64,000 bases of DNA, taken from positions 80,476,001 to 80,540,000 of the forward strand of contig CM060732.1 of the NCBI GenBank assembly GCA_030704615.1. Reading direction: 5' to 3'. The notes under the pieces are model-generated. The model did no database searches and was not told where the DNA came from. It saw nothing but the letters and a program-made list of their open reading frames with translations. Positions within the stretch are counted from its first letter, which is position 1. The number at the start of each line of letters is the position of its first letter. The DNA comes from Takakia lepidozioides. Its lineage: Eukaryota; Plantae; Bryophyta. Made by a program: the position numbers and the translations under genes. Positions 1-64,000 of the stretch are shown here, one piece after another.

Positions 1-38
1 GGTACCGCTGGATTGTAGCAGGTCCGGTCAAACGTAGG

Positions 39-3000
39 ATGGCTCCTCAGGCAGATCGCTTGGAGAGCGATTCAGCTCCGCCAGGAGAAGGAACCGTCCT
101 CGTGAAGCGCAAGAAGGAGAAGGATTTTTCGGAGAGTGGTGAGGAAGGCGATGCTCTGGTGCCTGAAAGAAGAACACCTTCACACTTGTCTACTACAAGG
201 TATGGGTTTTAGGGCTTAACATGATCTTGCTAGTATTTTGGGTCTTTTTCTGGAGGACAAAATTGTTTTAGAGGCTGATTTGGAATCCCAATCCTTGAGG
301 TTGGTCGCACTTGGGGCTGTGTCTGTGTGTAGTAGAACTCTCTTCTATCTGTTTCTACGCAAGCTCTCCTGTTCCAGGTTACCCTCACTTCCTCAAAAAG
401 ACTTCCCTCGTCTCTTTGTCTCTCTCTCTTTGTGTCTCTGTGTGTTGGTTTACAAGATGTGAATCCACTCGAGACTGTCCCTTCTTGATCCATGGCCAGT
501 GTTTTTGTTTGAGGTGTACTATGGACAGACTGGAAGTGAGAAGTTTGCTTTCGCCAGGTCATTTGAGTTCGCCCTATGATCATCCGGTTTTTAGGGGCCA
601 GGAGTTGAACTATCAATTGCCAAGTTGTGCAATATGTGGCCCTAGTCTGAACTGGTTTCACCTCTAGTTCCATGTACGTTTTGAAAACAAAGACACTGGC
701 CATGGTGGACAGGAAGGGGAGGGGCCGGCTTTCCAATGTATTGGGAGTTAGAAGTGAGTGGGTTGGTCTTCCCCTCTTACTCTTATGGTAAGCCCTTTCC
801 GAATATTTGGTAGCAAACATATAATGGGTTTCTTCTTGTGGAGTGGTGCCTACCAGTCTCTTGTTAAGTACTTAGTTTGTTTAATGCAAATGCCTAGAGA
901 CTTGCAATAGGCGTTCTCAACAACTGAAGATAGCGGCACTTATTCCACAAACTTGTTTCTGGATCTCTTTACTATCCCTGTGGCTGCACTGCTTCAGCCC
1001 TCACGCAACTGTCACAAACTGATATCCTTCATCGTTCTCACTATTCTCACTAAGAGAACCTGTCCACTTGCATCAAACAGAGATGGGGGAGATACATCAC
1101 TCTAGATGTATCTCTAGAGCAAAGATTTTGGGGGTTTGACCTCACAAGGACAAAAACCCAGATTTGCAACAGCAATTTGCAAAGCCAACAACAAACCCGT
1201 GGCAGGGAATTATGCATTGTTTGATGTAAGAGCTGGCATTGCCCTTTTGCTAAAATATAGTAGGTTGATTCCAGCCCTGGTACTACCCAGGGTACACATT
1301 CTAGTCTACCTCCCCCTGCTTGAAAACAACTCAGGGAGGTTGCAAATGCAGGAACTAAACTTCTTGTCCTTGCAGCAATGAAGAGCCCTAGCGGTCATGC
1401 ACATAACTCTTGCACGTCCCAATTGCTGGCCATCCTCCCAACTGTGAGAAAAATTGTCAACCATACAGTGAAAATTGTTAACCCACAAGCATGTGTAACC
1501 ATTGTCTGTGGTGTACCCAGAAAAGCCTTTGCCATCGGTTACCATAACCATAGGCAGTGTCCTTAGGATAGTGGGTGCTTTCTGGTCTGAAATGAGCCGG
1601 AGGTATTCGCCTCAGTGGCCAAACGGAAAATATGCAAAGTGTCTTGTTTACTGTCGAATTCTTCTGGAAATTTGCATCCCCTCTCAGTTTGATTTGAGAA
1701 GGGAAGGCTGGGCACCCAAATATGAGGTTGATCTGGGTAGAGAGATGCAGGAATGACTCTTGACATAATTTTACGTGCTGGTTTCAGATTCTCTGAGTTT
1801 GACATATCTCCGCTGTCACTGAAGGCCATCCACGAGGTTATGGGATTTAAAACTATGACTGTGGTGCAAGATGCTACGCTTCCTACCATCCTCCAAGGTA
1901 CACATACCTTCTGTGTTGTTTTCAAACTTGTTCATTCATATCAGTCTCCTATGTCCTGTCCAGGAATCGGCACTTCTGAAATTTGTACTGGGTAAAATTT
2001 GGTCAAGAATTTGGTAACTTACAAAGGTCTCGTATAAATGTAATTTTGTGTTGGTGATTCAGCCTGCTCAAGCACAAGAAAGTATTTGCTTACTAATCAT
2101 CCAATAGGAAATGTCCAATTGTAGAACAGAGTCTCCATCTCATGTAAGGAAGTGTTTTGTTTCTTCTGCGTGTTTGTGGCATTGTAGAGAACCACTATCT
2201 TCATGTTGGAGGAAACAAAGGATTGCAGGTCTCATGTTCTGTCAATGTGTTTGGTATGATGCAGGTAAAGATGTGCTGGCAAAGGCCAAAACTGGCACCG
2301 GCAAAACTATTGCTTTTCTGGTATACATTTCCCCATCTTTACTATGTACTTGGCTCAGGATCTTTATAGTTGGCATCAATGGACCCAACACTTTGTTCCC
2401 AACTAAGTGGTCCCTTGCTTGTCATGATATTGATTAGCTGCCAGCGATCGAGACAGTCCTGAAGTCCCGTGCCTCTCAAAAGACAGTAGGCCGGACCCCA
2501 ATCAATGCGGTTATAATATGCCCCACCCGTGAACTCGCGAACCAAGCAGCTGCTGAAGCGAAGATGTTGATGACTTTCCACCTTGGTCTGGGGGTGCAAG
2601 TTGTGATTGGTGGGACTAACATGGAGACAGAGACAAAGAGACTTGAGAAGCAGCCATGCCAGGTTAGTTCCCTCTCCTCCTTCCTTCTTTTTATCCGTAA
2701 GGCCTTGCGAGGATGGATCCTAGACTAAGGTTTGACAATGATCAGACTAGATTTGTTGGTTAGGAAGATGCACGCTCCCTATTTCTCTGCACAACTCACA
2801 ATACCTGCATGAGACACAGGCATAACAGTCTGTTTGAGTTCTTTACCATAAACATTCACTCAAACACACTGATGGAAGATCTCATGAAGAGTTTGTTGTT
2901 GTTGTTGTAAGCTGCTAGTGGGGACACCAGGAAGGTTGCTCGATCATATCCAGTCGAATGAAAATGTACGAAAGCAGCTGCGAAATGTGAAAGTGTTGGT

Positions 3001-6000
3001 GCTAGATGAAGCGGATCAATTATTGGACATGGGGTTCAGGAAGAGCCTTGATGGCATCATCAAGGTTTTGCCACAAATGAGGCAGACACTTCTCTTTTCA
3101 GCAACTGTGCCAAAGGAGGTCAGTTATTACTCACGTGGTTCTCTTCTACACTGTAATCTGCGTTCTAAACTGTAATCTGCATTGAAGTTCAGAAGGACAA
3201 GAAAAAAGATTTGATTTAGGTAGACAGGGATCAGATGGGAATCCATGGAGAGTTTGGGATTGAGTGTGTCTGCAGTTGGTTTGGTAGGATAGGCAGTTAC
3301 TGATAATGCCAGCTTGGATTCCTTGCAGGTCCATAATATGTGTCAAATTGCATTGAAGAAAGATCATGTTTTTGTTGACACAGTTGGGCAGGAAGATGAG
3401 GAGACACATGCTAAGGTGAGAGCTTGGCCATCCCTCTAGTGAACAGTGAGTCATACCTCTGTTAACTTATCTTCAAGAATCAGCGTCATATTATTTCGAG
3501 TTGTGGTGTCAGCGAATGGTATGCTCAGGGGCAGCTGAACTAGGAATACATGACCATTGAGGTAGCTGACTTTGTCCAATGTGTGGAGCTACAATTATAT
3601 TGGCTATTAGCTATGTGCATGCTAGATTATATTATTTTTCAGTCAAGAAGGGAGATATATACCTGATGTTACAATATATTCTGACAATGAGCAATCTTCG
3701 TGGGGTAACATTTTGGCATTCATGAAGGGAGATGTACACACCTGTTGTGGACAACATATTTGTCTAAGAGAAATCTTAATGCAGAATATTCTATTTTTTG
3801 CAGTCAAGAAAGAAGATGTGCACACCTGCTGTAGAAAATCTTTGTTACAGATTGCAGCTTCTTATTGACAGATATTTTCCTCTAAATGTGTGTCAAGTTT
3901 ATAGTAGCACCTGGAGGTGTAGGAAAAGGGTTCTAATGCATCTCAAATGTGGTTTGTATGGATGCTGTAGGTTAAGCAGGAGTATCTTATCGTCCCTTTG
4001 GAGAAGCAGTTGGGAGCCATCTATTCTCTGCTCAAGGAACATGGCACAGAGGATCCAAACTTCAAGGTCTGTGACAAGGGTTGTGTCTGCATGTTCTCCC
4101 CATGACTGTCAGATTCTAAACAATTGATTGTTTCAAGATGGTGGTGGTCATGGGACTTACCATTCGGAGGGGATTCCACTTTGTTCCTCTCACTCTGCTG
4201 GGCAGACATTTACTGGATGCATATCCTTAAGATTTTCAAAGGTGTATTCTGCCCTGTCATACATCAGTTCCCTACTACTGGCCAAGGTCCTGGATTATTG
4301 AAGATCTTTTCACTGCTCAGTCAAGCCCCCTGCATTGGCAAGACCTACGACTATACTGGACCAGACGTTTGATCTTGAAATACTGACGTAGCCCCCAACA
4401 TGGTCTTTGAGCTCCCCGGAGAAGATTGTACTCATAAGACGTTGTTTGCCGTAGCCTTGTGGGCATTGACCCCGCGCCCAGTTTGAGCGGGAACAAAAGG
4501 GACAGAACCTACCTCTGTCAGGGGCTGACGTTGGTAGTAAGACTTACCTTCATATATAGAATTAATCCGGGTTTTCCAGATATCCTCTAGAAATCCCTTC
4601 ACACAAGCATCAATCTGCTGAATGTGATTTGCCCAAACACTAGGCCTCAGGAGGGCCTGGGCTTTTGGCTCAGCCTCGAGACTTTCAAAGTTGGTAAACA
4701 GGGGTACAGGCACAATTCCCTTGATAGATTTGAAGAGAGCGTCTCTTTGGTGAGAGAACCCGGGACAGTGTATCAGAAAATGAATACTGTCTTCAGATTG
4801 CCCACACAACGGGCAATTGCACTCTCCCTTTCCTCTCTGCTTCTGTTTGCTGTTCAAAGGTAGGCTTCCTGCCCTGAGTTTAAATTTCAGTCTAGTGCCG
4901 AGAGTGGGTAGACCCTTGAGCTCCCCGGAGAAGAGATTGGGGCTATGCCTGAGGCCTACATGCAAACTAAGGCATGGTGGACATTAACAGCTATCTTTAT
5001 CCCCCGCTATTACTGAAGATGGCGTGTACAAATCATTTGCAATTCCAATTGATTCTGGGATGTTCCAGAGTCCTGCACTAACCACTTATCATATCATCCG
5101 TTCAAACAGGAGTTCAAAGGCACATGTGCCGCCTCCCATGCAAGTGGGAAGGGCCAAGTTCAGTCACCCTGAGTTCAAACCCAAGGAGGGTTGTAGTTTG
5201 TGGCACTACACCCTCTTGTTCTCAGTCTTAGATAAAGACAAATGGATGAGTGCCAGAGCAAACAAGGTGACAATTCCTGTATGGAAGAAATGAATTTGAT
5301 GATGTATCAGAGCTCATGTGGTATCATGTCTTTTGGAGGCAGGTTCTGGTGTTCTGTACAACTGCTCGTGTCACGGCCTTTATGGCAGACTTTTACAAGA
5401 AGTTGGGTTTAAACACACTGGAGATCCATTCCCGCAAGTCACAAGCCGCCCGCACAAAGGTTTCGGATGAGTTCCGCAAGTCCAAGGGTGGTGTCATCAT
5501 GTTCACCTCTGATGTGTCTGCCCGGGGTGTGGACTATCCGGATGTCTCTCTTGTAGTTCAGGTATATAGCTCATTTGAAAGTTTCTGGGCCCTCTTGGGT
5601 TCAGGGATTTGGACCGAGTTCAGTAGATACTACGTATTTGATTACCGCACCAAGTATTGTGGGTGGCTCGGGTTGTGTCCTGACCTTGTGGTTTAAATCT
5701 GGCTGCATACTCTATTGAGCTCTCAACGGTCCAATATAGGACCACATGTGGCAGTGGCATAATCAGGTAATTGCTTTTGGGCTGGGACAGGTGGGGACAC
5801 CAGCTGGACGGGAGCAGTACATACACAGATTGGGACGAACTGGGCGTGCTGGGAAGGAAGGCCAAGGGTTGCTTTTGCTGATGCCTTGGGAGGTGGTGTT
5901 TCTGCGGTCTCTTAAGGATATCTCCATTGCTGAAGCAAGGCCTGTACAAGTGTCCGCTACTATTGAAGAGAAGGTATGACTGGAAGATCCACTGAAGGAT

Positions 6001-6568
6001 TGTACTGTCCACTTTGAAAGCTATATGCTTTTATGCATCTTTCTCTGTCTCTCTTACTCCTGTCTGTCTCCCTGTTGCTTTGGTCTGCACACACTCTCCT
6101 CCCCATGTGAGTGTAGGCAATCTGGGGCCGAGTGGAATGGGCTGGAATGGCACAGCTGGGCTCTGTACTACACTTCTACATATTTTTGTCCCCTCAATGG
6201 GATTTAATAGTCACCACTTTTAGTGCAGGGCTAATGACTACAGCTTTGCCTAGCTCTCTATCTCTGATGCACATGCACATTCCTCTACCCATGTTGTCGC
6301 CTGGAGCTTTCTGACCTACACCATACATGAATTCTTGCAGTTGGACAAAGTACTCCGAGGTGTGAGTAACGATGTGAAGGAGAAGGCCTATCAAGCATGG
6401 CTTGGATACTACAACTCGTGTAACAGTCTTGGGTGGGATAAACCAACATTGGTGAAGCGTGCAAACATCTTTTCCTCAACCCTTGGTCTTGATGAACCTC
6501 CAGCGCTTCTGAAACGGACAATTGGGATGATGGGTTTGAGAAATGTGCCTGGCTTGCGGTCTACCTGA
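39..6568 (+). CDS. DEAD-box ATP-dependent RNA helicase, RH25/RH26/RH31 (Mss116-like) subfamily, 10 exons. The reading frame is open upstream of ATG39, so the gene may start before the window.
   Basis: GT-AG exons at about (39)-199, 1788-1897, 2265-2320, 2438-2662, 2912-3118, 3329-3415, 3971-4066, 5343-5561, 5791-5973 and 6341-6568 join in frame. Motifs: Q motif (RFSEFDISPLSLKAI..MTVVQ), AKTGTGKT, PTRELA, TPGRLLD, DEAD, SAT, SARGVD, HRLGRTGR, and the family C-terminal AYQAWLGYY. Confidence 0.93.
4426..4915 (-). mobile_element. 5'-truncated non-LTR retrotransposon (LINE, RTE/RTEX-like) in helicase intron 7
   Basis: Encodes the LINE C-terminal zinc finger CPLCGQSEDSIHFLIHC. Flanked by a perfect 19-bp direct repeat TTGAGCTCCCCGGAGAAGA (4407-4425 and 4916-4934), read as the target-site duplication (TSD). 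Homologous to copies at 8.8, 14.5, 16.9 and 25.8 kb. Confidence 0.9.
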
Positions 6569-7720
6569 TTTCTTTCAGTCTCATTTTCATAGTGTAGGTT
6601 TCTTTCCTTATCTCTGGTTCTCAGGAAAGCAACTGGCAGCGCAAACTCAGCCACGGTTGCTCCATCTTTTTGAAGCTAGGGGGCTAGAGCAATGGTTCTG
6701 GAATGCACCTGAAGGTTACAGATAGTGTCAAATCAAGGTCCCGTTGTTATGGGAGGTGCGCAGGCAATATGACGACTCGGGGCTGTCTCACAAACCCCTC
6801 TCTCATTGTCAGGTTCTGCAGTTATTGCTAGTTATTAACATAGGGCACTGATAACAAATGCTGTATTTGCTGGCCTCTCTTTCACTGCAGTGCTACTGGG
6901 GATATGATTGATGGGTTTGAAAAATCGCCTGTTTGGATGGACTACACCTTGCTGATGAAATTAGTTGTAGACAATTACAGTAGGTATCAGGCAATTTTTG
7001 TAGTGGCAGAGAGAGCACCGCAATAGACAGGACATGTCAGTTAGAGGTATGGGCTTACTAAATCTTAGTTACACCAATTTTAAGTTGACACTTTTAAGTG
7101 AGCAACAAAGACAGTTCTGCTCATGGATCTAAGAATGTGTTCCTTTTTGAGAAGGAGTCTCCATGGTAATATCGTCTTGACAGCAATCCAATGTGAGTTA
7201 TGCCTAGCTGCTCTGCGGACACAGTTGGCCGATGTGAGTTCCAGTTGAGACAGCACCTCCTTCACTTTTGCGTGATGTCTCTCTTTTGTCTCTTTCTCTC
7301 CTGTGCTGTTTCCTCACCGCGTTTTGACCCATCCAATTAACGCAGTCCACTTCCAACATGAACTGCCCTACAATGTCAACTAAACACTCCACACCTGTGT
7401 GAGGCAGAGGAAGAACAGCACCCTAACAAAGTCCAAGATGGTCTTGAAGAGGCACCTGCATCTACCTGTCACTTCTAACCGCGCTTTGGTACCGAGGACA
7501 AGGCAGATCTTACTTATTAGGTTTGCTTATGCAGTACTGAGTAGCAGAAGGCCAAAGCATAGCAGCAGCAGAAGGCTTCCATCTTTGCAACCCTTATAAG
7601 TAGTTATCTTTTTTAGTGGGTACCTTAGAGCTATGATTCACACTTGATGTGGGTTGCCCTCTCTCTCTTGAGAAAGAAGAGAGACATAGGCGCATGCGAG
7701 GAGCTGCAAGGGCTGGAGCG

Positions 7721-10700
7721 ATGGAGTCTGTCCTCGCTCGCTCCATGCTCCAAGCCCCTCATGTGTCTTGCTCCTCGCACTGCCCTCCCCCGCCTGGACC
7801 TTTTCACTTGCCCTGCGCACCAGTGAAGCAGTCTCTTACTGACCTTGCCGTCTTGGCAAGGATAGCACGGGGTGGCCTTCGGGTTTCAGGCTGGAACCCC
7901 TGCCTCAAGCTCCGGCCAGGATCAGAGCGTGCGTCATTACGGTTATACCCCGTTGTTTGCGGGAGTAACCACGATTCACCTGCGAGAGGGGAATTAATAG
8001 CGCAATTTAGAGCTGTGGAATCTGGAGCTCCTGAGAAGATAAGAGAAGGACGAGAACAGCTATGGAAATGCTACCTGAGAAAGGGGGGGGAGGCAGTCGC
8101 TAGGATTCTTCTTGTAGCACTGGTTACTCTTCCTCCAAGTGCCGATGTTGCGCTCTCTGCATTCGCGTCAGAACCTGCTGTCAATTCTCTTCCAGAAACA
8201 CTCATCGTCTCTGGTGCACGGCAAGTTTCAATCTTGGAACCACCCTCGCTGTGTCAGACCACCCAGGCCGCCACCTCCATTCCTCTTGCAATTTCTCAGT
8301 TGCCATCATCTCAAATTGTGAGTTCTGTTCCACTGCTTGCACTCCATTTTGATTAAGTGTATGCCTATGCCTATTGATCAAAAGGAAGCATTGTAGCAAG
8401 CAACCAGATACACGACACAACTGACAGACCTGAATTTGAAAATCTGCATGTAAACTATGTGAGCGAGGATTCACACAATTTTGTGCATCTAGCTCTCGTA
8501 CAGGGAGTCAGAGAGTCTTTCTGGCTTTTGAGTGTCACGTATACCTAGTGGCTAAAGATCATTTTTGGGGCTCTGGAATGTTGTGCTGAGATCTTAGTGC
8601 TCCAGAGTTTTGAGAGCCCTTAAAAGAACACTGAACGAATCGGTACTGCATGCTGGGCCGGGCATTCGGAATGCCGGGCTGGTTTTCATATCCTGGTGTA
8701 TTTGAACCCAAGCAACTCGCCTTTTCAGAGACTCCGTGCAGCTCTGGGAGGGGGTATATCTGGGGGGACAGTAGAGTAACTTCTCACAGGAAACTGTCGT
8801 TGTGCACCCATGTCCCTCTCTCTCTCTCTTAACTCAGAGCGGGGAGTCTACTGAACAATAAACAGATGCAGAGAGGAAAGGGAGATCGTCAATGCCCGAT
8901 GTGTGGGGAATACAACATCTTATGAGTACATTCTTTTTTGGGAGTGGATTTGTTTCTAATAACCCCACAACTCATGGTTTGGCAGGAGAACCCATAAGCG
9001 GAGATAGACTTCAGATTTGGATAAGCTTGAAAGAACATCTAAAAGGCGGGACCTGCCCCTCAGATAGCACTTGTAAAAGTAATGGAGACCTACTATATTT
9101 ATTTTCTCTCTCCTTGCTTCTCTGTCTCTCTCCCTCTCTTATCCAGTCTCACAAAGTAGTGATCAGTGTTCCTTGTTGGCAAAGACAGGGTCTTCCCTCT
9201 TCTTCATCAATCTCTGGTAATAAGGGAGCATGCCTCAATGAAAGAGCAAACTTGGGGACAACTGAGGACAGGGAATTACCACCGGAGTGTACTGAACAAG
9301 GAGCATTGAACGTGGTAGCAAAAGAGCAGACGGTGGAAGAGGAGGTCACAAATGAATCAGTGGTTGAGGAGGCATGGCAGGTTGTGAATGAAAATTTTCT
9401 GGATGCCCGCCATCATTCTTGGTCAGCTGATGCTTGGCTGGTTTGCTTACTCCCCTGACCCTTATGTTCCTGTTTCCTTAAACCCAAAGGATGGTGTACT
9501 CATGGGACCTGTGGCTTGCTTAGATCTTGCAGTCAAGACCCTGGGTCCATTTGGACCAAGACAAGAAGTGAGTGGGGCAGGGGAGGGGAGCCTACTCTCA
9601 CAAAAAGGAAGAAGGAAAGAAATATTGAAACTTATTACGTCCCCGGCATGCCCAAGAGAGAGAGGAAGAGGACTAATGGACAAAGAAGCATGAGGCCATG
9701 AACAACTTAGTTATGGGATTGTCTAATTTCTGTTTCTGGGCACATAAGAGCAGAGAGAAAAAAGGGTTTGATGGTCATCAGCTCAGCAGTTGCTTTTCTG
9801 GTCCATGGAAAGGACCTGTTGGTATATAGTAGAACATGAAACAAGGACATGGATTTACTGGATACCCGCCTTTTATAAGTTGGGTTTCTCAATTTCATTC
9901 TTATCTGCAGTGTCAAGTGATTGCCCAACTATTTTGGAGGATCCTGTATCCAAAGGCTCTGTCTTTGGCTCGTAGGTGAACTAGGGCAATATGCTCTTAT
10001 TTTGGTTCGTTATGTGAACTAGGGCTCTCTTATTTTTACATTTTTGTCAAAGATTGAGGGTACTGCAAATGAAAAATTTCTCATTACAAAGGGCAAGATA
10101 CGGTTTGGAGTTCAGTAAGTGGCATATTGCCCATGATTGCAGAAGAAGAAAGAGGAGGTTTTGAAAAGACCCATTCGAAGCAGAATGGCTGCCTATGGAG
10201 CTATCCGCAGCATGTTGTTGAGCTTGAATGATCCATACACTCGATTCCTCTCCCCAGACCAGGTATTGCCTGATTGTTGTACAGAATTGATCACATTTCT
10301 CATGGCAAAAGTACTTAGTAGGGTCCCACAGGGAAATAGTGCCTTCAATACTGCGATATGTTCACATCATATACTTGTATTTTAGATCTAGAACTGGTAC
10401 AAATGGACCTCAACCATGTTTCACTGAATGCATTGGCTGGCATTTGGTGGTGGGATTTTCTTACGGCTGACTGCAGTGTGATATCACTTAAGTGACTCAT
10501 CACTTGTTGTTTAGCCAAGCATGTGTGCTGGAATAGGAATCATTGTAGCTTAAGATTTAGGTTCTCAACATGTGATGGTTTTCCCTTTAGTGGTAAGTCA
10601 CATCATGGCTGCTGGACTAGCCAAAAATTGTGGCCTGTAGATAGCTTGTGTTTACACGTAGGATGTCCATGAGTAAGGCAGATGCTGAAGATGTGCATCC

Positions 10701-13700
10701 CTCACCTGCAGGACCTGGGCTGTTTCCATGGCAGTTTTCTCAGCTCGCAAAGTATGATGTGACGGGGATTGGGCTGAATCTTGGGGAGGTGGCAAATGAC
10801 CACGGCGTTACAAACCTGAAAGTGCTGGGCCTTGTGCTGGGCAGTCCAGCACAGTTGGCTGGGGTTCGACAAGTAAGTAATTATCTCTTTTTACCTCCTC
10901 CGTTCTATACATGGACAGTTTCATGCGGGCACCTGTGAGAACATCACCACCTTGTCATTTCTAGATTCAAATTCTGGTGTTGTCTTCCTTGAAGCTGAGG
11001 CATCTTGTCGGTCTCAGTTCTATTGCAAGTGCTAAGAAAACTTCTCTCACGAGCTTCATCAAACCATGGAAGTTTGAGCTTCAAGTCGCCGATTGAATTA
11101 TGTGTCTCAAATCTCAATCTGATGATCCTGTCACATAATGCTTGAAACTCCTTGGACCCTATTTGGTAACTGGCTGCAACTCAACTGGAAAGCAGGTAGC
11201 TAGTTTGTTGATAAAAGGTACCATCTTGTTGTTGCTACAGGGTGATGAGTTGCTTGCTGTGGATGGGAGCAGTGTGAATGGTAAAACAGCCTTTGAAGCA
11301 GCATCTCTCATTCAAGGCCCTAAGGGCATGCCTGTTTCTATTGAGGTTTCCCTCTCTCTCATTTCATTTCTCTCTTTACCTTGTCGCCTGGGCTATGGCA
11401 GCAGTGCTGGAATGAGCCCTTATTGTTTACCAGTATGAGGTCAGTGCAGGTCTGTAGATTAAATGACACTCAATTCCCTGTATCTGTCGCCTAGGATACG
11501 CTGGTCTCTACATTGAATGCTACTTAGTTCCTTCTTAGTGTTGTCGGTTGTGTGTGAGTGCGATGGCCAGTTCAGGCTGAGTCTCATCTACCTTGATGGG
11601 CTGAATACCACAACTCCGTGGTTAACAGAGATTAACATTGGAAACACCTATCAGTGAGTAAGGTTTTCAGAGGAGAGTGGTCAGCTCATGGTGCAGATTC
11701 CATGTCCATGGAGAGTGGTTACATCTCCAAATCAAGTGGGTGTGGCATTCTTGTGGTGCAGATCAGGCATAGCCCTTGCGCAGAGGCACATAGCATCACT
11801 GTGGCCCGCCAGCAGGATGTTCGTACGCCAGTCTTTTATCGCCTCGAACACTCCCAAGATTCTGGTCAGCTTACTGGTTATATCCGTCTACGAGAATTCA
11901 ATGCTCTTGCTAAGCGGGACCTTGTTACTGGTAAGTTACTTGCCCTACGCTTGTCACTGATTCCTTTCAGCAGGCCTATGGTTGAGGAGTTGCACAGCAA
12001 AATCCCCAAAGTTTTCTGAATTCGTTTACATACAGAGTTGGCCACCTTCAAAGTCTGTTATGGATGAAGTTCTATGCAGGACTCGAAATTACTCATATGA
12101 CATGTCCGGTGGGGGTATAACATGGAATTAGTAAACCCAGTGTTCTGAGGATGGACTCAAAAATGCTTACCATAGGAAGGCCACGTGTCGTAAGGAGTAA
12201 AAAGGTGATGGGGTGACACTCCGATTCATGCATGCAGCCATGAAGAGATTGCAGGATGCAGGTGCCACATCGTATCTCCTTGACTTGCAAGACAATCCAG
12301 GTGGCCTTGTGCAGGTATTCCAAGTTTCCTGAATAATCTTACCCAATGAGAGGGTATACTGTTTCTTTCATTGACGAATTATCTGGACTTGGAGGAATGA
12401 GGGTTCTATTCTCCTTTGCTGAAATTTAAAGAGTTTGTTCAATCTGTCAGCTAGCTGTCAGTTGGTACGTGCAGCAGTTGGGTCTGGTGTCTTGTTTAGT
12501 GCTTGACGACTCTGAAACGGCAATTCTAAATGCAACCATTTGGAATGCTTTCAGGAGGAGTGATAATGGTAATTGATGTGACATATGTGTTTGCAGGCAG
12601 GCATTGAAATAGCAAGACTGTTTCTGGATGGTGGTGAGACGGTACTGTCTAACTTGCTTTGCTGATTTGTGCTTGTGTATCGTCTTTCTACTTAAGCAGG
12701 GTTAGAAGATGGTGCAGAGTCAGCGTGCTCATTCCTTTGGGTGTAGTTCTGTCTTGGAAAAACCATGGCGAACAAGAGTGAATCTTAAGAGAGAATTCAG
12801 ATGGTGCAGGGTCAGTTTTGGCCATGGCCATGGTAGGCCAGCAAAGGGAAGATAGCTTCATAGAGAGTGAATGTTAAGTGTTCTCGTTGTAGCCTTATGA
12901 CCATGTATCCTGTGTGCAGTCTGGATAGAGCAGAAAGAAGGTAGTTTAGTTCCCACTTGCAGGGATGACCATGCTGCCTTTGCAGTGATGCGGTCAAAAG
13001 CATTGGAATCAATAAATTTTTCTTCAGGGTACCTCACTTACGTTCGGTCATATTCACAAGTCTCTTACAACATGCCTCCGCATTTAGATGAATGTTCGGT
13101 CCTGACAATGTGCAGGTAATAGAGACAGTAGGGAGGGATCCACAGTCATTTCGCAGTGTTCTTGCTTCAGGTCCACCATTGACCAGGGCTCCTCTCATGG
13201 TATGCTCAAGCATGGTCACTCTTAAGAACCTGTGTCCACATGTTGGGGTTTACGCAAAGTATAGCAAGGCAGGACAGCAATCTTTCTGAAATCAACCTCA
13301 TATTACCCTCAACATCATCTTCTTTAGTTTGATGTCAGTGTTGGTCATTCAGTTCACTGAATTCCCTGTAACAGATCATTGTTGGCTGTGCGGCAGCTCT
13401 AATGCAGTTTCAGGGCAAGTTTTATAGCATCGGGGGGTAAACCTTGTGACTGGCTCCAGGAGAGTCAGTATCCCCTGGATCTAAGCACTATGAGTATGTT
13501 ATAGGTGACAGACATATGGGTTGGACAATATGTACATCTCTTGTCTCCAACCATCTGCCCCTTCTCAAGAGAACCCATACAATGACTGCAAACAAACAGA
13601 CAAGTCATTTCCTAGCTAGATGATTCCTGTGCTGTACATGTCTGCAGTTATATTTTGAAGACATGGTTTTGCCCTCTTACACCACCATTGGACCCCCGAC

Positions 13701-15527
13701 CGAAACTTGAAAGTCTGTTGGATATCTGCTGTGCAGGTTTTGGTTAATGACCACACAGCAAGTGCTAGTGAGATTGTACGTTCTCCACCATTTGTCTTTC
13801 CCTGTATTGCATGAAGTAAGAATCATATTTTATATGTTTGTAGTCTAAGTGAAAGTTGATGTCACAGTCTGGTGGCTGTGAGAGAGTTTTGATAGTTTGA
13901 TATTCAGGTTGTCATCCACTGGGAGTCAATGGCTGCAAGGCTATACCATGCATGGAGGTGAAATGGATTCCTTGTGCATCCTGGTGTGGGTAGTTTGGTA
14001 TGGCCTGACTGAAATACTTTGACAGCAGGCAGCAGGTTACAGGCTGTAGCCCTGAAAATTGATTTGCTGTGAATCTATGAAATTCTACATATATAGAAGG
14101 ATATACTCCTGCAGAACCAGGCCCTTTGAAGGTTCCAATTTTGCAGACCTGCTTTTCACTTGATGTAGGTGTACAAGTTTATTTATAAATTTCACACAAT
14201 GGTACTGGTTTTTGGGCTGGCAGGTGGCAGCAGCACTGCATGATAATTGCAGGGCATTGCTTGTGGGTCGACGAACATTTGGAAAGGTACACTTGTTAGC
14301 TGTAACACAGAAGATTTGTGCAAAACAACTAAAAGTTCCAATTTGAGTTTAGGTATTGATTGCTGAAGTTAGAGGGTTCAAGAAGACACTAGAATGCAAT
14401 GGCCCATGAGAGTCAATAATGAAGACAATTCAGGGGAAGTGTTGCCAGTAAGCATTTCCGATATACTTGAAATATGATGTTATCACAACTTGGGAAGGAC
14501 GGTTCCTCAGCAAGCCGACTACTAGCTTTTGACGATCTTAGAATGTACTCTTAAGACTTGGTTTGCCGTAGCCTTGCCGTCACAGACCCTGCCAGTTTGG
14601 ATGGAAACACAGGGAATAGACACTACCGTTGTGAGGGGCTCACTCCAGTAGCGTGACTTTACTTGATATAAACAATTTGTTCGGGCTTTCCAGATATCCT
14701 CTAGAAAGCCCTTCATACAAGCATCAATCTGCTGTTTAACTATCTTAGAGTATGACTTTGAGGTCAATGGTTCCTATGGATCTATCTCATCTCTTCCAGA
14801 GTGATTATGGGCAGTTTAGTGCCCTGCCTGGACACACAGTGGGACATTCACATTGATGACTGATACGGAACCTGATAGATACAGTGCTTGCAATGGCTGC
14901 AGGGTTTGATCCAGTCTGTGTATGAGCTTAGTGATGGCTCTGGAGTAATACTCACGGTGGGGAAATATGTCACTCCTGGGCATCATGACATTGATGGCAA
15001 TGGAATTGAGCCAGATTTCAATCGGACCCCTGGTTGTTACCTTTACTCTTCCTTCCCCTCCTCCCCCATTTCCTTACTCTTGTTCTGACCATCTCCTCGC
15101 ACTCGTTCTGTAAGCCTACCCCTTTCCTCTGCATAGGGAGGGGTGTGGTCCTCTGCGGGTAGACTTAGGGAGAGGTATGGTGTGGAACGGCGGGTTTTAT
15201 CCCAAGAGACCATGCCACAAGGTGTTCAGGATTTTCACTGACCCCAACGTTGCTCGCCATTCAGAAAGTGTACAACTCAGTAAACTGCGCCTTGTCTTAA
15301 ACAAATAGCACTCCAACTAGATTATGTATGGTTGTGTGACTCAGTATCCTTGGGCGAAGAGGCTCACGCTAACCGGATCAGTATCGGTTCGGTAGTTTCC
15401 AGTATTAACGCATGGTGGTATGCTGCTTTGACCACCAGGTAGTCAGGAGGCAAAACAGAAGTTGGGCAGTTGCCACTTGGTGAAACAAACAAGCAACAGT
15501 CTATCATTGGCAAACCTCTCGCTATGA
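7721..15527 (+). CDS. CTPA1: C-terminal processing peptidase 1, chloroplastic (S41A family, PDZ domain, Ser/Lys dyad), about 13 exons
   Basis: Exons at about 7721-8317, 9189-9440, 10143-10262, 10734-10872, 11241-11346, 11762-11930, 12238-12314, 12597-12641, 13116-13199, 13737-13775, 14224-14286, 14903-15032 and 15439-15527. Peptides VEEAWQVVNENFLD, DPYTRFLSP, KYDVTGIG, GYIRLREFNALAKRDL, DNPGGLVQ, TASASEI (catalytic Ser), TFGKGLIQSVYELSDGSG (catalytic Lys) and GIEPDF. The N-terminus looks like a transit peptide. The start could be ATG 7694 instead. Confidence 0.92.
8831..8933 (+). mobile_element. ~100-bp internally deleted fragment of the same LINE family in CTPA1 intron 1
   Basis: AACTCAGAGCGGGGAGTCTA...CAGAGAGGAAAGGGAGA...TGCCCGATGTGTGGG matches the KLRAGSLPL..RGKGECNCPLCG segment of the 4.4-kb copy. 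It is joined directly to the family 3' terminus AACATCTTATGAGTACATTCT. Confidence 0.75.
14543..14734 (-). mobile_element. Short 5'-truncated LINE 3' end in a CTPA1 intron
   Basis: Aligns with 4426-4620 (GTTTGCCGTAGCCTTG...CCAGATATCCTCTAGAAA...CAAGCATCAATCTGCTG). Degenerate ~15-bp TSD: TTTGACGATCTTAGA / TTTAACTATCTTAGA. Confidence 0.85.
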
Positions 15528-16612
15528 TGCTTTAGGAGGTTTGAGTTTAGCTAAACAAAGTGACTATTGGTGTGTGGAAGGGCATCGTGTGAAGTCACTT
15601 GATATGTGCTTCTTGTCCGTGTGCTTCTTACCTCTGAAGATGAAATTACAGCTCTCATCAAATTAACCCTTATCAAGCCTAATCATTTCGTGGGATTATA
15701 TCTTGTCTGAGCTTACCTAAGGGTTATTAGGCTCTCTCCAAGCTGGAGTAAAACACTTTGATGTCTCTGATGATGTGCATTTTGGGGATTCTTATCATAT
15801 TGTGTCTGAGCCTTTTCCCTACCAATTAGGTCTGATAGAAGTCAATGCAGGAGTGCTGTGGTTGGAGCTGTTTTAAAACTCTTGGTTTCTACAAAGAGGA
15901 CTTCCAGAGAATTTCAGAAATTTGTTTAGTCATCATTGTCCGTCTTCAGTAGAAAATTGGAACAAGTATGCATTTGCATAGAACCAAATCCTGCTTTTCA
16001 TGGTGAAGGTAAATTGTCCAGTCCTATCAATTGAGAAGGATCTGCCAAGAACTTTCACGGTGAGGGAGATCTGAGAGATTTGTTTGTGATGAAGTCTATC
16101 ATTTGCATGCACTAGTTTCCATTTCTCTTCCCAGCTATGATTCTACTGATGAGAACTATTTGGAGAGAAATGACAACATGAGAACTTATTATACAAGAAA
16201 TATGGCAGGTGTCATAAATCTGCAGGGCCATTACAAACTTCCTACTAGCATATATAGAGACATGCAGACAGAGATTGATTTTTCAGACCAGCGAAGTACC
16301 TTTCTGGCACTCGTACCGAAGAATCTGGTGTTGTCCATACTCCTCCATAATAAGAAGTGTTGCCATATGATCGACAAGTCGAAGGATAAAGGTGAAGATA
16401 CATTTTGTTAAACCTAGATAAGATAAGATAAAGATAAAGTTACTTTAACGTCCAGTGAATTTACAGATCCTAGTGCCCAGCTGATTGAGGGGCCAATGGA
16501 CAGTAGTAGAAGGGACATTTTAAACCGGGGATTACCGTGGTTCTGTGCAGGCAGAAAAAGTCTGATACACCTTACTGCAATAATCTGGTTCTTAGATCCA
16601 ACTATCAGGACG

Positions 16613-19600
16613 TCATGGAGTGGAGACAAAGTCTTCACTAAATTTCCAAAGCTTAGCTGCCAACTCCATGTCTTTAGCTTCTTGGCTAACCAAATTGTCG
16701 TGTTGGTTGCAGTCAAGGAAATATTTTCCTGTAATCCCCTTCATGCCAGGATTTGTTGCCACATAGCATGAGGTTGCTGCACCCTGTAGGCCCACAAATT
16801 TGTTGCACAATCAGTCAGTACTGTGAAGATACAAGTGAGAGAGAAGTGTCCTACGGAGAAGTTCAGATAAAGCCTGCAGGACACTTGACAGGGTCACTGC
16901 AGAACATAACAGCAGAAGGAAAAAGGAAATAGGTAGAATGTACTCGTGAGTCTTTGTTTGCCGTAGCCTTGAGGTCATAGTCCCCGCAACCAGTTTACAT
17001 CGAATAGGTACTACCTTTGTGAGGGCTTCCTGCTCTTCATTTGATTGTTTAGAAATATAGGTGGAACAACCGCTTGATATAAACAATTAGTTCGGGCTTT
17101 CCAGATATCCTCTAGAAAGCCCTTGATACAAGCGTCAATCTGCTGTGTGTGAGGAGCCCAAAACTCCAACAGGTTTTAGGCTCAGCCTTGAGATTTTGAA
17201 AGTTGGTGAACAGAGGTGCAGGAACCATGTTCATGATGTTCCAGAAGAGGGTCACTCTCTGTTGAGAATACCCTAGTCGATGGATCGCAAAATGGATATT
17301 GTCTTCCGGCTCCCCACACCTTGGGTAATGACAATTTCCTTTTCCTCTCAGCATCTGTATATTGTCAAAGGTAAGCCCCCTGCCCTGAGTTTAAATTTCA
17401 GTCTAGTGCCGAGGGTAGGTAGGTCCTGTGGATCATCCCTACGGTCCTTGCCCATGTCACAGACTGGAAACAAGTTCAGGGAAGCTTTATGCCTAACTTC
17501 ACTTTCATTGAACAGTCCTTGGGCATCAGACATGGCTTTGGACACAACCCCGTCCAGGTCAACTTCATCCAGTAGGGTTAATTCTTCTGGACAAATATTC
17601 AGATACTTAAAAGTCTCTTCTACCCATTTCCCCCAAGACTTAGCCTGTTTAACAGGACGGTCATGCTTTCAAGAAATATCTTCGGTATCTGGGCCTAGAC
17701 ATGCGTTTCAACTGAGGTCAGCTACCTCCAGAAGGGTTAATTCTTCTGGACAAATATTCAGATACTTAAAAGCCTCTTCTACCCATTTTCCCCAAGACTT
17801 TAGCCTGTTTAACAGGACGGTCTTGCTTTCAAGAAATCTTACGGTATCTGGTACTAGACATGCAATTCAACTGACCCCACCATCTGATCTTGAAATCATC
17901 TTGTCAAGAGCTTAAGGGAGGTATGCCACACCGAAACAGCCACATTAACTGTTCTAGAACAGGCCGACATGCTTTCTTTTAAGCACCACAACCTGAATGG
18001 ATTATAGAGACTTCGTAAGGTTGGAATTGTCGACCCACACAGCAGATGCGTACTCCAAGGCAGGCCTAATTGCAAAGCATTGTCCTTTTAATTTCAGTAT
18101 TAATCCTCTGCAGCGGAAAAGTTTAGTGAGACCCAAAGCTTTGCATTTAGCTGATCGAATCACTTTTTGTATCAGCGCATCCCAGTTACAGCTGGAGGAA
18201 AACTCAACACCAAGATAGGTGTAGGAAGGGAGTCCCATTTCCATTTCAGATCCCCTCCTCCTTCCCCACGGTCAGTGAATGCCACCATTTACTAAGATTA
18301 CCTTCTAACCTCCACAGGTCAAAAAACCTCTTCGCACCATCAATCAACTCCTGCAGATTGGATGGGTTATCCCCTAGGCCTGCGAAAACACAAGAGCTGG
18401 CATGGTGGCATCCCCCACCTCGAACCCAAACCCCTCACTTTCGACACCTTTAAGAAGCCGAATAATGAAAACATTGTCAATAGACAGAAGTCTACTTCTT
18501 TGATACTGCTCAAGGTGTAGCACGAGGTTGTCCCCTCTCCCCACTGCCAGCAGTAAATTGGTGGATAAATGAGATCAACCTCAAGATTGCTAAGAGACGC
18601 ACACTTAATATGGAGTGCTGTAACATAAAAAATGACAAGGAGCGTGGTCTAGATATTACCAAATGCACAAAGAAGTTAACCAGCTTGTAAGGGCTCAGAA
18701 GAAAGTATAATGGAAGAGTTGTACCGAGACGTTCACTTGAACCACCATGGTGGTAATGATAACAGATTCTGGTTGGCCTTACAGCATTTGTACAGGCCTA
18801 AAAATGGCTAGCAAGTACAGGCTTTAAGGAATAATAAGGGTGCAGTGGTGATTTCAATGGTTGACATCGTCAAAACCTTGGAAACAAAGTACAGCTTTCT
18901 CAGCTGTGAATCTGACTCTAATAGTCTCTAAAGAATGGAAGGACACAGTAGAAAAAACTGTTCCTATATTCCAAGACACAGGCCCTCATGAACTGGAGTA
19001 TATCTCAAAGGGATACAACACACCCATTGGTTCTTCTGAGATCGTGGAAGCTGTAAAGCATCTAAGCGGCTATAAAGCAGGTGGACCTGGTGGCCTTGTC
19101 GACCAGCTAATCAAGTATGGTGGTGACCCTATGGTTGAGGCCCTTGCCGTTCTCTTTAACCTTATTTGGCAAACTGAAGTGATTCCCTTTTGTTGGAGGC
19201 CGGGACTGTCAATCTGTACAAGAAAGGCAACAGAGAAGAGCCCGGGACTATAGCGACATCACACTTCTTATCACAGTTGGCAAGCTGTTTTGTAGGATAA
19301 TAAGCACCTGTCTTGAGTTTGATCTGGAGTCTAGAGGTGACTTTCATGAAGGCCAGGCATCTGGCGTTTGGAGACATAGGGGCTGCTGCACTGACCATAT
19401 CTTCACTCTAAGCCAGATTATCCAGGGAAGGCACAAAGAAAGCCCAATTTTCTCTTCTTCATGGATGTCAGAGAAGCTTATGACACAGTATGGCGTGGCG
19501 GGCTCCAGCTTTGGTCTTCTGGGGTCAGGGGAAAGATGTGGAGGATGGTTCACAACCTGTATGTATGTGAACACCAAAAGCTGTGTTACGGACCCTTGTC

Positions 19601-22600
19601 CACCCGGGCATTACAAGACCACATGGCCTTTGGCAAGGAACTTTGCACAGTCCAGCTTGACATCTTCAAAGGCTTTATCTGCATCAACACTAAGGGTTGC
19701 CTCGGTAGGCATGTAGACGCATCCCACAAAGAGGTCCTTAGCCCGCACGCTGCCCTACAATTTCAGTCTCAGCCAGATACTATGTGCATCTCGAATTTCC
19801 TTCCTGATAATTTCACAATTATCACACTAGAAATCACGGATAAAGAATCCCACACCTTTCTGACCGGGCTTTGCAGAAGCTGCCTTGAGGGCACACATCT
19901 TACAACCCATTTATAGGCATTGACATCCCCAACTAGCTTGTCTGAAGTTTCCCAGGTCTCCTGTCCAGCGCAAATGTGAATGCTATTTGCTTCAAGAACT
20001 TGTCCCACTTCAAATTGTTTCCTTTGGTTAGTCATTCCTCAGAAGTTTAAGGTGCCCAGCTGCAGACCAGCTCTAAGCATGTGAATTGTTTGATGTCTAG
20101 ATGGCTTCTGAATACTCCTAGACATCCCGGGGTCCATTTCATTGCGTGTAGGCTTTGATGGTCTTGAGCAGACTTTGAGGATAGGCATGCCATATCCTCC
20201 AGTCACGTGTATGCCTGACTCTTCTGGGTCAACTCTTCCAGAGCTTCAAACAGATGGGAACTGTCAGTTTTGAAGTCCCCATCCTTGACTGTCTTCACTG
20301 AGTGCCTCATTGAATCACCAATGTCTAAGATCTCTCTCCAACCAGTCAAGGGTCGAACTTATCTGAGATAGGTAGAGTGAGGACAGCAGACTGGAGAACA
20401 GAAAGAGCTTCAGCAGTGACACTGTATTCCCGCATAGAAGATTTCTGGAGTCCCACATGGTAGCATCAATTTAAGGCTATCAAACTCGAGGAGGTGAACA
20501 GCCTTTTGGCATTCTCGAGCGTCCCAACTGGGCGAAATTCACTATGCCGCTCATCATGTACACCAGGTTTCTCTTTTCCCCAACCAGATTACCTTACCAG
20601 TTGCAGAGAGGCGGGCACCCTACTTTTAGTTGGAACTACACAGCCTTGTCCCACAGTGTGGTCAGATGCAAATTTGCATTAGGTAGTGAAGTCCCACTTG
20701 TCCATCATCACAGGCTCTGAAAATATGTCCGTCTTCTTCTCATTCACTAACCAACGGGTCAGCAACATGATTAATCTTGGCCTCATTTTCCTCCTCCACA
20801 TACTTCTCTTTTGTCTGAACCCCTTCTGAACCGTAGTAGAAGAAAGAATAATGAACTTGGAAGAAAGAAAGAAGGGAAATATGTCCATGGGGAGCTCAAC
20901 GGGAGGTGCAGTATTCATAGACTGATGACTCACGACGGAAAGACCCTCGAAGGAAACGCCAATGAAAGGATCAACCAGTTTAACAAGACACAGCACATCA
21001 CTTAGGCTACTAGTCACTGAATAAATGAAACCAAGATGGAGTGTAGTGAAGATTACCTGGGGAACTGTCTTTAGGAAAAAGCTGCCAATCGAAAACAACG
21101 TACCTGCCACAATCACCATCACATCATTTTAGTCTTCATCTCAGCATATCAAGCTACTCTGTATTGAACAAAGGACACTACGGTGTTGCCAAGAGAGGAA
21201 AGGAAAGGAGATTTTCTTTTAGTCCCGAGTTAATCTTGAAACACTCCCTAAGCCCCTAAGACGGAGTCAGCTACACTTTTTTGTCTGTGTCTCTCTCAGT
21301 CTTCACTGAAGCACTTACAAAAGCCCCTACAACATCATGTCACACAAGTGTCCAGAGGGGCCAGAAGTTTACTCAGAACTTAAGCCTTACGATTAAAAAT
21401 TACGCTTTGATCCTTGCCGAAGTTGGTGAATATAACTCCGGGATGAACAGCATTAACTGTCACATTTGCTCCATCTTCCTGAGTGCATCACACCAAAGGT
21501 TGAATTTTAGTTCATGGGAAGAAATCTAAAGTAGACCTATTTCACTCACATGCATGACTTGACGTACCTAGCATCCAACTAAATCTGTGAATAGTCAAGA
21601 GGTAAGTGCTCGGTAGGAAAATGTGTATAAACATAGGTACTGTGCAGCAATGTATATAACCACTTTAGAGTGCATAGAATAAGTACCTTGAGACGTCGAG
21701 CAAGCTCTTTGCAGAAGAGAATGTTGGCCAGCTTGGATTGCCCATATGCACTGAATTTCTCATAACTGCACCTCACGGACACAGGAAATAACAATTTCAT
21801 GTTCTGTGGCAAGTGCTGGATTACAAACCTTGAATCTATTTTGAAATTCATGAAAGTGGGACGAGGTGTTCTCTTACCCATTTTTACTGTTCAGCTTCTC
21901 AAAGCGGATCCCACCCTTGTAAGACATTGCATGGGCTGTTGATGATAGTATGACAACACGACCCTCCTCTCCGGTCTGCTTTGCCGCTTCTTTCATGTTA
22001 TCGAGTAGCAGATTGGTGAGAAGAAACGGGCCTGCACTGTCCATGATGTCAAGAATAGGAAGTGTAAGACTAGACAAATCTGTCGAACATCTGTCGATTG
22101 TGATATTTCCACTCTTCCATACTCTGTATGTAAAGACTTTGGTGAAGCTCGATGAGGCTAGACGTCTTGGGGAAGCTGGGCAGGAAGCGCTTCCAAGTAG
22201 TAGACCCGGAAGAGCTAATTTCTGAAATCCAAGCCCTTCAAACATTTTGAGAATCCCACCTACGAATTTGGCTCAACATTTGAGTGGCTGTATAAATCAT
22301 CGGGCTCCCTTTCAAGAAGACTGGCTTCATTAGCTAGATACATTGTCTGGCCTCTTAAACTGCAATCCATTTGAAATTTAATGGTACCCACTATCGCTAC
22401 CTGCTGGCAACAGGAGTGCAAGACCAATTGAAAGTAAGAATTGTACTGTAACGCCAAACAATACCAAGTTTTGGAAGTAAGCAACCCTCTCCGCCACTAT
22501 CACTTATGCCCTGGAGAACAACTGTAAATAGCAGTTTGCTAAGTTGGACGATTGGAGAGAGAGACATGCAATGACTCACCCATGTGGTTGGTAGCAAAGG

Positions 22601-24006
22601 ATTTCTCAAGGCCATCCTCAGACAACTCAAATTTACCCACAATTGCTCCTGCATTGTTGCTGTGATTTCCACAAAAACGAACATTCAAAGAACTTAACAG
22701 CATGCCAGTTGTTTGAGTCCCGTTCAAATTTTCAGAAAGATATTCAGCGAGGTTGAAACCGAGACCATCACAGATAAATAAGGGCAAGGTTCTAGAGGGC
22801 AGTCACCTGTATCAAAAATCGAATTTTGACCAAAGGTCACCAGACTTCTGGCAGATTTCTTCTTCTTTTCAATCCTAGCACTTCCAGGGCTCCATTAGCA
22901 TCTGGAGTTCTAATATGACCGACGTTCTAAGGACCTGACATGAGAAAATCGTGTTGCCCCAAGTAGATACTACCCAGCTTACATCCTTCAACTCAAGCAA
23001 GGTCCAGCGAATGTATCAGACATCTAGAACAGATTGAGACACAAGAGTGTGCAAGATGATGAGCTCCCACATTTCTGATGTAAACCTCTTGGGTGGAATG
23101 GGACTTAGAGTACAACCCGATTCGTGCTGTGAAAGCTAACACAAAAACAGATATGGTAAACAACTACTTCGAAAGATGAACAGACTTACATAAGAATATT
23201 AAGAGGGAGGTTGCGGGACTTGAATTCAGCTACAAATGTCCGGACAGATGCTAGTGAGTTCAAATCCAGATGCATAACATCCACTCGCGCAGCTGGGTCT
23301 TCCTCCAATAGTTCTGCCTTGACTTCCTCACCAGCCTTCGTGTTTCGGACGGGAATTATTACATGGGACCCTCTCTTTGCCAATACCCTTGCGGTCTCCT
23401 TCCCTAAACCAGAGGTCGCTCCTGCATTCCATATCCCTTTTATTTGGCGACATTCTTCGGAGGGGGTTTATGGCCAGCGCAAATGACTTGAACCTGACTA
23501 CTGCTGACTAAGGAGAACACCACCCACCGGTGTTATTTTCAGTTTGAACTGTCCAGAAAAAGTACAGCACTAGAGTCATTATTCCAACTACCAAGTCGGG
23601 TCCCGGATTTCCTTTCATCGTTTCGTTCTTTGACTTCATGTGCATGTATCTTACTTATACCTCCAAAATTGCTTGCCCCGAGATATACTAGAGTGAGCCC
23701 AGTCTGCGTGAATTATACGAGTGAAAGTCTCATAGTACAAGACTGAAAACCTGAGGAGGGAAATAAACTGTCCTGTAAGAACGAACGAAACAAACGTTGA
23801 AGCATAAGGCGGGAGAGAGGGGCACCAGTAACAATCACGGTTTTGGAGCGCAGGTCCAAATTCGCAGTCACATCTTCGGCAGTGGACTTCGATCCAAAAC
23901 CACTTGGGCCAGGAAGTCCTCGTATGTGAGTCAGGATTGTTCTGATGGCAAAGCCATCAAGCGTTTCACAAATACCTTTAAAGTGAGAACTCACTGCTCC
24001 TCCCAT
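16613..24006 (-). CDS. Short-chain dehydrogenase/reductase, TIC32 / retinol-dehydrogenase-like, about 8 exons
   Basis: Exons at about 24006-23826, 23421-23190, 22661-22580, 22031-21878, 21767-21688, 21479-21405, 21110-21058 and 16783-16613. Motifs GPSGFGSKSTAEDVT, TGATSGLG (TGxxxGxG), NNAG, FATNHMG, YGQSK (YxxxK), NAVHPG, GAATSCYVA..GKYFLDCN. Start codon uncertain. Confidence 0.9.
16938..20364 (-). mobile_element. Near-full-length degenerate LINE (APE endonuclease + RT + C-terminal Zn finger) with an internal inversion, in the last SDR intron
   Basis: Minus 19630-20100: APE N-terminus (GTLNF..HICAGQETW). Plus 18490-19625: RT N-terminal half (KAGGPGG, TDHIFTL, DVREAYDTVWR). Minus 16938-18480: RT C-terminal half (YTYLGV, ALEYASAVW) and the family 3' end. 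Probable TSD G(A/G)AATAGGTAGA-like at ~16926-16937 and ~20365-20376. Confidence 0.85.
17567..17875. repeat. ~159-bp tandem duplication inside the LINE
   Basis: AGGGTTAATTCTTCTGGACAAATATTCAGATACTTAAAAG...TAGCCTGTTTAACAGGACGGTC...CTAGACATGC occurs twice in tandem. Confidence 0.9.
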
Positions 24007-25274
24007 TCTACTAATCAACCACAAAGCTCTCTCTAATTTCCAGAGCGTGATCCCTCTTCTCTACGAGGCTTCTTCCGCATCTCAGACACCTCGTCGCCCA
24101 AAAATTAACAACGCTTGGTCAGTAAGCGGTTCAAGAGGACTCCCCCTCCTCTTCAACTAGTCTGTCATCAGGACTGCACTATACATCCATATTTTGCTAC
24201 TTAACATCCACATATGTGGAGCCCTCGCAATGAAATATACTTAGAGCTCATCCTTGTAAGCAAAGGCATTTCGCCACCTTACCCAAAGAGCTCTTCATGA
24301 CGACTACGGACAATTCTTCTCCCTGTCCTTACCCGCCAACTTTTTTCACACGCGCCAGGCTGCCCACCTTGGCACCGGCGACCCGGGCAGCCCTATGAGG
24401 TTCCTCGTTCCAAATATACATGCCATCACCAAGAACTGCGCGTCGGTGGGTTATTATTAGGGCAGGGTCCACGGACCCGGCGCAAAATCACGCGCCTTGG
24501 CGAGAGGGAGGGCGGACGATCCAGTTTTAGGGTTGGGTCAGAGTTGCTATGTTGTTCCTCTTGCAGGGTGGCAGCCTTGTGGAACGTTAGGTACCTAGTT
24601 CATTTTAGGAGGGGCTATTTGAAAGGTCTCCAATCTCCACGGAACACCTCCTCGTGTTTTGGACGGCGATTCTATCTATGCGGCTTCCATCCACTTTGGC
24701 AGCGGCAATTGGGACTAAGTGATGGAACTTGGCTTGGTGCAAATTTTCAAACTTTTTGAAGAATCACGCAATAGTCGTGTTGGGTGCGGGTACCTCATAA
24801 TGCTCAAACTTTTCTAGACTTGATCCATTGTCAGACCCACAGGTGCAGCGTTTTTTTTAAGGTATTTACATTGTAGCACAAGTGGCATCCATGAGAACCT
24901 TAGAGGAGCACATATGGCACTTGTACAAAATATATAGTCGAAATATATATAAGTAGTCGAAATGGCTGGCGATAATATGAGATTTTGAATGGGTGTTGGG
25001 CGAATGAACCTAAAACCTAGTAGACTTGCTGAGGCGAATAACCCAAAATTGACATAGCAAATTGGAGGCTCTCAACATGGAGACTAGGCAGAAATTATGG
25101 CAAACACCACCAAAAAATTTAAAATTTAAACCACCATTCATAAGTAGAAAACCTTAAATTGGCTTATATTGCATTTCAATCTACACTAAGTGGCATATTT
25201 GAACCCTGGCCCAAAAAGACCCTGCCTAATGCTACGTGGCACATAGAGAAGAAATATCAATGTAGGCCACCCTA

Positions 25275-25720
25275 CCAACCCCTGCTGAGCATATCCTGCA
25301 ATCATAGCACTCCATGAGACCACATCTTGTTCAACCATATTGTCAAACACTAGCCAAACATTCTTTATCTCCCCACATTTGGCATACATGTCAACAAGGG
25401 TATTTTCCAAAGTGACTGTTGGCTCAATTCCAGCTTTGATAATGTCAGCATGGATTTCTGTGCCCTTTTCCAGGGCTGCTAGGCTGGCATAGGCGTTGAA
25501 AACAGAAACATGGTTGGATGTCACCCCTTCCCATATCATTCGCTCATATGTCTCCAAAGCCTCCCTACCACATCCATGCTGGGCATATCCTGAAATCATT
25601 GCACTCCATGAGACCACATCTCGTTCGCCATATTTTCAAACACTTGACATGCATCTGTTAAGTTCCCGCACTTGGCATACATGTCAACAAGGGTATTCTG
25701 CATAATGATACCATATTTGA
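25275..25720 (-). pseudogene. PLS-class PPR gene fragment
   Basis: P motif VVSWSAMISGYAQHGCGREAL, L motif ..ALEKGTEIHADIIKAG, S motif LENTLVDMYAKCG. Truncated at both ends. Confidence 0.88.
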
Positions 25721-25811
25721 TGATGGCAGTAACTTGGTTTTTAGTCCTATATTGCAGCTGACCCAACCATCTGACCTTGAATTCCTCTCGTCTGGAGGCA
25801 GAGAGAGAGAG

Positions 25812-26093
25812 AGTATTCCTAAGACGTTGTTTGTCGTAGCCGTGTGGCCATTGACTCTGCGCCTAGTTTGAGCGGAACACAAAGGGACAGAATCTACCTT
25901 TGTTAGGGACCGACTCCCGTAGTTAGACTTACCTTGGAATAAACAATTGATCCGGGTTTTCCAGATATCCTCTAGAAATCCCTTTACACAAGCATCAACC
26001 TGTTATGTGTGGTTTGCCCAATAACTAGGCCCCAAAAGGGCCTGGGCGTTTGGCTCAGCCTCGAGACTTTCAAAGTTGGTAAACAGAGGTACA
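25812..26093 (-). mobile_element. 5'-truncated LINE 3' end with an adjoining (GA)n tract, lying between two oppositely oriented PPR fragments
   Basis: Aligns closely with 4430-4710. Preceded by GAGAGAGAGAGA. No TSD is visible, and the truncated end abuts a PPR motif. Confidence 0.88.
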
Positions 26094-27520
26094 GACGTAT
26101 GAGCAAATGATGCGCGAAGGGGTGAAGCCCAACCACATCATGTTCGGTTGCATTTGCAATGTGTATGCAAGCCTGGGAGCCCTGGAAAAGGGGAAAGAGG
26201 TCCATGATGACCTCGTCAAAGCTGGAATTGTACCAGATGTCATTCTAAATCAACCCTGGTGGACAATATGTATGCCAAATGTGGGTGCATTAAAGATGCA
26301 AAGGCAGTTTTCAACAATATGCAGGCTGAATGAGATGTGGTGACGTGGAGCGCGATACTTGCAGGGTATGCACAACAGGGACGTGGGGTGGAGGCTTTGG
26401 AGACCTAGGAGCAAATGATGGGGGAAGGGGTGAAGCCCAACCACATCACGTTTGTTTGCATCTGCAATGCGTGTGCAAGTTTGGCAGCCTTGGAAAAGGG
26501 CAAAGAGGCCCATGGCGACATCGTCAAAGCTGGAATTGTACCAGATGTCATTCTGAACAATGCCCTGGTGGACATGTATGCCAAATGTGGGTGCATTAAG
26601 GATACAAAGGCAGTTTTCAAGGAGGCATTTCAGCAGATTCAGATACGTATGTTTGTCTCTTGCATAGGTGCAAGATGAAAGGCCTTGAAGCTGGAAAGCA
26701 GGTGCACACTCACATTATCCAAAGTGGATTTAGCAAACTACTCAACACCCTTGTCAACATGTATGTTAAGTGCGGGAGGATCATGGATGCTCACCAAGTG
26801 TTCAACGGAATGCCTCAACCATCTTGAAGCCCGACCACATCACATCTGTGCGTTTGCAAGCCTGGCAGCCCTGGAAAAGGGCAAAGAGGTGCATGGTTGT
26901 ATCGCAAAAGCTGGAATTGTACCAGATGTGATTCTGAACGATATCCTCGTGGGCATGTATGCAAAATGTGGGTGCATTGAGGATGCGGAGGGAGTGTTTG
27001 ACAGTATGGCTGAACGAGATTTGGTGTCGTGGAGTGCGATGATTGCAGGGTATGCACAGCAAGGGCGCGGCATGGAGGCTTTGGAGACCTATGAGCAAAT
27101 GATGGGGTAAGGGGTGCAGCCCGACCACATCACATTTGTTTCCGTTTGCAATGCCTGTGCAAGCCTGGCAGCCCTGGAAAAGGGAAAAGAGGTCCATGGT
27201 GACGAAATGTGGTGTCGTGGAACGCGATGTTCGTAGGATATGCCCAGCATGGTGTCATAGGGAGGTCCTGCAACTATTTGAGGGAATGCAAAAGAATGGC
27301 TTGAAGCCAGACAGTATCACCTTTATATGTGTTCTCTCTGCATGCAGCCACTCTGGCCTACTGAATGAAGGAAATCAAGATCATGGTGTCACTCCGACAG
27401 TGAAGCACTTTGGCTGTATGGTGGACCTTCTTGGACGTGCGGGACAACTGGATGAGGCAGTGGATCTGATTAATTAGATGCCAATCAATCCAGACGTTGT
27501 GGTGTGGAAGGCCTTGCTTG
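26094..27520 (+). pseudogene. Fragmented PLS-class PPR pseudogene ending in the E1 domain
   Basis: Repeated P/L/S motifs with frameshifts and stops. The terminal motifs KPDSITFICVLSACSHSGL and HFGCMVDLLGRAGQLDEA are followed by the E1 start MPINPDVVVWKALLG, which is cut by Helitron sequence. Confidence 0.9.
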
Positions 27521-28962
27521 GCGAAAAAGAACAAGATGCCAAAGTTTGCACTCGCTAACGGTTTGTGGGTCGGAAAAGTTCACGACATTTTGCCAAAATT
27601 AACCATGGTTGAAGAAGCGTTAATAGCAAGATACCGTTGTCGTGTGATGTTGTTCAAATTACAATATGTAAATAAGGGCGGAAAGGGGCAACGCGCATTG
27701 AGAGGAAATTTGGTGAGTTTTGCTTAAAATCCAGGTCGTGCGGTCAAATTGTTGAACAAATTGCCACCACCCTTAGATTCATTATCCGATATTGTCGCCG
27801 TCCACTTCGTCACATCGACCCATTAATGTCGTGAAAACATGTAATTTCTATACGTACGTAGACTTGCAGTGACGACATGGTTAACATGGCTGAAAAATAA
27901 TCACACGGGTTACAAGGACATTAAAATTGATAACGACATATTGGATGGACTACCAGAAAACGATATTCCACCATCAATCTTCAGATCGGTGTTTGAATCC
28001 ACGGACATTGACTTCGCCAACGCTGAACATCGTACCAACATAACAAATTTGCACAACAAAAAAACACCAATAAACAAAGATGACGATACGATCCAGCCCG
28101 TCATAGACACGTCCAGACTCATCGATTTTGACGGAATTGACATAAAGCACGACGACCTAATTTCCAACGCTTTAAATGGATTGCAACTACAACAAAACAT
28201 GTACCTGTCATACACGCATGAAACCGAAATGGTGAACGAATACGCAAACCCAAAACTGATCGTGTGCATGTTTCCAACGTTATTTCCGTTTGGAATCGGC
28301 GTAACCGAAATGAAAAACCGTCCAATTAAAGTAACTTTGGAGGCCCACGTTGAGTATTTGATGAGTCTGACCGATATCCATCACGACTTTTCGAAACATC
28401 ACATGTTTCCATTCTTCATGTTCAATTTGATGCAACGTAGACAAATATGCCTAGGCGCAAAATTGACAGTGTCGAGATCGACATTTCAAACTGAAGCACA
28501 ACTCCTTAACAATATCCGTTCAGAAGACTTCAACGATATAATAGACGACGTGAAAACAATAAACAACAACCGGAAATACAAAAGTTATTGCGACACTTGA
28601 AAGTATCCAGTAAACACGTGATGGCATCTGGAAGCAGTCACGCAACACAGAGAAACGAAATATTCAGCATGCAGTTGGGAACACCAAGTTTATTATTCAC
28701 TTTGAATCCAGCATTCGTACATCATCCTCTAGTGTCCCTACTAAGTGAGAACGACATCAATCTCGACATTTTTTTTTACGACAACCTCCCGGACCACAAT
28801 GAAAGGCGTGCAATTGCCACTATGAATCCAAGATCTCAAGCTAAATTTGTACACATCATCGTGAATGCAATTTTTAAATACCTACTTGGTGTCAGAGAGA
28901 CTGCCGAAACTACCACAACAAATACGGGAGTACTTGGAAACATAAATGCATATTACGGTTGT
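27521..28962 (+). mobile_element. Helitron Rep/helicase fragment (DUF6570-like plus Helitron_like_N)
   Basis: PKFALANGLWVG...LTMVEEALIAR...LRGN, WLKNNHTGYKDI, NEYANP..FPTLFPFGIG, PSLLFTLNPA..HPLV, GVLGNINAYYG. Frameshifted and interrupted by an LTR at 28963. Confidence 0.82.
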
Positions 28963-31465
28963 TGTCAACTCGTTGTCAAAGACGAGAACATGACTGAACA
29001 CAAACAAGAGATCAGACTAGAGGTACAAGACTAGGCATGAAGTCAAGGTCGGCGTGGTCGTATGCACGATGAGTAAATATGAATCAAGGCGATCTTTATA
29101 ACAATGAACAAGGGTACAAGATATTGGAATACAACTTGAATACTGGAATAATGGAAACTGGACTGGATTACCAGATACTGGAAACTGGGCTAGGGTACTG
29201 GGAATTGGACTGGAGTATTGGGAACTGGAAACAAGAGTAGCTTGAACTGGTGTTGGCGAGACTGAAGAGTATCCAGTCTCGCCTCTTATATATACTGGCT
29301 ACTAAGAAGCTTCCCTAAGAAGCTTCTCCTATGGAGATTTCTTGCTGGAGAAGTTTTCAAGATTAAACAAAGGTTTATTGATGGAGAAGTTTCCTTAAAC
29401 AAATGAGATATCTTGATGGAAGTTTGCTCCAAAGGAAGCTTCCTAAGCAGTTTCCCAAGTTACTCTTGGTAATTTGGTAAACTTCCGGTAACTTGGTAAG
29501 TAATGGTAAATCATGGTAGATCAAGGTAAATCACGATAAATTATGGTAACTTCTGATAACTTGGTAACTTGGTAACTTGGTAATTTATGGTATTTACTCC
29601 TGGTAAGTTCCTCTGGGCTATGTCCTTGACATCACCCCCCCCTCTAGCGCCGAGTTCCTCGAGGAGCGGTAAAATCTTGGACTTGCTTAGAGTTGGAGAA
29701 AATCCAAAATCCGGCGAATGGTACTTGCCAAGTATTCGGCTCTTCGTTCTTGACTCAAATGATTTATAGGTCCCTGCAACCATCGATAGTGTCCAACACC
29801 TTGAACTTGGGACCACGGAGTGATTTGAGCATATGGATTTTCGAAGCTGCATTCAAACATGATTTCGTTGCCCTCTAGGTCCGAAGCCTCAACCTCCAAC
29901 AGAATTATCGGACTTCGAGTAGGCTTCACTTGCCGTCGTACGGAGTCCAGATGAGGAAGTACACGTCGCATTGGTGGCCCATCGTCTCGAGAGCGTCGGC
30001 GTGATGTTGAAGGTCGTGAGAGTCGGAACGGCTGATCTAATAGCTGGGTAAGTGACAACTCCAATGTATCTGGTTCCTGTGACTCCACACTGCCAATACA
30101 AGATGCAAGAGTGCTGGAAGTGTAGCTATATATACTGATGTGTGGTGCTCATCCTTTTTTAGCGTGTATCAGGTACATTGAATGTGGAGTCTTCACCTTG
30201 AAACTAACTTGACTGACATCATCATGGTGACGTCTTATTGACGTGTAGCTCGGGGCTTAGCTGGATATCGTTGATAAAACTCTTAGACTTTGTTAGATGC
30301 ATTGGCGAGGTTGGATGAAGGTTCCCATGTTCATTCGCTGATGTCGTAGCCTTTCCAATGTACAAAATACACAAGACGTTTATACTTGATGCGGGAGTGT
30401 AAGATTTCGTCGACTTCATACTCAATTTCCTGATTGACTTCGATTGGTGGAGGTGGTACGGAGACTCTCCCTGGAATATTCGATGGATGATAATGAAACA
30501 TGAAAGACTGGATGGATGCGCATACTTCGTGGGAGTTCAAGTCGAAAACTGACCGGATTTATTTGTCGAATAATTTTGAATGGTCCCAGGCGTTAATAAT
30601 CCAACTTCCTTGACGGTCACGAGGTTTGTATGTCCCGTCGAAGAAGCCACACACGATCTCTGACCTTGAACTGGGGTTGGAGTTGACGACGTTGATCTGC
30701 ATATTCCTTGTATTATTTTTGAGCTTCTGCGAGGTGGAATGTAAGCTCCTTGTGAATCATAGCAAGATGAGTAGCAAGGTTTTCTGCAGCATGGCTTCCA
30801 ACAGTCTTCACGTGGAAAGGGTTTGCTCGAGGATGATGACCATAATTGGAGAAAAATGGAGTTTGTTTGGTCGAAGTATGTATAGTGTTGTTGTATGCAA
30901 ACTCAGCCAATGACAGAAGGTCCGTCCAATTATCTTGGTGATAATTTATTGTACAGCGAAGATACTGCTCCGAAATCTGGTTTACACGTTCGGTTTGACT
31001 ATCAGCCTGTGTGATTAGCTGTAGAGAGGTTGATCTTAGTATCCAATATATGAAATAATCCCCTCCAGAAATTTGATATGAACTGTGGTCCTCGATCAGA
31101 TACGATGTCCTTCGGGAGTCCATGAATGCGGTAGATATTATTGAGGAACAGTCTTGCAATTTCCTCGCCGGTAACCGTCTTATTACATGGAATGAAATGT
31201 GTCATCTTCGTAAAACGATCTACAATAACAAGGATTGAATCGGTGGTCTTGGAAATTGGAAGGTCCGTAATAAAGTCCATAGACACTGACGACCATGGGT
31301 CCTTGGGAATGGGTAACGGTTGAAGATGGCTATAAGGTCGATGTCGTGGTCCTTTCGCTCTAGCACACATGTCGCAAAGATTTTATAAATTCTTTCACGA
31401 GTTTCCACATTTGCGGCCACCAATAGTCCCTGGATATCAATTCCATTGTTTTGTTGGAGTGATTT
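28963..31465 (-). mobile_element. Ty3/gypsy chromovirus (Tcn1-like) 3' portion: integrase, chromodomain, PPT and 3' LTR (28963-29631)
   Basis: Integrase [47 protein letters not shown] region. Chromodomain EYEVDEIL..Y.VHWKGY. PPT AGAGGGGGGGGTGA abuts an LTR bounded by TGTCAA...TTGACA. Confidence 0.9.
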
Positions 31466-31469
31466 TGAC

Positions 31470-31960
31470 ATGTTACTGCCAATGTGGTCGACAGGAAAGT
31501 ATCGAAAAATAGATAACAGAGACTCGAGGAGAAGCTCTGGAGTAAATACGTTTCTGACCTCAGTCAATGGTGGAACAATCGAGGCAAAATGTGAATGCTT
31601 GTTGGAAGCAGACACATAGGAACTAGTGTGATAATCAGGGTTGGGTTGTTTGCTCAAGCAATCCTAGGTTGTCATTGTCAGCTGCTAGCAGCAAGGCGAG
31701 GATGTATGCATGATTTGTGCAAGGGCATGGATAGCTGAAGGAGCAGGGATAGATTGTGGGTCCAGATTCAACCAGGAGGGCTGGATTTCAAGCTCCAGAT
31801 TACCTATGATTCTGTGTGGAAGGATAGGTACAAGAAACCTGCATTGGTATATGGTCAACTGGAAGCCGCCGCAGCAACGGCACAATTGATCAAATCAGGC
31901 ACTGTTAATCAAGGCACATTTTTCAACACATTTCACCCTGTTTTTCCCTCTTATCAGAAT
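31470..31960 (+). pseudogene. OSB-type PDF motif module (two exons plus linker), degenerate
   Basis: EEKLWSKYVSDLSQWWNNRGK | GT 31591...AG 31765 | IQPGGLDFKLQITYDSVWKDRYKKPALVYGQLEAAAA. Homologous, intron included, to the copies at 35.6-39.6 kb. Confidence 0.75.
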
Positions 31961-32439
31961 TGGCAGTATTGCTCTATTAACAAGGTCCTTGATTCAACTA
32001 GTAGCACCAGAACAAACTGATACTACAACAATTCAGCCCAGATGTGGGCTTGCTTATTTTTTGCTTACTGGGCATTTTCAGGCATGAATTTTTGGACCTT
32101 GTGGCCTTTGAGGTGTCCATTGGGACATTGATCTCATTTGGATTTTTGTAATATAATTTACAAGGCGTGTATTCCCCTAGACTGGTCTATTTTGATTGTC
32201 TTGTGGTTGCTAGTATGCAGGAGGGGCATTCTATTTTTATATCGGAATTTCACCATGTAATGAAGAATTTAAATCATTTAATCTATTTTTATTTTATATA
32301 ATATTATTAAATTAAACAATACTACCTATTAATAAAATTTTCCAAGCTGCTATTTCCCTGTTTTTAAAAATAAAATATAAATTTAAGAATTTAAAATTAC
32401 AAATATAAACTATTAAATTATTTTCAAAGAACATTCTTG

Positions 32440-32908
32440 ATGACACGTGGCATAAACCCTGCTCGAACTAGAACACGTGGCATTATATGACACGACATTC
32501 TTTTATCCATATTTTCACCACGTATAAAGATAAGTAGTCATATATGCTAGTCATATATTCTGTCTAAATGCCACATGTCACATATGAAGTGCAACAGGTG
32601 TCGTGGCGTGTCGCCTGCGCAGTGGTGCACGTGTTCCTCTAAAGCCTCTCCATATAGGCAACGCTCAGCAGACAATGTAGTCATATAGTTAGTCATATGT
32701 AAGTCATAGAGTTGTGACTACATCCCTCTCTTATGTATGACTCCAGGTGCCACGCACGTAGTCACGGCTATGACTTGCAAAACGTAGTCCTAAAGACTAG
32801 TCGCTATCACACCGTTTTTTTCACTTCAGAGTGATGTAGTCATGAACGCATATAGGACTGAAAAAATAGTCATATGTGCAGTCATAAAAACGCTCATCTG
32901 TTTTAGTG
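32440..32908. mobile_element. CACTA terminus (ends ...TTTTAGTG) with GTCATA/TATGAC subterminal repeats
   Basis: The reverse complement reads CACTAAAACAGATGAGCG. About 10 AGTCATA-type motifs lie inward. Confidence 0.7.
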
Positions 32909-33089
32909 ATCTGACCTCCGCGTTGGAATGAGAGGGGAGGGTAAGGTAACTACACCCGACACATATCCTAGGTATAAGGGCGATTATCTAAGGCTAGCGT
33001 GGCAGCCTCGAGGAAGATAGAAGAGTACTGAAAATGTTAGAACCGCCAACAGACCAACAGTGCTATTATAGAGGAAGATCAGTGTTAGC

Positions 33090-33976
33090 AGTGCTACAAA
33101 ATGACCTTAATTATTGACAATTGTGGCCAGGTTGGATTTTTCTCATACATGCACATTTTATATTTATTCTGTCCATAACAACTTTTGAATTTAGAACCGG
33201 GAGGGAACCGGGTCATCTCTCGGTTCTCTACCCATATACCCGAGCACCGGATTTGGCAGATAATTGCATTAAAGAACCGGTATAAAACATACCCGTGAAA
33301 ATGTAATTCAGAGATATACCCTGCACCGTAGAAAAGCTCGGGGGGGGGGGGGGGGGGATGGCAAAAATGGAGTTGTTGATCGGAAATTGGACCGACTTGT
33401 CGTATGTCAAACGGAACCCCGACCACTATATTACCTACTCATCTTGTGAATCTAATACCTATATTACATATATATCTATCTTACTGGAAATATCTTTCAT
33501 CTATGTATACCCTGTATATGAGGGGTTTAATAAAACCTATGAGATCCACAATCAATCGGAAATTCACTTGAAAAATGACCAAGGTTTTCGAACCTACAGC
33601 TGTGCATTAGCCAGTAGCCAACGATAGCCATTTCAGTAGATCAGTGGAAACCATCTCAAACAAAAGACATTGTTTACTCGTCATTTTCATCAACTTCATC
33701 TTCAGGCAAATAACTTTCTACCAAGCCTTCCAAGTCCTCTTTAAACTCAAGTCCAATCACATCTAATGAATCAACCTCGTTATTTCCAAACTCTTCCAAG
33801 TTTGAAGCATCCACATCCGAGCGAGGATCATCGGGCCAATGCTTCACTAGAAGAACAACCTTATCAAGGTTCTTTTTTCCAAGCCGACATCGACGACGGA
33901 ATATGAGCACACCCGCAAGCGAAAAAACCCGTTCAGTTTCAATTTGACTTTTAAGAATCCCCAAAATCTGCTTAGC
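33090..33976 (-). mobile_element. hAT transposon remnant: C-terminal dimerisation domain and probable terminus
   Basis: AKQILGI..SQIETERVFSLAG...RRCRLG..NLDK....NWP-like hATC motif. Truncated by an LTR fragment at 33977. Confidence 0.75.
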
Positions 33977-34240
33977 TGTAACACCCAAGATCTACACAAA
34001 CTAGGATAGAAGTACTTCTCAACTTTTTCCCAAAACAACTCGATCCTTCCAGGCTTTCATTGCATGTTTATATACCCTTCACAATATGATTATTTTAAAA
34101 GTTTGACTTGAGAGCCTCAAGTCAAAAACTTCCTAAAGTCAACCTTCCTACGTTTGACATATTCTCCACAATGTGACTTTATCAAACATTTGATCTACTC
34201 TCCATAATATAAATATCTTATAGGTTTGACTTGAGAGCCT
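33977..34240 (-). mobile_element. Partial solo LTR of the gypsy family found at 40.3-45.7 kb
   Basis: 33977-34083 is the reverse complement of 43271-43378 (LTR end ...GGGTGTTACA before the PBS). CAAGTCAAA.CTTCCT repeats match 40525-40555. Confidence 0.8.
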
Positions 34241-34241
34241 C

Positions 34242-34810
34242 CACTACAACAGATCGCGGTATATATGACTGTATATATGACTATCCAGTAATCATAAACA
34301 GTACATATGACTGCAATGACTTTAAGTCGTGCAAACCAAGTGAATACAATGAGTACAGTATGGTCGGTCATGGATGATTGCAGTCAGATGAACCAAGTGA
34401 TACATCTCACTGTCATGTGGTAGTCATATGTACTTCTACCATACATGACTTAGTGTGCTGCTGCAAACTGTACACGTGTCTCTTTGTAATAAGTCCAAGA
34501 GGTTTTGTGGATGTGCGCCATATGGCGTCTCCCGAAACTGCCACGTGGCATAACCATGAGGAGGATCTGCAATCATCATCCTGACTACAACCATGCTAAT
34601 ATCTGGACACGTGGCATATAATTAGAGGTCTTATGGTCATTGTCCTGACTACAAACATCCTGATATGTAGACACGTGGCATGTATTGAGGAGGTCTTGCA
34701 GTCATGATCCTGACTATGACATGCTGATATGTGGACACATGGTGTCATATGAGGGGTTGTTTTGAACTTTTAAATGTATTGGACAGTCAGAATCACGACT
34801 ATGCTTATCT
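34242..34810. mobile_element. CACTA terminus (CACTACAACAG...) with TATGACT / ACACGTGGCA subterminal repeats
   Basis: Begins CACTACAACAGATC. Repeated TATGACT motifs and ~55-bp GACACGTGGCAT units. Related to the terminus at 32908. Confidence 0.7.
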
Positions 34811-35199
34811 CGTTAGGATTAGTAGAGATTAGGGTTAGTATTATTCAATACTAAACAAAGAGAAGAACAAAGGGAAGAACAAAAAGACAAAAAATGACTC
34901 TGCAAATGAATGCTTTATTTACAGGCAAGAATCACAGGAAAGAACAAAGTCAGCAAGTGCAAAGGACAAAACATAGACACTTAAAGACAACAGTAGATGT
35001 AAGAGCTTCTCTTAAACTGCTACCAGTCAAATTTACAATATAGCACCGGAGTCCCAAAATCTGACTCCTCTACAAACAATAGTCTGACAAAGTGCAAATG
35101 ACACTACATATGCACTGAAGATAGCAACAGATGTAAAATGCATATGTCTTTCTACGTTTGCTACTGTTCCAGCACAACAACAAATCAGCAGGATAGGGT

Positions 35200-36690
35200 G
35201 CACCCACATTTTGCATGTACATGTCCACAAGGATATTGTTCAGAATGACATTTGGTAAAATTCCAGCTCTGACAATGTTGCCATGGACTTCTGTGCCCTT
35301 TTCCAGAGCTGTCAGGCTTCCACATGCATTGCAAATGCACAAAAACGTGATGTGGTCGGGCTTCACCCCTTCCCCCATCATTTGATCATAGGTCTCCAAA
35401 GCCTCCATACCACGTCCCTGCTGTGCATATCCTGCAAGCATCGCGTTCCATGACACCACATCTCGTTCAGCCATAGTGTTGAAACTCCCTTCGCATCCTT
35501 AATGCACCCACATTTGGCATACATCCACCAGGGCAGTGTTCAGAATGACATCTGGTACAATTCCAGCTTTGACGATGTCACCATGGACCTCTTTCTGGCC
35601 CTCTTGGATGAATCTGGACCCACACTCTATCCCTGCTCCTTCAGCTATTCATGCCTATGCACAAATCATGCATACATCATTGTCTTACTACTAGCAGCTG
35701 ACGATGACAGCCACGATTTGTTCTAGGAAACACCCAACTCAACTTATCACACTTGTTCCTATGCTCAATTGCATCTGATACTCTCTATAATCAAACAGAC
35801 ATTCACCTTCTTGCCTCGATTGTCCCACCATTGACTGGGTAAGAAAAGTATGCATTCCACAGCTTCTCCTCATCTCTGTTCTCTGTTTTTTGATACTTTC
35901 GTGTTGTCACATTGGCAGTATCATGTCAACGTTACTCCAAACTATCAAAGGTTCACTCAACCAGCTAACTTGCAGAATTCAACATGGAAACTTAGGGTCG
36001 ATTCTGATAAGAAAAACAAGGTGAAATGTGTTGAAGAAGGTGACTTCATTAGCAGTGCCTGATTTTATCAATTCCGCCGCTGCTGCTGCAGCTTCCAGTT
36101 GACCATGTACCCATGCAGGTTGCTAGTAGCTATTGATCCACAAGGAATCGTAGGTAATCTGGAGCTTGAAGTCCGGCCCTCTTCGATGAATCTGGACCCA
36201 CACTCTATCCCTGCTCCTTCAGCTATCCATGCCTCTGCCCAAATCATGCATTCACCCTTGCCTTGCTGCTAGCAACTGACAATGAAAGCCTCAAATTGTT
36301 CTAGGAAACACCTAGGCAACTCAACCTATCACACTAGTTCCTATGCTCAATTGCATCTTCTACTCTCTGTAATCCAACAGGCATTCACCTTTTTGCCTTG
36401 ATTGTCCCACCGTTGACTAGGGTCAGAAAAGTATTCATTCCACAGCTTCTTGTGGTCTTCGTTACCTCTTTATGGATTCTTTCCTGTTGTCACATTGGCA
36501 GTACTTATCATATCAAAGTCACTCCAAACTACAAAGGTTTACTCAACCAGCTAACTTTCAGAATTCAACATGAAAATTTAGAGCCGCTACTGATAAGAGG
36601 GAAAAACAGGGTGAAATGTGTTGAAGAATGTGTCTAGCAGTGCCTTGTTATATCAATTGTGTTGTTGTTGCTGCGGCGGCTTCCAGTTGG
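35200..36690 (-). pseudogene. Tandem PDF-motif modules fused to a PLS PPR fragment
   Basis: Two ~580-bp units (KKLWNEYFSDPSQRWDNQGKK / intron / IHRRGPDFKLQITYDSLWINSY*QPAWV), then IHPRGP joined at ~35595 to a PPR L motif, followed by S-P-L motifs (ERDVVSWNAMLAGYAQQG). Confidence 0.8.
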
Positions 36691-36691
36691 C

Positions 36692-37408
36692 TCTGAACCC
36701 ACTGAGCGACTCAAACTAGTCTGAACATTAGACATTTGCCCACTCCCAAATGGGTACCTTACATCTGGCAATGATTCTGAGAGAGGCCAGAGGGTGCCCT
36801 CATCCCTAACCACTGTGAACAGAGTGTCTGAACTTGAGTGTGCCCCTGGAATACCAATCGGACTACTCTTACCCCAGTTCGGATTCAAATCATCGTTGTC
36901 ATCGCTTGAAGAATTAGCTTGCCCTTCCCCTTCATCCTCCTCACTTGTCATTGCATCAAAGTAAATATTTTTTTGACTTGCTGCCCGTGTATCATAGGAT
37001 AGGGAGCGCCCAACCTCATCCTCTACCTTGTTTCCTTCCTGTTCCATGTCCATCTCTCTGACATCATCAACCTCACTTCTGCATCTCCTAGTGTCCAAAT
37101 GCGCGCTGGTCTCTTGACATATCCCTACACCCTCACTCCCTTGCTCTAACTGAGTACTCCATCTATTACAACCTCATCGCTGTCAGGGAACGCCAAAAGC
37201 ATTGAATTCTTTGGAGAACCTCCTTGATTATCGCCTTCCTCTGCAACATCCTCTCTCTTCAATTCATGCTTCTCTTCACCATACAACCCTTCAGAAATAC
37301 CATCTTTGTTAGGACTGGTTGCTAAGGTGGTCGATCGTACGAGGGCACACTCTGTTTTTGAGCAAAACTCGTCTTCAGCATCCATGGGAGATGTCACAAC
37401 ACGACCTG
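36692..37408 (-). other. Captured acidic exon-like host gene fragment inserted into a PDF exon
   Basis: About 720 bp of near-open, acidic/Ser-rich coding sequence (ORFs 37146-37397 and 36634-37098). It sits between PDF residues ..KPAW (37410) and QLEAAAA (36690). Confidence 0.6.
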
Positions 37409-37599
37409 CCCATGCAGGTTTCTTGTAGCCATTGATCCACAGGGAGTCATACGTAATCTAGAGCTTGAAATCTGGCCCTCTTGAATGAATCTGGACCCAC
37501 ACTCTATCCCTGCTCCTTCAGCTATCCCATGCAGATCCACCCAACAAGCTAAATTACAGAATTCAACATGATGCAAATTCAAGGATGAGTAATGGGGGA

Positions 37600-39610
37600 C
37601 TCCCTTTGTAACCTCGATGCACCCACATTTTGCATACATGTCCACCAGGGTATTGTTCATAATGACATTTGGTACAATTCCAGCTCTGAAGATGTCGCCA
37701 TGGACCTCTTTGCCCTTTTCGAGAGCTTCCAGGGTAGTGTTCATAATGACATTTGGTACAATTCCAGCTTTGATTATATCCCCATGCACCTCTTTGCCCT
37801 TGTCCAGGGTTCGATGCACCCACATTTTGCAAGTCCACCAGGGTATTGTTCATAATGACATTTGGTACAATTCCAGCTTTGATGATATCCCCATGCACCT
37901 CTTTGCCCTTGTCCAGGGCTCGATGCACCCACATTTTGCATACAAGTCCACCAGGGTATTGTTCATAATGACATTTGGTACAATTCCAGCTCTGAAGATG
38001 TTGCCATGGACCTCTTTCCCCTTTTCCAGAGCTGCTAGGGCAATGTTCAGAATTACATTTGGTACCATTTCAGCTTTGATTATATCCCCATGCACCTCTT
38101 TGCCCTTGTCCAGGGCTCGATGCACTCACATTTTGCATACAAGTCCACCTTGGTATTGTTCAGAATGACAAGGTCCATCCCGCAACCCTGTTGTGCATGT
38201 CCTATGATCTGAATCGCGTTCCACAACACCACATCACATTCAGCCATAATGTCAAACACCCCCTTTGCATCTTCAACATTCCCACATTTGGCATACATAT
38301 CCAGCAAGGCAGTGTTCAGAACGACATTTGGTACAATTCCAGCTTTGACAATGTCACCATGGACCAAGACATTTTCCAAGGCTGCCAAGCTTGCACATGC
38401 ATTGCGAACGCCAACAAAGGTGATCTAGTTGGGCTTCACCCCTTCCAGCATCATTTGCTCATAGGTCTCCAAAGCCTCCATCCCACGACCCTGCTGTGCA
38501 TATCCTGCGATCATCGCGCTCCATGACACCGCATCACGTTCAGCCATTTTGTCGAACATTGCCTTTGCATCTTCAATGCACCCAAATTTGGCATACATGT
38601 CCACCAGGGCAATGTTCAGAATGACATCTGGTACAATTCCAGCTTGACGATGTCAGCATGGACCTCTTTGCCCTTTTCCAGGGCTGCCAGGCTCGCACAC
38701 GCATTGCAAACGCAAACAAATGTGATGTGGTCGGGCTTCACCCCTTCCAGCCTCATTTGTTCATAGATCTCCAAAGCATTTGTACCACACCCATGCTTGG
38801 TAAATCCTGCCAACATTATAATATTCCACGTGATCAAATATCGTTGAGGCATTCTGTTGAACACTTGGTGAGCATCCATGATGCTCCCGCACTTAACATA
38901 CATGTTGACAAGGGTGTTGCGTAAAAAAACGTTCGGCTTGAATCCACTTTGGATGTTGTGAGCGTGCACCTGCTTTCCAGCTTCCAGGCCTTTCATCTTG
39001 ATGCACTTATGCAAGAGATAGACATACGTATCTGAATCTGCTGAAATGCCTCTTCCTTGGCATAAAGTCTGTAGAGCCATGTCAGTCAGTCTACTTCACA
39101 AAGCATCTTCACATGCCCAGAAGTCCCAGAAGAGTCATTGTGGACTCCCTCTCTTGGTCCTCTTTTAGAAGCTGTGGTCTGCCTCACTTTATCAACTGTG
39201 TCGGTGCCGCTGCTGCTTCCAGTTGACCATCTACCCATGCAGGTTTTGTGTAGCTATTGATCCACAGGGAATCATAGGTAATCTTGTGCTTGAAATCCGG
39301 CCCTCTTGGATGAATCTGGACGCATACTCTATCCTTGCTCCTTCAGCTATCTGCCCCTCTGCACAAATCATGCATAGATCCTCGCCTTGCTGCCAGCAAC
39401 TGACAATGATTTGTTCTAACAAATAACCCAACCCTACTTATCACACTAGCTCCTATGCTAATTGCATCTGCTTTTCTTGGTAATCTAACAGCATTCACTT
39501 TCTTGCCCCGCTTGTCCCACCATTGACTGGGGTCGGAGAAGTATTCATTCCATAGCTTCTCCTCATCTCTGTTATCTGTTTTTGGATACTTTCCAGTTGC
39601 CACATTGGCA
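37600..39610 (-). pseudogene. PDF-motif + PLS-class PPR fusion pseudogene
   Basis: Exon A EEKLWNEYFSDPSQWWDKRGKK ends at 39499. GT-AG intron 39498-39316. Exon B IHPRGPDFKHKITYDSLWINSYTKPAWVDGQLEAAAA runs, via a linker with a stop and frameshift, into VKMLCE..MALQTL..DSDTYVYLLHKC and then L-S-P PPR triplets. Confidence 0.85.
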
Positions 39611-39764
39611 GTAACATATCAAAGCACTTGTGATCGCGGTTGTTCCACCATCGTGAAGGATCTGTAAAAAACTCATGTCAGCTCTGCTCCGCCGAGTAAT
39701 TCAAGGCCGAGACTGATGAGAGGGCAAAACAGGCTGAAACAAGTCGAAGAAGAATCAGGCAGCT

Positions 39765-40248
39765 CGCACACGCATTGCATCTACAAACGAACGTGACCAA
39801 GTCTGTCTACCTTTACCCCTTCCCGCATCATTTGCTCATAGGTCTCCAATGCCTCCATCCCGCGTTGGGGCGTATCCGACGATCATCACACTCTAGGACA
39901 CGACATTTCGTTCAGCCATATTCTCAAACACTCCCTTTGTATCCTCAATACTGCCACATCTGTCTCTGTTACATGTTTCTAGATACCCTAAATTTGACAA
40001 TGTCACCATGGACCTTTTACCCTTTTCCAGGGCTGCCAGGCTCGCACACGCATTGCAAACACAAACGACCGTGACCCCAGTTCGGCTTCACCCCTTCCCG
40101 CATTATTTGCTCATACGTCTCCGAAGCCTCTATACCATGCCCACGCTGTGCATATCCTCGCCCTTCCTGCATCATTTGCTCAAGAATAGCTCTGCAAAGC
40201 CTCCATCCCGCGCCCTTACATATCCTGCGATCATCACGTTCCATGCTC
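39765..40248 (-). pseudogene. Degenerate PLS PPR fragment upstream of the PDF module
   Basis: WNVMIAGY, GYAQRGHGIEASETYEQIMREGVKPN, FVCNACASLAALEKG motifs with deletions. Confidence 0.8.
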
Positions 40249-40329
40249 TCGGCTCTTTACTAAGAAAACGCGCAGGAGACCCAAAAAAACAAAGCCAAAA
40301 TGAGGCTAAGTCCCAGCCCTCTAATGGGC

Positions 40330-42885
40330 AACCCTACAAATAACTTTTTGAATTTTTTAACCTTTTGGCTACTAAGCTTGCACTAGAAGTCATTCCGGCG
40401 ACTGTTGGTGGCAAGCTGGCGCTGGTGAATCATCCTTGACCACCCTTCCGTCTCATGCGGAGCCATGCAGTCATGACGACGTCTACCAACGTAGTCCTCT
40501 GAGCGACGATCTGTTGTAGTGCTCAAGTCAAACTTCCTTAAGTCAAACTTCCTAGGAACATTTTTAGTTATTTTGGAAACTTCTAGGAAACTTTCCTCCT
40601 CCATCTAGAACCTTCTAGATTCTACCCTATTACAATCTTCCCCTCTTTCAAGAAGCAACGTCATCGTTGTTCGAATTTTCAAAAGTTTGAATTGTCAATT
40701 GAGCATTTGCGAGATTTTGCACCGGTTCCTTTCCATAAAACCAAATACTCCAACACCTCATGTTGCCCCCGTTTGTACGTGCGTTTTTTCAGAACACGGT
40801 CGATCTCCCACTCTTCATTTTTGTCTATCAATTCTGGTAAAGATTATGGTTCTTGATTATCTTTGAATATTGATGGTCGAGGTTCGTAACGACGTGTGAA
40901 ACACCGGGTGGATCTTCATATGTGGTGGTAACTTCAGCTTGTATGCTACTGCTCCAATACGTTTAGTGATCGAAAAAAGACCAATTAACCATAACCCTAA
41001 TTTTCGCGATCCAATGATGTGTAAGTTGGTTGTAGATAACCACATTTGATCCCCAACTGCAAACTCCTCATTCCGTCGATGTGTATTTGCATATTGTTTT
41101 TGGCGATTTTGGGCAACCATCAGCTTCTCTTTAGCTTGACGTACTCCCCGTCGAATTTGTTGCACAAATGCGTTAGTCGCGGCTACCTTGGATACCTCCT
41201 CTTTGGTAACTTGAACTTTGTAAGAGTTGTTGGCACATTTGGGTGTTCGCCATATATTAAAAAGAAAAAAGTTTCTTTCGTTGACGCGTTGACGCGTTGA
41301 CCTAGTTATTGTATGAAAATTCTACCAATGGTAATAACCAATCCCACTCTTCTTGTTCTTCTAACGTAAATGCCCGCAACATGTCTTCAATTGTACGATT
41401 CGATCGCTTTGTCTGTCCATCTGACTCCGAATGATAGGCTGTTGACATAGCTAATTTGGTTTTAAGAATACCAAATAAGCTTTTCCAAAACAAGCTAGTA
41501 AATTGGGTACCCCATGTCAGTAATGAGAACTTTAGATAGCCCATGATGGGAATAGACCGCTTCCAGATATAGCCGAGCTAGTTCAGGTGCAGTGACGGAT
41601 TTTCTAGTGGGACGGATGTGTTTCATCTTACTCAATTTGTCTACAAAGACCACTGTAGTGTCGTATCCCAATGAGGTTTGAGATAACTCACAAACTAAAT
41701 CCATGCTAAAATGTTCCCAACGTCTGTTTGGTACTGGTAGTGATTGTAAAAGACCTGCTGGCTTGCGGTTTATTGACTTGTTTTGTTGACATTTCATGCA
41801 ACTTCGAACGTACGCCTCCACCTCATCTCACATCCGGGGCCAATAAAATGTTCGTTTCAGTTGTTCGAATGTTTTTTCAACTCCAACATGTCCTACTATC
41901 GCCGTATCATGAGCTTCAAACAAAACTTCTATCTTCAATGCAGGTTCATCAGGGATCCAAAGTTTACCTTCCTTGAATAGCGACCCTCGAACTTCTGTCA
42001 TTTTGCCATTCTTCTTAACGTTCACGATCTCCCCATCATCTTTAGAAGCCGTCGATATTTTGTTCCACCAATCGAGTTAAATGTTGATCTCTGTCAATGT
42101 GTTCATGCGCGGCCTCCTTGTCATTGCATCCGTCAATTGTTGTTTTCCCTTCACATAGACGAGCTTCATGCTAAATTGTTGTTGCCACTCCGCCCAACGA
42201 ATCTGTCTCTTTAATAAATCTTTCTGTGTCTCCAAGTACACCAACGGTTTATGGTCTGTCTCTACTATGAACTCTTTGTCTCCAAGATAGTGCTTCCAAT
42301 GTTTTGTAGCCAAAACAATAGCCAATTCTTTTCGTTCGGTTGTATGGTGATTTTGTTCCGCAGGTAACAACTTGCGAGATGTCGGATCATACCATTTCAA
42401 GATCGGGGCATGAAGCAACGCATCCTTCTAGGCCTAAAATGCTAACTCCTCTTCTGTAGCCCACTTCCATTTAATTCCTTTGACCAAAAAATTTGTCAAT
42501 GGTTGGGCAATCTTCGAGAATGCCCGTACAAATCGTCTGTAGAATCCGGTAAGGCCAAGAAAACTTCTTAATTGGGTAATGCCTTCAGGGGCTATCCACT
42601 GCTGAATAGTTTCTATTTTCTCACTCATCACCTCAATTCACTTCCTACTCACGCGATGCCCAAGATAATCTACTTCTTGTTTTCCAAACTCACATTTAGA
42701 TGCTTTGGCATATAACTGATTCTCACGGAGAACTTGTAGTATTTGTTTAAGGTGGTTTCTATGCTCGACAAGGCTGTTACTATAGATCAAAATATCATCT
42801 AAAAAAACTATCACAAATCTATCTAAGAATGGGCGGAAGATATCATTCATGAGGCCCATGAACGTGGTTGAGGCCATTGAGACAT
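40330..42885 (-). mobile_element. Ty3/gypsy pol 3' half (RT, RNase H, integrase, chromodomain remnant), PPT and LTR start
   Basis: [93 protein letters not shown] precedes an LTR starting TGTAAT at 40634. Confidence 0.92.
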
Positions 42886-45676
42886 TACCTAAAAGCATAG
42901 AGTTGTCGATCGGTATATAAAGAGAAACCTTAGAATGACGAGTGGTTAGACTGTCTCGATATGACGTAATATTATGCATGTCTCGGATGGAATCTCACAA
43001 CCCCGATGTTGATTGGCGTCGAAAGATAATCAAAACCCAGAATTAAAAAATATAAGGAGATCGAGTGAGGACACCATATCGAAACCTACCATCATTTGTT
43101 ATAGGTACTACAACTATATGTAAGAAAGACGTATTATTTGTAGGTTTAATAAGAGACGTGGAAAATCCAAAAAAAAACATGAGTGTATTGAAAGAGTTCA
43201 AAGATGTTTTTCCAGATGACCTACCAGCACGGCTTCCGCCAAAAAGAAGAGTAGATAATAAGATTGAGGTTGTGAAGGGTATATAAACATGCAATGAAAG
43301 CCTGGAAGACATCGAGTTATTTTGGGAAAAAGTTGAGAAATACTTCTATTCTAGTTTGTGTAGATCATGGGTGTTACAGTGGTATCAGAGCCTAGTCTTT
43401 CTTAAAGTTGGGAGTGAATACCCTCTTTAGGAGGATTCGATTAAGATGTTTTTTTTTTAAGATATTTTTGTTGTTAATATTCTTAAGTGTTGAATAGATA
43501 GTTAGTGATGGTGCGTCATAACGATAGTATAAAATTTTTATGGACTTAAATCAACAATTTTCCATGATTTTCCTTTGGAGTGTGAGTTTAAAATTATATG
43601 TCGTCGTAAGACAGAAATTAGAGATATAATAGTACAGAGATTTGGAGAGGAACAATATCAAGAAGTGTTACAAAACCCACGACCTGTTGTCTTTCCTATA
43701 ATTGGAAATTGAAAAGTATACATATGTGTATATACATAGTTCATGGATCGAGGTAGATATTTTCCGCCTAATTTTCCACCGCCAAATGTATTTAGTATCA
43801 ATGTGCGCGCCATCGACAAGCATCATCTTGTAAGATTTTTAGTTGCAGAATTTGGAGTAGAATTCATGAACCTTGTCGTGAGTTCAAACGTCCCTTTTGT
43901 ATTACTAATAGTCACGTACGAGATGGTTTGGGATTGCACTATTTACATACTGTATTAGGATAAGAGAATAGAGATAGTATAAATTAATCTTAGAAGACAA
44001 ACACCACGAAGGAAGGAGTAGTGGAGCAAAATGGCGGACAATGAAAAAATGGTGGACAACGCACACACTACTCATCAAGCCAATGATCAGACGGTGTAAA
44101 TAATGGAGCGTTTACACGAATTGCAGAATGCTCATGTCACGACCCAACAACAAAACAACGTGTTGATGGATGAGCTCAAACAAATGAGACAATCAACCGC
44201 CCCGAGATTGGTTGCTGGTGGGTCGGATACGTTACTGCAAAAGATGACCAAGACGTGCAAGGTTGAGCCGTATAAAGGAAGTCGCGTCATGAGAGTGCTA
44301 GAAAGATGGATTTATCGAATGGAGGTACATCTGTCATATTTCCCTGCATCAAGCGATTGAGACCACAGAATGTTCATACGATCTTTTCTACTCGACAATG
44401 CTTCAACATGATTACAGACATGGGAGAGAAAACAGATTGCAAAATGAGAACCTTTACTATGGAGCACCTTGAAAGCGAGACTGCTCTAACAATTCAAGGC
44501 AGTAGATGCTGTTACAACTGCTCAAATGAAATTATGGAATTTGAAATAACGCGGGAGTGTGCAAAATTACATTGAAGATTTTTTAATCTTCAGGTCCAAA
44601 TCGAAGACATGAGTCCTGCAGAAGCATTAGACAACTTCAAAAGATGATTGAAGAAGAAAATTCAAGGAGAGGTAAATTTACGCAACCTGGTTGATGTCCA
44701 CGAAACAATTTCATTGGCCCAAAAGATTGAAGGGATGTTACCAAGATACGACGAAGGTATACACGTTCCATTGAACCAGTACGAACCAACGCCTATGGAG
44801 CTTGGAAATCTTCGAAGACGGGATATCTTCCAATACTCTCAAAGATTCAGACCGGGAATCAGATATGGGGAAGATAACACACAACAGCGAATGAAATTGA
44901 ATGACAAGGATTTGACCTCCTCAACATTCTCACGAACAAAAGGACAAAGGGAAACTAGACAATGTTACAACTGTGGAAAATACGGACATCTTGCGGCCAA
45001 CTGCCGAAGTGGAAGGTACAATCGACAAACTTATCGAAGACATCTTAACAGTTTAAGGAGATGAGAAGATAACAAACATCACAATGAGGAGGAAAACGAG
45101 GACAACCAGTAAGTAGACCTCGCGGTCTTACTGGTTCTACAAAGAAGAGGAAAGACGAGGGGCCCTACAAGGAGAAGAGACAAATCAATTATGCGGGCAA
45201 GAAAGAGACGCGGTTAATTGTGGCAGACGGAACCTTGGAAGGTATTCATGTGAGAGTGTTGATAGACCCTGTGGCAACAGAAAACTTCTTATCTAGAAAG
45301 GTTGCCTTGAAACTATGATTCTCCTTAGAAAAGGATGAAAGAGAGGAAGTAGAAATGCCAAATGAACATACAGATGTCATTGAGACACTACCTAAAAGCA
45401 TAGAGTTATCGATCGGTAAATATAGAGAAACCTTAAAAGCGAGTAGTCAGACTGGTTCGATATGACGTAATATTAGGCATGCATTAGATGGAATCTGACA
45501 ACCCGATGTTGATTGGCGTCGAAAGATAGTCAAAACCCAGATTTGGAAAATATGGGGAGATCGAATGAGGACACCATATCGAAACATACCATCATTTGTT
45601 ATAGGTACTACAGCTATATGTAAGAAAGACGTATTATTTGTAGGTTTAATAAGAGACGTGGAAAATCCAAAAAAAA
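42886..45676 (+). mobile_element. Ty3/gypsy 5' half in the opposite orientation: protease-RT linker, LTR 3' end, PBS, gag (CCHC), protease
   Basis: EFKDVFPDDLPARLPPKR. LTR end GTTACA is followed by the tRNA-iMet PBS TGGTATCAGAG (43380). Gag EPTPMELG and CYNCGKYGHLAANC. Protease VLIDPVATENFLS. 42886-43176 is duplicated at 45379-45676. Confidence 0.88.
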
Positions 45677-47019
45677 TCTTGGCAAGTTAATGCCGCATTA
45701 CATACTATTCAGCTTTATATTAAATAACAACTTCAAGACACTACTCTTTTGCATTCAAAATGTTTATCAATTAAAAAAGAATTGCATGCTGCTAGGACAT
45801 CCAATTCTAGACAAACGGACATTTTTCTTCTTTTAATTTAAATTAATATGTAAATATTACTTTCCATCGCCAAGTAATAGAAGTGTCCGGGGAGTTGAAT
45901 GCCCTGACACCCCTGTTAGCGGGCCCCAGAGACGGCCCACCCGCCCCTCCCCTGGGCGACCCACCCTCCGCGGTCGCTTCGCCGATCGTGGTTAAATACA
46001 TGAATACCCGAATTACATGATCGTCACACCCTCATGCCGTCCACATGCATGACGCCACATGCCTCGCGCCCATCCATGCCCCAACATGCATATATACACA
46101 TGACAGGTCACATGACATAAGTATGAGATATGCCTAGATTTATTTTTTACAAGGATGCCACTCACGTGCGAAATGTCTGAAGCGGTCTTTGTCCAGTGGC
46201 TTGGCGTCCTTCACTTCTGCCGTGCCCACAATGATCACCACCACTCTCCATGATCTCTTTCATTAGTGTAATGACATTGTCTTTGCATGCTCTTGTGGAG
46301 GAGAATGATCGTTGGTTATGCCACTTCGAACGTCATCGATGGAAAGAATGTGCAAGAAAAAACTGAGAACACACTTGCGACAGATTCACATGTTTGTGTT
46401 TTGACCATACGAGCAACGATCACCAGACGGCCAGCAGCAGGAGCATCAAGCAGACCATTACCTAGGGTTTGTGACATTTGTCAAGTTATTTTATCACTAG
46501 TGTGAAGTTAGCTAGGAAATAGCTAGCTTTTATATATTGACATCTGGGATTGACCCAAGTGTCAATCCAGGGCCCAATACATGTTTGGGCACTTGACGTG
46601 GTTATCTTCACGGCAAATCGTGATGGGCTCATCTTTCTCGAGTTGAGCCTCACCCCGTCTAGCTATGACACCGTAGTGTGGATTCCCCATGGCGTGGGGT
46701 GCACTTGGTTCGACTTAATGTATGAGTGATGTTTTCATGTGCAAGTGTGTGAAGTTTGAGAGAGCTTGTTTGCTTGTATCATTCTTCTTTATCACTCAAG
46801 AAAGATGAGCTCGAGTTTGTGAGTGCCAAGTTCGAGTTGTTTTGTAGCACTTGTGTTTTCATGAGAAGCGGCCCAGTTACCAGCGTTACGTCCGTCCGTC
46901 AACGTCAGGTCACGTCAAACCTGACGCTGACGGGACCTCCGCCACGTCAGGTTCGGTGAATATTCTGGTAAAAAATAGTATCAGGTAAAATACTGCCACT
47001 TAAGCAACCACGTCGCCGA

Positions 47020-48245
47020 CACGGTGGCGGTGGCAAATATATTTTGAAAATTAACAAAACGAACACGACCGCAAATTCGCTTTGTTTTTCGAAATTAAAA
47101 AAGAAATAGCGACCGCCGTATTGGCGGTCGCTTCAATTCTTATTTTTTTTAAAAGCAAGATTGGTGGTCGCACTGGCGGCCGCTTTTTTTTTCGAAATAG
47201 AAATAGAAATAGCGACCGCCATATTTGCGGTCGCTTCAAATGTTTATTTTTTAAAAGCAAGATTGGCGGTCGCACTAGCGGTCGCCTTATTTTTCGAATT
47301 AAAAAAACAAATAGCGACCGCTATGTTGGCGGTCACTTCAATTTATTTTTAAATAAAAACAAGATTGGCGGGCGTATTGGCGGTCGTCTAATTTAAAAAA
47401 GAAAAACAAGCGACTGCCATATTGGCGGTCGCACGGTGGCAAATACATTTTTAAAAATTAACAAAATGAACGCGACCGCCAATTATGGCGATCGCTTCAA
47501 TTTTTTTTTTTAAAAGCAAGATTGGCGGTCGCTTTATTTTTTGAAATAGAAAAAGAAATAGCGACCGCCATATTGGCGGTCGCTTCAAATTATTATTTTT
47601 TAAAAGCAAGATTGGCGGTTGCACTGGCGGTCGCTTTATTTTTCGAATTAAAAAAAGAAATAGCGACCGCTATCTTGGCGGTCGCTTCAATTTATTTAAA
47701 AAGAAAATCAAGGTTGGCGGTCGCATTGGCGGTCGCCTAATTTGAAAAAGAAAACAAGCGACTACCGTATTGGCGGTCGCACAATTTTGTAAATATATAT
47801 AGAACAAGCGACCGCTATATGGCGGTCGGATAATTTCAAAAATATATTAAAAAAACAGCGACCGCCATTGGGCAGTCGCTTAATTTTAAAAATATATAGA
47901 AAAACAAACGACCGCCATAAAATATAAAGATTAAAAGCGGCCGCCTTACTGGCGGCCGTTTTTTTTTTTAATATTAAAAATAACAGCGACCACCATATTG
48001 GCGGTCGCTTTATTTTAAATATATTATCAAATGAAGCGACCGCCATACCGGCAGTCGCATTATATTTTGAAATAAAAAACAATAGTGACCGCCATACCGG
48101 CGGTCGCTTAAATTTAAAAATATACAAAATAGAAATGACCGCAATATTGCACAAAATGAAAGGAAATAAAAGCGACCGCAGTAGTGGCGGTCGGTTGTTT
48201 TTCATTTAAAAAAAAAATAGCGACCGTAGTATTAGCGGTCGCTTA
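47020..48245. repeat. Array of GCGACCGCC / GGCGGTCGC motifs in both orientations with AT-rich spacers (CACTA subterminal region)
   Basis: Dozens of copies, many as palindromes GCGACCGCCATATTGGCGGTCGC, adjacent to CACTA transposase remnants. Confidence 0.85.
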
Positions 48246-48559
48246 ATTTCAAAATTACAACAAATATGGTTGTACAGCTTTTTTCGGATGGGCGCTATTG
48301 GTTCGTCATTTATTCATTTCACTTTCATTTCACTTTCATCCCTCTTAGATCATATATAAAGGAGGAGGGTCACCAAGCTCCTCACTTCTTTTGGCGCAAA
48401 CACTTGAGGTTGCTTTGGATGTTCTCTTCCATTGAACAAGAGTGTAGCCCAAGAAGAGGATGTGCACATTTTGCCGTTGTGGCTTCACCAAAGCCACTTC
48501 AGCAGATTGTGTATAAGCTCAACACTACAACCCACATCGACCCATTTGGGTTGTTGACA

Positions 48560-49200
48560 GGTGTAGAAGTGTTGCTACAGAACATTGAAACCATTGTATC
48601 TTACTTGCGAAAGTATGAAATTGTGAAAGAACTAGCCCTTGTTGAAAGAGAGGCAATTCCCCCTTTTGCAGAGTGGTTACAAGAGGCAGTGGACAATGGG
48701 GTGAGGAATGACGTGGATTTCGACATGGACGTTTGGCGTCTGAGTTTGCGTCTGTTGTTGCGTGTGAAATCATACCCCTCAATAAGACCATATAAAAACC
48801 ATTACAGTAAATCATACACGGATAGACGTTTGTATCTAACCTTTGATTCTAGGATGAGTTCAGTTTTTGAGCAAGAAATGAATACTTCAACTGATTCCGA
48901 TCCACTGATGGACTCTTTGAAATATGTGGGGGTCATTGATGAGCTCTTGGAATTGGATTACGGAGGCCTATGACATGTTCTCTTTAAGTACACATGGATG
49001 AAGACCATAATGACAGGTTGCAATGCTACCATGGTCGTGGACGATGATGGGTTCTTCCTGGTGGATTTTACACGAACTTTGACAGAGTATGATCAACCAT
49101 TTATCTACCCCTCGCAAGTCGATCAAGTTTTCTTTTATGATGACAATCACCGTCGGGGATGGAAGGTTGTCTTGCAGAAAGATTCACGAAAGATAGAGAG
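48560..49200 (+). mobile_element. CACTA (En/Spm) transposase C-terminal remnant (DUF4216-like)
   Basis: YVGVIDELLELDYG..VLFKYTW...VDDDGFFLVDF...DQPFIYPSQVDQVFF...WKVVL. Confidence 0.85.
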
Positions 49201-51334
49201 AAAAAAAATAAAAATAAAAATGTGGGGGAGTGACTATTTTGATAATTAATTATAGAGGATGTCTATAGTTTGTTGATTGAAATAATATTTAATATTTTTT
49301 TATATTCAAATTATTTTTATTTTGATATTTAAATATATAAATGATATCACATAAGATATAAATTAAATATAAATTAAAAAAAAGTAATACTATCGAACAA
49401 AGTATAAAATATATTTTTATAATCCATTTTAATTTTTTAACGAAATGCGAGCAACGTTTAATTAATCAAATTAAAAAATAGAAAAGAACACCTTGAGGAA
49501 GTCATAAAACGGAACTATTAAACGATATGGACCCTAGTTTGACTTTTTTGTTTAAAAACCCTGCATTGAAAAAATGGTATAACTTATACAAAATTGACTT
49601 TAAAAAAAAATTGACCGCACATTGTGTGCATATCTTCCTTCTGCACTCACTTGCTAATTTTCTAGGACAATCAGCCCCAGATCTAGAAACGGCACCGTTG
49701 AATGTGGGACCCATTATTGGGGCTCATTGGAGAAACATAACATTTTTTAGTACTTTTTTAAAGATTTGAGTGACGCGATCAACTCCAATTGAGGCGAGAT
49801 TAAGCAGGCTTCATCCTCTCGGGATCCTTCATCCAACAAACCAAAAACCATCCAATTTGGCCAACACATCTAGTGTTGTCACTTGGTCAAACCTGGTCAG
49901 ATCCCTTAATTATAATTTTTATCACACACAAGTGTGAAGAAATTTTCACATGAAAAAGACAGAATTACCTTCATCAATTCCTGACCCCCTTGATTGCGTG
50001 ATGAGAGACAACTTTGCTTTAACTCAAAATTAAGGCAATCAATTGCCCAATCCTGGTAGTGCACGACATGGGTCATTCGATGTCTCTAATTTCATACAAT
50101 TTGAAGCAGATTTGAAAATGCAATTTATATTTAAGTGGGCCCTGCAACCCATTTCGGGGTCTGTTGAGCGTTTAAGGCTTAATAGAGGGGATATCGCCCC
50201 GTGACGAAGTCAAAAAAATCAAAGGGGAATCACCCTGAATCATCAATAGCCGAGGATATACCAAAGTTCTAAGAATGTAATAGCACGTTGAAGCATTGTA
50301 TATAAAGGAAAAAAAAAACAAAAAAAACAGAAGAGACGGAAAGAACAAAGTGTTTAGGAGGACCAAAATCTAGGTGTGCCTTGATTTTTGCAACTTTTCC
50401 TATGTCATCAATTAACCTCATGATTGTGATTTTCATGGACTCTCATTCTTTGGGAACACTGTCAGAAAATTCTTGTGCTAGAAAATCTGATGCAAATAAC
50501 GTCATCATTGACCTATGTGAAGTCAAATTCCACAAGAATATGTTGTGTCATTTTTCCAAGCATCTACAAACAAGTTCCCCATAATAGCCCAAAAATCTTG
50601 CGCCTCTTAATCAAAACATCTACAAATTTTCTAAAATGCACATTATTTGAAGTTGTAAAGGGATCCCAAAATTTATATACACACCGAGACTTCCATATCT
50701 ACAATTTTAATCTTAGTGATTATAGAACAATAGAAAATAATATGTAACTAGATTGATCTGAAGGGATATTAAGAGACTTGAGATCTCAAACAAATTGAAG
50801 GTTGTGGAAAGTAAGAAAAATATGGATACTAAAGCACCAACCCATATTAGTGCTTTGATACAAGTTGGACACCGGCCTTGGGGTTCGACTTCCCCAAACG
50901 ACAACAAAACATGATTCTTTCAATAAAAAAAATATCAAAGATAACAAACACAAGAGAGAAAGAAAAAATCAAATCAACTTTAAGCTGAAAATTAAATATT
51001 ATTACAATGAAAATATATGTAAGATGTTATTAAAATAATAACATATAATAATACGGTATAAAATAATTGAGAATTTGATAAAGGCTTCACCAATTCAGTG
51101 TAGATTTTATTTGGGTAAACTATAACATGAATTTATTTATTTATTGACTGTGATGCATGGTTTCTTCTCTAGGGCGTAATCAACAAAAGTTGGGGGCCAC
51201 GAATGCTCATCCACAAATATGTAAAAACTTATCAAGCTATCGATGAAGACATTCAAAGACCCCCAATGCAAGTGGAACGAAAGTATCTATGGGGTGACGT
51301 TTGCAAAATTATGATTTAGTCCAGTTGTTGGATC

Positions 51335-52360
51335 CACTTGCCTCCGGATATTTGTAATCTAGGATTACCCTCGAGAGAGGTTTGTCCCTACAAGATAGGC
51401 CCTCGTTAATGGCTATAATAAAGCCATTCTAATGCAGTGAACCAGCCCCCACTGTTGGGCCCACATGCCCTTTCCCTCACCATGCCCTTTGCTCGGCATA
51501 CTCCTCACCATGCATGTGGGCCCTACCATGCTCTATGCGAGGCCCCATGCTACATGCTCCACATCATGTTTGTTATCCATGGATGAATTTAGGGATGAAT
51601 TTAGGATGGATGAGGTTAGGGTCTTTTAGGGCGGCGGCTGGTTTAGGGTTTTGTTTGTTTGGGACTTAGTGAGTTTTTTGGCTTAGTGAGTTCTTTGCAA
51701 ACTATGTGAGTTCCTTTTATTATGTTTGCATTGTGAATGGTATGCAAGTGGTATGTTAGACCTAGATATAAGTGATATGCCAGGGAAACCTCGACCTCGG
51801 TTTCTTCCAAACATATCTTATATCACTTAAGTGATAAGCCAGGGAAACTTGACCATGGTTTCTTCCAAACATATCTTGTATCACTTAAGTGATAAGCCAG
51901 AGAAACCTTGACCGAGATTTCCTCGAAGCTCCTGAACGCCCTGCACCACATCAAGTGTTTAGTGATCCACAAACTCACCTCACTAATCTAATCTACTCAT
52001 AATTGCGTCCACCAATCCACTCACTAATCCATAGAACCCCGTTGTTTGCTTTGGGAGCCAAGAGAAGCAATTGTTACCCTAACAAGCCTAAACCCACCCC
52101 TAACTTCACCCCTAACCTCATCCATTTTAGATTCATCCCACTAAAATCATCTATGGATAACAAACATGACCATAGAGCATGCGGCATGGGGCCTCGCATG
52201 GAGCATAGCAGGGCACACATGCATGGCGAGGAGTGGGTATGGCGAAGAAATGGCAGGTGGGCCTGGAGGGGGCTGGCTCTTGGCATTAATGACAAAGCCC
52301 ATTAATGTGCCCTATCTTGTAGGGACAAATCCTAGATTACAAATATCCCGAGGCGATTTG
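51335..52360. mobile_element. ~1-kb foldback / long-TIR non-autonomous element with an internal ~59-bp tandem repeat
   Basis: 51345-51665 is an imperfect inverted copy of 52075-52350 (e.g. GGATATTTGTAATCTAGG / CCTAGATTACAAATATCC and CATGTTTGTTATCCAT / ATGGATAACAAACATG). The centre, 51768-51920, has 2.5 copies of TAAGTGATAAGCCAGGGAAAC...CCAAACATATCTT.TATCACT. Confidence 0.78.
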
Positions 52361-53040
52361 GGTTATCCCATAACCGTTCAGCATGAGAAATTAACGCGAG
52401 AAAGGGTTCTTTTGAAAACAGTTAGCTACGAACCTTGCCAAATACCAAGAAATCTAGGAATACATCAACATTACACCATGTATCTCATAACAACCGAAGA
52501 AACATTTTAAGCATAGATGCGAAGAAGAGAAACTTTATTTTTCATTTATGTTAAATTAGCAGATTACATAGATCTAACACTCTGTAAGCTCGAGGGTGAA
52601 GTCATTAGTCGATCATCAAGAGTATGATAGTGGTTTCTATGCTTGGGTAAAGCTTAAGCCGTAGTCTTTGTTGCTATCAATCTAACATGGTATCAAGCCA
52701 TTTTTTCTAGGTGAGAGTTTATAGATGAGTTGAGAGAACTTGATCATGGCTAGAGTATTGTCTTCTAGTAATCCTAATATATCTATTATCTATTTGGATG
52801 TGAGAATGGAAGATCGGTTCAATGGAACTAACTATCAAACTTATAAGTTTATGATAGTTCGTCTAGACAAAGATCTATGGCGAGTAATTCATGGATCAGT
52901 CCAAAGACGAGACACTATTGTGGGCCGAACTATATTAGATAGAACAGATAAAAAAACATCATTACAAATTTGAGAAACAAACACTTGCATCTCATTATAG
53001 TGCTAAAAATGCTAATGAGGTTTTGTCAAGCTACCAACTA

Positions 53041-53754
53041 GGGGAATGCTAGATCATGAGCCTGGAGACATGAGCTTATGAGCCCATGAGCCCGTGAGCC
53101 TAAGATAGGCTCACGCCACGTCAGCATGGAATCCGGAACTTGCAGGCCCTATTCCCGCGGGAGGCGCCTATTTCCGCGGAGAAATTAACCGTTTTCAGTT
53201 ATTCCAGATCACATCTGTTACATCCACTCCATCATCCATTTAGATGTGGTTTACATACCAAGTCCTTGCATGCCACGAAATGGATGAATGTAGTTGTGTT
53301 TGAATGGAACATCATCCGACATATTAGGGACGAAATAGTGGATGAGGATGCATAGTCCTCCGCATAGATGAATGTGGCCACGTCGTGTATGTACGCACGT
53401 ATACAATCCCTCCACATGTACGCATCCAATAATGCATATCCAATCATAGAAGGTTCAAGAATCCGAAACACAAAGGGAGGTGGTCAGATAGGGAGGGATG
53501 GACGATGGCGGGGTGGAGTGGGGAGTGTCTGTATAGGTTGATTTTTTTTAAAGGAACGGATGGAGTAAGCAAGAAAGGTGTTGTGCTGTGGAGCTTGTGT
53601 GCAGCTGCCCATCCCCAGCAGGCAAGGGTGAAAAAAAAGAACGTGTGTGGGATATACAGAGAAAACGTGCTCCGCAAATGCCCTGAAAATAGTGTGCGGC
53701 ACCGCACACTATTTTATGGGCATCTGCGAAGCCGAACGAGAAAACGAAAAAACG

Positions 53755-53794
<40 letters not shown>

Positions 53795-55097
53795 TGTGTG
53801 GGATGGGAATCTGCAGAGAAAACATGCTCCACAGATGCCCCAAACAGCGGCACAACGGCACCGCACACTATTTTCCGGGCATCTGCGAGGGAACGAAAAA
53901 ATAATAATAATTTAAATTTAAAAAAAAAAATCCTTGTGTGGGATGGGCATCTACAGAGAAAACATGCTCCGCAGATGTTCTGAAACAGTGTGCGGTGCTG
54001 AACACTATTTTCCGGACATCTGCCAGAGAACGAAAAACAAAAAAATTAAAAAAAAACAACATTGTGTGGAATGGGCATTTGTAGAGAAAACATGCTCCGC
54101 AGATGCCCTGAAACAGTGTGCGGTGCCGCACATTGTTTTCAGGGCATCTGCGTGGGAACGAAAATAAATAAATAAATTGTGTATGGGATGGACAGCTGCA
54201 AAGAAAACGTGCACCGTAGATGCCCTGAAACTAGTGTGCGGTGCCGCACACTACTTTCAAGGCATCTGCGTGGGAACCTGCCTAAAGTACATTCGCTGGG
54301 CTCACAGGCTCACGGGATGGGCGCAGATGCCGGAATGTTGTAACTAAAGATGGACAGGCGATTGCAGGCAAGGGTGACATCTATCATGGAAGTCCCCTCC
54401 TTCTGGATTTGGTCGTGAGTACACAATGGTCACTTCTGGTTCGTTTCTTCAAGATAAGGCGTATCAGGGTACAATTGGCACCTGTCCGGACTGCACTTGC
54501 CCGGATTTCATTTGCATGCGTGAGGGCAGCCTGGGAAAGAAGATGAAGTTGGTTCTTTGCAAACACTTGTACTACATTTTTGTGCGCAGGATGTGTTGTG
54601 ACCCCAAAAGAGACCAGTACATTCACCAGGCCACGCTCTCACCTGGTGAAGTCCATACTCTTCTGCAACGTGACACGTCCAAGACCGGTTAAGTAGTAGG
54701 CGTATTGCTTGTTTGCATTTCATACTATGCGTGGAAATTGAGTATCAATGAAGCAATAACATAGTGGTGCTTCAGTACATGTCTTCATTCAATCCTATGC
54801 AACTCATGTAATACATGGTGATATTCTATCATTGCATAGGCATGGATTGTGCTGTCGTTCGTTTCCCAAAAGTGCTCTTGGATTCTCTTATTGTGATGTG
54901 CAGTTGACGGTAATGTTGGTCATTCCAACGGGAATAGGCCCACGTTCTCAGGTCCTCGAGATTAGGTGTTATTTCCAATACGCCCTAGACCGTGGGCTCA
55001 TGCTTACCAAGCGTGAGCCTAGGCTCACGCTTACTGCGCTAAACGTGAGCCCAGCTCCCAGGCTCATGGGGCTGGGCTCATGACCTAGTTGCCCTCC
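53041..55097 (+). mobile_element. Non-autonomous Mutator-like element (MULE) carrying a SWIM zinc-finger fragment, nested in the copia element
   Basis: Perfect 9-bp TSD TACCAACTA at 53032-53040 and 55098-55106. Imperfect TIRs GGGGAATGCTAGATCATGAGCC / GGCTCATGACCTAGTTGCCCTCC. ORF 54426-54692 has CTCPDF...CKHLYY (SWIM CxCx(n)CxH). Confidence 0.88.
53640..54280. repeat. Five ~120-150-bp tandem units inside the MULE
   Basis: Unit TGTGGGATGGG..CTGCAGAGAAAACATGCTCCGCAGATGCCCTGAAAC.AGTGTGCGGTGCCGCACACT..GGGCATCTGCG with internal palindromes and poly(A) spacers. Confidence 0.88.
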
Positions 55098-56550
55098 TAC
55101 CAACTATATATGAGACAAAAGATGTCGCATCGCAGGTGTATACGATGTAAAAGTTTTATGGTCTGATGATGACCGAGTCAGATTCAGTTGATTAACGTTA
55201 ACTTGAATTTGTTTGGTGTATTGTAAGGGTGGGTCTTATATGAGCAGATGAATAGATCATTGCAAGAATATGCAAGAAGTATGTTTAAAGAATGAATCAT
55301 TCAAATAATTTTTTTGGACAGAAACGGGTGGGATTGCAACATATCTTCACAACATAATTATTACAAAATTAGTGTTGGAAAAATACCAGAAGAGGTTTGG
55401 AGTGGTCAGAAATTTAGTGTGGCTCATCATAAGATTTTTGGATGTTGTGCATATGTCGTAATATTCCAACTAAAAAACGAAGGAAATTGACTAAAACAAA
55501 GAAGACCGCATCTTCATAAGTTACACAGAAGGTGTGAAGGGATATAAGTTGTTCAATGAGACAACTAAAACTGTCAAATACAGCAATTAAAGTCTACAAT
55601 ATTTCTAAATGGAGAACTACAAAAGCCTAAAGGAGATTTACATGAAACAACTTGTATAAGGAAGAAATGACTTGTGTGGACCCAAACAAAGTTCTCGAGC
55701 TTGGTATACCAAAATTGATGTTTATCTCTTTAGGAAGAAAATGTTGGAAGGAATTTTTAGAGATGAGTTTCCCCCTTCCACTTCTTGTTATCACGTTGAA
55801 GACCTAAGAGACATCGATATGACTATCAAGGCCAAGATGATCGTCACAGAATTTGCTCTTATGGCGGATGCTATGGTCAATGAACGACATTGTGTCACTC
55901 ACTTCCAGGTTGGTGAAAAGAACCAGCGGATCGGCAATGTCATGCTCATGATCAACAAAATTCTAGAGCTTAAGCGCATGTACCTGAACCATTGTTTGGT
56001 CTTGGAGTTTTATGGGGGCGTATCTGCTCAGGACAAGGTCAGGAGTCATTTGCCTCCCACCTTGTAGCGTGAGAGAGGGAGAGGGACCCCATTACACAGC
56101 TCTTAGGGTGCAGATGGGCAAATCTTTATCCCAGGCTGAGATTGAGCCTCACATGCAAGAAAGACACGACGAAGAGGGTGGTCCGTCGACGATCCTGGTT
56201 TACCACTTTTGATGACTCTCCAGTCAAAGTCCTTGGTTGACTCTTGGTGTTTGAGCAAAGCATTGCTGACACAAATATCTATATGAAGAGGATGGGAGAA
56301 CGATTTGTGGTCATAGCTTTATATGAGAATGATACAATCATTGTCACCAATGATTGTCAAAGATTATTGCCACAAACTAAAACACATTATTTAGTGTTGA
56401 GTTGACCATTGCTGATATGGATGAGATGTGATTATGTTTCGGAGATCGAATAAACCATACAACATTCATGCATCAACAACAGTATATTGGGACTATTTTG
56501 TAAAGGTTCAAGTTAGAGATGAATAAGCCAACATCAACTCCGCCAGGTGG

Positions 56551-56650
56551 ATGACTGCGGCAAATATTTATTGTGTAGTCACTGCATTTAGTCAGATGTG
56601 CCACAACTACGGGAAAGCCACAGTCATAAAAAACACATTTTGTTGTAGTG
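56551..56650. mobile_element. Short CACTA terminus (...TGTTGTAGTG)
   Basis: The reverse complement reads CACTACAACAAAATG, with TATGACT nearby. Resembles the terminus at 34242. Confidence 0.55.
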
Positions 56651-58899
56651 GATAGGAGATAGAATTAATCTCTTTCCCATTGCTCGCAACAACAGACATC
56701 CACATCACTCTTTATAATAACTCTTTTTAACCCCTAAACGCCGGACCAACCCAAATTGGGTCGGTTTGGCTCGGTCTCTTTATTGCGCTGGTCCTACCAG
56801 TTGCAGATGAAGTCCGATGAAGTTGGGCCTTGAATGAAAAAAAATGCGCCTACAAGCAAGGATTCCAACGCACTAATGTGTGCCCCATACAGTAAAGCGA
56901 AGCTGCCAAAAATGGATAGGATCTGCATGTGGGTCAGTCATTTGCATGACTGTGGGGTGGCCCCGACAGTTTACCACACTACGTGGCAGCCGGAAATGGG
57001 CTCATGGCCTGACCACCCCGGTGGCCTACCAAACAACCTGCCAGAAATGTCCAGCCGGTCGTTTAGATTAGCCTCACCTGAAAATACTTATGACACATAG
57101 AACAAATGACATCCACAAATGTGGTTTTGAAATTTTCTTGAAATTTTTTGACATTCATATTTATCCTTGCAAGGAAGAAGTGCACCAGAGAAATTTTCAT
57201 TGCGTTCAAAATTCTGGATTCTATGAAGCTTTTTATCTCTCTGTTCATGGGAATATCCATTCTACCCCCCTAATTGGATGTACAAAGAAGCCACTTGATA
57301 TTCTCAACATTTGATCATCAAATTGGGAGAGCACATCTGTCACCCTCCTTGCTTTATGAATGTGGAGGCCCGTGCCCCAGAAAAATTATCAAACCAACAA
57401 GTCACCTTGGTCAAAGGGAATTTTTCATCAATTTTTATGTGGAGTTACAGATTTCACCATCCAGGAGTTTTGCTATAATCTGCCATTTTTGACGGTCAAT
57501 GCTTCCAAATAATGTGAGTAGTTAGATGTAGTAGGTAGGTAAATACTGGTAAGGTTCATTCCGGTGGATGGACAGTCAGTGCCAGATATAGCCTCATCAA
57601 TGAGGCTAGGTCCTATTTTGGGGATGGCCCACCAAAATGGCAGCCGACGCTTAGGGGTTAAGCATCTAAACATCTAATGGTTACGGCACAAAATCGTTGT
57701 ATACATGGTCATGGATTCGAATTCACACAAAACTATGTTCGATTTCACCCATTATAGCTAACCTAGCTAGTATATAGTTTTTTTGTTTGATTATACAATG
57801 GAGCAGCCATTTTGATTTTTGCTAAATGTCAAAGTTCAATAATTTTTTGGTAGATGTTCCATCAACCTTCCAAATTTCATCAAAAATTAAGTAATCTACA
57901 AGATGGCTTGGTAATTGAATTGAGGGTTATAACATCACCAATAACCAATCCAAAATGGACATTTAGTGGACATTAGGCTGCAAAGTGAGCACAATTTTGT
58001 AAAATTCTAACAATCCATTTGTTGCAATCTTGTATTCGCATATGTTGGAATTATTAATTTTGTATGTGATGACGAAGGAGGATCTAGTCAGGACCAAGGT
58101 GACCAAGATAGCAATGAAGAGTATCAACTCCCCGGAAAAGGATATGAGCGATCAAGCACCACCAAGGAAAGGTAAAATTGAGCCATTGACGAGTTAACAA
58201 GGAGGAGGAAATGCATCCAAAATAAACATTGTGACGGCCTCTGGTTTTACCCATCTCAATCTGGAGAGACATGTATCAATTGCATGCTGTTAGGAAATGA
58301 CACTGAACTTGTTTAGAGTCCGGAGTAAGTACATAACTGACAAAGATTGCAACTTGCGTTTGTGTACCGAGACTACATCAGGAAGAAGTGAGTGGAAATT
58401 TGCACATTATTTAGTAATATCTAATATAATTTATGTTATCGAATTGTAGGACAACGACTGATTTAAAGGACATCCTGCAGGCAAGAGCTGCATTTGGGGA
58501 GGCACCCCTTTGCTATGGGATGGAGCGGGGCTGTTGTATAGGGCAGGGTTGAGGGCCACTGGGTGGTAGTCAAACTCACACCGAAAGGCTCAGAACGTGC
58601 AATGGTAAGCCTTTTCACTTTTGCTGACATCTCCTTCTTTCAGAAATCTATTCTGCTGGCTCATACTAGGTGTTTGCTTGTGCAGGCTCTCTCATAAATG
58701 GGATTTGTGTTTATCAAAAGCTTAGGAAGTATTGGGGGACTATCGTCCAAGCTCTTATCTCGTACGGGACAACTGTAAATAGCACCATAGTGTACATTGC
58801 GACAGACCTTATCAAAGGTCACGAACTTGGATTTGGTAAGGTTGTACATACAACGCTCGATAATTGTCATGTTACATTGTCATTTCTTTGTTTCAAAAT

Positions 58900-59860
58900 T
58901 ACCTAGCTTCTAGTTTGGTGCTGATCTGTTGGATGCATAAAAGGTGACCCCAAAAGTTGCGAGTGTAACAGGAAGCCCTTCGGGTCATACATACCTCCGG
59001 CATACTACATGGGGACATCCAGAGAAGCAACATTTTGGTATTGGGTATGTCTAGCATTAGCTGACTGCTTGTGTGGGATGATCAGCCAGGAAAGTAAGAG
59101 GTAATTCTTATCCCCCAACATGTAAGGCTTTATGTTGTCCTGCCCAAATTCCAGATTGAATATGCCTTCATATGTCGTTTTTTGGTAAAGAGCAGATAAA
59201 CGGAGGATTCTGGAATCATTCATGCTCCCTGACATGCCGACATAGGCGTCTGTGAATCGTTTTTCATGATCCACAACTGCTTGTAATTGAAGACTGTAAC
59301 CCTTAGATTTATATGAGTAATAGTCGCAAACAAATGGGCCTCTTGGCTTCTAAATATGAATTTGTGTCACGTCGATAGCTCCATGAATGGTGGGAAGTCC
59401 GCAAAACTCTTTGAATCCACACATCACCCTGGTTAGCTCCTGGCCTCTTGGCCATCGTATTTGGTTTCAGAACACTATATTGACTACATAAACAAATTCC
59501 CGCAATACCATATGCACACTAGACTTCCCCATAGCAAACATTTCGCTACACTTCATATTTTGCTTCTCAATTAATAGTTTCACCCTGTCTGTAATTTGAA
59601 TAACAACGTCCCTTGTTACTCTAAAGTGCTCCATCCGGCGCTTGTTGTCATATTGAGTCATCAAAAATCCTGAATACCAAGTCGATGCAGAACCAGAGAA
59701 TTTTTCATAGTTTCGAAAATGATCATTTTCTCCGCATCAATTTGCTCTATGCTCTCAAAATCAAACATCTCATTGACAAACTCGTTTTCAATATGGTGAT
59801 AAATTGAAATATGCTCATGCGTTTGTAAGATGACATACAAAAACTGTGTTGGCATATTAT
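58900..59860 (-). mobile_element. PIF/Harbinger transposase (DDE_Tnp_4) pseudogene
   Basis: EHFRVTR, FAMGKSSV, CGLPTIHGAIDVTQIHI, YSLQLQAVVDHEKRFTDAYVGMSGSMNDSRILRLS, YMLGDKNY.LLSWLIIP. Confidence 0.85.
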
Positions 59861-61382
59861 TCACCTATTTTAAAATTAATTAAAAAAGTGAAATAATAAA
59901 ATCCACATCAATATATGAAGCAAGGTTGTTTGTTTGTTTCTTGGATCTTCCCTAAAGAGGAGACTACCCATCACTGTAAAAAGTATGTCAACTCCATGTT
60001 ACACCCTCCCCATATAACGCTTGCCCTAAATGAACCTCTCCTCAGATTACACCCGGTCCTGCTCTCCCCCCGTACGACTTTTATGAAATTGCATATTCCA
60101 TGTTATTAAGTAATTCGATTACCAAGGGGCCTAATTTGTGCGCTGTAGCTCCCAGGTGTTTCCCTTTTCTAAAATAAATTAAAAAATATTACCGTACACA
60201 TAATCTCAAAACATCTGTCGAAAATCTTCTAAATTTGCACTTTGGATGCCCAAGTTAAGGCAACTAGCGCTACAAGCGTGACCCCCCCCCCCCCATGTCC
60301 GCGAGTTCTTCCACAATGGCCATGGCCATGGTCTCTGTGAGCTCCGGAGTCCAGCGCTCAGTGGGCAGAAGCATTCATCTGCAAAGATTGCACGCTCCCA
60401 CATAGCTGGTTCCAGCTGGTTCAGTGTCTTGTGTTAGTTCCAACTATGGCCTCCAAGGGACTACATACACCAAAGGTCCTGATAAGGATATCAGGGAAGG
60501 CATCTTGAGTAGAGGCACTCAATAGTGAAGCAGTATACTGTCCTAGCCCTTTGTGCCTTTGCTCAAACTTATCCTGGGGAGATTGAGGGTCTTGTTGGTT
60601 GGAAATTGGAAATCCTATGAAAATAGCCCCTGCCAAGTGACAGGTGAGACTTTGTTCTTATGAGACCTAGAACACTTTGAGCTTGATTTCAACCAAAACT
60701 AATCTCTGTATATGGCATATTTAGCATTTTTGGGGGGACGCAAGCTTTTGGCTGCAGAGTAGGTGCCCTAAAACTAGAGTATGCAAAGAAAAGAAAAATA
60801 GGATGTGCACTCCGCGACGATGAAGCGCTTCACGTCGATAAAGCTTGATCCAGGCAAAGCCTCCACTCCACGACAGTCCACTCTCCCCATATTCTACGCT
60901 CCTTGAACGTCACGGTCAAGGAGATGGCAAGCCAATGTGACAAAAACGTGTGCACCTGTTAGCTTAAAGAACCTGTTTCAGGCCCATTAGCTTTTACACC
61001 AAACTACTCTATCTCAATTAATGAGATGCACTAACTATTGGGAGTGCTAGTTAGTATAACTTTAAGTGGGGCACCTAAACCCAATAGTTAGCTTAAATGA
61101 CACTAACTATTGGGTGCCTAACTGCAGATGGGGCAGGGCCCTTATTATTAGCGAGGTTAGCTATTTCATGAGCATGAGCGGCATGAGCGGAGTAGCAAGA
61201 CAATCGGTTTTCATGAGCAAAAGTACAAATTTTAGAAATAAAAAACATTAAAAAATATTATTTTAATGGAAATGTGTCAGAAAACCAATATAATATTCAT
61301 TGTTTGAAGTAAAAATTGTAGTTTTGAGAGCCGTGCTCATGATATTTCGTCTTCCGCTCATGCGAATTCCGAGCGACATCTG

Positions 61383-61625
61383 CAAAAATGGCACCGAATT
61401 TCGCGGTAATAGGTTCCGCAACTGGAGAAAGCTGCGACATATTTCGCGGTAATAGGTGTCTCCGGCGAAAAATGGTGCCGAATTTCGCGGCTATAGGTCC
61501 CAACATGGCAGGTGTGTAAGCCCAAAATTTGGAAATGTGGCGCCGAATTTCGGTACATGGTGCCGGGGATTGCATAGATGTTGGGCAGTTCTTGGGCCAT
61601 GTAAGTGGAGATTCGGCGCCATTTT
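61383..61625. repeat. Degenerate ~40-bp tandem repeat (AAAATGGC.CCGAATTTCGCGG.AATAGGT)
   Basis: About 4-5 copies of the GCCGAATTTCG core. Confidence 0.7.
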
Positions 61626-61639
61626 CTCAGACATCGGAC

Positions 61640-63215
61640 TTGCGGTGCTCGACGAGACCTCCTCGGGCAACATCACGGGACCATGAGGGAGCGTGCGAAT
61701 ATTCTTGTCAGCTCGCCATGAATCCTCTTCTCCGCCAGGTGCCTCGTCAAGTCTTCGTTTCACTGGACGGGTGTGAACATCTCATTTCAAGTGTTGGCCA
61801 CTTCGAAGCAATGGCGTGCCCCGAAGGCCCTCTCGCAAGGCTACCGCCCACTTGCGAGGATTCTTCGATCTGGAGGTAGTCTGCATCAGCATTTCCTGCC
61901 TGTCCGGCCCCAAGCCCCACTGTTTCTCTTTCAAGAACTCGTTGTACTTGCATTGCTGCATAATTGACCTGACAATGTCCTCCGTTGTGGCAGTGAGGAT
62001 GTCCACCAGATGTGCCGCAGAGGAGGCATGCCAAGAAGAATGTACTGATTCAGCCATGTTTGTTGTCGGCATGTCGGTGTCGGAGTCGAGACACATTTCC
62101 TGCACATGCACATGTTGAGGTTACAAGCAAATTACAAATAATGAGTAGCTAGCATAATATTCAACGGGACGCAAATTTGTCCAACTCACCTCCCGCATAT
62201 AGTCGCCGAACTGGAGGAAACGATAATGCCACCATGCTAGCCAACTGACCATTGCTCCCTCGTCTGATTTCCTTACAGCACCTGACGTTGTCCACCAAGC
62301 CCGTATACATGCAAACTGTGTTTCTGCATCATCCAAGGTGGGAGCACACTTCCACGCAAGACACATGGAACGGTGCTCCTCTCTGAAATCTGGCGCCACG
62401 AGCCTGGTTGTGTACTGCGACAAGCTCTGCAGAAAATGGAACCCACAAGATCTCTCCTTGCTTTTCATTGGAACATTGGGGTCTTCCCCGTACACCCTTC
62501 GGATGGTAGCCCAATTTGCTTGTGCGTTGTCCGCCATGAAACCACAAAAATTGGGAGGAGGAAATCTTGCCCTGGCCATCTGTTCGTTTATTCCCTGCCA
62601 AAGAAGCATCTCCGATTGTGTGTCCTCTCCTTTCATCTCACAAATAACAATTGTCATTAGTATCCTGTAGTGGGTGTCGTAGACATGTGCACCCATTGTA
62701 ACCCACTGGTGATTTGTAATTCGCTTGATATGGTCGAACATGACCCAACTGTTTGACAAGTCCCTACTCGTCATCCGGTGGACCAGTTCGACGCCGCTGC
62801 CAGGCCCATATGTTAACATTTTGAATACGAAACAACGATCTGCCTCAGTCCCTTGTCCTGGAAATCTACTTCCATGAATATAGTCATATCCACATCATCG
62901 CTTCACCTCCAGAATGGAGTGCATATCCGGGCCACGCCCAATTCTCTGTTTACATGAGACAATGTGGTTTCGGACATTCGGTGAACAGACGTGGAATACC
63001 GACTCCAGCAATGCCTCCATTTCCTTCTCATTGAGAGGAACTCTGTCGGAGCCGTCTTCCGACATAATTCTGGCCAATGCCATCTTATGGGCGGCCTGCA
63101 GCTGTATCTGTTTGGGTTTGGCACCAGGTCTCAACTTAACCTCCTCTTGAATGAGCTGCTCTGCCTCGTGGGCAGCCTCCCGCGAGTTACCCCTCGTCAA
63201 TTTGTGACAATGGGA
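61640..63215 (-). mobile_element. Mutator-like (MULE) transposase gene, intron-containing, with one in-frame stop
   Basis: WVMFDHIKR..., GFMADNAQANW, ERSCGFHFLQS (D..D, CxFH). A GT-AG intron at ~62189-62100 is followed by PTTNMAESVHSSW (catalytic Glu motif). TGA at 62895. CATGAGC motifs near 61167-61217 may mark the subterminal region. Confidence 0.75.
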
Positions 63216-63227
63216 ACCAACGTGTCG

Positions 63228-63870
63228 GATGAAGTCGTCTCAGGGGGACAGACCGACACCTGGCCGACAGAGAATATCCCTCGGATGGAAAAACGGCGCC
63301 GAATTTCCATTAGAGGCCGTTCCGATGAAGTTGTCTCGGGGGGAGAGGCCGACACCTGGCCGACAGAGAACATCCCACGGATGGAAAAATGGCGCCGAAT
63401 TTCAATACGAGGCCCATCAGATGAAGTCGTCTCGGAGGAGAGGCCGACACCTGGCCGACAGAGAACATCCTTCGGATGGGAAAACGGCGCTGAATCTCCA
63501 ATGAGGCCATTCGGATGAAGTTGTCTCGGGGGTAGAGGCCGACACCTGGACTACAGAGAATATCCCCCGGATGGCAAAACGGCGCCGAATTTCCATACGA
63601 GGCCCGTCGGATGAAGTCGTCTCAGGGGGAGAGGCAGACACCTGGCCGACAGAGAACATCCCTCGGATGGAAAAACGGCGCCGAATTTCAGGACGAGGCC
63701 CGTCGGATGAAGTCGTCTCGGGGGGAGAGGCTGACATCTAGCCGACAGAGAACATCCCTCGAATGGAAAAATGGCGCCGTATTTCCATCCAAGGCCGCAC
63801 GGATGGAGTCGTCTCGGGGGGAGTGGCCAAAAGAGATCATGTGCAGGATGGAAAAACGACGCCGAATATC
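63228..63870. repeat. ~96-bp minisatellite, about 6.5 copies
   Basis: Unit GGATGAAGTCGTCTCGGGGGAGAGGCCGACACCTGGCCGACAGAGAACATCCCTCGGATGGAAAAACGGCGCCGAATTTC repeated head to tail. Confidence 0.93.
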
Positions 63871-64000
63871 CATCAACAGACGCCCGTATCGACCCTTCAT
63901 CAACAATTTTGATTCGTTTTTCGCATTTTATGTCTAATCAGTCACTCAACTTAGAGTTTTTCGCCTGCGGTCCACTTTTTGGCACGTTATGCCCACCAAT

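Follow-up and report, generated by a model that had tools for sequence, protein, structure and literature searches.

On the minus strand of the window (the whole 64,000-nt stretch of Takakia lepidozioides DNA analysed here), a PDF motif split over two exons lies directly ahead of a broken PPR array. The motif proper of the first half (39565-39499) reads ..EEKLWNEYFSDPSQWWDKRGKK and ends in WWDKRGKK; the second half begins at 39315 with IHPRGPDFKHKITYDSLWINSYTKPAWV, shows the pattern IHPRGPDFKHK...LW...P.WV and continues in an open frame to 39187, where a TGA follows. Between the two halves lies a phase-0 intron of 183 nt, with its GT at 39498-39497 and its AG at 39317-39316. This split motif had been proposed by a sequence-only reading of the stretch, and re-reading the sequence and frame confirmed both the coordinates and the peptides. 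The exon with the first half, here called exon 'a', would be bounded upstream by a putative acceptor AG at 39590-39589, and a tblastn match of residues 103-135 of the Sphagnum protein P0153 starts at 39588; exon 'b' comprises the second half plus the beginning of the linker. A PLS-type PPR array begins about 100 nt after the PDF motif, with PPR-like sequence from ~39130 onward. The three-frame map and the family profile described below revealed only PPR fragments and spacer ahead of the PDF exons, with no OB fold seen. The features of the locus and of its neighbourhood are collected in Table 1.

Table 1. Features of the PDF-PPR locus and related fragments in the window, listed by position, with the matches to the family profile at the end.
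Feature	Position	Strand	Basis and remarks
Orphan first half of upstream PDF module, ..FFTDPSRWWNNRDHK	39627..39677	-	OSB-PDF HMM 6-21, E 1.2e-3; family profile 88-103, E 8e-4
Exon 'a', PDF first half	39499..39588	-	OSB-PDF HMM positions 1-24; family profile 77-106, E 9e-12
GT-AG intron after WWD.R..K	39316..39498	-	183 nt, phase 0
Exon 'b', PDF second half (to 39232) and linker start	39187..39315	-	TGA 39186-39184; OSB-PDF HMM 22-50; family profile 106-140
Broken PDF-PPR linker	39096..39186	-	In-frame stop and two frame changes (2 -> 1 -> 0), three-frame map
PPR array start, 159 open codons	38619..39095	-	PPR_2 E 5.6e-17; family profile 172-313, 181.7 bits
More PPR repeats, shifted frame	38183..38652	-	Frameshift ~38646-38637; TAG 38427-38425
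Collapsed array end, tandem partial PPR copies	37620..38170	-	Periods 84/109 nt; TRF rows 37645-38117
Next relic start: upstream spacer, intron 3' part, PDF second half with internal stop	37406..37590	-	First-half exon deleted
Second relic, PDF and PPR fragments	35070..36700	-	Profile mapping and blastn
Second relic: PDF module tail	~36700	-	
Second relic: one full two-exon PDF module with stop	36470-36100	-	36457-36380 = family profile 81-106
Second relic: first half and intron part	35870-35594	-	35839-35798 = family profile 93-106
Second relic: mid-array PPR repeats, joined straight to intron	35524-35070	-	35524-35483 = family profile 226-239; 35483-35214 = 240-329
Other PPR relic	26.1-27.5 kb	+	
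Other PPR relic	25.2-25.7 kb	-	
Match to family profile 77-106	39579-39490	-	In order
Match to family profile 106-140	39309-39205	-	In order
Match to family profile 172-313	39065-38637	-	In order

To compare the split motif with its counterpart in OSB proteins, we used an HMM of the PDF motif trained on OSB-type proteins only (129 motifs from 81 non-PPR proteins), with all 3155 six-frame segments of the window as target. Its best match was exon 'b' (39.8 bits, E 5.7e-11, profile positions 22-50), a score that is partly circular, since the training proteins had themselves been collected with exon 'b'. Exon 'a' came second (28.2 bits, E 2.3e-7, positions 1-24), and this match is independent because the first half never served as a query. 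The two halves cover adjoining positions of the OSB profile. An alignment of 146 PDF motifs contains nine invariant and five near-invariant columns; checked by eye, the window copy keeps 9 of 9 and 5 of 5, at equal spacing. The two exons were searched one at a time, by reference. A phmmer search with the 43 residues of exon 'b' alone against 1.84 billion representative proteins returned 128 matches at E≤1e-3, 27 of them at E≤1e-10. Most of the matched proteins are 300-600 residues long and show several matched stretches, and many are multi-PDF proteins; one, from Chenopodium quinoa, is named 'protein OSB3, chloroplastic/mitochondrial-like', and several of the OSB-type matches carry Pfam SSB. 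Pfam itself recognised no family in exons 'a' and 'b', and likewise gave no match in the PDF region of a Sinapis OSB protein; its silence is therefore no argument against the motif, Pfam being blind to the PDF of a Sinapis OSB as well. By these criteria of profile and column conservation, the motif at the locus is the PDF motif of OSB proteins, and the identification made in the sequence-only reading stands, with both halves matched by the OSB-only HMM (E 2.3e-7 and 5.7e-11).

Three of the phmmer matches carry the PDF motif in front of a PPR array: P0121 from Diphasiastrum complanatum, P0087 from Adiantum capillus-veneris, and P0004, a protein of 1371 residues with three PDFs, whose ORF runs without interruption on a Logan contig of 4755 nt. 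Two word-indexed searches, seeded with the N-terminal parts of P0004 and the Sphagnum protein P0153, added further members of this family, and the resulting 129 family proteins were scanned with the OSB-only HMM. An N-terminal PDF was found in 99 of the 129. The full motif is present in 78 of these 99, often in two or three copies and at 50-70 bits; the remaining 21 contain the second half only, beginning at residue 2-13, and are probably gene calls that missed the intron. A DYW domain stands at the end of about 25-28 of the 99 PDF-PPR proteins. The family members come from several Sphagnum species, Calypogeia fissa, Diphasiastrum complanatum, Adiantum capillus-veneris, A. nelumboides and Ceratopteris richardii; P0146, again with three PDFs, is encoded by an ORF in an assembled Pteridium aquilinum transcriptome, which speaks for expression of the family outside the window, and the Adiantum gene for P0147 is intronless, with 2406 nt for 801 residues. 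P0147 and P0004 show PDF and PPR in a single frame without any splice model. Intact genes with both parts in one frame, which the sequence-only reading had presupposed, are thus represented by the Adiantum gene, the Pteridium transcriptome ORF and the proteins from Sphagnum, Calypogeia and Diphasiastrum, and, among the bryophytes, lycophytes and ferns whose survey had been proposed, PDF+PPR proteins turned up in Sphagnum, Calypogeia, Diphasiastrum, Adiantum, Ceratopteris and Pteridium. The suggested family combining a PDF with a PPR array has been found in mosses, liverworts, lycophytes and ferns; the nucleic-acid binding ascribed to its PDF part would follow by analogy with the OSBs.

We then mapped a profile of the family, built from 78 intact N-terminal regions (PDF plus ~170 residues), onto the locus. 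The order of the intact family, with the PDF followed by a short linker and the PPRs, is kept (Table 1). The intron is shared as well: the Sphagnum compactum gene (L001) reads ..WWDHRSEK, GT ... AG, VNARYPDFKHK, and the Calypogeia fissa gene (L004) reads ..WWDNRSEK, GT ... AG, VNPRYPDFKHK, which places the PDF intron at an equal codon boundary and in the same phase in the window and in both bryophyte genes. It is absent, having been lost, in Adiantum. The second PDF half and the whole PPR array form one exon in the Sphagnum and Calypogeia genes, so no further PDF-PPR intron is expected. The Sinapis OSB gene has three PDF motifs in one exon, with no intron within. It is exceedingly unlikely, given these data, that a piece of an OSB gene, carrying OB fold and PDF, merely came to rest beside an unrelated PPR pseudogene. 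The region is indeed a junkyard of fragments; however, the order and spacing of the two halves, the linker and the first PPRs match the intact family profile, and the PDF-PPR profile scores the two exons higher (42.2 and 42.3 bits) than the OSB profile does (28.2 and 39.8 bits). Furthermore, the intron is found again in PDF-PPR genes, whereas the one OSB gene examined, that of Sinapis, is without an intron in its PDF motifs; no OB-fold sequence is seen upstream in the three-frame map; and the same pairing of PDF and PPR occurs again at 35.1-36.7 kb. Judged by this colinearity and by the intron, the adjacency of PDF and PPR at the locus is not accidental.

The array itself is recognised by the Pfam models PPR, PPR_1, PPR_2 and PPR_3 on three open stretches, with PPR_2 reaching E 5.6e-17 for 39080-38619, and TRF detects a 302-nt period over 38213-38810 that fits one P-L-S triplet. 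These matches and this period agree with the typical PLS PPR start that had been claimed to follow the PDF motif. The best PPR matches of the locus are to Diphasiastrum.

The reading frame is broken at the end of exon 'b'. The first lesion is the TGA at 39186, followed by a frame change, with a second frame change at ~39095; positions 141-171 of the family profile find no match in 39204-39066, the stretch that includes the broken linker. A 26-nt 'mini-intron' after 39188 that would restore the frame was dismissed as too short. Farther along the array, an in-frame TAG (38427-38425) falls within a KPN.ITF motif, and the array register is lost from ~38190. The 84- and 109-nt periods of the collapsed end do not match PPR repeat lengths, and 109 is not a multiple of 3. 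Near 37625 the array ends, joined to spacer, part of an intron and the stop-bearing second half of another PDF unit. With the C-terminal 230 residues of eight DYW-type relatives as queries, tblastn detected no E2/DYW sequence in the whole window, and the only match to an S2/E1 start (27418-27546, plus strand) lies within another relic. Upstream, no start or transit-peptide exon was recognised, the stop-free stretches above 39680 being PPR fragments. The PDF module adjoining the array is intact at residue level, and the rest is broken. The locus is thus very probably a pseudogene, namely a rearranged, truncated copy of a gene for an organellar, editing-type PPR protein of the PLS class with one or more N-terminal PDF modules, and the window copy cannot make an editing factor. 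Its earlier description as a relic is borne out by the stops, the frame changes, the tandem-repeat collapse and the missing E/DYW end.

Could the gene nevertheless be alive, with unrecognised introns or repair at the RNA level bridging the breaks, so that a PDF-PPR protein or a short PDF-only protein is made? The PDF module itself carries no lesion, and contigs of presumed RNA runs stop no more than 2 nt from the exon 'b' acceptor, although these contigs may be those of paralogues. We regard a living gene as very unlikely, however: the TAG lies in frame within a PPR motif, the frame changes fall inside helices that the family profile covers gap-free, the 109-nt tandem period runs against it, an E/DYW end is absent and a start or transit-peptide exon is not recognised upstream, and the Sphagnum and Calypogeia genes encode the second half together with the complete array in one exon. 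A transcribed non-coding or truncated product might still arise from this pseudogene.

The orphan first half upstream of exon 'a' (39677-39627) has had its second half deleted and now abuts the terminal ~40 nt of the inter-module intron, from which we infer that the ancestor carried at least two PDF modules, the first of which was partly lost. With the PDF unit as query, blastn located four further copies, at 36056-36523 (-), 35594-35929 (-), 37406-37526 (-) and 31464-31901 (+), the third of which is 89% identical to 39231-39351. In the second relic (35.1-36.7 kb) the PDF modules recur with a period of 585 nt, and an illegitimate join leads from the intron into mid-array. Fragments of transposons are also present in the window, comprising a Helitron-like N-terminal domain, an rve integrase and a hAT dimerisation domain.

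These fragments raise the question of whether capture by a transposon of Helitron or Pack type, instead of tandem duplication, unequal crossing-over and decay, made or spread the patchwork, in which case the dead PDF-PPR fragment would be the cargo of a mobile element. Several joins are non-homologous (at ~35594 between intron and mid-array, at ~37625 and ~39770 between array and spacer), a run of Helitron_like_N / DUF6570 ORFs at 27.5-29 kb abuts a PPR relic that is cut at the S2/E1 border, rve and hAT fragments lie nearby, and the reads of the genome contain very many near-identical pieces. Still, the relics in 35-40 kb are found on one strand and in gene order, as they would be after tandem duplication; the introns are kept, so retroposition was not involved; and the Helitron-like ORFs are 8 kb distant. 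Capture is an unlikely origin of the patchwork.

The abundance of related sequence is apparent from contigs of four public runs of the same organism, which we compared with 35400-40400. The PDF and PPR parts are buried under paralogous contigs of 90-99% identity, which number in the tens of thousands, so that the locus yields no transcript, splice junction or copy number of its own. A single-copy stretch (36736-37403) is represented by one contig per run, and the depth ratios suggest hundreds to thousands of similar pieces; the abundance of contigs fits a very large family. The locus itself is a record of family turnover and of multi-module PDF arrays only.

According to two reviews that treat OSB proteins (PMC6963530, PMC4166229), AtOSB1 needs no more than its PDF motif to bind ssDNA, OSBs bind ssDNA in preference to dsDNA or RNA, and preferential ssDNA binding is established for AtOSB1 and AtOSB2. 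Like the OSB proteins, the locus has a PDF motif of ~50 residues with every invariant residue at equal spacing. However, the PDF of OSBs stands C-terminal to an SSB-like OB fold, whereas that of the locus is N-terminal to a PPR array, with no OB fold seen, and the PDF motifs of the Sinapis OSB gene have no intron, whereas those of the PDF-PPR genes in Sphagnum, Calypogeia and the window contain a phase-0 intron. The locus shares a module with the OSBs and shows no sign, in the three-frame map or by the family profile, of being an OSB gene. Its array instead resembles that of PLS-class editing factors of the PPR-E and PPR-DYW types, such as Physcomitrium PPR56 and PPR65 (PMC6397227) and a synthetic PPR-DYW protein with RNA (PDB 9kfx): it is composed of P-L-S triplets with the usual motifs, and the relatives of the locus end in E motifs or DYW. 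Two differences separate it from these proteins. In the editing factors described so far, a transit peptide alone precedes the array, where the PDF-PPR family has one or more PDF modules. These factors also possess a C-terminal part and an open frame, while the window copy is without both.

Fusions with RRM, MORF and OZ domains, but not with PDF, appear in recent surveys (PMC13386178, PMC9459714); OSB or PDF goes unmentioned in the 2026 kingdom-wide survey of editing-factor domain fusions (PMC13386178) and in a review of moss PPR proteins (PMC9459714). The sequence-only reading knew of no functional description of a PDF-PPR protein, and we found none in the searchable literature either; nor did we find there any link between PDF and PPR, which is not proof of its absence from the literature at large. 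The silence of the domain surveys may be due to the PDF module having no Pfam model and to about one-fifth of the entries starting at the second half. We place the locus, in its decayed state, within an apparently undescribed variant of editing-type PPR proteins. PPR proteins with accessory nucleic-acid-binding domains are known from the P class, with maize PPR4, which has an N-terminal RRM, and the PPR-SMR proteins as examples. They combine a PPR tract with a second, less specific nucleic-acid-binding module, as PDF-PPR proteins may also do; in contrast, their module is a different one and their tract is P-class, whereas the PDF-PPR tract is PLS-class and its PDF is without a solved structural relative.

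A picture of the intact proteins can be drawn from the Sphagnum and Calypogeia genes. A separate first exon, as seen in Sphagnum, may encode the transit peptide; it is followed by PDF modules, each split by a phase-0 intron after WWD.R..K, and by an array to which, in these genes, E motifs or a DYW deaminase are attached at the end. The ancestor of the locus presumably worked like its intact relatives and recognised organellar RNA through its PPR array. Binding of RNA by PPR tracts is parallel, with the N-terminal repeats on the 5' nucleotides, and a module ahead of the array would therefore be located at the 5' edge of the footprint. There, the PDF could provide an added contact to single-stranded nucleic acid. 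Our best guess is that this contact would be unspecific and would raise affinity or keep the target unfolded; the main alternative is that it might tether the protein to the ssDNA of the nucleoid. In seed plants, separate proteins of the MORF type play such a helper role on RNA. We consider it possible, if rather doubtful, that in a large set of PLS-PPR proteins of seed-free land plants, many of them of editing type, the PDF serves as an integral clamp that grips single strands regardless of sequence at the 5' edge of the footprint and either holds or unfolds RNA for the PPR tract or tethers the factor to ssDNA of the nucleoid or the transcription bubble for co-transcriptional editing, and that relics such as those in the window record the fast birth and death of such genes.

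PPR editing factors are intensively studied and are engineered as programmable RNA editors. A conserved extra PDF module on many PLS-PPR proteins of liverworts, mosses, lycophytes and ferns, some of them with DYW, would matter for the question of how very heavily editing lineages capture their target RNA, and designer editors could profit from having such a module added. The interest rests on the family and not on the dead copy in the window, whose contribution is one of anatomy.

The PDF is predicted to fold as a helix, three short strands and a helix, both within a longer AlphaFold2 model of Sphagnum P0153 and when modelled alone (pLDDT 86.5). Searches with the PDF-only model found no solved structural relative (best Foldseek E 2.8, with none below E 1; best VIA-align Z 2.8), and no mechanism can therefore be borrowed from a solved structure. 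The longer model, covering residues 109-332 of P0153 (the PDF and the first PPRs), has a pLDDT of 94.3 and a pTM of 0.84 and is consistent with PDF and array forming a single packed unit; it superposes on 9kfx_A over 155 columns with an rmsd of 0.9 and also matches the PLS-type structure 5iww.

Part of the PDF-PPR family appears in public databases in truncated form: 21 of the 99 PDF-bearing members begin at the second half of the PDF module only (database proteins P0155, P0156, P0161, P0162, P0167, P0173 and 15 others), probably because the conserved intron that splits the module was overlooked when the genes were called. Such half-motif gene calls, and the fact that Pfam has no model for it, may explain why the module escapes domain surveys. 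The structure predicted for the module of a Sphagnum PDF-PPR protein (P0153, residues 109-172) is of good confidence (pLDDT 86.5) and describes a small unit in which three short strands lie between two helices; no solved structural relative of this model was found (best Z 2.8). Outside OSB and PPR proteins, we also observed two PDF-like motifs (residues ~264-393) in P0049, a database protein of 1526 aa that carries a kinesin motor domain. This protein may reflect shuffling of the PDF module into further contexts or, alternatively, a fusion introduced by the gene model.

Further remnants of PDF and PPR sequence, as well as transposon debris, lie around the relic in the window (see table). In the orphan PDF module, the first half occupies positions 31523-31582, while the second half is degenerate and sits inside an 88-codon ORF; no PPR sequence follows this module.

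Features around the PDF-PPR relic, in window coordinates
Feature	Position	Strand	Remarks
PPR relic	within 26092-29034	+	reaches S2/E1 border (27418-27546)
ORFs matching DUF6570 and Helitron_like_N	27497-29034	+	directly after PPR relic
rve integrase fragment	30713-31370	-	adjoins orphan PDF module
Orphan PDF module	31464-32020	+	inverted
hAT transposase C-terminal dimerisation domain fragment	33674-33988	-	Pfam E 1.5e-4
Single-copy insert, ~700 nt	36688-37407	-	splits PDF second half from its tail
Minisatellite-like array	37645-38117		periods 84 and 109 nt; 80-91% matches
PPR fragments	39780-40260	-	heavily frameshifted; just upstream of PDF-PPR relic

In the neighbouring copy, the insert separates the P.W of a PDF second half, at 37410, from the QLEAAAA tail that usually follows, here at ~36690. 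Two open frames within the insert, 103 and 154 codons long, encode acidic, Ser-rich sequences, neither of which has a Pfam match. A single 4559-nt contig, from a run guessed to be RNA, is ~95.6% identical to the insert and departs from the window sequence on both of its flanks, and the insert may be a fragment of an expressed gene from elsewhere. The minisatellite-like array is a tandem repeat that arose out of coding sequence, its source being the 'LEKGKEVH...VDMYAKCGCIE' portion of a PPR repeat pair. The frameshifted PPR fragments are fused at ~39770 to the inter-module spacer and are the tail of one more relic. At the other end of the table, the PPR relic and the ORFs behind it could represent a PPR gene that was either invaded or captured by a Helitron.
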